Positions 1 through 64,000 of a DNA stretch of 64,000 nt are shown one piece after another (position 1 is the stretch's first letter; each line of letters opens with the position of its first letter). The stretch spans positions 1 through 64,000 of the forward strand of contig JAAILG010001405.1 in the NCBI GenBank assembly GCA_012026655.1, read 5' to 3'. The notes under the pieces are model-generated. The model searched no databases. It was not told where the DNA came from and worked only from the letters and a program-made list of their open reading frames with translations. Both the position numbers and the translations under genes were made by a program. Source of the stretch: Hydrolagus affinis. Lineage: Eukaryota.

Positions 1-629
1 TAAATATTTCAATTTTTCATAGCTACTTGCCATGGAATCAATAAGTGGAAGTAAATAAACAACAAATGGCAAAATTTTAGCAGAACTGATATGATTCTTG
101 ACCACTTTACCAACATTTTTATGCAATTTCAAGTGCACGGTGGCCCACCTAAACCAGCTTCAAATTACCTAGGATTTTACTGGTGGTGTTTTCTACACAA
201 ATGGAAACTTTTTAGACTAGGGACAGAAAAAAATCTGACGGAAGGGGCGTTTGATGCACCCTATCCAATGAGCACTTTTCAAACCTAAGAATCACTGGCA
301 CTTTTTATTGAATCTCATATTACTCATAGGAAGTGCATTGAGGCCATTTTTTAAAAAAAATGCTATTTTCTGAATAATGGATACCAATAAAGATAGTTAT
401 CTTTGTCTTGTATGTACAGTTGGCAATCAGAACATTGGTTCTGAAGTTTTGTACATGCCAGTCTCTTAAATGTTCATTTAAACACCTAATTTGTCATTAC
501 TGTCTGCTGTAGACTTGCCGGCATAAATATTGAACAGTTTAACTCCCTTTCCTATGACTTTAGCTTTAATGAATTCTTCATGGCTGGTTACTTTAATGAT
601 TGTGTTGTTTCTTTTTTTTCTTGTTTCCG

Positions 630-1020
630 CTTGCAATTTCCACTCTTCTCCTGAAGGGGCTAACTCATGCTGCGGTACTGTTCCACCTTTCTGTATTTTG
701 TCCAAATAGCCATTTTTCATATCTAGATCTGCTAGCCTTGAGTATCGCAACCTAGCCAGCAATAAACGTGAGAAACAAGCCCAATCAAGTCCTCACCATA
801 TCAGCAGAGGGTATTGGATAGTGAAATGGAGCAGGAAACCTAGCTGATATTGTTCATTTTCTTCTTCCCTCACCCAAGAGCACTAAAAATAATTGTAATG
901 CCTTTTGCTGCTCTGCCTAAAGTCAGCTAGCTAGTACAAATCCAGGAGCGATCATGAAATCTTCTGGATTAATATGGTTGATTCACATTGGGAATGTATC
1001 CACCAAGTAAGCTGCTTGGG
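630..1020 (-). mobile_element. Old SINE-like repeat, with related degenerate copies at ~39090-39450 (+) and ~51440-51770 (+)
   Basis: Shared blocks gtggaacagtacc...cttcaggaga and ggacaggatc-ggcttggct-tgatg between copies. Family not identified. Confidence 0.5.
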
Positions 1021-1326
1021 AGCCCATTGCGCACCTCTTCACCCTCCTAATTTGCAATAAAGACAATCTGATCTGTAATTTGAGTTATGCATATCAATTA
1101 ATTTCCTCCACACGCTCAGCAGTTATTCTAAACCAGGTTGGTTAATGGTGTCATTCATGCTTGCTGCATCCTGTCTGTCTCTCTGTCTTTATCTGTCTGT
1201 TTGAAGTTATGTTATTGCAAGGAAATTATTTGAATCTACATTACCATTTTTCAATTTAAAGAGGTGTTTATAACTTTATTGTACCAGTGTTTATAAAACT
1301 GAATTTAATTGCTATCTTGCTTACAG

Positions 1327-1382
1327 CCAGGAGAACTACGCCCCTTCTGGAGTATATTAAAAACAAGAAACTGGAAAAACAG
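1327..1382 (+). CDS. UPF3A: UPF3A internal coding exon (ARRTTPLLEYIKNKKLEKQ)
   Basis: ttacag acceptor and ag|gtggga donor. Peptide matches human UPF3A ARRTTPLLEYIKNRKLEKQ rather than UPF3B AKKTTPLLSFLKNKQ. Upstream exons lie outside the window. Confidence 0.93.
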
Positions 1383-1475
1383 GTGGGATTTTTCTTTTTG
1401 AGTTTCACTTATAATTATATTAATTGTTTGAAGATGATTCAAATTGACATCTTCAATTATATTGTAATGTTTCAG

Positions 1476-1646
1476 CGACTCAGAGAAGAGAAAAGAGAAG
1501 AAAGAAGGCGAAGAGAGTTGGAGAAAAAGCGCTTAAGAGAGGAGGAAAAAAGAAAGCGTAGAGAAGAAGAAAGACGTAAAAGAAAAGAAGCAGAGAAGCA
1601 GAAAAAGATAGCTGAAAAGGAAAGAAAAGAAGAAATAAAAATCAAG
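1476..1646 (+). CDS. UPF3A: UPF3A coding exon, charged coiled-coil (RLREEKREERRRRELEKKRLREEEKRK...EEIKIK)
   Basis: tttcag acceptor, aag|gtatgt donor, 171 nt, phase 0/0. The N-terminal part is near-identical to human UPF3A. Confidence 0.95.
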
Positions 1647-2323
1647 GTATGTCTCTCCAAAATGCATTTTGTTTATTAGCTTTTAATATGAAATGTTTTT
1701 TGATATGTAAAGCAATCCAACCTGTGAAGAGCAGTAAATTTAGGATCAGGTTGAAAATGGTGTTTCTCGATCAGGTGAGTTTCACCCGTTGGTGTGAGAC
1801 AGTTGTCCAACCAACGGGGACTTACCCCATTGAGAACAAGCAAACATTGTAGATAAATGGATATTAGACAAAATACAAATTGCCTTCAGTGCTAACTAAA
1901 AAAGTTCCATCATGATCTTTAGTTCTTGTGGTATCACATTGTGCTCCTTCTCAAGTCTCTCATTTTTTTCTTTGACTCTTTCATCCTAACATTTTTGATC
2001 TCTCTCTATCTCTTTCTTGAGTTTTCTTAACTCTCTATCTCTACCTACCAATCTTATTTTGAAAAATTACCTTGGAGCTCCAGGTACAAAGTGAATCTTT
2101 TCCTGTGCGTACAAGATTTTAAGCCCCTGTGCGCTGGCATTGTGCAACCTCATGCAACAAATTCTTATGCATTATAACAAGGTTACCTGTATTTTACTTT
2201 CTTAAAATTATTGAGTTGTTCATTAGAATGTACTTTTCTTTATGTGTATTTCAAATGGGAGATGTTACAGTTAATACCATCTTAACAATTTGATGCTGAA
2301 TGCTTATACTGATGGCATGACTA

Positions 2324-3018
2324 TGGAAACTCCCTCCTCTTTGCCTTCCCAGCTTTTCCGTTCACAAACTGCAGATCATCTAGAACTGTGCAGCTTGTGG
2401 CCTCTCCCGCACTAAGCTCCACAACCATATCACTCCCACTCTCACCTGGCTCCATCGGCTCCCCATCCCCCAGAGGATCGAATTCAAGATCCTCGTCCTC
2501 ACTTTCAAGGCAATTCACGGCCTTGCCCCTTCCTATCTCTCCAACCTGCTGACTCCCTATCAACCTACCTGCCTCCTCCGTTCAGCGGCTCCTGTCTGCT
2601 CCATGTCTCCCACCCGTTGGTGGCTGGTGGATTGGATTGAAATGAGGGAGGGCAGAGAGGTAGGAGGTTGGCTGAAGGCACGGTTGAAAACGAGGGTCTT
2701 GAGATCGGGGGTAGAGAGGCTGAAAGCCCGGCCATTGATGGTAGGGTGGATGAGCGGGAGACATGGAGCAGGCCAGACATCCTGAGCTTCTGCTTTGATT
2801 TGTGTACCTTCGGTCATCGTGGAACTCCAGCCTTTCTTTCTCCCTTGCCTCATTCAAGGCAGGTGTCAAGACCCTCATTTTGGCCGTGCCTTCGGCCACC
2901 CTCCTACCTCTTTGCCCTCCGTCATCTCAGCCCTGCCCCCTCACCACTCCTACCATACTTGTTCAGTTACTTGGTATGTTCTCCCGACATGAAAGGCGCA
3001 AATGTAATTTTGTTGTTG
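2324..3018 (+). mobile_element. L2-clade LINE 3' fragment with an internal opposite-orientation L2 piece (~2616-2790)
   Basis: KLQII.N.AAR / LHWLPI.QRI.FKIL-like remnants and a 3' tail atgaaaggcgc..aatgtaattttgttgttg. Confidence 0.85.
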
Positions 3019-3106
3019 AAGCAGCAATGGTCTTACAGAGAGAGCTTGATAGGATATGGATCTAGGCTAATAACAAGGAAAAAAAATTAAATCAACTATT
3101 TGTATA

Positions 3107-3345
3107 CAACAAAAAATTACATTTATATAGCATCTTTCATGTCAGGATATCCAAAAGTGCTGGACAGTCAAAGGTTTGCATCCAAACTAGGGGTTGGAAT
3201 CGGGAGGGACGGAGGTCAAGGAAGGGGTGGGAAGATGACAGAAGGCATGGTCAAAGAGGAATGCCTTGAGATGGGCCTTGAAGAAGGTAGGGGAGGTGTG
3301 AGGCAGAGAGGATCCGGGGTGGAATTCCAGAGGATGGGGGCAAAA
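3107..3345 (-). mobile_element. L2 LINE 3' end
   Basis: Reverse complement of the same L2 tail (caacaaaa..ttacatttatatagc..ctttcatgtc). Confidence 0.8.
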
Positions 3346-3347
3346 TA

Positions 3348-3733
3348 CAGATAGACCCTGCTTAACGTCATAGTTTGGTTCTTGCAAAGTGCGACTTTAA
3401 GCGAAACGATGTTAAGCGAATACATTTTTCCCATAAGAATGAATGTAAAATCTGGGGTTAGGTTCTTTTGGACATTTTTAGTAATGCCGACTCGCTCACT
3501 CACTCGCTGCCGGTTTCACTCACTCGTTGCTGGTCTCACTCGCTGCAGGCTGGCTCTCTCTCTCGCTGCCGGCCTGGCTCACTCCCAGGACCTAGCGCCA
3601 TTGTACCCCCTTTTCCACCCGCTGGTGAATAACGTAATAGTGAACGTCGCAACGTTAAACGAATATACGTTCCCAATGTATCAGCAATGTAATAGCGAAA
3701 AAATGTCAACCAATGTTAAGCAGGGTCTACCTA
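3348..3733. mobile_element. Tc1/mariner (Tigger/pogo-like) MITE
   Basis: TIRs cagatagaccctgcttaac / gttaagcagggtctaccta, each flanked by TA. Confidence 0.8.
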
Positions 3734-3928
3734 TACACAAGACAAACAGGATCCCAGGCTGTATTGCTAAATTAGTTGAGTTCAGATCCCGAGAAGTCAA
3801 ACTCAATTTTAGGACAGGCACCAGGAAGTATTTCTTTATGACTGAAACTTTACCAGAAAGAGTGCATGGGGCCAGGACACTTTTTTATTAAAAAAAAGCA
3901 TGATACTGTGGTGGGATAAAATCAAATG

Positions 3929-4320
3929 TCAAACCTCTCTTGTAATTTTGTTACAGTGATAAATTTAGCTGCAAATTTAGTTGAGGTAAGACAGATTTAC
4001 TGTTTATCTGCTTCTTGTGTAATCAAGCTACATTGTGATATTCAGTTGTTGAAGAAGGTTGATAAGGAGGAGGAAAATGACTCAGACAAACGAAAGGAGA
4101 AAGGACAGGATGGGGATGATGAAAAAGGAAAGTGGGAAAAGCCATGCGGCTCTGGAAACCTGCAAGGAAAACGATCTGAGAATGCACTGAAAGATGTCAA
4201 AGATAAGTGAGTAAGCACAGTATAGGTATTATGTGATTGGGTGTTCTTCCTTCAAACCTGGTTTGTAATTTTGTTACATTGATAAATTTAGCTGCAAATT
4301 TAGTTGAGGTAAGACGGATT
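3929..4320 (+). repeat. 69-bp direct repeat (3929-3997 and 4252-4320) flanking a UPF3A exon
   Basis: tcaaacct...ttgtaattttgttaca[g/t]tgataaatttagctgcaaatttagttgaggtaagac[a/g]gatt, with 5 mismatches in 69 nt. Confidence 0.95.
4046..4206 (+). CDS. UPF3A: UPF3A coding exon (LLKKVDKEEEND...KDVKD)
   Basis: ttcag acceptor, aa|gtgagt donor, 161 nt, phase 0/2. LLKK start as in UPF3 proteins, and the phase fits the next exon. Confidence 0.9.
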
Positions 4321-4699
4321 AAGTATTATTTTTGCCTGTTCAACTGAAATTTATTTCAATTTGTTTTTTATGAAATTGAACTACTGTATTTATAAATTAG
4401 GACAATTCCATGATAATTCCATTTAATGTCTAAATTAAGAATTGCTCACTTATGTTATGTCACCGTGGTGACAGTATTGAAGTTCATAGGCAGCAACCAT
4501 AATTCTCTTGGTTTGAGAACTGATGAAAACAGTCTGTTTCTTCTTCTGATGTTACTGGAATCTCGGAAGCTAGGGTGACTTGAAACTCCTCGATGAATGG
4601 ACAATGTGTTCTCTTTCTCACTGAACTACTGAAGTGTAAATTGTTTTTCTTTATACAGTACCATGATTTTCTACTTCAGGCATGTTGCCCACCTAATAA

Positions 4700-5570
4700 T
4701 AATAAATCATCTTTGCATTTGATATAGCACCTTAAGACATCATTAAGACATGTCAAAGAGCTTCACAGGATATACTGTAAAGTGGATTGACTGAGTGGGC
4801 AGAATGCGGCAGGCAATTTGCGAACAGCAATGTCTCACAAACGGCATTGGAATGAGTGACCAATTTTATTGGGGGGATTGTTAGTTAATACCCCGGACAA
4901 AGCTGCCTTCTCTTTCTGAACAGTGCCAATGCGATCTTTAACATCCACCTGAATGGGTAGATGAGACTTTGGTTTTACCTCTCATCCGAAGGACAGTACC
5001 TCCAATATTGCAACATACCCCCTGCACTGCAGTGTCATCTTAGACCATGTGTTTCCAAGTCGCAATTTGGGGTTTGGACTCATTGAGAAGAGTGCTACCA
5101 CTGAGCCAGGCTGACATACAACAAATTCACCTCTTCTTTCTCAGCCAATTTAATTTTTCATAATACAGTTCAGAGTATGTTGACATCTTATACCATGTTG
5201 TCCAGTGTTATTACCAGTCAAAGCACTTAGTTACTATAAGTGTAGGTGAATAGAGCAGCCAATTTGTCCCACAAACAGCCATGAAGTGAATTACCAATTT
5301 TATTTGACAGATTATTAGCCAAGAATCTGGGAGAAATTCCATTCTCTTTTTGAATGGCGTCATGGAATCTTTCACATCCACTTGAACAGGCAACAACTCA
5401 TTCATTTAACATTTCATCTAAAAGGTGACACCACTAGCAATGCAGCCCGCACCCTCCCTACACTGCATTGGAGTGTCAGTCTGCGAGTTCAAAGTCCCCA
5501 AATGGGTCTTAAACACACAACTTTCTAACTCCAAAGCCAGAGTTCTACCAACTGAGCGCAGCTGGCACAT
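4700..5570 (-). mobile_element. Two tandem Deu-domain SINE copies (~4700-5115 and ~5225-5570)
   Basis: Reverse complement of the DeuSINE/AmnSINE-type core (gctgacactcc.atgcagtg..gggag..tgc...gatga..tgttaa...caggtggatgt.aaagat) plus a tRNA-like head. Confidence 0.7.
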
Positions 5571-5943
5571 ATATTTTATCTCATATGAAAAAAAGTCAAT
5601 CATAAACTACCAGTTAGATATTCTCTTGTTACCTGTATAAAGATCTCGTCAGTGAGGTCCAAGTGTAATGACTGTGCTGTCAATGGATAACTCTGGGAAA
5701 ACTACAATACCAAAAGGTGCAATTGCATAAAATCAGCCTTAAATAATTTACAGTATCTAAATTCTTGAAACAAAATTTGACAACTTTCAATAGGTTATAT
5801 TGTAACTATGCATTTTTGAAGGAATCCTGCCTGCTAATACTTTATCACAATCTTTTTTGAAATAAGATATATACGTACTATATTCGCTATTGATAATTAC
5901 CATAGACTAATTTAATTGTTTTTATAGACACAAAAGAAATAAA

Positions 5944-6756
5944 TATTTCTAATCAAAATAGTTTTTATTGGGCTTTAACGGTAGTACAATACGTGTATTT
6001 TGATAACCTTTAAAAATAAACAACTTAGTAAAATGCAACATTTCAGTTTTTTTTCAGTTTTTTTACACAAATTTGGTGGGGTTTTTTTTACTCAGACCCC
6101 TAAATGATGGTGCTAGAGAGCGAAGAGAGAGGGAACGGGAAAGAAGACTGAGGGAGAAGGAACGTGAGCGAGAGCGACAGAAGCGATGTGAGGATGAACG
6201 CAGAAGGCAAAGAGAACGATATGAAATGGAAAGGGCTATGAGAACAAAAGAGGAAGAAACAAAAAGAGGGAAGGAGCACGGTCAAGATAGAGAGAAGAAG
6301 GGAGACAGCCTTAACTACATGTTTAGCACTGAGAAAATGGACAGACTGGGTAAAGAAGACAAAAATGATGACATGGCATCTAAAAGGGAGCGGATAAGAA
6401 ATAAGGTACCTGTCACCATTTTTTCAAACTACTATGATATTGGTAGTATTAATTGGAGTAGTTTTTCAAGTCCCATGTTCTAAAATACCAGAATATAAAC
6501 TGCATACTCCATACATGCCACAATACATGAAGTCAAATGTTCTACATAGCATGGGTAAACTCTACCCAAACAGGTATCGTCTTGTACTGTAATTTACTGT
6601 ATTTGTTTCAAGTACTTTATTAAAACATTCCCATCTAAGAGATTTTTTTTCTATTCCTGAAATGTTGCATGTATATTTTACTATGTTAAGTTTATTTTTA
6701 AAGGTTATCAAAATACTACCGATAAAACCCAATAAAAACTATTTTGATTGGAAATA
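5944..6756. repeat. ~100-bp inverted repeat (arms 5944-6046 and 6657-6756) bracketing a UPF3A exon
   Basis: Arms align as reverse complements with about 4 substitutions and 3 short indels. They include a perfect 27-bp block gtattttgataacctttaaaaataaac / gtttatttttaaaggttatcaaaatac. Confidence 0.95.
6096..6405 (+). CDS. UPF3A: UPF3A penultimate coding exon (PLNDGARE...KRERIRNK)
   Basis: Polypyrimidine tract plus ctcag acceptor, aag|gtacct donor, 310 nt, phase 2/0. RE-rich, contains GQDREKKG (UPF3A-like) and ends RIRNK. Confidence 0.93.
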
Positions 6757-7169
6757 ATTTGACAGAGTAAACGTTTGTGAAAGCCACTTCTACCAATTGA
6801 AACTTCTACCAATTCTTATTGCTATCTTGAAACTCTCCTAATGTTTATTCCATAATTACTTACTTTACGAATAATGTATCGTAACCTCAATCTTGAGTGG
6901 TAAAAAACCTTATGCAACTAAGCTAACTACAAAACACAAAGTCTACGGTGCTAGAAGCTAATTTGGGGAAAGCAATCATAGGAAAAAGTTCTTGTCTTTG
7001 TAAGCATGTAAACACATACAGGTGTCTCTATAGAACCCAAATAGATTGGATCTTTAAAGTATGGTAGTACATTTTAAATGAATATTAATACTTAATAATT
7101 AATGCTACATTTAATATTGTAGCAGCTGAGGCTTTAGATGTAAATGTCTTGGTGACACCATCCAGGGAT

Positions 7170-8690
7170 GAACTTCCACTAGTATGCGGATGACACCCAA
7201 CTCTATCTGTGCCTCCATCCTCAACTCCAGAACCACTGCTATCCTGGCAAAATGTCTTGTCAGATCTCATGTCCTGGATGAGCTCACTTTCTACAGATGA
7301 AGCTCAACAAGACCGAGGCTCTCTTGATTGGCTCCCATCAGCGCCTCCACACCTCAGGCACCTCCACACCTGGAAGCATCACCCTCAATGGATGCACACT
7401 TCACCTTACTAAGCCAGTCTGGAACCTTGGCATCTTGTCCTTTCTACCCCACATCCATGCCATGACATCAGTGGAGTCCTATAGCTCAGTGGTTAGAGCA
7501 CTCACCTTACAAGCGAGAGATTTGGGTTCAATTCCAGGCAGGTCAAAATCTTAGGCAAATTTTCTTACTCCACGGGCCTAATAATAATCCTTAAAAGAAA
7601 AAATATTGAATTGATCATTTCCATCCACAACCGGCTGTGGGACACTGCTGTGCCAATTGACTGCCACGTTTCAGGCACATATATAGTGAATTCACTTTAC
7701 AGTATATTCTGTGAAGCGCTTTGAGACGTCTAGAAGACATGCAAAGCGCTATATCAAATGGAAGGATTTCTCTTCTTCTTCCCTTACTCCCTTTCCCCTC
7801 TTCCCTCTTGCCCCCCTCTCTCCCTTGCACCCTCCCTTTTCCAATCTATTGTTCCCCACCTTCGTCTTCCTCTCCCCCTTTCCTCTCTTCCCCCTTTCTC
7901 CCCTGGCCCTATTTTCACGATTGTTTGTGGGACACTGCTGTGCGCAATTTGGCTGCCACGTTTCGCCCACAAATATACAGTTAATTTTCCTACCTTCCTT
8001 CCCCAAACTCTGAAGTGCTTTGGGAGGTCGATAAGACATGGAAAGCGCTATATAAACTTAAGGATTACTTACTTATTACTTACTATTATTATTATTATCC
8101 AATATACCTTTCCCCACCTCTGCAACATTGTGCGGATCCACCACAGACTCACCCCTCAGACCCCGAAACCCTCACCCACACGTTCATCACATCTAGGCTT
8201 GAGTATGCCAACTCCCTGGTTGTCGGCCTTCCCCACTCTTCCCTCCATAAGCTGCACCTGATTCTGAACTCTGCAGCTCGTGTCCATCACACACACCAGG
8301 TTCCCTAACCCACCCCCTTTGCCTGGTTCCACTGACTCCCCAACCACCGGAGGTTAGAGGTCAAAATCCTTATCCAATCCTTCAAAGCTCTTCATGGTCT
8401 TGCTTTTTCCTACATCTGTGACTTGTTAATCCCATATCAACACGTCCGCTCCCCCAGCTCAGCAGGTTCTGGCCTGCTCAACGTCCACCACCCTGCCCGC
8501 CTGGCAGTCAGGCCTTCAGCCTTTCTGCCACCACTCTTCGGAACTGCATCCCACATTCCTTTTGCCTCATTGCCTTTATCATCCTTGAATATCCCCACTC
8601 AGCACAGGTCCAAATCCCTGATTGTCCAGTTATCCCAAGGGATGTCCTCCTGACATGAAAGGCACTACACAAATGTAATTTTGTATTGCA
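7170..8690 (+). mobile_element. L2 ORF2 remnant interrupted by a tRNA-SINE (~7471-7765), a pyrimidine tract and a second SINE tail
   Basis: YADDTQLYL at ~7183, KLNKTEALLIG, HTFITSRLEYANSL. The SINE head has A/B boxes (tagctcagtggttag, ggttcaattcc). Confidence 0.85.
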
Positions 8691-9584
8691 AAGTTAATAG
8701 AAATTATGACACAAAGGTTCAGTGTATCGGGTTCTTTGAAACCTTTAGATCAGATGGAGAAGGAAATTGATTAGTGTTGGATTATTTATAGGCACTGACA
8801 TCACTATAAAATAGCGAATATTCTTGGTGAAATAAGAATATATTGGCGCAGTTTATTCATTCATAATTTGTGTTACATTTTATTTGCTTCTCTCTTTTGC
8901 CTATCAAGTTTGAGTAGGTTCTTGCAAGGTTCAAGCTGTAGACATATAATTATACATTTTAAGTCTGGATCATATTACTTCAAGATCTTGTTTTCATATA
9001 ATACCTTTTGGTAAACTTGCCTGAAGATCTGTCTGAGCTTTGTGGGAATGTACGCATCCTGCTACAGGCACTTCAGCTAATAATGGTGAATCTTGCTTCT
9101 ATGGGGAAATCTAGTAGGAATGTATTTTTCCAATTACGAAATCATCCTTTATTACAATAATCAAACAAACTACAGGATATCAAATATCTTTTATTGGCAC
9201 TATTCAACTGTTGTATTCCATAGATTAATTCTCTGTGGTTTCATAAATACAGGAGTTTTTTTGTATACACCTTGATCTTCACTGGCTACAAATATTCTAC
9301 AATCTTCCCATTCTTAACTTGATATTTTATCCATTTAAAGTTCATTGAGAGAGTATTAAAGGTTTTTGAAGGGATATGTGCCAGAAACATTTATTCTAAT
9401 TTCTAATCTCTATATTCTGTATCCATTATTGTATTTCTATCTAGTTCTTCAACCAAAATGAATGAAATAACTGGTTTACAGTTACATTATCCAAACATTT
9501 TGCATTTTAAGTCTGATCATATCACTTCAAGATCTTGTTTTCTCTTAACAAAAACATGGTCAGTTACAAGTAATCAATCCTTTC

Positions 9585-10265
9585 TAGGTGTGTTGTTCGA
9601 TCCTCAACTGTCTTTCCACTCCCACATCCAAGCCATGACCCACTCTGCCTTTCCTCATCTCTGCAAGATTGCTAGACTCCACCACTACCTCACCCCTCAG
9701 ACTGCCAAAACTCTCATTCATGCCTTCATCACATCCAGGCTCATTACGCCAACGCTCTGCTTATCGGCCTTCCCAACTCCTCCCTCCGTAGGTCCCAGAT
9801 CATCCAGAACTCTGCAGCTCATGTCCGCTCCATGACCCCATCTCCCCCGACTGACTCCCACTGACTCCCCATCACCCAGAGGATTCAATTCCAGATTCTG
9901 GTCCTCACTGTCAAAACCCTCAAAGGCCTCTCCCCACTCTACCTCTGTGGTCTCCCCCTACCAACCTGCCTTCCCCCTTCGTTCAGCGGGCTCCTGTCTG
10001 CTCCATGTCTCCCGACCCACCCACCCCACCATCAGCGGATGAGCCTTCAACCACTCTGCCCCTAATCTCTGGAATTCCATCCCGCAGTCCCTCGTCCTCG
10101 CCCCCTCCCTAGCCTTCATCAAGTCCCTCCTCTTCAACAGTCCCATCGTCCACCCCGATCCCATCCCCAGCTCAGGTCTGAAACATTGATTGTCCAGTGC
10201 CTTGGGAAGTCCTGCCAACATGAAAGGCATTATACAAATGTAATTTTGTTACTGTTGTTGTTTCT
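9585..10265 (+). mobile_element. L2 LINE 3' fragment
   Basis: LGVLFDPQLSFHSHI, AKTLIHAFITSRL and a (ttg)n tail. Confidence 0.85.
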
Positions 10266-11029
10266 TGATTTTGTGCCTCATCACTTCAAAACAGCTGAAA
10301 GTGCTTCAGAGTTTTCCTGAAAGTGTAGATTATCTATGAAACATTTTCTCATAAAGAGCTTTGAATCCTCTAGTCTGTTCTCGAGTGCTCAAAACATAGG
10401 CAGAGCAAATCTCTGATATATAAACATCTTTTATAGAAATCCTGGTACCTATAACATTGTAATAAACCATACATTAATACTGTGTTTAAGTATTTTGTTC
10501 AATAAAATATGATAAATTTGGCATGCTGACTTCTGAAGTTTTCTTATCTATACGGTTCAAATATTACCATTCAAAGCCCACGAAAACCTGATAATCCGAG
10601 TTAATCAAATTTATATTTAAATTAAATTCTCTTCATGTTAAATGGTATGGTGTTGAGACTTACTCTGTACAATTAAGCTTAGCTAAATTGATGCTGTGTT
10701 CCTAAAGGCATGTGAGTGAATAGAGATAAGAATTGTTTAGCCAAGCACATCTAATAGTTTAGCTTCCTATGAATAGAATTCCTTAGTATTTCTTGTCGAG
10801 GCTGTTACTCAAAATCAAATTTTCATTTTGTAAAATCACAGCTAACTATTTTAATGAAAAAAATTAAGTGTTTACATAACAGCAAGAGTTGTAGGAATAG
10901 TAAACAGTGGAGCTTCAAAATTAGTCACATAATGACTAAAATTTTAATTGGAATAATTGTTTGTTGTTAGCTGATTGTTTTTCAAAACATACTGAGCTAC
11001 ATCAATAGATATCTGTAATAGCACAAATA

Positions 11030-11280
11030 GAATGCCAGTCTGAAAATGTTGGAATTCTGCATTAGAATTGGAGAATTTGGAAATATAAAGATGATAAATC
11101 AGCATCTGGCAGAGAAATAGACCGTAGATCAACAGTTCAGGTATGACCCATCATCTTCACCAAAACAGTTATTGCAGACCAATTATTTTAGCTTTATGAA
11201 GGCTCTTTCTGAAATAATGGATTGTTCCCTTTCAGGTGTTGACTAGCCTGCAGTGCATTTGGTCTGCTTTTGTTTTAGTT
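11030..11280. mobile_element. Degenerate Penelope-like terminal fragments in inverted arrangement, with related copies at ~32540-32680, ~36610-36680 and ~48510-48635
   Basis: Motif gacc.gaaa.gtt....tttcctctctcca.ggatgctg..tgacctgctg..ttcccag, recalled as a common shark Penelope-derived end. Family call is from memory. Confidence 0.45.
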
Positions 11281-11473
11281 CTACTGGTGACTCAATTTCT
11301 TCATAATATCATAGCTTGAATGAAAAACAGTCTGGCACTTCTTGTGTACCCATCGTGTTACATTGTGGTGACACAAAAATGTAACTCTCACACAATATTT
11401 ATAAGTATGCATTTCAATACAACTACACGGGTGATGCACAGTAGTACGATTTTTTCTGGTTTTGGTTGTGCAG

Positions 11474-11641
11474 GACCGTCCAGCAATGCAGTTGTACCAA
11501 CCTGGAGCACGCTGTCGCACACGCCTAGGATCTGGTGGAAAGATGTATGACTGCTGTAGCAAATCTTCCGAAGACAGCACAGAAAAAAAATATGAAGATG
11601 ACAGTTCTGTTGGAGCAGGTTCTGAGAAGAGTGAAGAATGA
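11474..11641 (+). CDS. UPF3A: UPF3A terminal coding exon (DRPAMQLYQPGAR...GSEKSEE*)
   Basis: tgtgcag acceptor. Encodes the EJC-binding motif DRPAMQLYQPGAR. TGA at 11639-11641. Not in the ORF track because it has no start codon. Confidence 0.95.
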   Translation, partial: DRPAMQLYQPGARCRTRLGSGGKMYDCCSKSSEDSTEKKYEDDSSVGAGSEKSEE

Positions 11642-12935
11642 AAGTGCGATAAGTTGAATGAGCGTCTTAAGTTGAGCAGAACACTTTTGTTAACTATTCC
11701 AATTACAGATTTGAGAGCAAAACGTCGCAATGCACATGGTGTGACTCCAGACAGTGGTAATTTAAAAGGTTGTCCAGTATGTTAAAGTAGTATTACTTTG
11801 TGGTTGTCTTTTGTTAATAGCATTGCAAATTACATTCAAAATATGAAATAGTAAATTCACTATACAGTATCATTAATTTAACATTCTGAATTTGGTGGTG
11901 AAAATAATAAACTGAGCTGTTCATTATTGCTCAGGATAGTTAAAGTAACAGTTTTTGCATTTGATAGAGCATAGTAACCGTATTTTGTTACAATAGGAAA
12001 CTCCTGGAAAGGCAGTCATTTAAAGACTGTGCATTGGGGATATTTAGCATTCACTCATTGTGTAGTTGTACCTCATTTGGAATCCCCTTGTTGCTGCGTG
12101 AGTGATTCTTGAAGCAGATTCCTGACATCCAGCTTTAGCAAACCTGACATTTGGTTTTTCAATCCATGAAAACGCTAAGATTAGATTTGAGTCCATCAAA
12201 CATTTTGTGCAAAAGATTTTGTTAAGATTTGAGCAAGTTGATGAAGTCACTTTCTTGATCCTTTATTAGTGTAAACATGGTTTAAAAAAACACATAAAGA
12301 AATTAAAGCACAAGCTCTAACATTTGTATAGGTTATTTTACAGTACACTTTGTGGCGTAATTTTAATGCAATAGGTTGAAAGAAAAAAAGCAATATTGAT
12401 TTTTAAGCTGCAGTTAGATAATGTGCTACATAATTTTACAATTAACTTTAGGTCTACAGAAATGTTTGTCTTGATTGTATCTTGGTTGCTTCTTTGAACT
12501 TGAATCTACAATGCATTTAACCTCATTTGGCATGATAGTTCAAATTGTTGTAAAATCATAATTTGTGTTTCTGAATAGTATAATTTTGTTTTTACTATCA
12601 AGCCATCTTCTGCTCTAGTATTCTTCATTGTTTTTGTGATCAAAAATACATTAATAAAAGTGTACAAGTCTGCATTTAATTCAGATCCTAGATCACACTT
12701 TGCTTGTTGTTCGATATTTGTGATTGAACATCCATTTTGCATGAATGTTTTATGGTGTAAATATGTGATATGTAAATTTGATTTGTTAAAGACAGTTAAC
12801 TTATTAGAGATTAATCTTTAAGTATATTCAGTATAAATATGAAATATTTAAGTGATATTAGCAGATCTCTCATGAAATAATTTTATTGCTTAAATGTGAA
12901 TATATGTTAAATAAAACTGTTTGGGAGAGATTATC
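11642..12935 (+). terminator. UPF3A: UPF3A 3'UTR with candidate polyadenylation signals
   Basis: AT-rich, repeat-free stretch after the stop. AATAAA at 11905, 12653 and 12910. The site actually used is unknown. Confidence 0.55.
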
Positions 12936-13559
12936 AAATATTTATCATTGATTTCAGAAATTAACTTACTTGAATGGATGAATCAATAATGTGCTGATGG
13001 TTGGGAACACAAGGATTCTCTTTTACCTTCCCCGCCTCCAAACTACATCCATACAAAACTACGTAAGTTCTAGGAGAATCCATTTAAAGCTTGAGTCTTT
13101 CTTGATGAAATTGAGGTGAATGAAGCTTTCAATCTTGCATAGCAAACTATATAATTTAATTGTAATCAATTGCATAAACATTCCACAGATAACATTGTCA
13201 TGCCTACACGTTTAGCCACAATAATATAGATTGCGGTCCAATTATAATCTGGTGTGAAGTTTAATATCTCAATACTATGACACAAAAAACCTTTTTTTTC
13301 AAATTATAGTATCTTTTAAAAGAAAAGGTACCTGCAGTGAAATATATATGGCCTTCCACAGACATTACAATGCATGTGAGTAAGATGACAGTTTTGTCAT
13401 CTTGTCTTCTGATATTCGCAAACTGCAATCAATAAAGGCACCTGGTTTATGAATTTTGCATTTTAAACACCATTAATTAATTAATTAATTAATTACTTTA
13501 CTGCCACTCAAAAATGTTTGTGCTCAAACATGGTCAAGATTTCATGTTCCCCATGAATT

Positions 13560-13950
13560 TTGGGGGGTTAGCTGGATGTCTAACACAAGGCAGAAACCCA
13601 TCACCTTGTTTAATATCCAATCCAAACTGATTTCCATGCATCCCACCTGTACATGGAAAGACAGAAATATTTATTGGAATGGTATGTACACTCTCCACAG
13701 AGGGACACATCCTGCTTACCTAAATCCAGCAAGTATTAGGCACAGGTTGACCCAAGGTTTGGGGAACTCAATATGTGCATTGGGGTACTGCTAGTGTCTA
13801 ACAAGCTAAAACCAGTTTGCCATTGAGACACTGTCTGGCAACCTTTCTTGCTGCTTGTCCAGGTAAGACCACCCTACCCAATAGAGCTTTGGCTTGCAGA
13901 GCTATTGGGAGTTGAGTGGAAAGAGTTCCTACCTCCAGTGACTGGTCTAC
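13560..13950 (+). repeat. Unclassified old interspersed repeat, second copy at ~63070-63460
   Basis: Colinear shared blocks aatatccaa, gatttccatg.atccc, acatggaaa, acatcctgctta, gcacagg.tg, ggggtac, agctaaaacc, tgctgcttgtccag, gctttg.cttgcag, cctacc.ccagtgact. Confidence 0.8.
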
Positions 13951-15164
13951 CCTTCCAAGTCCTGCTGATGAGTCAGCCTGGCTGTGTTGTCAGGAGTACT
14001 ATAGACCCTCCTAGCTCCTGACCTGGAGTAACCGAGACGGCCATAAGGTTGTCTTGGTATTTGTGATAATGAAGAATATTATCCAGTTCTTGAATTAGGT
14101 ATAAACTCAACAATTATTGATAGGAATTTGTGTGAAGATTCTGGGTTAGATGATGCATAGGGTTCCTATTAAATTGAATTTGCAAAAATTCTGACGGCAA
14201 ATTAATCTATACAACATGTAACAGTATTAAGACATTGTCTTATGATCTCCATCTCTGACGAAGGTATCTCCAACCAATTTTTCATGTTTCATAACTCCTT
14301 GGGGGAAGATAAGCAAGGACTACTTGGACCTGAATTGGCTCCAAGATGACGTGATTGATAATGGAATATCAGAACCAAGTTAATCCTCTCGGTCATTCGG
14401 TTCATAAAACAGGCAGATTTGCAGTAATTCATTCAGAGCACTGCTGATGAGTTTGGCTCATCGGCAAGACATGTTTGCCATGACCTGCCTACAAAGTACG
14501 CATTCACTACACTTTGCAGTATATCTTGTGAAGCAAATTAACATGTTCTCCTGCTGTGAAAAGTGTTATTAAATGTAACAATTACTCTTATGAATTATCT
14601 GAGAAGACTTGATGGGCATGGTCTTTTTTTTAACTAGTTTTTGCTTTTACTTCACGTCCTCCCAACGTGAAAGGCACTCTATACTCTATAAATGTAATTT
14701 TGTTGTTTTGTTGTTGTTGTTACTATACAAACCCATGGTGCCCTTCATGATTCAATAACAGAAGTTTCTCTTGTTGGTGTCCCGACCAACAATTCCTTAG
14801 TTAAAATTGGTCATTTACTTCAGGGCTATTTGTGGGACATTGCAGGACCTGCAAATATAGTCTCTACACTTGAGAGTAAAATTCTGTGAAGAGCTTTGAG
14901 ATATGTCAACAACTTGATATTCTATCGGATACAAGAATTATTTATCTACCGTCCCCTTGTATCTCATATGTCAACCCCTGGTCCTGGGGAGAAATAAACT
15001 GTTTTCTTTCTCTCATACTCTCATTCCCTCTCTCTATTCTTCTGTTTCTTCTACCCTTCCAAGAAGGTGGAGACTTTTCCCTCTTCCTCACACGAGAACT
15101 TTTACCTCCCCCACCACATGCGTTAATGTAAACCATGGAACATTTTATACCTCATTACATTTAA

Positions 15165-15800
15165 CCCCCCGCCTCAGCGGCTCCTTGAGCCAATCATTCC
15201 GCAGGACCAGGGTATTTCATTGGCGGGTTTACATCGACATCTCCAATCAGACCGCTCCTGCCGCCCGCAGCTACCCGTTCTTTTCTATGTGGTTCAAGGT
15301 GTGGGGGGGGGGGGAGACCTTGCTAGGCTGTGTGGCCTTCACTTGTGTATGTGGTTTGTTTTACACTGGACCACCTCCCGGATGCGTGGCGGAGACTCGG
15401 CGACTCTTTCTTTCCCGAAACGCTGCTGGTTTAGTCTAACCTCGACCGACCCGGCCCATCAATTCCTAACTCTCGGCCTGTGCGGGTTCGCCTCGTCTTA
15501 ATTATGGGCGGCCGTTGATTCCGCTGGTGTGGCTTGGTGAGTGGAGGGAAGAGGGGGAGTGTGTGTGTGTGTGGTGGAGTGGGGGGTTAGAGAGAGAGTG
15601 TGTGTGTTGGGGTGGGAGGCAGGGGTTGGTGCCGCCGCGGGGTGTGGGTTGAAGCGCTCCCTGCGCTGGTGCCGCCTGAGCGGCGCGCGGCCTCCTCCGC
15701 TGCATCCGGGCCTCTGGCTCGCGCCGACCGTTAGTTTTGAATGTGGTGAAAGGTTAGTCAGCGCGAGGCGGTTAACGGCGGAGCGGGGAGACCTCTCCCC
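15165..15800 (+). promoter_or_regulatory. CHAMP1: CpG-island promoter and non-coding first exon of CHAMP1
   Basis: CpG-rich. CCAAT boxes at 15190, 15219 (reverse) and 15243, TTGGCGGG E2F-like site at 15220, strong donor ttg|gtgagt at 15537, acceptors at 16466 and 16774. Confidence 0.7.
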
Positions 15801-16080
15801 CCGGTGAGACCTCCCGACACCGGCCTGCCCACCCCGGGGAGACCTCTCGACACCGGCCTGCCCACCCCGGGGAGACCTGCCCACCCCGGGGAGACCTGCC
15901 CACCCCGGGGAGACCTACCCCCCCCGGGGAGACCTGCCCACCCCGGGGAGAACTACCCCTCCCACCGGAGAGACCTGCCCACCCTGGGGAGACCTCCCGA
16001 TACTGGCCTGCCCCCCCCGGAGAGACCTGCCCCCCCCCCCCCTCCCTGGGAGACCTCCCCACCTCGGGAGGACCTCTCCA
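15785..16080. repeat. GC-rich ~20-bp minisatellite (ggggagacctgcccaccccg)
   Basis: About a dozen gagacct-containing units, several with palindromic ccccgggg. Confidence 0.9.
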
Positions 16081-16780
16081 CACAGGAGACACGCACACTC
16101 ACACACCGGGGGGATGGACAATCCAACAAACGGACGGAACATGACAGAGTAAGAGACTCTTCCCCCACCTTAAAAAAAAGAAATCACCCCTCACCCTGGG
16201 GAGAAACTCCTCAATAACCCATCCCAGCCTACGATGAGCAACTTCTCACCAATAACTTCTGTTTGCAGCCTGAGGGTGACAAACTCCCCTGCACACCCCC
16301 CCCCCCCCCCACCATCACCGCCCCTCGGGGAGCAGGGGAGCAAAGGAGAAATCTGGGGGGAGGGAGAAGATGTTGGAAATATTCGTGGTCTAACAATTTG
16401 AATTTTTAAGAGCTTGTCAACAGCTGGCAAATATTGCTTACTATTCCCAATTTGCCTTCTCTATAGGTGAAGGCGGTGTGGGAATTGCAATCGACCTTTC
16501 TGTAAAATAGATACTGTGGACCTCACAGTCCTGTTTGTTAAATGGTAACATCTTTTAGCTTTTAACAATGGAAGATGCCACATTTGACTTTTCTGCATAG
16601 CTCCTGGTCTGAGATTTGAATACATTGCAGGCTCAAAACCATTCCAGAAAATAGTACCTTTAGAGGATCCTGTGCACCTGTGAATAGGGAAGGTTCGGGA
16701 GAACTGAAAGCCCACACACAGAAGACATTTATTGTAAAACATTTGACCATTGGAAAGTTATGAATTGACCTGTAGCAGAG

Positions 16781-18670
16781 ATGCAAGCAAAGGAATTTAC
16801 CAGTCAGCAAGAAAATTCTGCTCAGTTTCACACAGCAGAGAAATTGGAAAACAATCCCAAGATTTGTAATGCCTCTGAAGATTTAGTTTGTGTAAATTGT
16901 GATTTTAAGAGTCCTGATCATGAACTCTTTCAAAAGCACCTTGCTTCCAGTACCTCAGAACATGCTGATTTAAGAGATATCATGATTTACCAGAAAAGTG
17001 CAAAGTTGTTTCATTGTCAACAGTGTTTCTTCACAAGCAGATTGTACAGGAATGTTTATCATCATGTAGTAGAACAACATATAAAATTGATCAAGAAGGG
17101 AAATAAAGAGGCTTTTCAAACAACTGAATCCCATGCCAGAATAGCCCGTAGGAGAAAAAAAAGAACTTCAAAGAAAGATTTGAAAGAACCCAAAATGATT
17201 CAAGGGAAAAAATCCATTAAAGGTGGAAAAAGGAGTCTTAAACAATCAAAGGAAGCAAGCACAAGTGTCCTACAGCCCAGTAAGAAGAAACCTAGAAAAC
17301 AGAAGCATTTGATCACGAGAAATTACAGTTCAGAAGATGCCAGAAGCAGAGTTACTGATTTTATCTGTGAAACATGTGGTTTTCAATTCTCTACTCTTAT
17401 TGAACTAAATGGGCATTCCTGCAACAAGAAAATCAAGAAGAAAGCTGAGCATTTCGAGTTTGAGTATTGTGATTATAGTGGCCGATACCCAATTGAATCT
17501 GGATCGGGTGGTAAATCTACAGTTTCAGGTAAACCTGAGGAGCCTCCTGAAGAAAACAAAAAGGAAGACGAGCCTTCTGAAGAAAAGAAAAAAGAGAAAA
17601 GTTTAGCAGAAAATGTGAAGTATGTTCGAGGAACCTTTTTCTGTAATTCCTGCAATTTTCGCTGTAAAAGTAAAGGTAGTGCTCTGTATCACGTTGTTGT
17701 AAAACATAACAAACCTTATCCTTACCAGTGTAGTGTATGTGGGAAATATTTTGTTATTGACCAGGTACTTAAGAGACACATGTCTGTGCACACTGGAGAA
17801 CCGTATTACAAATGTTCCTATTGTGATTTTGAATCTGATTATGCAAGAGCTTATAAGAATCATGAGAAGCAGTGTAATCCACAGCTGAGAAAAAATGCTT
17901 TCTCTGAAAATACAGGTGCTAACAGGCAACAGAATGCAGAGGTAAAATTGACCAATTCAGTACCTTCCTTTGTGCCATCTCACAGTTCACATAAGCAAGT
18001 AGAACAAGTGGACGGAAATTCTGTTGCAAAAATTGAATCATCAGAAGCTATTATGTTGAGAGAATCATCAAAAAATGATTCAAAACTGAAAACTGGTAAG
18101 ATGGAGACGTCAAAGCTGCGACTTATGGTAACTGCAAAGTGTGGGTCAGGCCATCAAGAAGACTCTTCATCCTCAAAAGATAACATTTTAACTTGTGATA
18201 AAAGTGGAAAAAAGTTTGATCAGCAAGGAGCATACAATAAGCACAAACCCATTCTTGCCCGACAGAAACATCTGTCCTGTGGGTACTGTGAGCTGAGTTT
18301 TGGAGATGTAACTGCATTGAGTGATCATGTCAGTGATGCTCATGCAGAGAGGAAAACATTTGGCTGTGATCGCTGTAGTGCCAAGTTTGACAGACAAGGT
18401 GATCTGCAGCATCACATAAAAGTTCATAAACAAAATAATTCGAAGACTAACCAATCCGGTGAGATTGATGACCGAAAACTTTACAAATGCCAATACTGTC
18501 CTTACAGCTCCTACCTATTTGCAAACTACAAAAGACATGTCAGGACAATTCATACAGAAGATTTTCTCATCTTCTGCCCATATTGTAAGGGTGGATTTAA
18601 TCTTCCAAGTGAGTTGAAGAAACACAAATGTCAACAGATTCAGGATGCGAATATAAAATCAAATCAGTAA
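16781..18670 (+). CDS. CHAMP1: CHAMP1 (ZNF828)-like C2H2 zinc-finger protein, 629 aa, single coding exon
   Basis: YQKSAKLFHCQQCFFTSRLYRNVYHH matches the CHAMP1 N-terminal signature YQKSAKLFHCHKCFFTSKMYSNVYYH. KGSALYHVVVKHN..PYQCSVCGK...KCSYCDFES matches the CHAMP1 C-terminal finger triplet. Lies directly downstream of UPF3A, as in human. Confidence 0.88.
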   Translation: MQAKEFTSQQENSAQFHTAEKLENNPKICNASEDLVCVNCDFKSPDHELFQKHLASSTSEHADLRDIMIYQKSAKLFHCQQCFFTSRLYRNVYHHVVEQHIKLIKKGNKEAFQTTESHARIARRRKKRTSKKDLKEPKMIQGKKSIKGGKRSLKQSKEASTSVLQPSKKKPRKQKHLITRNYSSEDARSRVTDFICETCGFQFSTLIELNGHSCNKKIKKKAEHFEFEYCDYSGRYPIESGSGGKSTVSGKPEEPPEENKKEDEPSEEKKKEKSLAENVKYVRGTFFCNSCNFRCKSKGSALYHVVVKHNKPYPYQCSVCGKYFVIDQVLKRHMSVHTGEPYYKCSYCDFESDYARAYKNHEKQCNPQLRKNAFSENTGANRQQNAEVKLTNSVPSFVPSHSSHKQVEQVDGNSVAKIESSEAIMLRESSKNDSKLKTGKMETSKLRLMVTAKCGSGHQEDSSSSKDNILTCDKSGKKFDQQGAYNKHKPILARQKHLSCGYCELSFGDVTALSDHVSDAHAERKTFGCDRCSAKFDRQGDLQHHIKVHKQNNSKTNQSGEIDDRKLYKCQYCPYSSYLFANYKRHVRTIHTEDFLIFCPYCKGGFNLPSELKKHKCQQIQDANIKSNQ

Positions 18671-19589
18671 TGGATAGATATTTAAAGTGAAATGACATCA
18701 CAAATAAGATGGATCTTTCAATTTGGACTATCAGCTGTTAAGTTCTCTGAAGTTTTCACAAGGCTCTAAAATACACAAACATTGGATAGAGCTAATTCTG
18801 TGCTCTTACATTTTATTTACAAAATGTAATGTGTTCTGAAATATTAATTTTTAACTGCTTGAATTTCTGGATTCAAGGTTGCATTGTGTTTAATGATTGC
18901 ATTGGTTCATTTGTGCTAAATTGGTGCTGCTTTATTAATGAATGATGTGGTTGTTGGGCTTTTCTAACGGATATTAGCCAAATGTAATTGTACACTTAAG
19001 TTTTTCACTTTTCAAGCAAGTCTTGGGCATTTCATAGATTTTTCTCAATTCAAACGGACAATTTTCAGTCAAATAGTGGCTTGCCCAGATACTAAATGTC
19101 CATGTGAGTGTAATTAGCATAAAGTGCTTTGCTATGTAGTTTTAGTCAACCAAATGTGAAGTTTTAAAAAAAATCTAAATAGAAATTGTTAAAAAAAAAT
19201 CCTGTGTTTTCAACACATTTTGTTTATAGTTACTGAAATGTTACCTTCTGTTTGTGTGCGAATACAAAATTCCAGACACTACCACATACAGTAAATTGAA
19301 TACAATGAAGAAATAGTGTTTGGTGTTTTTGAGATTCTAACTTCAATGAAGAGTTGAAAAGAGCAAATACATCTTGACTTACATTTTTGTAGACTGTCTT
19401 TCATTTCAAAGAACATTTTGAAACACTGTTTACAATGGTGAATACTAGCCATGGGAAATGACGCATAAAGATTTTGATCAAAAGCGTTGCTGAAGAAAGG
19501 TTCCTTTTTGAAGATCTAGAGAGGAATAGGATTGTTTTGAAATAGTTCCATGATTACAGGTGACTCATTTACTAAAGATGGAGTGCAAT

Positions 19590-20185
19590 GCAAACAATAC
19601 AAAGTGACATTTTTATAGTGCCTTTCATGTCTGGAGGCACTGGACAGTTAGGGATTTGGATCCAAGCTGAGGGGAAGATGGAGGGCAGGGAAGGTGGATG
19701 AAGTCAGGGTCAAAGAAGAGGATTTGAGACACACCTTGAAAGAGGCAAGGGGTGGGAGCAGAAAGGCTGAAGGCCGATCCTACGATTGTGCGACAGGCCA
19801 AAGCCTCCTGAGCGGAGGGAGTGGACAGGTTGATGTGGGGACAGTAGATCGCAGAATTAGGAAGCAACAAGTCTGTGGAGTGCCTTGAAGGTGAAGATTT
19901 TAACCTGTATCCTCTGGGGGATGGGGACCCAGTGGAGCCGGGTAAGGGGATCATGGAGCCTAGGTTGGGAGAGGACACGAACTGCAGAATTCCGGATGAT
20001 CTGCAGCTTTTGGAGGGAAGAGTTGAAAAGGCCGAAAAGCAGGGCATTGGCGTAGTCGAGCCGAGATATGATGAACGCATGGGTGAGGGTTTTGGTAGCC
20101 TGATGGGCGATACAGTGGCAAAGTTGGGCGATGTTGAGGTGGGGAAAGGCAGAGCAGGTCGTGGCGAGTTTCCTAGGTACTGGTG
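19590..20185 (-). mobile_element. L2 LINE 3' fragment
   Basis: HAFIISRLDYANALL...LHWVPIPQRIQVKI. Confidence 0.85.
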
Positions 20186-21478
20186 GAAAAACACAAAATG
20201 GGTTCACTAAAGAAGAAAAATTATCCTTTTTGAAGTTTTTAAATAGGAATTGTTACTTTTAGAAAAAAAATTGGGAATTGGATATGATCCAAATTTGATC
20301 ATTTGAATGAAAGAATATGTGTGTGTATTTATACATATACAATATTGAAGAATCATAAATGTCAGAAGATTCTGTATGCTACTTTATTTGACTGAGATGA
20401 AGAAAACCTAATCAAACAAATTGATAACTACCTAGACCAGGGAATAAAAATTACCAGAATGGTGATGTTGTGGAACCAATAACTGAACAAGTAAAATCCC
20501 TTATATTTGATTATAGTAACCTGTGTTTTACAATGTCATGGTATTCATCGCTTTTTTTTATTGTGTGACTTACATGTACGTTCCTTTCAAGTACACCCTG
20601 AAAGTCAAGATCCTTCACTTCTCTTTGTATCTTAAGATTTGAGCCAAATCAAAGCAATCTTAAGATCTACGCACAACACTTTATTTCTCTTAAACTATTT
20701 TCGTTTATTCAAACAAGAAATAATAAACAATTTTCCCAAATGCGGCAAAGTGACACACAAACAAAAAACTCTTAGGCAATATCTTAACAATACTGAGTTT
20801 AAACAGACCCAAGTACGACATGCGATCTTATATTTTTAAGAACCTACTGTGCCTCAATAAACAAAGACCTCTTGGGAAATACAGCGGAGATAATTTAACC
20901 AATTTCCTGTGGTTAAACTTTCTGGGAAGGTTTCTGCATCTGAGTGGCGATAGGTCCATCTCTGACCCTTGCTCACTTCCTCCAATTTAGCTTAATTTCC
21001 ATCTTTTCTACCCAATTTAGTCCATGTGACACATGCAACCAAAAATTGAATTCAAAGATTATTTTGTCCAATTATATTAAGTTTGATTAGCAAGTCATAT
21101 TCCTAATTTGGCTCATCAATTATCTTCTCACACCCTAGGTCCAAGTGTCAAGAAAAGTTCATCCTGACACTTCATTTTCCCTTCTTTGACATCTTGAAGA
21201 TGTAAAATCTTCTTGTGGTATCCCAGCAATTGAGACACCAACCTGGTGTATCCATTAAGACTCTGATGGATCCATCAACCCACACTAGACTCCATGATCC
21301 TATCACCCCCACCCCCATGAATTGCTGACCCCCTATCAACCTCGTGCCCTCCATTCAGCAGGCTCCAGCCTGCTCCATGTCTCCCGCCTGACTTACCTTA
21401 CCATCGGTGGACGGGCTTTCAGCCTCTCTGCCCCTACACTTTGGAACGAACTTCATCCTTCAATCCCTTTGCTTTGCT

Positions 21479-21578
21479 NNNNNNNNNNNNNNNNNNNNNN
21501 NNNNNNNNNNNNNNNNNNNNNNNNNNNNNNNNNNNNNNNNNNNNNNNNNNNNNNNNNNNNNNNNNNNNNNNNNNNNNN
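21479..21578. other. Scaffold gap (100 N) inside an L2 fragment
   Basis: Run of exactly 100 N. Confidence 1.
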
Positions 21579-21859
21579 GGTGCTCGACAAATGTAATTTT
21601 GTTGTTGTTTATTCTTGTTGAGTGCACTACCCATTTGCACAATACTGGTGTGATGAATAGGCCCAATAATTCCCCCAAATAACAAGCTCTGAGAAGAGTA
21701 TCTATCCCTTAATTGACAGCATCTGAAACCCATCATTGTGAACTCTTGATTCACTCATGATCATTAGTATTTCTTAATTTAAATTTTTTTACAACTGCCT
21801 GTATAAGTCAGTAGTTCCCAACACATGCTTTTACCCAAAATTTCCTAAGTACCCCAAAC

Positions 21860-22448
21860 CAGAGCTGCCAACCCTCCCGATTTTTGCAGAAGCTTTCTGT
21901 TTTTACATGCTCCGCCCTCCCGATCCCAGATAAATAACTTCCAATTTTTTGCCATTTCATAATTTAAGCTAAATCCCCCTTGCACCACTTATGTTCAGAA
22001 GGGGAAGGATGAAAGAAATCAGGTTAATGGAGGAGAAAGTGAAATACTATGAGAGAAGCGTTGTATTTACCTTAATCCTAAGAGAGAAGCGTTGTCGCTG
22101 GTTGATTGCAACATAGCAACTGGGTCCTATTGCTATTCACTAGCTGTTCGCACACATACAATACCTGTAGATCCACGAGTGCAGCTAGACCACGTGGGGT
22201 AGTAAAGATGCTGATAGGCGGGAACCGCAGAAAGGATGAATACACACCAATATGCAGATAAATGCGGTCCCTTGTTTGGAGGAGTGAAACCTGAAAATCT
22301 AAAACACGGATGTAAATCGCGGACGCGCAAAATTAAGGTGTCCAGAATGCCTGGATGCCTGTTAATGTTGATCCCTGGCTTAATTATTGGCTGATACTGA
22401 AGTGATAGAGGCAATAACAAAATCCTTCCTTGAAGGTTGGCAGCTCTG
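21860..22448. mobile_element. Non-autonomous DNA transposon (hAT-like termini)
   Basis: Perfect 14-bp TIR cagagctgccaacc / ggttggcagctctg. No clear TSD. Confidence 0.7.
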
Positions 22449-23384
22449 CTGAACGACTCTATCCTTTATCCTTACTTTTGCTAATGATATTAATTAATAG
22501 TTTGTAATACCTCTCCTTTTCCGCCCTATTGTTGCCCTAATCTTATTTTACATCACAACAGGCAGTTTATACAGTGCAGTGACTATTTGTAGCAAGCTAG
22601 CAGCCAATTTGCAAACATAGCCAGAATAGCGGTAGAAATTCCCTTTTTAAATAGTGTCACAGATTCATTAATGCATTTTTGCTTATCCGAAACACAATCC
22701 CTCTGAACAGTATTGCACTGGAAATATGTAAGATTCAGTATTGAGGAATAAGTTATAAAATGGTCCTCATTGTTGAAGATACAATCTGTATGAAGTACTT
22801 GTGAGTATTAGCAGTGTTCCTCTGAATTCTGATCTTAATTATTTAACACAGATAATTGGCTCATTTAACTTCCTCAAGACACAAATATTCTGACTTTATG
22901 AAATGTAATTTCCTCCTCCCCCAAGAGAAATTAAATCTGGATTTCTCCTTTCTGCCCATCCTCCCCCATGAAAATAATAAAGTGCTGACACATGGTGAAA
23001 TTCTGAGCAGCAGCCAAATGAAAGGCATGGTTTTAGAAGTCAAGGTGCTGTATCCTGACAGGTTCACTGTTTTGCAGCTTCTCGGGCAAATTTCACTGAC
23101 CTTTTTTCTTCAAATAATCTCCAATAAATACGGTTTGCATGCCTTGTGGAAGAAAACTTGTCAAATTTGTCAGACTGGCCTAATCGCTTTTGTTTCTCAA
23201 GTATTTGTAGCAATTACTGCAGCTGTTACCATCACAATATGAAAAACAATAGCTCAAAACTAAGATCAGATAAACAACTTTTTGGTAAATATGAAATATT
23301 TAAAACAATTTTTGAAAGCGAAAAACCAGAACTGAAACCAGACCTCGCAAATGATCTGCGTGTATGTTTCTCCAGTGAAAAATG

Positions 23385-23740
23385 ATAATAATTATCCTTG
23401 CATTTGATATACTGCAATTATCACATCTTCGAGACATCTCAAAGAGCTTCACAGAATACACTGTAAAGTGAATTGACTATTTCATGGGCGAAATGCAGCA
23501 GCCAATTGCGCACAGCAGTGTCCTTCATACAATCGTGGACTGAGTGACCAAATAAATTTTTGATGGAATCATCATCCCTGGAAAAGTGGTCCAGCAATCG
23601 ACTAACAACTGGATTCCTACTTACTGCAAGGTAAACAGAGATGTATGGTGTAAGGAAACTTGTCCAATGTTTTGTCCTGCCTGGGAATGGAACCCAGGCA
23701 AGTTGCAAGATGAGTGCTCTTAACCACAGAACTACAGGAA
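23385..23740 (-). mobile_element. tRNA-derived SINE
   Basis: Reverse complement of the head tcctgtagttctgtggttaagagca and tail tatcaaatgcaaggataattat. Confidence 0.85.
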
Positions 23741-23757
23741 ATGCACATTTCAATGTA

Positions 23758-24276
23758 CAGTAAAAGCGTGTTTATCTGTGACCTGATCAACCGTAACTTC
23801 CATATAACCAGCACCTCAAAAAAAAAGGTCCCCATTTGAATAACCGGATCTTATCCGGCACAATCATGATGGTGCTTTTTTTTCCCTCTTATCGGTATTT
23901 TGGAATGGTGCTACTAGTGCCTGAAGGTGGCGCTGCCGTTTTTTTCCCTCGCAATGGTATTTTGGCATGCCGCTAGTAGAGCCTTAAAGTCGCACTACCA
24001 TCTTTTTCCCTCATATCAGCTATTGTAGAAGATAGATTGCACCTGTATGCCAGCATCATGGCTTCAAACCAAGCATCTACCAGCAAAGGTGATTTTTAGG
24101 TGAATAATAAAGGTCTTATTTGTCATTTTTTAGTCTATTATTAATATGGTATATGTTAAAATAAGTTTTAAAAAATTATGTTGGGTTTTCGGCTTTGGAT
24201 CTGTCCGAATATCCGGTGTGTTGTTTAACCGGCATAGGCCAGGTCCCGAGGGTGCCGGGTAAACAGGCTTTTACTG
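23758..24276. mobile_element. Tigger/pogo-like MITE
   Basis: TIRs cagtaaaagcgtgttta / taaacaggcttttactg with TA on both sides. Confidence 0.8.
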
Positions 24277-24608
24277 TATTGCATACATCAATACGCCTTA
24301 GAGAATGTCACTTCAATGATTTTACCTCCCAATGTGGTGGAAGGATGCTGAAATGAAAGAATTATGATGTATTCTAAAAGGAAGTTAATGCAACATGTTT
24401 GACAAAGTTCTGAAGTTATTCACATTGGAGAAATTGAAGTTAGCAAATTTATTTATCAAAGTAAGCACAGAAAGGGACATTGGTGTGCATAAATTGGCTG
24501 CTGGATAACATCCCAATGTATTGCATACATTATTGTATCTACAAAATAAACAGTCACAACACTATAGTAAACCCTGCAAAGTGCTTTGACCCAAGGTGGA
24601 AGGCATTA

Positions 24609-24913
24609 CAGTAAAACCCCGATAATCTGGCACAGTTGGGCTCAATTTGAAAAAGCCAGTTTGAAAATGGCTGGGGAGGCTCTGCCGTACACCACATGTG
24701 CTGTAAACACAGCACTGAAGCCAAAAAAACTGCTCAAACTCCACCCACAGTGCAGGATGACAGAGCAGCTAAGCCGGGAACTACAAGCAGCTGTTCCAAA
24801 CTTCGGGAGATTTGCCGACATCAGAATAAACCTAATACTGTATGTATTTTGAAATCTTGCTGGTTTTTGGGAATTGCCGGCTTTCGGAATGTTAGATTAT
24901 TGTGGTTTTACTA
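24609..24913. mobile_element. Tigger/pogo-like MITE
   Basis: TIRs cagtaaaaccccgataatct / agattattgtggttttacta with TA flanks. Confidence 0.7.
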
Positions 24914-24954
24914 TATATCAAAGACAAGGATACAGTAGTTTTAAGATCAGTATA

Positions 24955-25624
24955 TGTTATAGTAAAGTTGTGAATCCAGGGACTTTGCAAAATCCTTGAA
25001 ATTTTCAGTAAAATTGTGAAACCATGAAAATGGAGGAGTCATAGATTTTGTGAAAAATGGAACCTAGCAATGGACAGGGGTAGAGGGGATCCAAGGAACA
25101 TCTTTGGTGGTATGAACTGAGATTTAGACACTCATCAGTACAAGATAGCAGTGAAGGCTGGCATCCTGAGCGGTCACTTCCAGGAACCAATTTGACCGTT
25201 GCTCATATCGATTGTTAGCAGAGATTTCCGTCAACCAGGAGACGTCAATGTCAATCAGTGACGTTGCACATTTGTGGTGGACAAAGCTTTACTAAGTGTA
25301 ACTGCGGTCAGAAGAAATGCAAGACCAACTATTCTAAGTGCTTCAAAGCAAAGCTAAAATGTAACTCCCGTTGTCGTGCAAGCCTCACTTGTATCCACAA
25401 ATTAACATTTGATTCATTAGTGAATGAATCACATGAGGTCTATGGTGAATAAAATATAAATTTTCATATTTGTTATGTGTTATTTATTTTCTGACAATGC
25501 TAACAAGTGTCAATGCAACATTATCAATATGATGAAAATTTTATCACAAAATCTCTGACTCCTAATTTCAATGATTTCATTGTCTCACTGGCAAAATCCC
25601 TCGTTTCACAATTTTACTGTAACA
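24955..25624 (+). mobile_element. Internally deleted Ginger2-like DNA transposon
   Basis: TGT...ACA termini with long imperfect TIRs (tgtta[t/c]agtaaa.ttgtgaa...agggA.tttgc). Remnant GGQSFTKCNC.QKKCKTN.SKCFKAKLKCNSRC..SLTC resembles the Cys-rich C-terminus of Ginger2-type integrases. Confidence 0.7.
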
Positions 25625-26264
25625 TGTTGACTGAGCAAGCCTCAGTTCTAACCTAAAGTAGCTTAATTCGTTTCAGGAAAAAAACTCAAATGCTTTCATC
25701 TATAATAATAATAACCTTTTAATTGGTATAGCACCTCAGCAAGTTCTTGACATGCCTCAAAGTATTCCACAGTGCTTAATGTAATGTGAATTACCGGTAT
25801 ATTTTGTGAATGAAACATAGCAGCCAATTGTGCACAACAGTTTTCCATAAACATTTGTGGATTGAGTGACCAAATTATTCTTATTTTATTTATGTATGTG
25901 TAGGGATTATTACCCCAAAAAAGTGATCCGCCAATTGACTAACAACTAGGTTCCTAATTACTGTTAGGTAAACACAGGCATTTTCAGTACGGAAATTTGT
26001 CTAAAGTTATGCCCTGTCTGGGAATCAAAACCAGATCCTCTCATCTGCAAGGCGTGACTCTGACCAATACGGAACAGGACTTATTACTGAGAATAATTTA
26101 GCCTACTACAAAGATCAGCACCTTGGGACGTCCTCCCGATGTGAAAGGTGTTATGCAAATGCAATTGTAGATGAAGACAGAAAGAAATCCAATTATGACT
26201 TGGACATCCATTATTTTTATCGTGCTAATCAGTGGAATGTTAAGTACAATAAAAGTAATAAACC

Positions 26265-27560
26265 TTGCACTTGATATAGTACCTGTTGAATTCATGAGAA
26301 GATGTCATAAATTACTACACAGGATTTACTATAAAGTGTTGTAATTAAGTATTTAATGCAGCCAATTTGTGCATATCGATGTTCCATGAAAGGTTGTGAA
26401 GTGATCATACATTTTATTCGGAGTATTGTTGGCCAGGACACTAGGAGAAACTCCTTTCTCTTCGATTAGTGCCATGGGATCTTTTAACATGCTCCTGAAC
26501 AGGACTTTGGTTTCATATTTCATCAGAAGGAAGGTACTGTCTCCAACAATGCAGTGCTTCGCCAGCACTGTATTGGAATGTCTCATCCCCCAGAGGATCA
26601 AATTCAAGATCCTCATCCTCACTTTCAAGGCCATTCATGGCCTTGCCCCTTCCTATCTCTCCAACCTGCTGACTCACTACCAACCCGCCCGCCCCCTCCA
26701 TTCAGCGGGCTCCGGTCTACTCCATATCTCCCACCTGGCCCGCCCTACCATCAGTGGTCGGGCTTTCTGCCTCTGCCCCCACACTCTGGAATTCCATCTC
26801 GCTGTCCATTTGCCTCACTTTCTCCCTTGCCTCCTTGAAGGCAGGTCTCAAGACCCTCCTTTTCGATTGTGCCTTCTGCCACCCTCCCATCTCTTTTCCT
26901 CCCCTCTACCCTACTCCTCCCCCATGCTTGGGTCCCAACTCCTGACTGTTCAGCGCCTTGGCATATCCTTCCAACATGAAAGGCGATCTATATACATAAT
27001 TTTGTAATTGTTGTTAAGCTAGGAGTTCAAAATCCTGATCTGGGGCTTGAAATTACAATCTTCTGACAGAAGGCCATTAACTGACCCAGGCGTCACCAAT
27101 GCATATTCTGAACAGCAAATTGAAATACATAGTACTGAACAGTAAATTTGACTCTGTTCACGAGGTATATTTTCACCTGACTCCACTGGCTTCTCATCAC
27201 TCCGAGGAATCAACTCAAGATCCTGGTCTTCACCTTCAAAGTCCTCCGTGGCAATGCCTCACCTTACTTCTACAACCTCTTAACCCGATACCAACTGATT
27301 CACTCCCGCCGCTCAGCGAGCTCCGGCCTGCTCCATATCCTGCGACCTACCCACCCTACCATCAGTGGATGAGCCTTCAATCACTCTGCCCTTAACCATT
27401 GGAATTAGTATCTCGCAACATTTCGGCCTTGTCCCTCCCTAGCCTCCTTCAGTTCCCACCTCAAGACCCTCCTCTTCATCCGTACCATCGATCACCTCCT
27501 TTCCCTCCACCCTCCCTGATCCCAACCCCAGCTCGGGTCTGAAACCTGACTGTCCATCAA
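26265..27560. mobile_element. Cluster: Deu-SINE (-, ~26265-26578) followed by two L2 3' fragments (+)
   Basis: Deu core followed by IPQRIKFKILILTFKAIHGLAPSYLSNLL. Confidence 0.8.
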
Positions 27561-27899
27561 ACTCCTTTGTCACATCGTCAAAGAAAACCAGTAAATTAGA
27601 TTGGCAAGACCTTCCCTTCATGAATGCATATTGGCTATCATTTACAGTTTTATTTCTGTCCAGATGCTCCAAGATAAATGTTTCCATAATTTTACCCATA
27701 ATAGATGTCAAACTTTCTGGTGTGTAGTTTCTTGGGTCACTTTTGTTACCTTTCTTAAAAATAGGAATAACATCTGCCTTTCTCTAGTCCCCCAGCAGCT
27801 GACATTTAGGTCAAGAATTCCTGGTGAGGCCAGGGCAATTCAACCACAAGTGTTAGTTAATTGTTAGTTAATCAAGTTCCTACATTATTAGGAGACTTA

Positions 27900-28212
27900 A
27901 TAATAACAATAATCCTTGCATTTGATATAGCGGTTTTCACGTCTTATCGATGTCTCAAAGCGCTTCACAGACTATACTGTAAACTAAATTGATTGTATAC
28001 TTGTGGGCGAAACACAGCAGCCAATTGCGCACAGCAGTGTCCAAAAACAGTTGTGGATTGAAATGACCAATTTTATTTTTTTTATTGGCGGGATTATTAT
28101 TAGGTGGGTGGAGTAAGGAAACTTGCACAAGGTTTCGCCCTGATCTGCTTGGATTCGAACACAGGTCTCATGCTTGTAAGGTGAGTGCTCTAACCACTGA
28201 GCTACAGGAGCT
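27900..28212 (-). mobile_element. tRNA-derived SINE, full length
   Basis: A box and B box on the minus strand, and an (att)n-type tail. Confidence 0.9.
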
Positions 28213-29202
28213 CAGACTTGTAAGAAAAATAGAAGCCCATGGTATTAAAGGGACAGTAGCAGCATGGATCCAGAAATGGCTGGGAGACAGAAAGCAGAGA
28301 GTTGTGGTGAGCGGTTGTTTTTCTGACTGGAGGGAAGTGTACAGTGGTGTCCCCCAGAAATCTGTATTGGGACCACTTTTTAAAATATATAAATGATCTG
28401 GACTTGGGTATAAGGAGTACAATTTCCAAGTTTGCAGATAATACCAAGTTAGGAAAAATAGTAAATACTGAGGAGTATAGTAGCAGACTGCAAGAAGACA
28501 TAGATAGAATGGTAAAATGGGCGGACACATGGCAAATTAAGTTTAATGTGGAGAAATGACAGGTGATGCATTTTGGGAGGAAGAATGAGGAGAGGCAATA
28601 CAGTATAATTTTAAGTGGGGAGTGAAGGAAGAGAGAGACCTGAGGTTCATGTAAGTAAATCTTTGAAGGTGGCAGGACAGGTAGATAAGGCTGTTTAAAA
28701 AAAACTGACAGCATACTAGGCTTTATAAATAGGGGCATAGAGTACAAAAGTCAGGAAGTTGTTATTAATCTGATGATAGGTTAGGCTTCAGCTAGAGTAC
28801 TGTGTTCAGTTGTGGGCACCACACTAGGAAGGATGTGTGGGGATTCATGGGGGAATTCGATAGGGTAAACAGGGAAAAACTATTTCCACTGGTGGGTGTG
28901 TCAGTGACTGAGGTCACAGATTTAAAATAGTTTCTAAAAGAAGCAGACGGGGGTGAGGAGAAATTTTTTCAGGCAGCGTGTGGTTCGAATCTGGAATGCA
29001 TTGCCTGAAAGGGTGGTGGAGCCCGATTCAATAACAACTTTTAAAAGAGAGGTGGATAGTTATTTGGGGAGGTTGGGTTTGCGGGGTTATGAGGAGAGAG
29101 CTGGGGAGTGGGATTGACTTTGAATAGCTCTTTCCAAAGAGCTGGCAGACTCGATGGGCCGAATGCCCTCCTTTTGAGCTGTAAACTTCTATGATTCTAT
29201 GA
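28213..29202 (+). mobile_element. CR1 LINE 3' ~1 kb (RT C-terminus and 3'UTR), degenerate
   Basis: WLGDRKQRVVV..SGVPQ.SVLGPL, ISKFADNTKLG, LQEDID..WADTWQIKFNVEK, and a (ttctatga)2 tail. An inverted CR1 piece lies at ~27555-27800. Confidence 0.92.
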
Positions 29203-30764
29203 TACGTAATCAGCACCTTGGAACATCCTCCTGACATGAAAGGTGTTATATAAATGTAATTTTCTATGGTATTGTGAAGCGTTTTGAGATGTCTCAATGA
29301 CATGATAAGGCGCTATATCAAATGCAAGGATTATTATTCTTGTAACATCCCAGAATACGGGCAGCAAAACTGATAGGTCTATAAAGCTAGTTTAGCAGAT
29401 TTATTTTGGTCAGCCAGTGTCTAACATATGCAGGAACACATCATAATGCTTAAGACTGAGAGTTCCACATATATACTCCACCTAGAAATTCTGCCATTCC
29501 ATTGCAAGCAAGGGATCTGGGCACCAGCTCTGCTTTAAGGCGATTCACCTTTACCTCCTTTCCCCAATGCACCCCCCTCCACCCTTCAGGAGGATAGTCA
29601 CCAGTTGGGAACAGAAGTACAAAGTAGTCCGAAGATGCTGACACCCCATTGGAAAATAATCGCCTGTTTGAACTATACGCGTGCAAGTTAAATGTGCAAC
29701 AGCCCCATTTACTGGGTGAAAGCGATATTGCATTTCTTATGTGATATTTTCAGTCAGAAAATTGGCAAACTCGCACTATAAATTTTATATTGGATAATAT
29801 ACAAAACCTGACGGTCACAAGAATAAATGTTAAATTTGAATAAAAGCTACAGTGTTAAATACAGCAAATCAGTTTCAATATTTAGAGTACTCTACATTCT
29901 ATTTCAAACCCTGAACTCTTAGTAACCTCTTCAAACAAACCTATGGTTACTCTGCCCTCCACCTCTCATCTCTCTCACATGTTCAGTCTCCAAACCTGCC
30001 TCTGTAGAGAGATCGAAAGACATTACCCTGGATGAAGGGCGCTGTATAAATCCAAGTTATTGCTTATTCCTTCTACACCTTCAAAGCCCTCCATGATTTT
30101 GCTTCCCCCACCTCTCTGATCTCCTAACCTCATATCAGCTGGCCAGCTCCATCCGCTCGACGGACACCAGCCTTGCTCAGGTCCCCGCATTTCCTGCCCC
30201 ACCATTGGCAATCGGGCATTCAGCATCTCTGCCCCACACTCTAGAACTTTAACCCACAAATCCTCCACTGCTGCACATTCTATGAAGCCATTTGAGAAGT
30301 CTGAATGACGTTATATTCAATGCAAAGATTATAATTTTTAATCTGAAGTTTTAAATGTGGTTCTAAATCCTCTTTGTGAATGAAGGATATTGTATGATAT
30401 GTATATGATATGTACTGTGTACATGCTTTATTTTAAATCATTGTTTCATCAAACAAATCTCTTGATTTAAGTCAGATAGTAGTTAATTTGCACGGTTAAT
30501 ATATTTTATTTTTGTTTACTGGCAGGAAAACAGAAATTGATCATACTGTGTATGGTATTCAATGCCCATGAGATGGATTTTATGGATTGTAGTGCAGGGG
30601 AGACCAGCAAGGAGTGCATTTGCGTAATCCAGCCGAGAGGTGACAAAAGCGTAGACCAGATATGGACAACTTCTAATAATAATACTAATCCTTGCATTTG
30701 ATACAACACTTTTATGTTTTCTAGACATCTCAAAGTGCTTCATAGTAATATGAATTTCCTCTAC

Positions 30765-31070
30765 TTCAGTGCTGCGAGCACTTGCCTTTCAAGCGAGAAA
30801 CCTGGGTTCGATTCTAGGCAAGTCAGGTCAAGGTATAATCTTGGGCAAGTTTCCTCCTCCACCCGCCTAATAATAATCCCTCCAAAGAAAAACAATAATA
30901 AAATTGGTCATTTCAATCCACAACTATTTGAATACTGCCCTGCGCAATTGGCTACCGCATTTCGTCCACAAGTATACAGTCAATTTAGTTTACAGTATAT
31001 TCCGTGAAGTGCTTTTGAGACGTCTAGAAGACATGAAAAGCGCTACATCAAATGCAAGGATTATTATTAT
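30765..31070 (+). mobile_element. tRNA-derived SINE, with other copies at ~25705-26080(-), 33461-33745(+), 37419-37770(+), 48215-48475(-), 49172-49570(+) and 52415-52686(+)
   Basis: Shared head gggttcgattc, body aattggtcatttcaatccac..gcgcaattggct, tail aaatgcaaggattattatt. Confidence 0.85.
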
Positions 31071-31689
31071 GGTCTCTTTCTGTAAAAGCTTTACTGATGT
31101 TTCTAATTCTGGACAATTTGCAGGCATATACACAATATAACCATCGGGGGGCAGAACAGATTTATTTATTCCCTCCAATTTACATTTTATGAAGGTAGGC
31201 TTACAAGGCCTGAAATTTCATCCAGTTTTAAGGCTCAAGATTCTTTTGGCAAAAATTCAAGATTGTGAGAAATTATGGAAAATTCTTCAATTCAATCTTA
31301 ATTTGGAAACTCTGAAAGCTCGCTTCCAAATGATGTCAGAATTTAAGAATATTCCATAAGATCCGGGAAGAGCTATCCCATGTGGAAGGTGTTATATACT
31401 GTAAATAAAAATTATTGTTTGTGTCTTAAGACAAAAGTAATCGCGTAGATCAGCAGAAGGTGAAACATCAGGCTTTCAGTTGTAAGAGCAGCTATCTCAG
31501 TTACAGATCCGTATACTTAATGTGAAAAGGAAAGCTTTCTCTAATGAACATGCTTAAAAACATAGTATGGTTAACTTTAGCAGGAAATGTCACAACAAGC
31601 AAAATAAATTAGCATTTTACTTAATTCAAATACTTTTTCTGAATTAATTAGTGCATTAATTTTTTTTAATAATCTTTATAATAATGCTT

Positions 31690-32092
31690 GCACAATATGG
31701 TGCCTTATCATGTCCTCAAGACGTATTTAAGCGCTTCACAGAATTCTCTAAAGTATAGTTACTGTATTTGTAGGCAAGCATGATTCACAGCCAATTTTCA
31801 CATAGCAATGTCGATCAAACAGCTATGGTATTATGTGAATGACCAATTTTATCTGGAGGATTGTTGGTCGGAATTCCTGGAAAAATTCCCTTCCACAGGA
31901 TGTGTCATGGGGTCTTTAACCTTCACCTGGACCCTCGGTTTAGCATCTCAGCTGAGGCACCTTTAACAATGCATCCAGCACTGTGCTGAAGTGTTAGCCT
32001 AGACTGTGAGTTCTTAAGTCCTGATGTAAAACTCAAACATAATCTTTTGCCTCTGAGACGTGAATGGTACTTACTAAGCCATGCTGACACCT
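31690..32092 (-). mobile_element. Deu-domain SINE, with further copies at ~40190-40360(+), 41335-41712(-), 45020-45385(-) and 46620-46945(+)
   Basis: Same Deu core and tail as 4700-5570. Confidence 0.65.
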
Positions 32093-35000
32093 AATTCTCC
32101 TTGAACAAAATGGAATATAAAAGTAAAAAAGTTAGTACAATATTTTAAATGTTCAATGGATAAATACAACTGTCTGATATAGTACCACTGCAAAGCAGAA
32201 CAACTAGGTTTCATCTGAATTGTTTGCAAACGGGGTGATCAGGTGAGTCCTACAGATCCCCAGGCATGGGAGGGAATGTTAGTCAGTTTCCATTCCTGAC
32301 CACTACTTTCATGCTGGAAAGTATGTGAATATGTCTCCAAGCAGAATGGTATTGTGATGCAGGGAGGTTGTGATTTATAATAAAAATCTTTGCATTTAAT
32401 ATACCGGTAATGCATTATTACGTCATTGAGACATCTCAATGCGCAGCAGCCAACTGTGCGCAGTTGGCTTAATGTTTTGTGCAGTTGTGTGGACCGTATG
32501 CTTATATTTTTATGATAGAGAACGTACATACCAGAAATACTAACTTTTACAGAAGACCTGAAATGTTAATTCATTTTCCTCTCTCCATGGATGCTGCTTG
32601 ACCTGCTGCGTGTTCCCAGTGACTTCTGTGTTTATACCAGATTTCCAGCATTTGCAGTACAGTAGTGTACTTTGTTTTTTGTTAACAGTTCTTGAATGTT
32701 GGGGATTATTTTAGATACATGTGTGTAAATATCCATAACTACTGACATTGGCAGTTATTTCCCTGGGTTGAGAATCTTTCTTTCCACTGCACCAAGTAAG
32801 GATCATAAATTTTAAAATGTTTGGAATGCAAGCTTTAACTTGAAAACCAAGTGAACACACGGCGGCAGCTAGAACTCGGTCTTTCTTCCGAGCATATCAA
32901 AGACTTGAAATGCAGAAAGCTTATAAATAAAACCAATATATCTGAAGGAACTTTACAAAAACTTCTATTAGCCAAAGCTCTGCTAAGTCTGGAGTGGAGA
33001 TGAACTCCATCTGTTTATTTTCTAGTTTACTGCCACTACTCTGACCTTATATCTTACAGTCTGTAGTCCCTTAGGAGACCTTGATTACTGCTCTCAACTA
33101 AGGCTTTATTCACTTTTCCATTTTACAGCATTAAACTAAACACGAGTTAATGTATGAAGATTTCACAGCCATGCTGCTTTGGCAAGTTTTAATTTTACAA
33201 ATGTTCATTTCTACCATTCAATAGCCACAAAACTATTGTTTTCAAAACGGCTCGATTTAGAGAAGGATTACGAGAAAAGAATTATGACAGCACATAATTC
33301 TTCCACCCCAATTTCTCTTTTCTTAAGATGATGATTCATGGCGGGTAATGTTCCACAGTCCTTATTCTCTTTTGTAGCTTGCCAAGCTTGCTGAGACAGT
33401 GAAGTGATTGTTGGCAGAATATTTGACATTATATGTGATTGGAACAGGGAATGGGAGAAATCTGTGGAGTCCTGTAGTGTGGTGGCTAGCATGGCACTTG
33501 CCTCACAAGTAAAAGGACCCGGATTCAATTCCCGGACAGGACAAAACCTTAGGCAGGTTTCCTTTCTCCACATACCTTTGTTTATCTAGAAGAAAGTTGG
33601 AATCCGGTTGTTAGTCATTGGCTGCCACATTTCACCCACAAAAATATACAGTTAATTCAATTTACAATATATTCTGTGAAGCGCTTTGAGTTGCCTCGAA
33701 GAGGTAATAGGGCACTATGTCTAATGCAAGCATTATTATTATTCTAATACTTAGTAATACAGTTGAATATTGATCCAACCAGTAAGGCAACATTTGAAAA
33801 TAATCCTTGCATTTGATATAGGTCCTCATCATGTCTTCGAGGCGTCTCAAAGCGCTTCACAGAATTTACTATAAAGTGAATTGGCAGCATATTTTGTGGA
33901 CAAAATCTCCTAATTAAAAAAAAACATTTTTCCCACATTTGTGCGGATATTACTAAAGGAACTATTTCGAAGAAGTTGCAATACATTTGCTGTGATGGCA
34001 GGCAGCAGAACAATAGGGGGAAGCGAAGGAAGAAATATTGGTTAATGAAGGATTTCCTTTATTCAGATTGCGGTGGAAGCTGTTGTTATTGTGTTCATGA
34101 TAACTGGAAATATGTAAGTCAGTCAGTGTGTATGCTGTATGTGGGTGACAGACTGGACCTAATAATCCTAACATAGTTTTACAGGTAGACAGCAATGAGT
34201 AAGGGAACAATATTAGCTTCTCGTGATATTTAGGGAAATAAAGTGAGTGGGATGGGCCCTCTATGGAACCTCCCAAACTTCGAAATAGAATAATACATGA
34301 CCTATGGAAAGTTAATTGAAAGAATCAGAGGCTGAATACTACACCCTGTCCAATTAACAAATACATTGTGGGTTAAATCAATGCCAAATTCTAGCTCTTC
34401 TTACACACAATACCTACCTGTTCTGTGCACTGCATTATTTTAAGAATGAGTTTTGTTTAAAAAAAATGACGACACAAGCTTAAACAAGCTTAAAATTGAA
34501 GGGTATGCAGCAGCGTTATGTAAAACCAGGCGAGTAACTCACATCTGCTTTCCTTTACAAGTTTGAACGTGAACAATTTCTACATGTAAAGAGAGCCTAG
34601 AAAAACAGCATGTGTGTTGGTGGCTTTAAAATTCTGAGGTCATTTATTGTTTAATTTCATTACTTATGTCAGGCAGATATTGTTTCAGTCCCACAGAACC
34701 ACCCCAATCTGTTTCTCATTTTCAATGTTTGGAATTTGTCATGGTAATGTCCCACAGAAACGTTTTTCCCATCACGTCGAGGTATTTTTAGATACAAGTT
34801 TCAACATGTTGTAAGTGTCTAGAGAAATAAAAGAAAGTAAAAATCTACGCTTCCTAAAATGGAATCTTTTTTCTTATTGAACACTGTTATTCCTCAGTGG
34901 CAAAGCTTAAGTTACTGTCCACTAAAACAATCAATGAATTCTAAGTGCCCAAGCCACAAAGTCGTTTTCACAAAGTAAATTCTCATAAAGAGGGGAGAAA

Positions 35001-35449
35001 CAATTGAGCTTTCTAAACATAAAAATGCTGAAAGACTGCAGTCGGTATGCAATGTATAACAGGGTAATAAATTACTGTCCCTGTAGGAAGCAAGCCGTGG
35101 GAGCCAAGAATGTATGTAAACATCTTAGCTGCTTTGGAAATACTTTAGTATTTTACAATTCGTTATTTCTTGCATTGGTTTTGTTCCAATTCATGTTTGC
35201 AGAAGATTTCCTTTATAGATATTGTCAGATTGAAAATAATTGTACACCTATTTCGTTGCCGTGCCCATCCTGACTAAGACTTTCCTAATACACCCAAGTT
35301 ACTGATTTGACTCATAGCGGGTTGGTCCTTATTTTACCTGCACAATAGTCTTTAAAGCATTTCTTTTTAATTCCTATGGAAACAGAAGCCCCAAACACCC
35401 TCACCACACATGTCATGGATAATAACATTAGAAGTTTGTGACCTTAAAG

Positions 35450-36290
35450 AGACATGCCCCTGAGCTGATCATGATAAATGAAGCCCAGTACATTTAAATG
35501 CAAGGTGCTGCATATGGAAGGGAAAGTTAGGAAGCACATGTATTCCATTAAAGAACAACAACAACAACAACAACAAGAACTTTCCAAGTGACAAATTGCA
35601 AGCAGCCTATCAATTCTAATTTAACTGGCTGGCTCACCATGGTGAAACAGTGTGAAGCTGCATTAAACAACGCAAACAGGATTCTCCTGTATTGCCAGAT
35701 CAGTTAAGATGAGATCTTCATAAGTGATGTTCAAGCTATGCGGTGTTTTAGGCCACACCTAACATATACTTTGCAGTTACAGTCGTGGCAAATAAAAGGA
35801 GCTTTAGTCTCCAGAGACAGTGAAAGGAGAACAATGGATGGATGAGCTATGAAGAATGGATTACTTAAAGTATGGCTCTTCAACCTGGAAAAGAGACATG
35901 TCAGATAGGGTGTGGCAGAGGTATACAAAATGCTTAATAGGATAAAGAAAGCAACAACAACAACAAAGTTACATTTATAGAGCACCTTTCATGACATCCC
36001 AAGGCGCTGAAAGCAAATCCAGAACAATACTTTCAGAGGCAAATATGCAGCAGAGTGAGACACAGGTTTCAAGGGCAATTTTAGGACAGGCATTAGAATG
36101 CTTTTTTGTTTTCACAAAGAGTGACAGCTCAACAACTCAAATGGGTACCCAGGATGGGTGGCAGAAATGGCGATGTTAGACCTATTTAAGAAACAGTTTG
36201 GTGCTGAAACAAAAAGATGGTAGATTTGGCATTCTGGAGGTGAGATCAAAGGATCAAAAGCCTTCTTCATCTTTACCTTCCTTCTGATCT
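35450..36290 (+). mobile_element. Old CR1 3' remnant
   Basis: Degenerate CR1 blocks (cagtgtgaagctgca..aaac.gcaaacagg, ctcttcaacctggaaaagagac, gaggtatacaaaat, ttttcacaaagagtg). Confidence 0.6.
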
Positions 36291-39200
36291 TGAAAGTTAA
36301 GATGGTGGTTGACTAAGATTAATCTAACAATGGGTTCCAATGTACAACAACTTGCAATGGGATTCTTTAATTAGAATCTGAGTGTGAATCCTTTATTTAA
36401 AATGGAAGTACAGCAAGCACGTCACACTGACCCATGGGAAGTCCACTCCAAAGTGATTGCATCAGAGCGAAGTTCCAGTAGGTCAGTATTATATACAGAA
36501 CCCCTCATTTCTCACAAGGAAATCTCACAAGAAATTACTGTGTAAATTGCCTGTGTATACTGTAAATAAATATGCAAATAAGTAAAATATATTTTCAAAT
36601 GTAGAATGAAAGAACAATCCATCATCAGCCCCACTCAAAATGTTCAGCTATTTTCCTTCCCCATGTACTGACTGACTTAAGCCCCCAAAACTTTACAACT
36701 CTCTCTCAATTCCTCTGCCTCTGTCCCCTCCCTCCCCACCTTCAAATCCAGCCTAAAAGTCTTCCTTTTTGATTGTGCTTATGGCCACCTTCCCCCTCCC
36801 TCCCCCCTGGCTCGTTGTCAGACTCTGTTACAGTGATGTGTTTCAGGACACTACCCTGCATGAAGGGCGCTATATAAATTCAAGTTCGTGTTGTTGTTGA
36901 CATTATGTGGCTTTCAAAAATGTTTGAATTTTATTTCGGATTACTACATTTTTGTAGTAATCTATTTTGTAGTACTATTATTTTTGCTTCTCTGGCAATT
37001 TGATCCATAACTTGGATAGCCACCTGGCTTCCTCTCAAACTACATTCAAATTATTCACATCAGCATAACAATTAACTATGAATTTTCTTTAAATTATGTA
37101 TTTCATCAGGCAACATTTAAGGCAGTAATATGTAACATCTGAGGAGAGCTTTTCAGATGTTAGAATAATTTGATCAACGCTATTTTAGGCGCCAAGTAAT
37201 TTCAGTGTTGGAAAGTGGTATTTGGAAATCTCTAAGGATTCTATTTGAGACAATACAATGGAGAGGTCTAAACAGCAATTCAGGGCAGGACTTTTAAGTG
37301 TAGAATCCTGAAACTACCATAACTGGATGTGTCTCACTCCGGCCCCATGGATATCGACTCGTATGCTGATTTCAGTCAATCTCCTGCTAGGTACCTCATT
37401 TCACTTCATAGGCTAGAATGTGGAGTCCTGTAGCTCAGTGGTCAGAGCCTTACAAGCGTGAGACCTGTACTCGAATCGAGGCAGGTCAGGGCGAAACCTT
37501 GGGCAAGTTTCCTTACTCCACATGCCTTACAATAATCCCTCCAAAAGAAAATTGGTCATTTCAATCCACGTCTGTTTGTGGGACACTGCTGTGCACAATT
37601 GGCTGCCGCGTTTCGCACACAAGTATATAATCGATTCACTTTATACTTTTACAGTGTATTCTGTGAAGCTCTTTGAGACAACAACAACTTCGATTTATGT
37701 AGCGCTCTCCACGCCAGATGGCTTCTCAGAAGACGCAAAAAGCGCTATATCAGATGCAAGGATTATAATGATGTTGGTGTCCCACTAACAAAATACAGTA
37801 TGTGCAGGTTTCCATATTTTAAATATTTGTTATCAATTATTGTGTATTAATCTAAATACCCAAAGTAATCTAAATGGCAAATTTAAGAGAAACTTAATTC
37901 CATGACTATTTTTGATATTCTAGATTTATATAAGAATCCTTGCATTTGATGTACAATAGCGTTTTATTGCATCATCGTGATGCCTCAAACGAATTCACAG
38001 GAATTATTGTAAAGCGTAGTGACTGAGTATTTTGAAGGTGCTTTTTCTGTAACATGTCAGGATTAAACAATAAAAGGTTTGACAGGAAAATTAAATACCA
38101 AATTACTAGAATAATTTTACAGAATATTTTATGGGCATTGAGAGAAAATCCTTTTTTTTAAGATTTTTTATTATAAGCACATTGACATGTATCAGACACC
38201 AGCTATCATTCCTTGTTTTATCATTGCATTTTCCTATTGGATTATTAGTTATGGAAGTAAAGACTAAAACTGGCTAATTAATGTACAAACAGCATCCATG
38301 AATACATGGGGCTTGTTATGATATGCATGATTTATGCTGTATTGTAAATATATTGCAATTGGACAGAGGCCAGCAATGCCTGGTGGCTGGAACTTATAAT
38401 AGGCCTCATAACTTTTATAGTGTCTTTTGATTATAAACTTTGATGTGTGCAGTTAATTGCACTGAATGTGCTAAATGTATAAGTGATAAAATAGTTGTTT
38501 TCAAAATGTTTTTTTTCTTTCAATAGTTCATCCGGGTTAGAGATTGCAAGTTACTAAGTAAAGTAGTTGTCTGTCAAGAGTTAGATTGCCGTCTAATAAA
38601 ACATTTTAAAAGCTGCTTACAATCTCTATCTGTCAGGCAGAAACATTGTGTTCAATGAAACGTGCAAATGTAGGTCCTAATTTCTGACAAAGAAAAATTT
38701 GATGTGAAGCAGAAAATATCTGGAATGTTCAGTGGGACAATGTTAATGCCTGGTTGGATCAAAGGGCGTGGGAAAGGCACAAATAACTGAATGGACTGTG
38801 TTACTTGAGAGAAATTCTAAATCGGCGACATGGATATATATATAAGCAAAATAAACTCAACTGGCAACATAGCCCTAATCCCTACTGTGCTAATCACTGA
38901 AGAAAATACGTTTTAGGTTTGTATAATAATAGCTCAAAACTATTTTCAAAGAAAACTTTTTTTGGAGTTCACTGCATTCAGTCTCTGAACGACTTCATTC
39001 GGTAAAGTTGAAAATACACATCATATCTTTGCTTTCAGTGACTTGTTTTCTAAAAATAATACTGGAACTGATTTAGCAAAAATCAATTGAAAAGAGCACA
39101 GCAGTAGTGTCAAAAAGTCTGGGGGAAAAGGGGTAATAGCTATTTCCTTCCCTCCCTCGAGGGCCTCACATCCAGTCACTAATCTGTGGACATTAACTGG

Positions 39201-41929
39201 GAAGTAAAAACATTGTCTTCAGTTTACAGGGGAGAAAAAGAGCCAAGGATTTACCTGCTGCCTAGTGTCTCTGGGGGTGTATGTTGAGAAAGGACAGGAT
39301 CAGGCTTGGCTCTGATGTTTCACTTCCCTCTCGATGGTGAATTAGTGCGCTGACACTAACTGTCACATAGCTGAAGAATAACAAATATGTCCTGGGACCG
39401 AAAGCTATATCCCAACAAGAATTGGAAACAGGAATTTCCTGGAAAGCAACAGGGTAACAACAACAACAACAACAAATTTACACTTGTACAGTGCCTTTCA
39501 TGTCAAGAGGACGTCACAAGGCATTGGACAGTCATTGGTAAAATGTGATAATAAAAACATTCAGTGCCTTGAGACGTCCGTCCTCCCAAAGCGAAAAATG
39601 CTGAATGATTGCCAATTTGGTTTGTGCTGTAACCTATTGGAGAGCATCAAGTATTCTCTGTTTGGTCCAGGATAAATTCTCCTCTATATTTTCTTGCCCT
39701 TTTTCTGATTAGGAGTTTCTTCCGATGGCCCGAGGAGTTCCAGATGGTTCGTGATAACCCTAAATGGGTGCCCTTTGGGCTGTTGCGTCCTTGTACATTC
39801 AAATATCTTTGCTGACTGCTTTGAAATATCTGTTTCTGTTGTTTAGCTTATGGCAATTCTCAATGGATACTGTATGATCTCCATTTTATTACAGAGATTG
39901 AAAAATAAATTCTGCAGGAAATTCTAAGTAGTGGAAACCAAGGAAAAAGACAACTCAACCTCTGTCTGTTGAGAGATCAATTACACTGATATGAATGAGG
40001 AACAATCTGTAATAAGGAACAGCCTGTGGCAACACGGAAATTGCTCTGGCTTACATCACTGCAACATATCTGCTCCATGAATAAAAATATTATTAGCTTT
40101 AAAAACAAATGTACAAGTGAGGAATATTTGCTCAGATGTTTAACCCTTTGTTTTTGTTCAGTCTTTGCTAAAAAAAAAACATCTTTCAGAGGAAACAATG
40201 TTAGGTTCCATCTGCATCTATTTGGGATGATAAAGATTCCATGATACTATTTGGAAAGAGAACGGATTCTTCTGGTGTCCTTTCTAACAATCCTCCAGAT
40301 AAACTGATCGTTTGTCTCATGGTTGCTTGTGGGAACTCGCTATGCACAAAATAGCTGATGAGTTTCCATCGCATTTACCTTCCTTTTCCCATTAAACTCT
40401 CAAATTGCTCCTTTTTATGTATGTTTGTTGCATTTTCTTGTAAGCTAATATGGATCCTGCCTCAATTACTACTCCAGCAGGATATTTGGCAGGGCATTCG
40501 ACATGCTTACAACCTTCTTTGTAAAATAAATCCTCCTATTTACAATGGAGAAAAGCAATGATCCTAAGATGGACTCCTGCAGGATACCAACATTAATAAT
40601 GTGCTATTTGGATGTTTATTTGGGGAGGAAGATTTGAGGGGTTATGGGAGAGAGCCAGGGAGTAGGATTGACTTTGAATAGCTCTTTTCAAAGAGCCAGC
40701 ACAGACTCGATGGGCCAAATGGCCTTCCTTTATGCTATAATATTCTATGATTCTATGATATCAAATGCAAGAATTAGTATTATCATTATTTATCACTCTC
40801 CATTCCCAACAATCGTATAGCTTTAGCTGCACTCCCTTTATTAAATGTGACAATATGCATAGCCTGCACCCCATTCAGCTAATTTTTGATAATTTCCCAA
40901 TTGTCAATTGACTATTTATCAACTGGCTTTTCTGCCAACCTTTCATCCCAATTTATTTGTCCTAGCTCACTTCTCATCTCTTTGAAATTTGCTTTTATTA
41001 GTTGAGTGACTTTATCCTTATCAATTTTACATGGAATCTGATAATGTTGTGGTTACTGTTGGCTAGATGTTCTCCAACCCTCACATTACTTACTTGATCC
41101 TCTTCGTTTCCTGGATCAATATCAAGAACTGATCCATTATCAAGTACATGGAGATGTTCCAATGCGATTTGTTCTTTTTTTAAAATAAAGCTGTAAGAAA
41201 TGGGTTCTGTGCTTTGCTGTATCTCTCAAGGGATGAAAACGAACATTTCCAATATTTCATTCTTATGCAATTGAGATTTACATGAAAGAATAAAAAGGAC
41301 AGTCCTGGCATTTAATCTAGTCCCTTCTTGTGTTGTTGTAAATTCTCGAAGCACTTTGCAAGGTTGCTTTTTGTAGGGAAACTGGGCAGCCAATTTGTAC
41401 ATAGCCATGTCCCACGAACAGTTATGAAGAGAACAACCAATATTTTCTTTGGGGATTGTTGGCTAGCAATTGTGAGAAACTCTTTGAAAAGAAACTTTTT
41501 GAATGATCATGGTATCTCTGCTGTCCACCTAAACAGGCAGATGAGACCTTGATTTAATGTTTGATTCAAAGAACAGCAACTTCAACAATGCTGCTCTCCC
41601 CCAACATTGAACATTAGCCTACTTAGACAATCAGCTGAAGGCCCGATTGGGGGTTAGAACCCATCAACTACTGACTTAGAAGTAAGAGTTCTTCCAACTG
41701 AGATAGGCAGACATTCAAAATTTATTTTGCCTCTCAATTTATCTGTAAATAAAACTACCCCAATAGGTTACCCTTACATTGGCATTGTTGCAAATAGACT
41801 TTTGATCAGAACACCAAGCAAACTTTAAAATGAAAGTTTAATAAGAGTCAAATGTGATTTTTTTTCTATCAATTAATTGATAGGGACTCTACAAATGTGA
41901 TGTTGTTGTTGTTTTTTTGTTTGAAAGAT

Positions 41930-43130
41930 GTGTTGGCTATCCAGAACTCTGCGGCTCATGCCCTTTCCCGCACTGAGCTAATCATCCTGATCCTCGCCAG
42001 GTTCCACTGGCTCCCCATCCCCCACAGTGTTCAAAATCCTCATCTTCACTGTTAAAGCCCTCTGCAGTCTAGCCCCCAACCTACCTCTGTGACCTTCTAA
42101 AACCATGCAACGCCCCTGCAGCTTGGCAGACACTGGGATTTGTCATGTCCTCACTCTCCTGCCCCATTATAAATGGTTGGGTTTTCAGTCTATCCACCCG
42201 TCCCTCTCTGGAACTCCAGAATGCAGTCCCTTTGGCTCATCCCTTGCCTCACCTCACCTCCTTCAATGTGCACTTCACCATCCTCTTTGTCCTTGCTTCT
42301 GTCATCTTTTCCCCGCTCCCCTCGGCTCCCACCGCTTGGTTGGATGCGAACACTGACTATCCAGTGCCTTGGAACACCCCCTCCCCCACCCCCACCTCCA
42401 TAACATGAAACACTTTATCGTTATGATTGTAAACATGTTGTTGACTGCTGAAGTCAGGTTTAATTATTGGTAGCCGTGTTTACCAGCTGCAGCCTTGCTA
42501 TTGCTGATGGTAGGCTGGCCTGGTAAATGTTTGGAGATAACATTTGTGATGTCCATGCATTTGTCACATCAAGGCTCAATGGAAACACCCTCCTTGTTGG
42601 CTCCTCCCTTCACAAGCTGCAGATCATCAAGAACTCTTCAGCTCGTGTCCTCCCCCAGACTGAGCTCCACGACCACATCACTCTCACCCTCACCCAGCTC
42701 AATTGACTCCCCATGTCCCAGAGGATCGACTTCAAGATTCTCGTCCTCACTTTCAAGACCATTCACAACCTTGCCCTCTCCTATCTCTCTGACCTGCTAA
42801 TTCCCTATCAACCTGCCCGCCGCCTCCATTCAGCTGGCTTTGGTCTGCTCCATGTCCCCTGCCCTACCATCGGTGACTGAGCTTTCAGCTTCTCTACCCC
42901 CACACTCTGATACTCCATCCCACAGTCCCTCATCTCACTTCCTCCTTTGCCTCCTTCAAGGCCGGTCTCAAGACCCTCTTCTTCGATCATGCCACCCTCC
43001 CAGCATTCTCCATCCCCTCCCCCCCACCCTGCCCCTACCCATTGCTCGGGTCCCGACCCCTGACTGTTCAGCGCCTTGGGACATCCTCCCAACATGAAAG
43101 GCGCTCTAAAAATGTCATTTTGTTGTTGTT
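41930..43130 (+). mobile_element. Two L2 3' fragments (~41930-42410 and ~42585-43130)
   Basis: ccactggctccccatcccc / cagaggatcgacttcaagattctc, tail catgaaaggcgc..ttttgttgttg. Confidence 0.85.
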
Positions 43131-44631
43131 ATATCACAGGTATCTGAAGGATTCCAATAGAGATAACAAACTTAACAAACAATGGTAGGAAAGTGTGTGT
43201 ATAATAATTTACTAATAGGTTATGGTATTGAATGTACTTACTCTACTAGAGACTCTAGATATTTGCAGCACAGACAAAGGCTGTTTGGCCCATTGTGTCT
43301 GAGCTGGCTCTTGAAAAAGCCATCCTTTCATTTTCATTTACTTGCCCTTTCCCCATATCCTTGCAGTTTATTCTTTTTTGGGGTACGGGTATTGTTTCGT
43401 TCCATTTTGAAAAATAGTATGGATTGTGCCTCAACCACTGTACCTGGTAGCAAATTCCATATCCTATTGACTCATTCTCCTAATCTTCTTGTGTGCTCAT
43501 TTACTAACTATCTTAAAAATACTAGTCACTGACTCATCAAACAATGGAAATAATCCCTCCTATTGATTTTATCAAAAACACTCACAATGTTAAAGCTCAT
43601 TATCAGCTCATTCTCAATCCTCTTTATTCCAACAGAAAAAGTCTCAGTTCCTCCAGTCTCTGCTCACAGACCAAACCATGCATCCCCTGGTAAATCTTCT
43701 CTGCACTCACTCCATCATCTTGATGTCTTTCTTAAAGTGAAGTGACCAATATTGGACACATTATTCTAATTGAGCACTAACAGATGATCATTATATTAGC
43801 TGTGCACAATTGGCTGCTGTGTTTCACCCACAAATGAATCAATTCACTTTATAATATATTCTGTGTAGCACTTTGAGACGTCTTGAAGACATGATAGGGC
43901 ACTGTATCGAATGTAAGGATTATTTTATTTTTATTACATGAGTTTAGTAAGGAATAGTGAACACAGAAACAAGTTGAACTCAAGAGCTGACTCTAACAAA
44001 ATAAACACTGTCAACTCCAGCAAACAGCAGTATTCCTTTTGGTGCCTGTCAGCATCCTTGTCAAAGCAAAACTAAATAACAGGAGGCTTAGACACAAAGT
44101 AGTATGATTTTCGGAAGACAATCATATCAGAGGGAGAACAGCATGAAGTATAAAGAAAATTACAGGTGCCCTGAACTAGGAAATTAACCTTGATAATGAT
44201 TCATTAATTACATAATAAAATAATAATGATCCTTGCATTTGGTATAGCACCATTCACGTCTTCTAGACATCTCAAAGCGCTGCACGGAATATACTGTCAA
44301 GTGAATTGACTGTATATTTATGGGCTAATATATATATTTATGGACCTTATATTTGTGGGCTAACATAATCCACAATAAATTATTTTCACAGGATGTTGAA
44401 TACCAAATTAAGAACATTTCAATGTTTACTTCATTCTCCCTCGTATAGATTTGTTATTATTCTTCACTCAAAGTCATACTCACTCCGCTTAATATTCTAT
44501 ATTTCATTACATGCTACTTTATGTAGGATACTCTTTAATGTTTTACATAGCTCAGAGTATCAGTATTATCCTTTTATGCCCCTCTACGTAAACCTGCACT
44601 ATATTCACCTTTCTCTGTTCCTCGGACGCCA

Positions 44632-44970
44632 ATAATAATAAAATAATAATCCTAGCATTTGATATAGCACTTTTCACATCTTATCGATGTCCCAAAGCGC
44701 TTCACAGAATATGCTGTAATATGAATTAACTGTATATTTGTGGGCGAATCGTGGCAGCCAATTGCGCACAGCAGTGTCCCACAAACAGTCGTGGATTGAA
44801 ATGACCAATTTTATTATTGTGGTTTTATTGGACGGATTATTATTAGGCGTGTGGAGTAAGTAAACTTGCCCAAGGTTTCACCCTGACCTGCCTGGATTCG
44901 TACACAGGTCTCCCCAGCTTGCAAGATAAGTGCTCTAACCACTAAACCGCAGGAGCTCCACAGGAGCTCC
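44632..44970 (-). mobile_element. Young tRNA-SINE, near-identical to 48728-49080
   Basis: Long identical runs with the second copy, including the duplicated 5' end caggagctccacaggag. Confidence 0.9.
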
Positions 44971-47900
44971 AATAATTGCCGACAGGATGAAAACTCTCCA
45001 GGACAGTAAATTAATGTAATCCTAGCAATTGATACAATGACTTATCATATTGTCAAAAACAGCTTGAAGACCTTCACAGATTTTGTTTTACTGTGTCTAG
45101 TGACTGACCATCTTGTAGGTAAACATGGCAGCCAATTTGTACCCAGTAATGTCCCACAAACAGCCATGCCTGATTTTATCCGGAAGATTGTTGGCTAGGA
45201 CATTGAGGGAAAGTCCCTCAATTTTTTCCAATAGTGTTATTGGATCTTCAACCCTCACCCGAGCAGGGACACCTGACCTCATTTTTAACATCTGAATATA
45301 AATATGGCACCTCTAACCTTATAGTGCTCACCAGCACCGCACTGGAGTGTCAGCCTAAACTGACCTCAAGTCCAAAATGGGCTTTGTGAAGGAATCATCA
45401 TTAAATAGAGTGTGAAGACCAGTTGGAAAATATTCAAATCATATATGCTGCTGACATCTGAAAATGGCACTTCAAAATTTCAAGTAAGAATGAAAATAAC
45501 AGTACTTTAGTAAACACTCCAGATTCCAACAATACCTCGTGCAGCGGGTGAATGACACTTCAATATCAGTGAAACTGGCCTTTTGCAATGATTGTTGAAC
45601 CACAGCTTTAAAGCTGCTGATCAGACCATCTGGATTAGCACAGAGTTCATTTGTTATAGGGGTCAGGGGACTGGTTTTCTGTTTAAGATACCAAAGGAAG
45701 ATATTTGCAGCTCTCATATTTGCAGCTTAACTTAAAATGAACAGAGTAACAATCATACAGCTGTTTGCAGGAAATTGCTGTGTTCACAAACAGTTTGTCC
45801 TGGGCCCCTCATGGTCTCTGATACTCATCCTTTGCCAAACTGTTTTTTTTTATAAAGGTCGAGTAGATTGAAATTCTTGGAATTAGACAAAATAAAAGTC
45901 GATTAGTACTTTTGAAACTAATTGTTCATGCTCTCCCACAGGTAGTCAGTTGAGAAACGATTTCCATGAAGGTTGTCTTCCCAGTATTTGCTTGTGCAGT
46001 CAAGCAGTAATAGACTTTCTGTGGCCTTCAGCCAATGGTGCCATTTGGCAATCTTCTGTAGTACCACAACTATTCATAAGATTATCTCTCACAATGGTAG
46101 TATTTCATTTAATGGCCTCTAAATATTGAGTGGACCTCAGCTAATAATTCAAACCCATAAATATTTTACCTGAAATCAAAACTCCCTTTAACTCCCTTGA
46201 ACTATTGTCATTCTGTAGTGTAGTTAAAATTTTTTTGAAAGTATTTTATCATTGTGTGTACAGTTCACATCTTTATCACTTGTTGAACCAGAAAAACTGC
46301 AGCAGTAAGTAGAACATGGAAAAACTCTTGACTTATTAGTGTTTCAGCATAATTTCTCCAAGTCATTAGTAGCTCTCAGCAACTTCCTGAATTAGACTTT
46401 GACACCTCTCGTGTTGCTGTAGGCATGTTAGCAAATACAGTATAGTATAATAAAATATCAGTTTCTGATATGTATGGAGATCTATCTCCATGCTTAAGTG
46501 CATCTAAATCAGATGAAGAGTTATACACAATAATAATAATACACATGCATGGAAATTTCCCTTGGTTTGGAATGGAATACACTCTAGATTCTTGGAGTGA
46601 CACAACCTGGCCCTAACGGGACTTTGACCTCATAATCTAAGGTGACACTCTAAAACAGTGCTGGAGGGAGTGATGCATCACTCCCTCCATTAAATGGAAG
46701 TCCTATCAACCTTTAGCTGGGCATCAAAGGTCTAACGGCCTTATTTGAAAAGAGAAGGGAGTTTCTCCTGGTGTCTGGCCAAATAAAATTGGTCATTCAT
46801 TTCATGGTCGTTTGTACGACATTGTTTGATGCAAATTGGCTGCCATGTTTGCCTAGAAATACAAAGTCACCCCACTTCACAATAAATTCTGTGAAGCGAT
46901 TTGAGTCTATTTTGTAAAGTGATAAGCCACTATAACTAATGGAAGGATTAGTATAAGTATTTAGGTGCAAGTTGGTAAAAGCCAAGGCTTTCGTACCCCA
47001 GAATGTGTGTTGGGATTATTGTTGATGTTTAACGAGTTAAAACTACAGTACAGTACTCAGCTTATCATTGTGAACAGTATGACACTATTTTGTCCAGCTA
47101 GTATGACTCTACCATCAGGGATTTGGCTTGCAGTGTTACCACGGAGCCAATTAACAAGTATCCGTGCCACTGCAGATTGGTCTGCTCCTCCGGGACACAC
47201 CAATGAGAAAGACGCGCTTGATCACCAGTCCATATTTGCTCCAAACAGACATTCAGTGCTGCTTCAAAGGACTTCTGCTTCCACCAAACAGCTCTTCTGC
47301 AGCTGTGGCTGTAAGCAAATTGAAACTACAGCTTGCTAACTATTCATTCACAAAGCTGATTCCTGTCAAAGTAGCTGCAAAGGGAAGGAAAAAAAAAAGA
47401 AAATTTGGAAATTTTCAAGAAAGTACACATCAAAACGTACTAAACTGTAGAATTTAAGGTCTCTCCAATAATCCACAAGAACAACTTTTATATGGCATAC
47501 TTCAACCGGGCTAGAGTCTCGGAGCACTTCCATCAGGTCAAGATTTAAAGATAAAGAATGTGTCTGTGTATCAGAGTTGCTGGTGCCTGCAGTGGATCAG
47601 CACATGGGAGATCAGAAGGAAAATCATTGAGAGTACATTTTTATTCTGTTGACCTACAACACTGTCTTGAATTATTAACACTATTTCAGATATGGACAGA
47701 ATATAGAATTTGAATATTTCCAGAACTGGAAATAACTTGAGACCAGAACTGGTCTCCTCACGCCTTATTTAAATATGAGCACTTGTGCAAAAATAACCCC
47801 AGAAATGCTGTTCTTCAACATGTTCAACATATTGGAAGGGAAAAGCTTTAATTTCTGGGCAATAACTAACCAAAAATATGTAACTAAACTCAGTTACATA

Positions 47901-48727
47901 TTAAATTGAGTCACAAAATGCACTTTCCAACCGTGATTAGAAGTGTGACTAAGTGTCAATTCTTCACAAACCTAAAACAAGCAAAAGAATACAATGAAAC
48001 AAGATGTTTCTGCAAATTCAACAACAGTGACTCAGTGGTTATCTTCAGATAAATACATAGACTAACATTAATTATGTCACAAATACAGTACTGAACAGTA
48101 AAGTTATTTTATTTAGGACTAATGATAGAAAGTGCACCACAATGAAAAACCCTGCAAGGACAAACCTGGGGTACGGGCACGAAGGGGGGAAGTGGAGGAT
48201 TCTCAAAATGGATCGCAGAATGTATGTATATACTGTAAAGTTAATTGACTGTATACTTGAGGGAAAAACACGGCAGACAATTGCGTTAATCCATTTAATT
48301 CATAGTCATGGATTAAATTACCAAATTATTAGTTTTTTTTCTCGAGGAATTATTATCACCCAGGTTCCTACTTACTGCAAAGTGTGGAGTAAGAAACTTT
48401 GACCAACATTTCACCTTGCCAGGAATAGAACCCAGGTCACTCACTTGCGAAGTGAGTGCTCTAACCACTGAGCACTGTGTTCCAGATGACAGACATATAG
48501 AAATAAATATAACTTTTCAGCAGGTCATAGACCTACAACATTATCCTATTTTCCTCTCTCCATGGATGCTGTCTGACCTACTGCATGTTCCCAGTGACTT
48601 CTGTGGTTATACCAAATTTTCAGCATCTCCAGTACCTGAGAGCTGGGGAGTGGGATTAAATTGCTCTTTTTAAAGAGCCGGCACAGACTCAATGGGCCGA
48701 ATGGCCTCCTTTAGTGCCAAAAGATTA

Positions 48728-49080
48728 CTAATAATAAATAATAATAATCCTTGCATTTGGTATTGCGCTTTTCACATCTTATCGATGTCCCAAAGCGCTT
48801 CACAGAATATACTGTAAAGTGAATTGACTGTATATTTGTGGGCGAATCATAGGCAGCCAATTGCACACAGCAGTGTTCCACAAACAGTTGTGGATTGAAA
48901 TGACCAATTTTATTATTGTGTTTTTTTTGGATGGATTATTATTAGGTGCGTTGAGTAAGGAAACTTGCCCAAGGTTTCACCCTGACCTGCCTGGATTCGA
49001 ACATAGGTCTACCTCCGCTTGGTCTCCCCAGCTTGCAAGACAAGTACTCTAACCACTAAGCCACAGGAGCTCCACAGGAG
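48728..49080 (-). mobile_element. Young tRNA-SINE, near-identical to 44632-44970
   Basis: Long identical runs with the 44632-44970 copy. Confidence 0.9.
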
Positions 49081-50902
49081 ATTCGATGATACTTCGAATC
49101 ATAGGATTTGATATAGAAATAGGTTTAGGGCAAACATATAAAAGCATTTGAAACTTCACTTTATGCTCAAATGTGGAGTCCTGTAGCTCAGTAGTTAGAT
49201 TATTGGCTTCGCATGCGAGAGACCTGGGTGAAATGTTGAAACGTTTCCTTGTTCCACACTCCTCAGTTTACCAATTTGAAAGGCACTAGATAAATGTAAT
49301 TTAGTTGTTATTGTTTACCTGTACTTACTGCTGTAACTAGCAACCCGATTGTTAGTCAATTGGCAGATCACTTTTCCGGGGTAATAATTCTCTTTTTATA
49401 TATAAGTTAGTCCCTTCGATCCACGACTGTTAGTGGGATACTGTTGTGTGCAATTGATTGCTATGTTTCACTCACAAAATATATAGATTCACTTTACAGT
49501 ATATCAGTGAAGCTCTCTGAGATATCTCAAAGACGTGGTAAGGCACTACATCACATGCAAGGATTATTATTGAATAATGTATGAGTGGCATTTTTAATAC
49601 GTTATTTTCCTTTGTAATCTGAAGACACAAAGAAGCACTGGGTCAAAATGAGAGGGCAGTATTAAGCAGAGTGCCTAAGAGATCTGTACTTAAGACTCTT
49701 AGACCACTTCTGTTCCTTGTACATGTATATATTGATGACCTTGACTCACAAGACCCAGAGTAAGGTAGTTAAATTGGGGTGAGAGGAGCGGTGTTGGGGG
49801 ACTGTGAAATCAGAGGACAGAGAAAATATATTACAAAAAGAGCGCAATAGGGTATTTTGAAGGGGGTTAATAACTGGTGATGAAATTAATCAAAAGTAAT
49901 CTTATGATCACTTCACAAACATAAAGTACGGAACCAGAAGACATCATGACCCAGTTCACTTTCTTCACAGCTCTGCAGAACACTGCCTCTTCCATTTCTC
50001 TTTTGAAGGAGTTAATTGTGCAGTAGCAACTGTTTATTTTTGGTGGGTGGGGGGGGTGGGGTGGGGGGTGGGGTGTTGGTGGGGGCTGGTGCTATCCCAC
50101 AAATGCAGTATAAAAATGAATGAAATGATTATTGCTTTGTGGGGGAGAACGAAGATAAGAGAGAGTATATTTTCAAGCCTTGAATTTTTTGAATCTATAT
50201 TTTTGTTTACACTAAGGCACTATACTTTTCGTCATTTAAAAAACTTGGATTATGTTCCCCATAATATTTATTTTGCTGATAAAATATATTGCTATAAAAT
50301 AAAAATAGATTTAATATAACACATTTATATTTAATTAGTGTAGTAGAATAGTTTATTTTTCTGCGTCTTCAGACTCCACCCTGCATGAAGGGCACTTTCT
50401 ATAAACGCAGTTTGTTGCTGTTTCTGTACAGGAGAAGCCAATCGGCCTATGATTTTTGTTCCAGTGTGTGTCTGTCCCTTCCCTGGAGTTAACTGCTCCA
50501 AAGGTAACAATATATCCCTGCATTTATTATAGTGCCTACACTTCACTGCACATAGTTCAGTACTGTACTTCAAATCTGGCATCGCCAATGATTCATATCA
50601 AATTAGAATAACGTGTTTTAATTTAAACACCACTAGCTTTGTTGAGAGATATTTATTGTCAGGGACTGTTTGGTCAACATCCAATAATCCAACTCAAACA
50701 AGTTTCCTTCTCTAACTCTTTTAATGGACACTCCTTCACTATACACACATACTTAGCATTTTCTCCAATATGATGTAACCACTGTAAAATCCATCAGTAA
50801 CACCTTGTCCAGTTGAATTTATCCAGTTCTTCCTGAATGCTATTGATTCTAATGCTCTTTAGTACTCCCAACTATACAATGATAATTATCAGTGGAGCAT
50901 AC

Positions 50903-53206
50903 GTATAATTTTTTGAATGCAGAGGTTAAAATGTTTTCTATTTACTGTTTTCTATCTATTTCATGAAACTAATGAATTTTGAAAACAAATGGTGACAAAA
51001 TGTAATTTCAGTGTTGCTGACCTAACTTTTCTTTTTTTAAAAAAAAGAGAACATACCAGCTTGGGTTTATTTGCTATTTACAAAATACAGTACTGTACCC
51101 TTAATCGTGAAACCTAGAATATAGTTAAATTGATGCTGAATTGGCAGGAAATAAATATTATCCATAAGTAGAAGTATGGCAATATCAAATAATAAACTGC
51201 ACTCCATAGGTAGATCTTATTTCAAAATGACGAAATGTGCAGCTTTTATACATTAAGAGTGGTTGACTTATTGAATTTGCAGGAGTGAATAAATTTGAAT
51301 TCTGAAGCTTTCCTGCATTTTCATTTGATATCTTTTAATAGTTGTTACCTTATCTCTCTATTGGTTTTGGAGTCTTTTCTCATCGTAAAATCCTATTTTT
51401 TGGAGCATTTGATTAAAACCTTTTTCTTTGCATTTCTTGCTCCGCCTGGGCTGAACGGCTGCACTCAGGGTGTCGATCATTGCTTTTGTACTCCTGCCGG
51501 GGTGGGTGCAGAGGACTTGTAGATAAATTATGTTATTTAAATAGAAGCAGTTAGGGAAGAGAAATCAGTCATGTGCGCGGACAAGAGAAGGCTTGGCTTG
51601 GATGTAAATGCCCTTGGCGGTTGAATCACCTACCAACACTCAAATACATGAATATTCTTTCTTGGACAGGTACCCAAGTGAAACCTACACCTGTGGAACA
51701 GTACCCAGTGGAAGCAAAGAGTCCACTTCAGGAGATGTAAAGATTGGAGAAGGTGGCAAGAAAAATCATGTTCTGTATGTCAACTTTTGTTTGAAATAAT
51801 CACTTTACTATGACTTTAATATGCTGCGGTGCTGTGGCCACATTTCTTTGCTGCCACAAATATATTTCTACCTCCTGTTCAGATCATCCCCGAGTATAGA
51901 AAGGATATTTTCACAAATACAAAATAATGTAGTGCTTGTAAGTGCTTCAGATCTGAAATCAGATAGTGAAATACAGTTAACTGAATTTTGGAGAATTGAA
52001 TAGTTCAGTTTTATTGAATAAAATTTAGAGCTCCAGGAGATATGTCATCTATGTTTAGTCCAGTAAATGAATAGTTCAGTTTATTGAATAATATTCATTG
52101 TTAAATTCAGTGTTCAATTAATATAATTTTACTTTATTATACAGCTTTATGTTGGACATGTAGTTGAAAGCTAATTAAGGAGATGGAGCTAATGTGATAA
52201 AAAAAAGTCACCCGTTACATGCTTCTTCTCATCAACCAATTCATCCATCACCTCAGGGTAATTGCAGCTTCCTAGCAGTTGGTTAGAATGTGAACCAGCA
52301 AGTAAGTCATAAATAAAACTTGATCATGTTTAATTATGTTAAAATATTCCAATTTCAAAATGGTATCTTCAACATGTCTATAATCTACAGGTGTCCTTGA
52401 TGATTATAGTGGTAGGTAGCTCAGTGGTTAGGGGACTAACCTCACAAGGGGGTTTGATTCCAGGCAGGGCGAAATCCTGGGCAAATTTCCTTATTCCACA
52501 CGCCTGATAATAATCCCTCAAGAAAAAACAATAATCATTTGGCCATTCAATCCACCACTGTTTGTGCAATTGGCTGCTGCGTTTTGCACACAAATAAAGT
52601 CAATTCACTTTACAGTATATTCTGTGAAGCACTTTGAGACATCTAAAAGATATCCAAAGCTCTATATAAAATGCAAGGATTATTATCAATGATTTGCAGC
52701 AGGGGAATGTGCACTTACTGATTTGTATACATTTTTGAATGCAGAGGTTAAAATGTTTTACAAGCATTCATTAAACTAATAAATTTTCAAAACAGATGTT
52801 GACAAAATGTATTTCCAATGTTGCTGACCCAATCTTTTTTTAAAAAAGGAACATACCAGATTGGGTTTATTTGCCATCCGAAACCTAGATTATAGTTAAA
52901 TTGATGCTGAATTGGCAGGAAATAAATATTATTTTAAGTATAAATGTAGCAAAATCAAGTAATAAATTGCCACCAAACAAGTGGATTTTATCATTTCAAA
53001 ATGTGCAGCTTTCTTCCCGCCCCCACATTTAGAGTAGTTGACAGGTTCTACTTATCGAATTTGCAGGAGTGAATAAATATGAATTCTGAAGCTTTCCTGC
53101 ATTTCCATTTGAAACTATCTTAATACTGTAGTTGATACCTCATCTGTATTGCTTTTGCAGTCTTTTCTCATTGTCAAATGCTGGGCATTTTGGGGAATAT
53201 TTGATC
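50903..53206 (+). repeat. Local ~500-bp duplication (50903-51413 and 52725-53206)
   Basis: Colinear blocks tttttgaatgcagaggttaaaatgtttt, gaaacctaga.tatagttaaattgatgctgaattggcaggaaataaatatta, gaatttgcaggagtgaataaat.tgaattctgaagctttcctgcattt. Confidence 0.92.
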
Positions 53207-55807
53207 AACTTAATCACACCTTCTCTAAATGAACATGCCCTTTCTGAATAAAATGACAGTGTAGTGTTAAACGGTGAAAAGTATTATTCTGTGAATATAC
53301 TCAAATATACCAAACAAGTTGTTTGGGCCAAATTGCACAGAACCAATTCATGTCCCTTGCAACCAGCAGAGAAAGACTCATCTCATCAGCATGGACTAGA
53401 TTCACAAGTCAGAAGTGTTATTCCACTGCAGTATCTAGTGCCCCCCAAACCAAAAATGTTAATGGAAATGATGATTTACACAAAACAGTTGTATTATTTT
53501 CAGTAAGAGTATTTAATCACTTAAAGTAGCAACACGTTTGTAAGCAATTAAACTACTTTACCCAAACAAAGAGATGAACCATTTATATGTGTAGTTATCT
53601 GCACAAATATAAAGTGTCATTGTGTTTTCAATGTAAAAGCAAAGGAAAGGCAACCAGGCCTTTTAAACCTTCCCCCCCTCCCCCCCCCCCCGCCAACCAC
53701 CACAAATATTACACAGCAACCACTGAAGTGAAAATAAAAAGCAGTTTTAATTCTATTAGGCAGTCTAGCTGCCATATAACTTCCTAAGTACTGTACCACA
53801 ACCTTATCACCAAACAAGTAGCTAAAATGTCAGTAAATTTATACTTTTGAAAATGTTCATTTTTCCTATGTAGTCAACAAAAAGCATTTAAAAGGTGAAC
53901 TTTGTGGTCAAGTTGAGAAAAATAGTAAATGAGAACTTTTTTTCACATGTAATATCACTATTAATCTCTCTTGGATCACGGTAAGAGAATAAACCATCCT
54001 CTACTTTGCAACAATGCTTTGTCTGAACCTCAGTAAAGCAGCACCTCATGTGTGAATTTTTAGTTTTTCAAAGCAGTTACTTTTGAAATGATATTGCCAA
54101 TCTGTGCCAAATTATGCATAGTTTTGGGTATAGAGTGTCAAACTCCACAAGCAACTGAATTTGGACTAATCCAAACATGTTTCATGTAAACCAATGGATA
54201 AATCCAGGTGCTAGAGCATCAAGCCCTTAATACAGCACATTTTTAGGTATGTTAATTTGAAGAGGTATCAAAGAGAAACGTTTTTTGAAATGCATTTTTT
54301 GAAATGCATATAGAAAAAGAAAACTTGTGCCAAATATTACTTGTTGCTTCAAGCTATGCACTTAAAGCATGTGCTTCAAGCATTTGTGAATAATTAAGCA
54401 TTTTTTGTGAATAATTAAGCATTTTGTGAAGGAAGCATAAGTTGACCAACATTTTAAGTGCCACTATTTATAATAGGTAAAGTTTAAACTAGAAAACAAA
54501 TATATAATCAGCATTTTAGTCATTTAAACTTGATTTTATTCAGTAAACAAACAGCCGAGTTTAAGTGTTTGCACAGTTCATCGACCAAATTCCATTTAAA
54601 AAACACAGATGATGTCAGATACCAAGCAAAGACGTTGTATCTTTTGTTTGTTTGTCCTGCATAGACTAGAATTCAAACCAACCAACAATTTCCATGAAAA
54701 ATGATCTAAACCATGTCATTCAGCTTATAATTCAAAATTAATTCAAACCAGCATGGTTTCTATCTTTGAGGAAATGATTAATGGCCCCAATGAACAGCAG
54801 AGGCTGAAATGTTAGTTAAACTGTACAAACAGCTACACTATAAGGAAAATAATTGCCTTACAATAAGTTTTGAGTGAACTAAAAACATTAAATTGAAGAA
54901 AAGAACAATAAGGAATCATAATTTTGAGTTTCCAAGCAAATAGTTCAAGGGGCAAAAGGGGATTTATTTCTAATATGTCTCATTCAGGTACCTGGCTAAC
55001 ATATACATCTTTTAATAAACAATATTTCCAATGGAACTTCAATCTACTACCACTATGCATCTTAATCTAAATAGCATTTCAGTTTTGAAAGTAAATCTGC
55101 TGATATTTTTCAGGCAGCATAAACAGCAGTCACCAAACCCACATCCAATTTAACACAAAGAGCTTCAGCTGTTTTAATAGCAGCTGCAGTAAGGCTAACC
55201 ATGAGTTCATCCATTAATTGGCAGAGTGAACTGAAAGAATTTTTTTTCTAAAATCCAGCAGCGTCAGATTAAAACGACCAGTCTGATCATATTTTCGCAG
55301 GAAATCAGTAAGGGAAAGAAAAGCCTTCCTGCTGATTTTAGAACAAGCTGTTTTACTTAAAATGCATCACCAGAACTAAGGTGATGAATATATATTCTCA
55401 TGCCTTCAAAAGCAACAAAAATGATTGCTGCCAGAAATTGTTTTGTCTTTTTTCCAGTTTAAATCAAACAAGAGACTGATAACCATACCAGATGAGTCAT
55501 TACTCAATTCAAGAGTCTCACTTTACTCTAATACTGTAGTGTAACATGTAACGTTCATGTTAAATAACCGCCTCTACATTCTAGTCTGTATTACCAATAC
55601 TGTACAGCCTTTGCAGCTGTGATAGCTTCCCAACCAACCAGAACTACTCATAATTACCACAGGAAAAACAGTATTTCATATTTGAGCCAACTGATTTTTC
55701 TGGGTTGGAACCTTATACTATAGTAACCAAGAAATCTCTCTAGTACTGCAAAAATAAAAATTAAAGTTGACCTTTCCTACTTTAAATATTTTCATGCTAC
55801 AAAATAG

Positions 55808-55813
55808 TTTATT
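55808..55813 (-). terminator. SOWAHC: Candidate SOWAHC polyadenylation signal
   Basis: TTTATT on + (AATAAA on -), about 1.1 kb past the stop codon. Confidence 0.5.
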
Positions 55814-56930
55814 GAAAACAAATCAGATTTAAATTTTGGGAACACATGAATGTGAATGTGCCATGAAAGTGATGTACATTACTTTAAGTGACATTATTTA
55901 TGATATATACAGTATTCCTGGTTTGGGGGGGATGTTGGGGGGACAGGCTGAGAAGAGTAAAATGAACTGGCTCCAAGATGCCATGCTTGGTAATGGAACG
56001 TTGGAATTAAGTCAATCCTCGGGAGACAGAACATGGGAATATCATTGGGGTGCTAATTATTCATGCTCAGATACTATTAACCCTGCAAGCCAAAGCCTTA
56101 CCTGGAAGGAAGGTCATAGTTGAAGAAGAAGTGGGAAGCTTACCAAACAGTGCTCAAAATGACAAGCAATGCAGTTTTAGCTGGTTAAACGCTGGGAGTG
56201 CCTGAACACCCTCTCTAGAATCTGTCCCCAAGTCTTGATTGTTGCCAACCAGCACCTAATACAGTACTGTGTAATTAGTAGGGTGTGTCACGTTGGGGGA
56301 AAAAACATGCAAACCATTCTAGACATGGAATTTTCCAAGTATACATGGCGTAAATGGGACTCTCAGACTGATTTGAATCCTCTTAAGTATGGTGATGGGT
56401 TTCCGTACATTTCAGATACCTTGCTGACAAAAACATTAATCCCAAACTCTCTGATACATTTGTATTTATCTTAATCAGATTTCAGTGTATTTTTACTTCA
56501 CCTTCTCCCTAAAAAAATGTAATTCTATAAAGGTGATATTTGTTTTGTATTTGCACAATATTTTAAAAAATAGAAGAGGGGCCGATTTTTTCTAACATAT
56601 GAGCCCTTATTCTATTTCAAAAGTGCAACATAATACTGTGATACAATTTTTAAGCCAATATGATACACATAGGTGATTAGTAATAATTGGTTGGAAGGCA
56701 CGTGTTAATAAATACTATTGCAATACATACAGAATTTTGTCCCCATCATGCTACGTTTCAGAACCAGGCTGGACTGTTAAAATCAAATTATTCAATAATA
56801 TCTATATTAGTTTTTCTTATTGTGATTTTTTAAAAAAAGGAAACAGTCTAGGTATTGCCACTTTGTTTCACTATAAGTGCTACCACCATCAATTTATCTA
56901 CATAATTCAAGAAGTCTTTTTTCAGTTGTT

Positions 56931-58952
56931 TTATCCAAATATTGTCGATTTTGGCCTAAGTTTCAATGGGCTTTTTGGGCCACGATCATTATCCGTTCCT
57001 CGAAGAGAGGGCGTACTGTGAATAATCTGGGTTTTAAACCTGATTCTATTGAGTTTCATTTTGGTAGATGTTTTCCGGCTGACTGCTTTTGAAGGCATAG
57101 CATCAATCGTTTCTTCCTCAGGAACATTGACCAGTTTGTGCGTCAGGTTAGCAGGGAGAACTTTGGACAGCCTCCAACGACCACCTCCATTCTGCGAAGC
57201 GCTTTCAGGGTCAGAAATTCTAGATACACCTATGAGACTCCTTACTTCTTCTAAAACATCACGGGTTAGGTATTGCCAAGCTTTCTTCCCGCTGTAGTCC
57301 CGAATATCAGCATTTGCATCATATGCACCAGACAACAGTTTTACTACTTCCGTATGTCCATGCATAGCAGCCAAATGTAGCGGAGTGTAACCACCACTGG
57401 AGCGCAAATTTATATTAATTTGTATGTCATGTTTTCCTGCATAATTAACAAGCGTTGCAAGTAGTTCTGGTCTGCCATGTTTTGCTGCCCAATGAATACA
57501 TGTGAACCCTGTAACAAAATCTTTCCTGGTAATCAAACTAGGATCAGCTGCCAACAAGGTCTCAAGACTATCCCATCGACCTTCTGAAGCATGTATCATC
57601 CATTCATGTTCCAAGGGATCGAGTGCAACTGATGCAGTATCATCATCGTCTAGTTTTGAAGACACCAAAGAGATTGTGTCACTATCGCTTTTTCTAGATC
57701 CTGCATCTCCAAGTTTAATATTTGGCAATGCCACAACAGGATTATTGTAAATAACACTGCGTCTTAGCTGAGGGGAGCTGTTGATCATCAGCTCTCTGAA
57801 GTTTTTTCTGCTAGACCGGGGCGTATTTGGCAAGCTTTCACTGTGGGGGCATGCTGGATCACTCGTGCCTTCAAATCCATCAATGTCGAGACTGCTGGAG
57901 CGATCATCTCGATTTACTGTCAAGCTGCGTTGTAGAAGCTTCCTGGAAGGTCTCCTAGTATTTAAGTCGGGATTAGTTTTGACTTGTGTTGGCGAAACGT
58001 TGCTCTGTAACATGCTGTTGCTGACATTTTTCGATCGTACATCCTGTCCTGCAGAGCTCACGTCTTCCTGGAGATTGGCTCGGGCCGTGTGGGCTGAGTT
58101 GTTTTCAGACAAATCCCAAATGACTGGATTTCTCGCCTGGTTATCACGAGTGGACAGATCAAATGAGTCGGCGGGGATACTTGATTCTTTAACCCACTCA
58201 ATACCCTTGAAGTCTGGATTGGGGAAGCTCTCTCCCACGTCAGCGTGTGTTTGGGGACATTGGGGGACCCCCTGATCCTTCGCCCCATCTCCCCCCCGCC
58301 CCAGCGAAAAGGTGGTCGACGCGTTGTGACAGTCATTGGAACAAGTAGGCGGCGATCTCTCTGCGTCCGACGTACTCTCCACCGCGGGGAGGAAGGCGCC
58401 ATTCGCACAGACACGCTGCTGCGGAATTGGCCCACCTCGCTGATCGATAGATCCAGTTGGATTGCACCCAGCCGCAGCGGGCGGCAGCGATCGTGGCGGG
58501 GTGAGGGCACATCGCGCGTCGTCCCCCGACTCGTCCAAACCTCCGCGATGAACAGCTGGCACCGGAGGCAACGACCAGACCGGGTCCGTCACAGCCCCGC
58601 CGGCCACCTGGTCCCCACGTCCCACGGGTGACCCTGAGGCAGCCGCTGCAGGTTGGGGCTGACCGACCTCCGCCTCCCCAGCCGCCGCCGCCGCCGCCGG
58701 GCTGTGACTGTCGGCTCCCGGCTTCATCCTGTCACGGTATTTCTTCTTTAAGATGACGTACTTCACGCCGCCTTCGTGCACCACGACCCCTACTCTGTTC
58801 ACGAACTCCTTGAACACCCCGCGGTGTTTGGCCCGGCTGTCGGGGTTACTGAGGAACATGTTGAAATGCTCCAGCAGCTCGTCGCTCCTGACTCTGCCGC
58901 CCCTCTCCCCCAGGAACTGCAACACGGAGTCCAGGCTAAACTCCGTTGCCAT
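56931..58952 (-). CDS. SOWAHC: Ankyrin-repeat protein SOWAHC (sosondowah C), 673 aa, intronless
   Basis: SOWAH N-terminal domain (VLQFLGERGGRV...FKEFVNRV...KYVILKKK), LDPLEHEW, two ankyrin repeats (TGFTCIHWAAKHG, GGYTPLHLAAMHG), and SOWAHC-type SSPQLRRS and C-terminus RIRFKTQIIHSTPS..LRPKSTIFG. ATG at 58952 is in a strong Kozak context; the ORF track starts at an upstream GTG. Confidence 0.93.
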   Translation of the reverse strand: MATEFSLDSVLQFLGERGGRVRSDELLEHFNMFLSNPDSRAKHRGVFKEFVNRVGVVVHEGGVKYVILKKKYRDRMKPGADSHSPAAAAAAGEAEVGQPQPAAAASGSPVGRGDQVAGGAVTDPVWSLPPVPAVHRGGLDESGDDARCALTPPRSLPPAAAGCNPTGSIDQRGGPIPQQRVCANGAFLPAVESTSDAERSPPTCSNDCHNASTTFSLGRGGDGAKDQGVPQCPQTHADVGESFPNPDFKGIEWVKESSIPADSFDLSTRDNQARNPVIWDLSENNSAHTARANLQEDVSSAGQDVRSKNVSNSMLQSNVSPTQVKTNPDLNTRRPSRKLLQRSLTVNRDDRSSSLDIDGFEGTSDPACPHSESLPNTPRSSRKNFRELMINSSPQLRRSVIYNNPVVALPNIKLGDAGSRKSDSDTISLVSSKLDDDDTASVALDPLEHEWMIHASEGRWDSLETLLAADPSLITRKDFVTGFTCIHWAAKHGRPELLATLVNYAGKHDIQININLRSSGGYTPLHLAAMHGHTEVVKLLSGAYDANADIRDYSGKKAWQYLTRDVLEEVRSLIGVSRISDPESASQNGGGRWRLSKVLPANLTHKLVNVPEEETIDAMPSKAVSRKTSTKMKLNRIRFKTQIIHSTPSLRGTDNDRGPKSPLKLRPKSTIFG

Positions 58953-59559
58953 TGTGGTCGGTGGCCCCTTTCCTTTTTCACACCCAGCGCTAACTGTAAT
59001 AACCTCCAAAAGCGGGAGACCTGCCCATAGCTTCACCTCTCACTGAGTAGGTCTGTCTGTACGTCTTGTATGTCTGTCTATCTGCTCCTCTGCCGATGGG
59101 TTACATTGTGTTACCTTGTGCCAGCCTGTCGGGATCCACCTCCTCTCTTGTCCCTCCCTCCCCACACCCATAGCAACCAATTACTTCCGGTCTGATGCTG
59201 CCCACCTGCGAGACATGCGCTGACCCGACCCCTCCCGGCACTACCAAACCGAACATGTGGAGGGGGTTGGGGGAGAGAGAAGCTAAAGGAAAAATGTGTA
59301 TCGTCGACCCGATGAACATGTACCCGATTTCTGCGATTAATATTATTTCACAAGATCAATGATCTTTATCCAATGTCTTCTACCGCGGCAGTATTTTGCT
59401 TTCCAGGTCACGTCATTGTTTCTCTCTCCCCCTTTCTCCCTCACTACTTGGTAGCTGCCCGCATTGTGAGTGGATTGCAGCGCTGTCTCGGGCGCAGCCG
59501 TTTGTAGCGCGAGCGCCTCCCGTCTCTGCTCTCGCACTGTAACCGCCACCGCCTCAGCA
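58953..59559. promoter_or_regulatory. Bidirectional CpG-island promoter SOWAHC/SEPTIN10
   Basis: 607 bp between divergent ATGs. CCAAT at 59177, ETS acttccgg at 59183, E-box cacctg at 59203, CRE-like gtcacgtca at 59407. Confidence 0.8.
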
Positions 59560-59586
59560 ATGGCTTCGGCAGACGTCGCCCGGCAA
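59560..59586 (+). CDS. SEPTIN10: SEPTIN10 first coding exon (MASADVARQ); the rest lies beyond the window
   Basis: gcaATGg Kozak and caa|gtgagt donor. Resembles human SEPT10 MASSEVARH and SEPT6 MAATDIARQ. Head-to-head with SOWAHC, as for human SEPTIN10. Confidence 0.82.
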
Positions 59587-59594
59587 GTGAGTCT

Positions 59595-60020
59595 TTTCTA
59601 TAACAACAATAACATCTTGCAAAATATAAAGTGCCGTCCACGCCGGGTAGCGTCTCAGAGCGCTTAACAGGCTGACTCCGAGCCGGCTGTGGGAGATTGG
59701 GGGGGGGAGGTGGCCATAAGCTCGGTCGAAGAGGAAGGTCTTCAGGCGGGACTTGAAGAAGGGGGAAAAAAAGGGGGCGAGTCGGAGGGAGTGAGGGAGA
59801 GGGGAGGGAGTAAGGGGGAGTGGACGGAGTGACGGAGAGGGGGGGGGGGAGATGGAGGGAGAGGAGGTGGAGGGAGAGGGGGGCAAGGCGGGAAGGCGGA
59901 GGGAGAGTGGAGGGAAGCGGAGGCGGAGAGAAGGAGGGAGACGGGCGATGCGGAGGGAGTGAGGGAATGGGGAAAGAGTGTTCTAACCTTCACCTGCGAA
60001 GAGAGACGGGGGGGAGGGAG
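59595..60020 (-). mobile_element. L2 3' end merging into a long G/A-rich tract
   Basis: FKSRLKTFLFDRAY remnant on the minus strand, followed by GGGA/GGA-rich low complexity. Confidence 0.7.
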
Positions 60021-61489
60021 GAACAAACAGTTTGCAGGCGATTTTTTTCCTTGTGTTTTTAAATAAATGTATCAACTCCCAAAGTCTGCGCTGACCCGTT
60101 TCCCCCCCTAACCAGCCTCTCCTCAAGTTACTTCAGGCTGAGGGGTGGTTATTGGTCCCCGAAATCCAAACCGGTTGAATTTTTTTTAAAAAAAAGTGTG
60201 CTTTGAAGTAAAAAGAATTTTAATTAAAAAAAATTTAAAATCTGTTTGAGGGAAAAGGTCAATAAATCCGTGAGGGGTGTGGTGGGGGAGGGGGGGAGTT
60301 GATGGTTCCCGAGTATCGGAGCCGTGTGAGACTTGCCACTGGTCAGAGGCCGCATTCCTCCCGTGCTTCAGGGAGAGGGGAGGAGGGAGGAGAGGGGGTG
60401 GGGGGAGGGCGCAGCTGGGGGAGTTTTGAACAAGAGGCTTTTTTTCAATGATGATAAAGAGGCGAGGTGTGATTTAACGTGGTTGTGTGAAATTTTAAAA
60501 GGGAGATTGCTTCACCATGCCACTGCCGATCTTAAAAATGCCCGTGAAAATATCCGCTTTTTAAAAACAAATCTAGTTTGGGCTTCCTGGTTTGTTTAAA
60601 ATTAAACGAGAATAGTTCCGACAAATCCTAGTTAAGGCGGTGGTCGCACCCTCTGCTCTTTATCTGGAATGTGATGGGGGAGGAGGAAAAATGTCCCAAC
60701 TATCTCAAGATTGCACCAGGACTTCCAGCTTCCGATTGGTCTTGTATCAACTCATTGTTGAGCACCATCCATAAAGCTGCCGCATACTTAAATATATATG
60801 TATTATATATATATATTTAAAGTACTGTATTTGGTCTTTTGTGACCTTTTTCTGTACTATTTTGCTGGGTAAGTAAATAACGCACTGTTTTGCATATAGT
60901 TTACTCTAATTGATTTTGAAACCAAAGCCACTCTTGCCTAACAAAACCAGCCTCATGCTGCCGAGTTGAATTGCTTACATCTGCTGAAATGTAAATAATC
61001 TTACTCAGTCTTGCGTTAAGGTGAATTTCCTATGCATACATTTTTCTTGGGATATATGAGAGCATATATGTCCTCCCAACGTGAAAGGGGCTCCATATAT
61101 GTAATTTTGTTGTTGTACTTTCAGACTAAGTGTGTGTTTTGAATGTGTATTTGCAGTTAGGATTCATGATATAATACAGTACTGTACCAAATTGGGAGGA
61201 TGTCCCAGAGCGCTGGAGACTTATGGATTTAGACCCGAGCAGGGTGGGTAGAGGTGTTTAGGGAAGGTAGGAAGGTGGCTGAAATTGGTGGTGAAATTGT
61301 ATGTTTATTTTTGTCACCATCCATCGCCTTCATCCTCGCGCGGACCAAACTGCACACACCCATTGCCCAAATCCTTGGTACTGCGAACAGATTGACAAGC
61401 TCCTCACATACAAATTGCTTTGTACCCTCCTAGCTCTGTATCTCTGATCTCCCTGTGCCCTACCCCTCAGCCTGTCTCTACAATCAGCT

Positions 61490-61965
61490 AGGACAACAAC
61501 AAAATTACATTTATAGAGTGCCTTTCACGTCGGGAGGACGTCCCAAGGCATTGAACAGTCAGGTTGGGACCCGAGCAGGGGGGAAGGTTTGGGGTAGGGG
61601 AAGGAGAGTAAGAGAAGGGGAAGAGTTAGGAGGGGAGCAGAAGGCACAGTCGAATAGGAAGGTCTTGAGACCGGCCTTGAAGGAGGAAAGAGAGGAAGTG
61701 AGGCGAAGGGATTGCGGGATGGAATTCTACAGTGTGGGAGCAGAGAGGCTGCAAGTCCGGCCACCGATGGTGGGGCAGTTAGGGCGGTGGACGTGGAGCA
61801 GGCCAGAGCCTGCTGAGGGGATGGGCAGCCTGATGGGGAGACAGCAGGTCGGAGAGATAGGCGGGGCAAGGCCATGAATGGCCTTAAAGGTGAGGACGAG
61901 CATCTTGAATTCAATCCTCTGGCGGATGGGGAGCCAGTGGAGACGGGCGAGGGTGGGAGTGATGT
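61490..61965 (-). mobile_element. L2 3' fragment
   Basis: ITPTLARLHWLPIRQRIEFKMLVLTFKAIHGLAP. Confidence 0.9.
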
Positions 61966-62065
61966 NNNNNNNNNNNNNNNNNNNNNNNNNNNNNNNNNNN
62001 NNNNNNNNNNNNNNNNNNNNNNNNNNNNNNNNNNNNNNNNNNNNNNNNNNNNNNNNNNNNNNNNN
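61966..62065. other. Scaffold gap (100 N)
   Basis: Run of exactly 100 N. Confidence 1.
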
Positions 62066-64000
62066 GTGTTTCGGCAGCATGGGGGGGGGGAGGTGGTGGT
62101 GGGGGGGGGGGGGGTGGTGAGGTAGTGGTGGAGTATGGACAGCGCTTTTGCACAACCCTGTCCTCTCCCTTATTTGCCTATAAGTACAGCCACTCCATTT
62201 CATAGTAATTTGTGTGAAGCTCTTTGAGATGTCCTTCTGATGTGATAAGGCACTATACCAAAAGTAAGGATTATTGTTTCTATCAATAAACTTTCTTTCC
62301 TATTATTGACATTACTAATGCTGTTGCTCTATCAAACTTTTTTCTTATTACCCTTAAGCTTAAATTACTCCTTCACATTTCTTTCTTGTCAACTTTGTTG
62401 AAATTGAGACTCGTAACACTGTCTCCTACTCTTAATTAATTCTCCCACAATTTTAAAATCTGTAGGAGGAAGGAATAATAAGAGAGGTATTTGTTCCTCC
62501 TACGATTATAGTCAACTAATCCACTCTGGACTCATCTTGTTTCTTGTAACAATGATGTTCTTCTTTAAGTCTTGGCTGTGCATCCAAGTTTTTTAAAAAA
62601 AACTTTTTAAATAGATCTGTGACTGTATTTGCAAGTATTTAAACTCATTTGGAGGGTCCTGATATAATAATAATAATATCCTTTAATCCTTGCATTTGGT
62701 ATAGTGCTTTTCACAACTTCTAGACGTCTCAAAAAGGTCAAATGGGAGGACCAGTTATGTGTTCTGCATTGTTCATGTGGACCCTTTGCTTAGTTTACTA
62801 GATAGGAATTCAGGTTTAATAAAATATTTTATTTAGCTATTTTCTGATTTCCCCCACCATCTTTCCCACATCCCCCCAGCCAATGGCAGATATTGTTGCT
62901 TTTTACACTGATGATTATTATTATTAGCAACATTTAGACCCAGTGTACAAATCTGAATTTGAGTAATCCTAAATACATTACTTTCAAAGAAATTAAGATC
63001 TTAGTATTGTTGTGAAACAATATTAAATGACTATAAACTGAGGAAAAAACTTGATCAATCCCTAGCAACAATTTTTTAGGGGGTCAGACTGACAGATATC
63101 CCAACAATATCCAAACCAAGCTGAGATTTCCATGTATCCCACCTACACATGGAAATCCTAGAGATAATTGTTAGGGAATTCCACTAGCTCCCTGGAGGGA
63201 CATCCTGCTTATCTAATTCCCAAAATAATTTAGCACAGGCTGGCAAGAGCCTTGGCTTGGGGGACCGCTTAGTGTATGGTGGGGTACCGTTGGAGTTTAC
63301 CCAGCTAAAACCTGCATAGTTTGCAATTGATATAGCAATCTGGTAAGCTTCCATGCTGCTTGTCCAGCTATCTGTTAGGCCACCTCATCTGTTGGTGCTT
63401 TGACTTGCAGGGTTAACAGGAGCTGAGTGGGATGACCCCTCCCTACCCCCAGTGACTAGGAACAAGAACATCTATTGTGATGTCACTCGCTACAGCTCAA
63501 ATCTACTTTTTGCAGTTGTGATATGGAAACCATCTTATTTTCCAGTTTCTCAGCCAAGTGGATTCCTTTTTGATAGTGATGGATGAGGTCTCCACTCTTC
63601 CAGTTGCAGAAAGCTTTATCATATTGATATTTGCAGAAAATAGTAATTAAGGGACCTTTTAATATTCGTTGAGTTTGATACAGCGTCTTTCAAACCCGGG
63701 AAGACACGTCAAGGCACTTTGCAGGATTGACTGTGAAGTACAGTGACTAATTTTGTGGGCAAGTCACTCTAAAAAGATAGTTGGAGGTAAATCTCCCTAG
63801 GAAACTAGTAAACCCTGAAAATTGATGTATTAACATTTTGGGGTTGAATCCTTCACCGGGAATCGTATTTCATGTGCTAACCAATCTGCTGATGATTTCC
63901 AACACTTTGTGTTTTAATTGTTATTTTAAATCCTTCAAGGACATTTGGGGTTATTAAAAAGATTCTGTTAGATACACTTTATTGTATGGTTAGAAAGATG

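Follow-up and report, generated by a model that had tools for sequence, protein, structure and literature searches.

An inverted repeat of about 100 bp surrounds the penultimate coding exon of a gene in the 64,000-nucleotide stretch of DNA analyzed here (the window), which raises the question of whether its two arms form an RNA-structure switch that decides which protein is made or are the trace of a local copying event. Judged from its predicted exons, the gene is UPF3A: the window exons are 86 to 95% identical per exon to UPF3A of C. milii, the best of their protein matches are named UPF3A, and RRM exons are present; the source is by these matches presumably a chimaera-type cartilaginous fish. 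The N-terminal UPF3A exons are spread over contigs C20839, C39188, and C44385. Contig C15464 carries a paralog, in which no inverted repeat was found around the equivalent exon. That paralogous exon has a short, unrelated read-through. The UPF3A exons considered in the window are the following.

1327 to 1382, forward strand: UPF3A coding exon, start of the coiled-coil middle region (from translation)
1476 to 1646, forward strand: UPF3A coding exon, coiled-coil middle region (from comparison with C. milii)
4046 to 4206, forward strand: UPF3A exon of 161 nt, donor of the predicted skip junction (from comparison with C. milii)
6096 to 6405, forward strand: penultimate UPF3A coding exon, 310 nt, 95% identical to C. 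milii residues 308 to 412
11474 to 11641, forward strand: last UPF3A coding exon, with the normal stop at 11639-11641 and a shifted-frame TAG at 11526-11528

The last intron falls within the EJC-binding motif of UPF3A, exon 6096-6405 ending in the first half of the EJC-binding region, and the motif is identical to that of skate and shark. Residues 403 to 454 of C. milii UPF3A match PDB 2xb2_G (a UPF3B peptide), and we take 2xb2 to be the EJC complex. Two further open reading frames in the window, a C2H2 zinc-finger frame of 633 residues at 16769-18670 (forward strand) and a single-exon ankyrin-repeat frame of 702 residues at 56931-59039 (reverse strand), are presumably CHAMP1-like and SOWAH-like, which fits UPF3A synteny.

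The two arms lie in the introns on either side of the 310-nt exon.

5941 to 6046, forward strand: left arm, a copy of 6657-6759 in inverted orientation, judged from relatives to be derived and lineage-specific, ending on a cryptic AG
6657 to 6759, forward strand: right arm, older intron sequence and likely template of the copy, at the 3' end of a conserved intron block

They are reverse complements (E = 3e-24 for the alignment within the window), with 90 matched columns and 5 mismatches over 5941-6046 and 6657-6759. Within 5944-6756 there are four mismatches, at 5950 (a G-U wobble), 5973, 5978, and 6025; three indels of 11, 2, and 6 nt separate the arms, and a perfect core of 27 bp joins 5995-6021 to 6690-6716. 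The initial annotation of this locus had thus counted the roughly four substitutions, the single G-U pair, the core, and the three indels correctly, but it had called the indels small, which does not suit one of 11 nt. It had also assigned the arms to no repeat family seen in the window and proposed a genome-wide search, and this point was borne out: against the 1.11-Gb genome, in a search that skips very common words, the left arm had two matches, itself and the right arm (E = 4.5e-20), whereas two control arms gave 1810 candidates (40 scored) and 77 candidates (40 scored). An origin of the arms from a MITE or other interspersed repeat was rejected on the same grounds, no dispersed copies being found genome-wide. 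A local inversion with staggered breaks was rejected as well, the exon between the arms being in sense orientation.

The predicted stem is strong. The minimum free energy fold of 5900-6800, another check proposed in the annotation, is dominated by the arm duplex, with 91 arm pairs, and the energy predicted for the duplex, which is long and A/U-rich with few mismatches, is -104.8 kcal/mol. A search of 3800-7200 against Rfam returned no match to a known RNA family. The left arm ends 49 nt before the acceptor at 6096, and in the fold the branch-point candidate, the pyrimidine tract with the acceptor, and the donor have the same unpaired probabilities with and without the left arm. After the cryptic AG at 6045-6046 that ends the left arm comes a short tandem duplication, in which a further AG lies at 6056-6057 (region 6041-6057); use of one or the other would add a frameshifting 49 or 38 nt, respectively.

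The history of the arms was examined over 5640-7100 in contigs from 4 of the 22 listed sequencing runs, which come from four studies and are called organisms A to D here. The sequencing-run search listed no RNA run carrying the stretch, and five presumed RNA runs of organism D carried small shares of it. Organism A (run X4) carries the whole stretch in one contig, with both arms present and 16 substitutions; an assembly artefact as the source of the arm pair was discarded because of this contig. In organism B, whose coverage has a break at 5995-6039, 5796-5994 is unchanged, and hence at least half of the left arm is present; the coverage of organism C (run X11) does not extend to the left-arm site. 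Organism D is approximately 85 to 90% identical in the flanking intron, and its single 1237-nt contig (run X14, depth 11) covers 5640-5872, 5911-5930, and 6083-6749; instead of 152 letters of the window, among them the whole left arm, it has 33 different ones. Thus, the left arm is absent at its site in organism D, where one contig of one run bridges the site. Within 6083-6749, organism D has gaps only at 6529 and 6643, 1 nt each and none in the arm; since the right arm is colinear with organism D to 6749, the indels of 11, 2, and 6 nt arose on the left arm. As polarized by this one contig, from one run of one outgroup, the event would be a gain here and not a loss in organism D.

Two substitutions in organism A fall at paired sites, 5980 G>A (partner 6720 C) and 6704 G>C (partner 6007 C), and the partners are unchanged. 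Both changes are derived in organism A, because the letter of the window is found in B at 5980 and in B, C, and D at 6704. Neither was compensated (0 of 2, with two events only), and the change at 6704 breaks the perfect core, while another change, at 5992, lies in a bulge. The arms had 3 substitutions in 209 positions against 12 in 942 for the other intron sequence (Fisher p = 0.74), a comparison in which three arm events leave weak selection undetectable. The 4 to 5 arm mismatches and the three indels, in approximately 95 columns, are all shared with organism A, which diverges from the window by 1.3%, so the copy must be several times older than the split from organism A. On the evidence of these contigs, the inverted copy is lineage-specific, yet not brand new, and is fixed in at least three taxa. 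A few letters at 6789-6795 are specific to the window, with organisms A and B sharing another state and organism C sharing the gap at 6789, which indicates that the species of the window differs from all of the compared runs.

These comparisons did not favor the expectations of the initial annotation, which had looked to related genomes for the arms and for compensatory changes and had supposed that pairing was maintained: the left arm is absent in organism D, and both paired-site changes in organism A break pairs, at an arm rate like that of the nearby intron, although with low power. The outcome that it had weighed against its own proposal, a recent and unconserved template-switch duplication, describes the locus largely, given the absence in organism D, but not entirely, since the copy is common to A and B and is not brand new.

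The explanation that we favor, with a probability of about 60%, is that the left arm is a lineage-specific templated inverted insertion that is decaying near-neutrally and is not a selected splicing switch. Under this explanation, intron sequence lying about 600 bases further downstream would have been copied in inverted orientation to give the left arm, likely by a template-switch type repair event in a common ancestor of the species and its near relatives, and the arm would likely have decayed near-neutrally thereafter. The duplex very probably can form in the pre-mRNA and may shift isoform ratios a little, and the branch-point candidate, pyrimidine tract, acceptor, and donor are all predicted to lie in the loop, outside the stem. 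The uncompensated changes and the arm rate are what a neutral copy predicts, and it is from such comparisons that we infer the direction of the event, the repair mechanism, and the near-neutrality.

Such copies appear to be ordinary in this genome. In 60 other 10-kb stretches (600 kb), 32 local inverted repeats were found (score of 80 bits or more, copies no further than 1.5 kb from each other), 28 of them with further copies in the sample. Of the four that were sample-unique, one (L033) was self-overlapping and was left out of the genome-wide test, and one of the three tested was unique. Scaled to the whole genome, this gives approximately 1,900 local inverted copies that are unique (95% range, about 50 to 10,000), a number at which some are bound to lie around exons by chance; as a near-neutral copy of this type, the left arm is therefore unremarkable, hundreds to thousands being expected in the genome. 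The genome-unique example consists of L046:6109-6163 and 7299-7354 (56 bp, 93%, 1.1 kb apart). Another sampled stretch, L035:2790-10000, holds an inverted repeat of 3470 bp that is 100% identical, with copies 272 bp apart, and may be an assembly artefact or a very young fold-back. Germline inverted templated insertions have been documented in humans, where templates were sought within 100 bp (PMC8421209). The UPF3A copy resembles these MMBIR-type insertions in that nearby unique sequence was copied inverted, some original letters were replaced, and the product was fixed in the germline; the insert is also absent in outgroup D while a nearby template is present (one contig, one run). It differs in that its template lies about 600 bp away and in that its A/T-rich junctions have decayed, so that microhomology is no longer readable.

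The alternatives all concern UPF3A forms without the EJC-binding motif, or the duplex itself, and for the former the annotated proteins of other species are informative. Skipping exon 6096-6405 would join 4206 to 11474 in a shifted frame and reach the TAG at 11526-11528 after 17 residues; this junction, the exon length, and the distance of the arm from the acceptor were recomputed and agree with the initial annotation. The skip protein that it had predicted does exist as an annotated isoform elsewhere but is not special to this lineage. Skip-type proteins made up 14 of 170 UPF3A proteins (1 of 69 chondrichthyan and 13 of 101 others), namely, P0125, which is one sequence for Amblyraja radiata and Leucoraja erinacea, 12 bird proteins, and 1 turtle protein; these isoforms are computed gene models, among which cluster representatives over-represent odd forms, and the counts here and below are not frequencies. 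Their shifted tails are 28 to 114 residues long compared with 17 here, and, as the lengths differ, the skip product would be a truncation with no conserved new tail. Seven further proteins among the 170 skip the second part of the region only, and five models, from caecilian, frog, and birds (P0047, P0073, P0084, P0113, and P0116), lack the motif because an internal donor is spliced to the last exon in a different frame. Six of the 69 chondrichthyan proteins are motif-less, comprising one skip, one read-through, and four short alternative last exons from shark and rays (P0130, P0135, P0137, and P0159), whereas all three C. milii UPF3A proteins keep the motif. Taken across gene models, the motif has been dropped repeatedly, in skates, sharks, rays, birds, turtle, crocodile, marsupial, and amphibians. 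The skip isoform thus likely predates the arm repeat, and UPF3A forms without the motif, by skipping or by read-through to an intronic 3' end, are likely to be older in vertebrates and independent of it.

In other models the motif is interrupted, at the position of the last intron, by an in-frame insert. In sharks it is 31 to 53 residues long and occurs in 23 of the 69 chondrichthyan proteins (P0013, P0017, P0018, P0139-P0160 in part, and P0171); in bony fish it is mostly 26 residues (teleost P0024, P0032, and others). A search for the shark cassette exon in the last intron of the window gave no convincing match (best E, 0.13), and the idea that the right arm is this exon was dropped accordingly.

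The second route to a motif-less protein runs into the intron itself, where two features were recognized.

6406 to 6483, forward strand: donor read-through of 25 codons plus a TAA stop (6481-6483), homologous to the C terminus of skate isoform P0131
6731 to 6736, forward strand: AATAAA in the right arm, the first canonical hexamer of the last intron and a candidate intronic poly(A) signal, its function being putative

The read-through tail is identical at 18 of 25 positions to Leucoraja isoform X3 (P0131), with equal length and no gaps, and the exon itself at 87 of 103. The hexamer is unchanged in organisms A and B, lies approximately 20 nt before a drop in conservation, and pairs with 5964-5969; its mean unpaired probability in the fold is 0.00 with the left arm and 0.56 without it. 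Organism D differs from the window by 39 substitutions (5.8%) and 2 gap letters in the 667 nt of 6083-6749, compared with 22 substitutions (9.4%) and 13 gap letters in 233 nt of the upstream flank and 55 substitutions (15.2%) and 20 gap letters in 362 nt of the downstream flank. The block includes 310 coding nt, and its intron part has at most 33 substitutions in 344 nt, so that the case for block conservation comes mainly from the scarcity of gaps. These observations suggest a likely ancient alternative intronic 3' end, whose terminal part would have served as the template of the copy.

How far, then, might the duplex have been kept for a function? The initial annotation had proposed that it loops out the exon and that this lineage thereby makes, through regulated skipping or as a 310-nt circular RNA, an EJC-blind, inhibitory UPF3A. 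Complementary sequence in both flanking introns, a strong predicted stem, a left arm close to the acceptor, and a shifted stop within the last coding exon all suit this proposal; the exon is evidently skippable, the same junction being annotated in skates, birds, and turtle, and complementary flanking sequences promote skipping and back-splicing elsewhere, as described in two reports (PMC8330042; PMC13019027). The zip-2 RCM of C. elegans and the inverted Alu loop-out in those reports share with UPF3A the complementary introns around one exon and the strong predicted stem, as well as an annotated skip form, which for UPF3A is found in other species. Unlike the Alu elements (PMC13019027), the UPF3A arms are not transposon derived; unlike the zip-2 match (PMC8330042), which is conserved in an outgroup, the arm pair is not; and skipping or circles, known in those systems, would be a prediction for UPF3A. 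Against the proposal stand the absence of the left arm in organism D, the uncompensated changes in A, the position of the splice signals outside the stem, and the annotation of the isoform in distant lineages, which also tells against the claim that this lineage makes it by means of the repeat. Together with what EJC-binding-deficient UPF3 proteins do in cells, discussed below, this makes the proposal quite unlikely. If the duplex has an effect, hiding a poly(A) site would be as plausible, in the fold model, as looping out the exon, and it would lower the amount of EJC-blind UPF3A. A version in which the left arm owes its retention to pairing with, and so hiding, the ancient intronic poly(A) site, thereby suppressing a short UPF3A that stops after the penultimate exon and has no motif, gains from the likeness of the tail to P0131 in sequence, length, and stop, from the fall of conservation in organism D at the arm end, and from the change in accessibility of the hexamer. 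Suppression of intronic polyadenylation by long-range pairing is also a published hypothesis (PMC8052449). The conserved complementary region pairs described there likewise combine long-range intronic pairing with a candidate intronic poly(A) signal beside it, but in UPF3A one side only is conserved, no compensatory change was seen, and the hexamer is inside the stem.

Several points weaken this masking idea, which we consider unlikely: of the 69 chondrichthyan proteins, a single one has the read-through tail, and that model, P0131, may reflect a retained intron; there is an ATTAAA at 6619, beyond the stem; the changes in organism A are uncompensated; and a targeted search for further read-through isoforms, a weak search confined to cluster representatives, gave two candidates, none of them scored. 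A broader view that joins the strands, in which jawed vertebrates have ancient and apparently undescribed routes to motif-less UPF3A and the antisense copy of the chimaera lineage folds over the poly(A) region and retunes the choice among them, is also improbable in our judgment; under it, the locus would hold an RNA-structure switch of recent origin acting on a core factor of NMD. The routes in this view are the exon skip to a shifted last exon, the donor read-through to an intronic poly(A) site, and alternative donors or last exons. Should the duplex alter isoform choice, relatives with and without the left arm would provide a natural experiment on the birth of a long-range RNA structure. 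An arm pair that is ancestral or old, kept as a double-stranded RNA element (for example, an ADAR substrate) and deprived of its left arm in organism D, would account for a long A/U-rich duplex with few mismatches, and the event is polarized by a single outgroup. This seems very unlikely, as the right arm runs colinear with organism D and the three indels all belong to the left arm, the changes in A are uncompensated, the paralog does not share the repeat, and the stem holds no coding site.

The inhibitory role that the initial annotation had given to an EJC-blind UPF3A fares poorly against published rescue experiments. Mouse UPF3A, which does not bind the EJC, rescued every target except one in double-knockout human cells (PMC9108626), and UPF3B lacking 421-434 gave full or near-full rescue, a strong loss being seen only upon removal of two functions together (PMC9108619). 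Both studies used expression constructs, and a 3.5-fold excess is given in the former (PMC9108626). Rodent UPF3A and UPF3B delta 421-434 are like the predicted form in having lost the C-terminal EJC-binding motif and kept the UPF2-binding region, and those proteins activate NMD; the loss there came about by motif decay or engineering, whereas here it would come from splicing or 3'-end choice. The human UPF3A isoform of these studies lacks exon 4, not the penultimate exon. Because the skip form would keep the UPF2-binding region and most of the middle region, it should be at least as likely an activator as an antagonist. In a literature search of titles and abstract openings, mostly of openly available papers, no description of motif-less UPF3A isoforms was found. 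Such natural isoforms are material for the debate over whether UPF3A activates or dampens NMD and may matter more than the arm pair.

A second unique duplication, this one direct, surrounds the preceding exon, 4046-4206.

3929 to 3997, forward strand: upstream copy, 69 bp, 93%, genome-unique, ending 48 nt before the acceptor at 4046
4252 to 4320, forward strand: downstream copy, with a donor-like GT at 4309

The 600-kb sample contained no comparable direct duplication that was unique within it. The unique duplications therefore end at 3997 and 6046, 48 to 49 nt upstream of the acceptors of consecutive exons, an agreement that may be a coincidence filtered by the sparing of branch points or may reflect a splicing-linked origin. 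This second duplication and its rarity in a random sample are a point against near-neutrality of the left arm, as are the fact that so old a copy still pairs over 90 columns and the fact that it covers exactly the AATAAA region and ends 49 nt from the acceptor. Both copies of the direct duplication carry a strong donor-like site, with GT at 3986 and 4309. The upstream copy has an acceptor-like AG too and would form a 29-nt micro-exon that opens with stop codons, 60 nt from the next acceptor, and use of the GT at 4309 would extend exon 4046-4206 past an in-frame stop.
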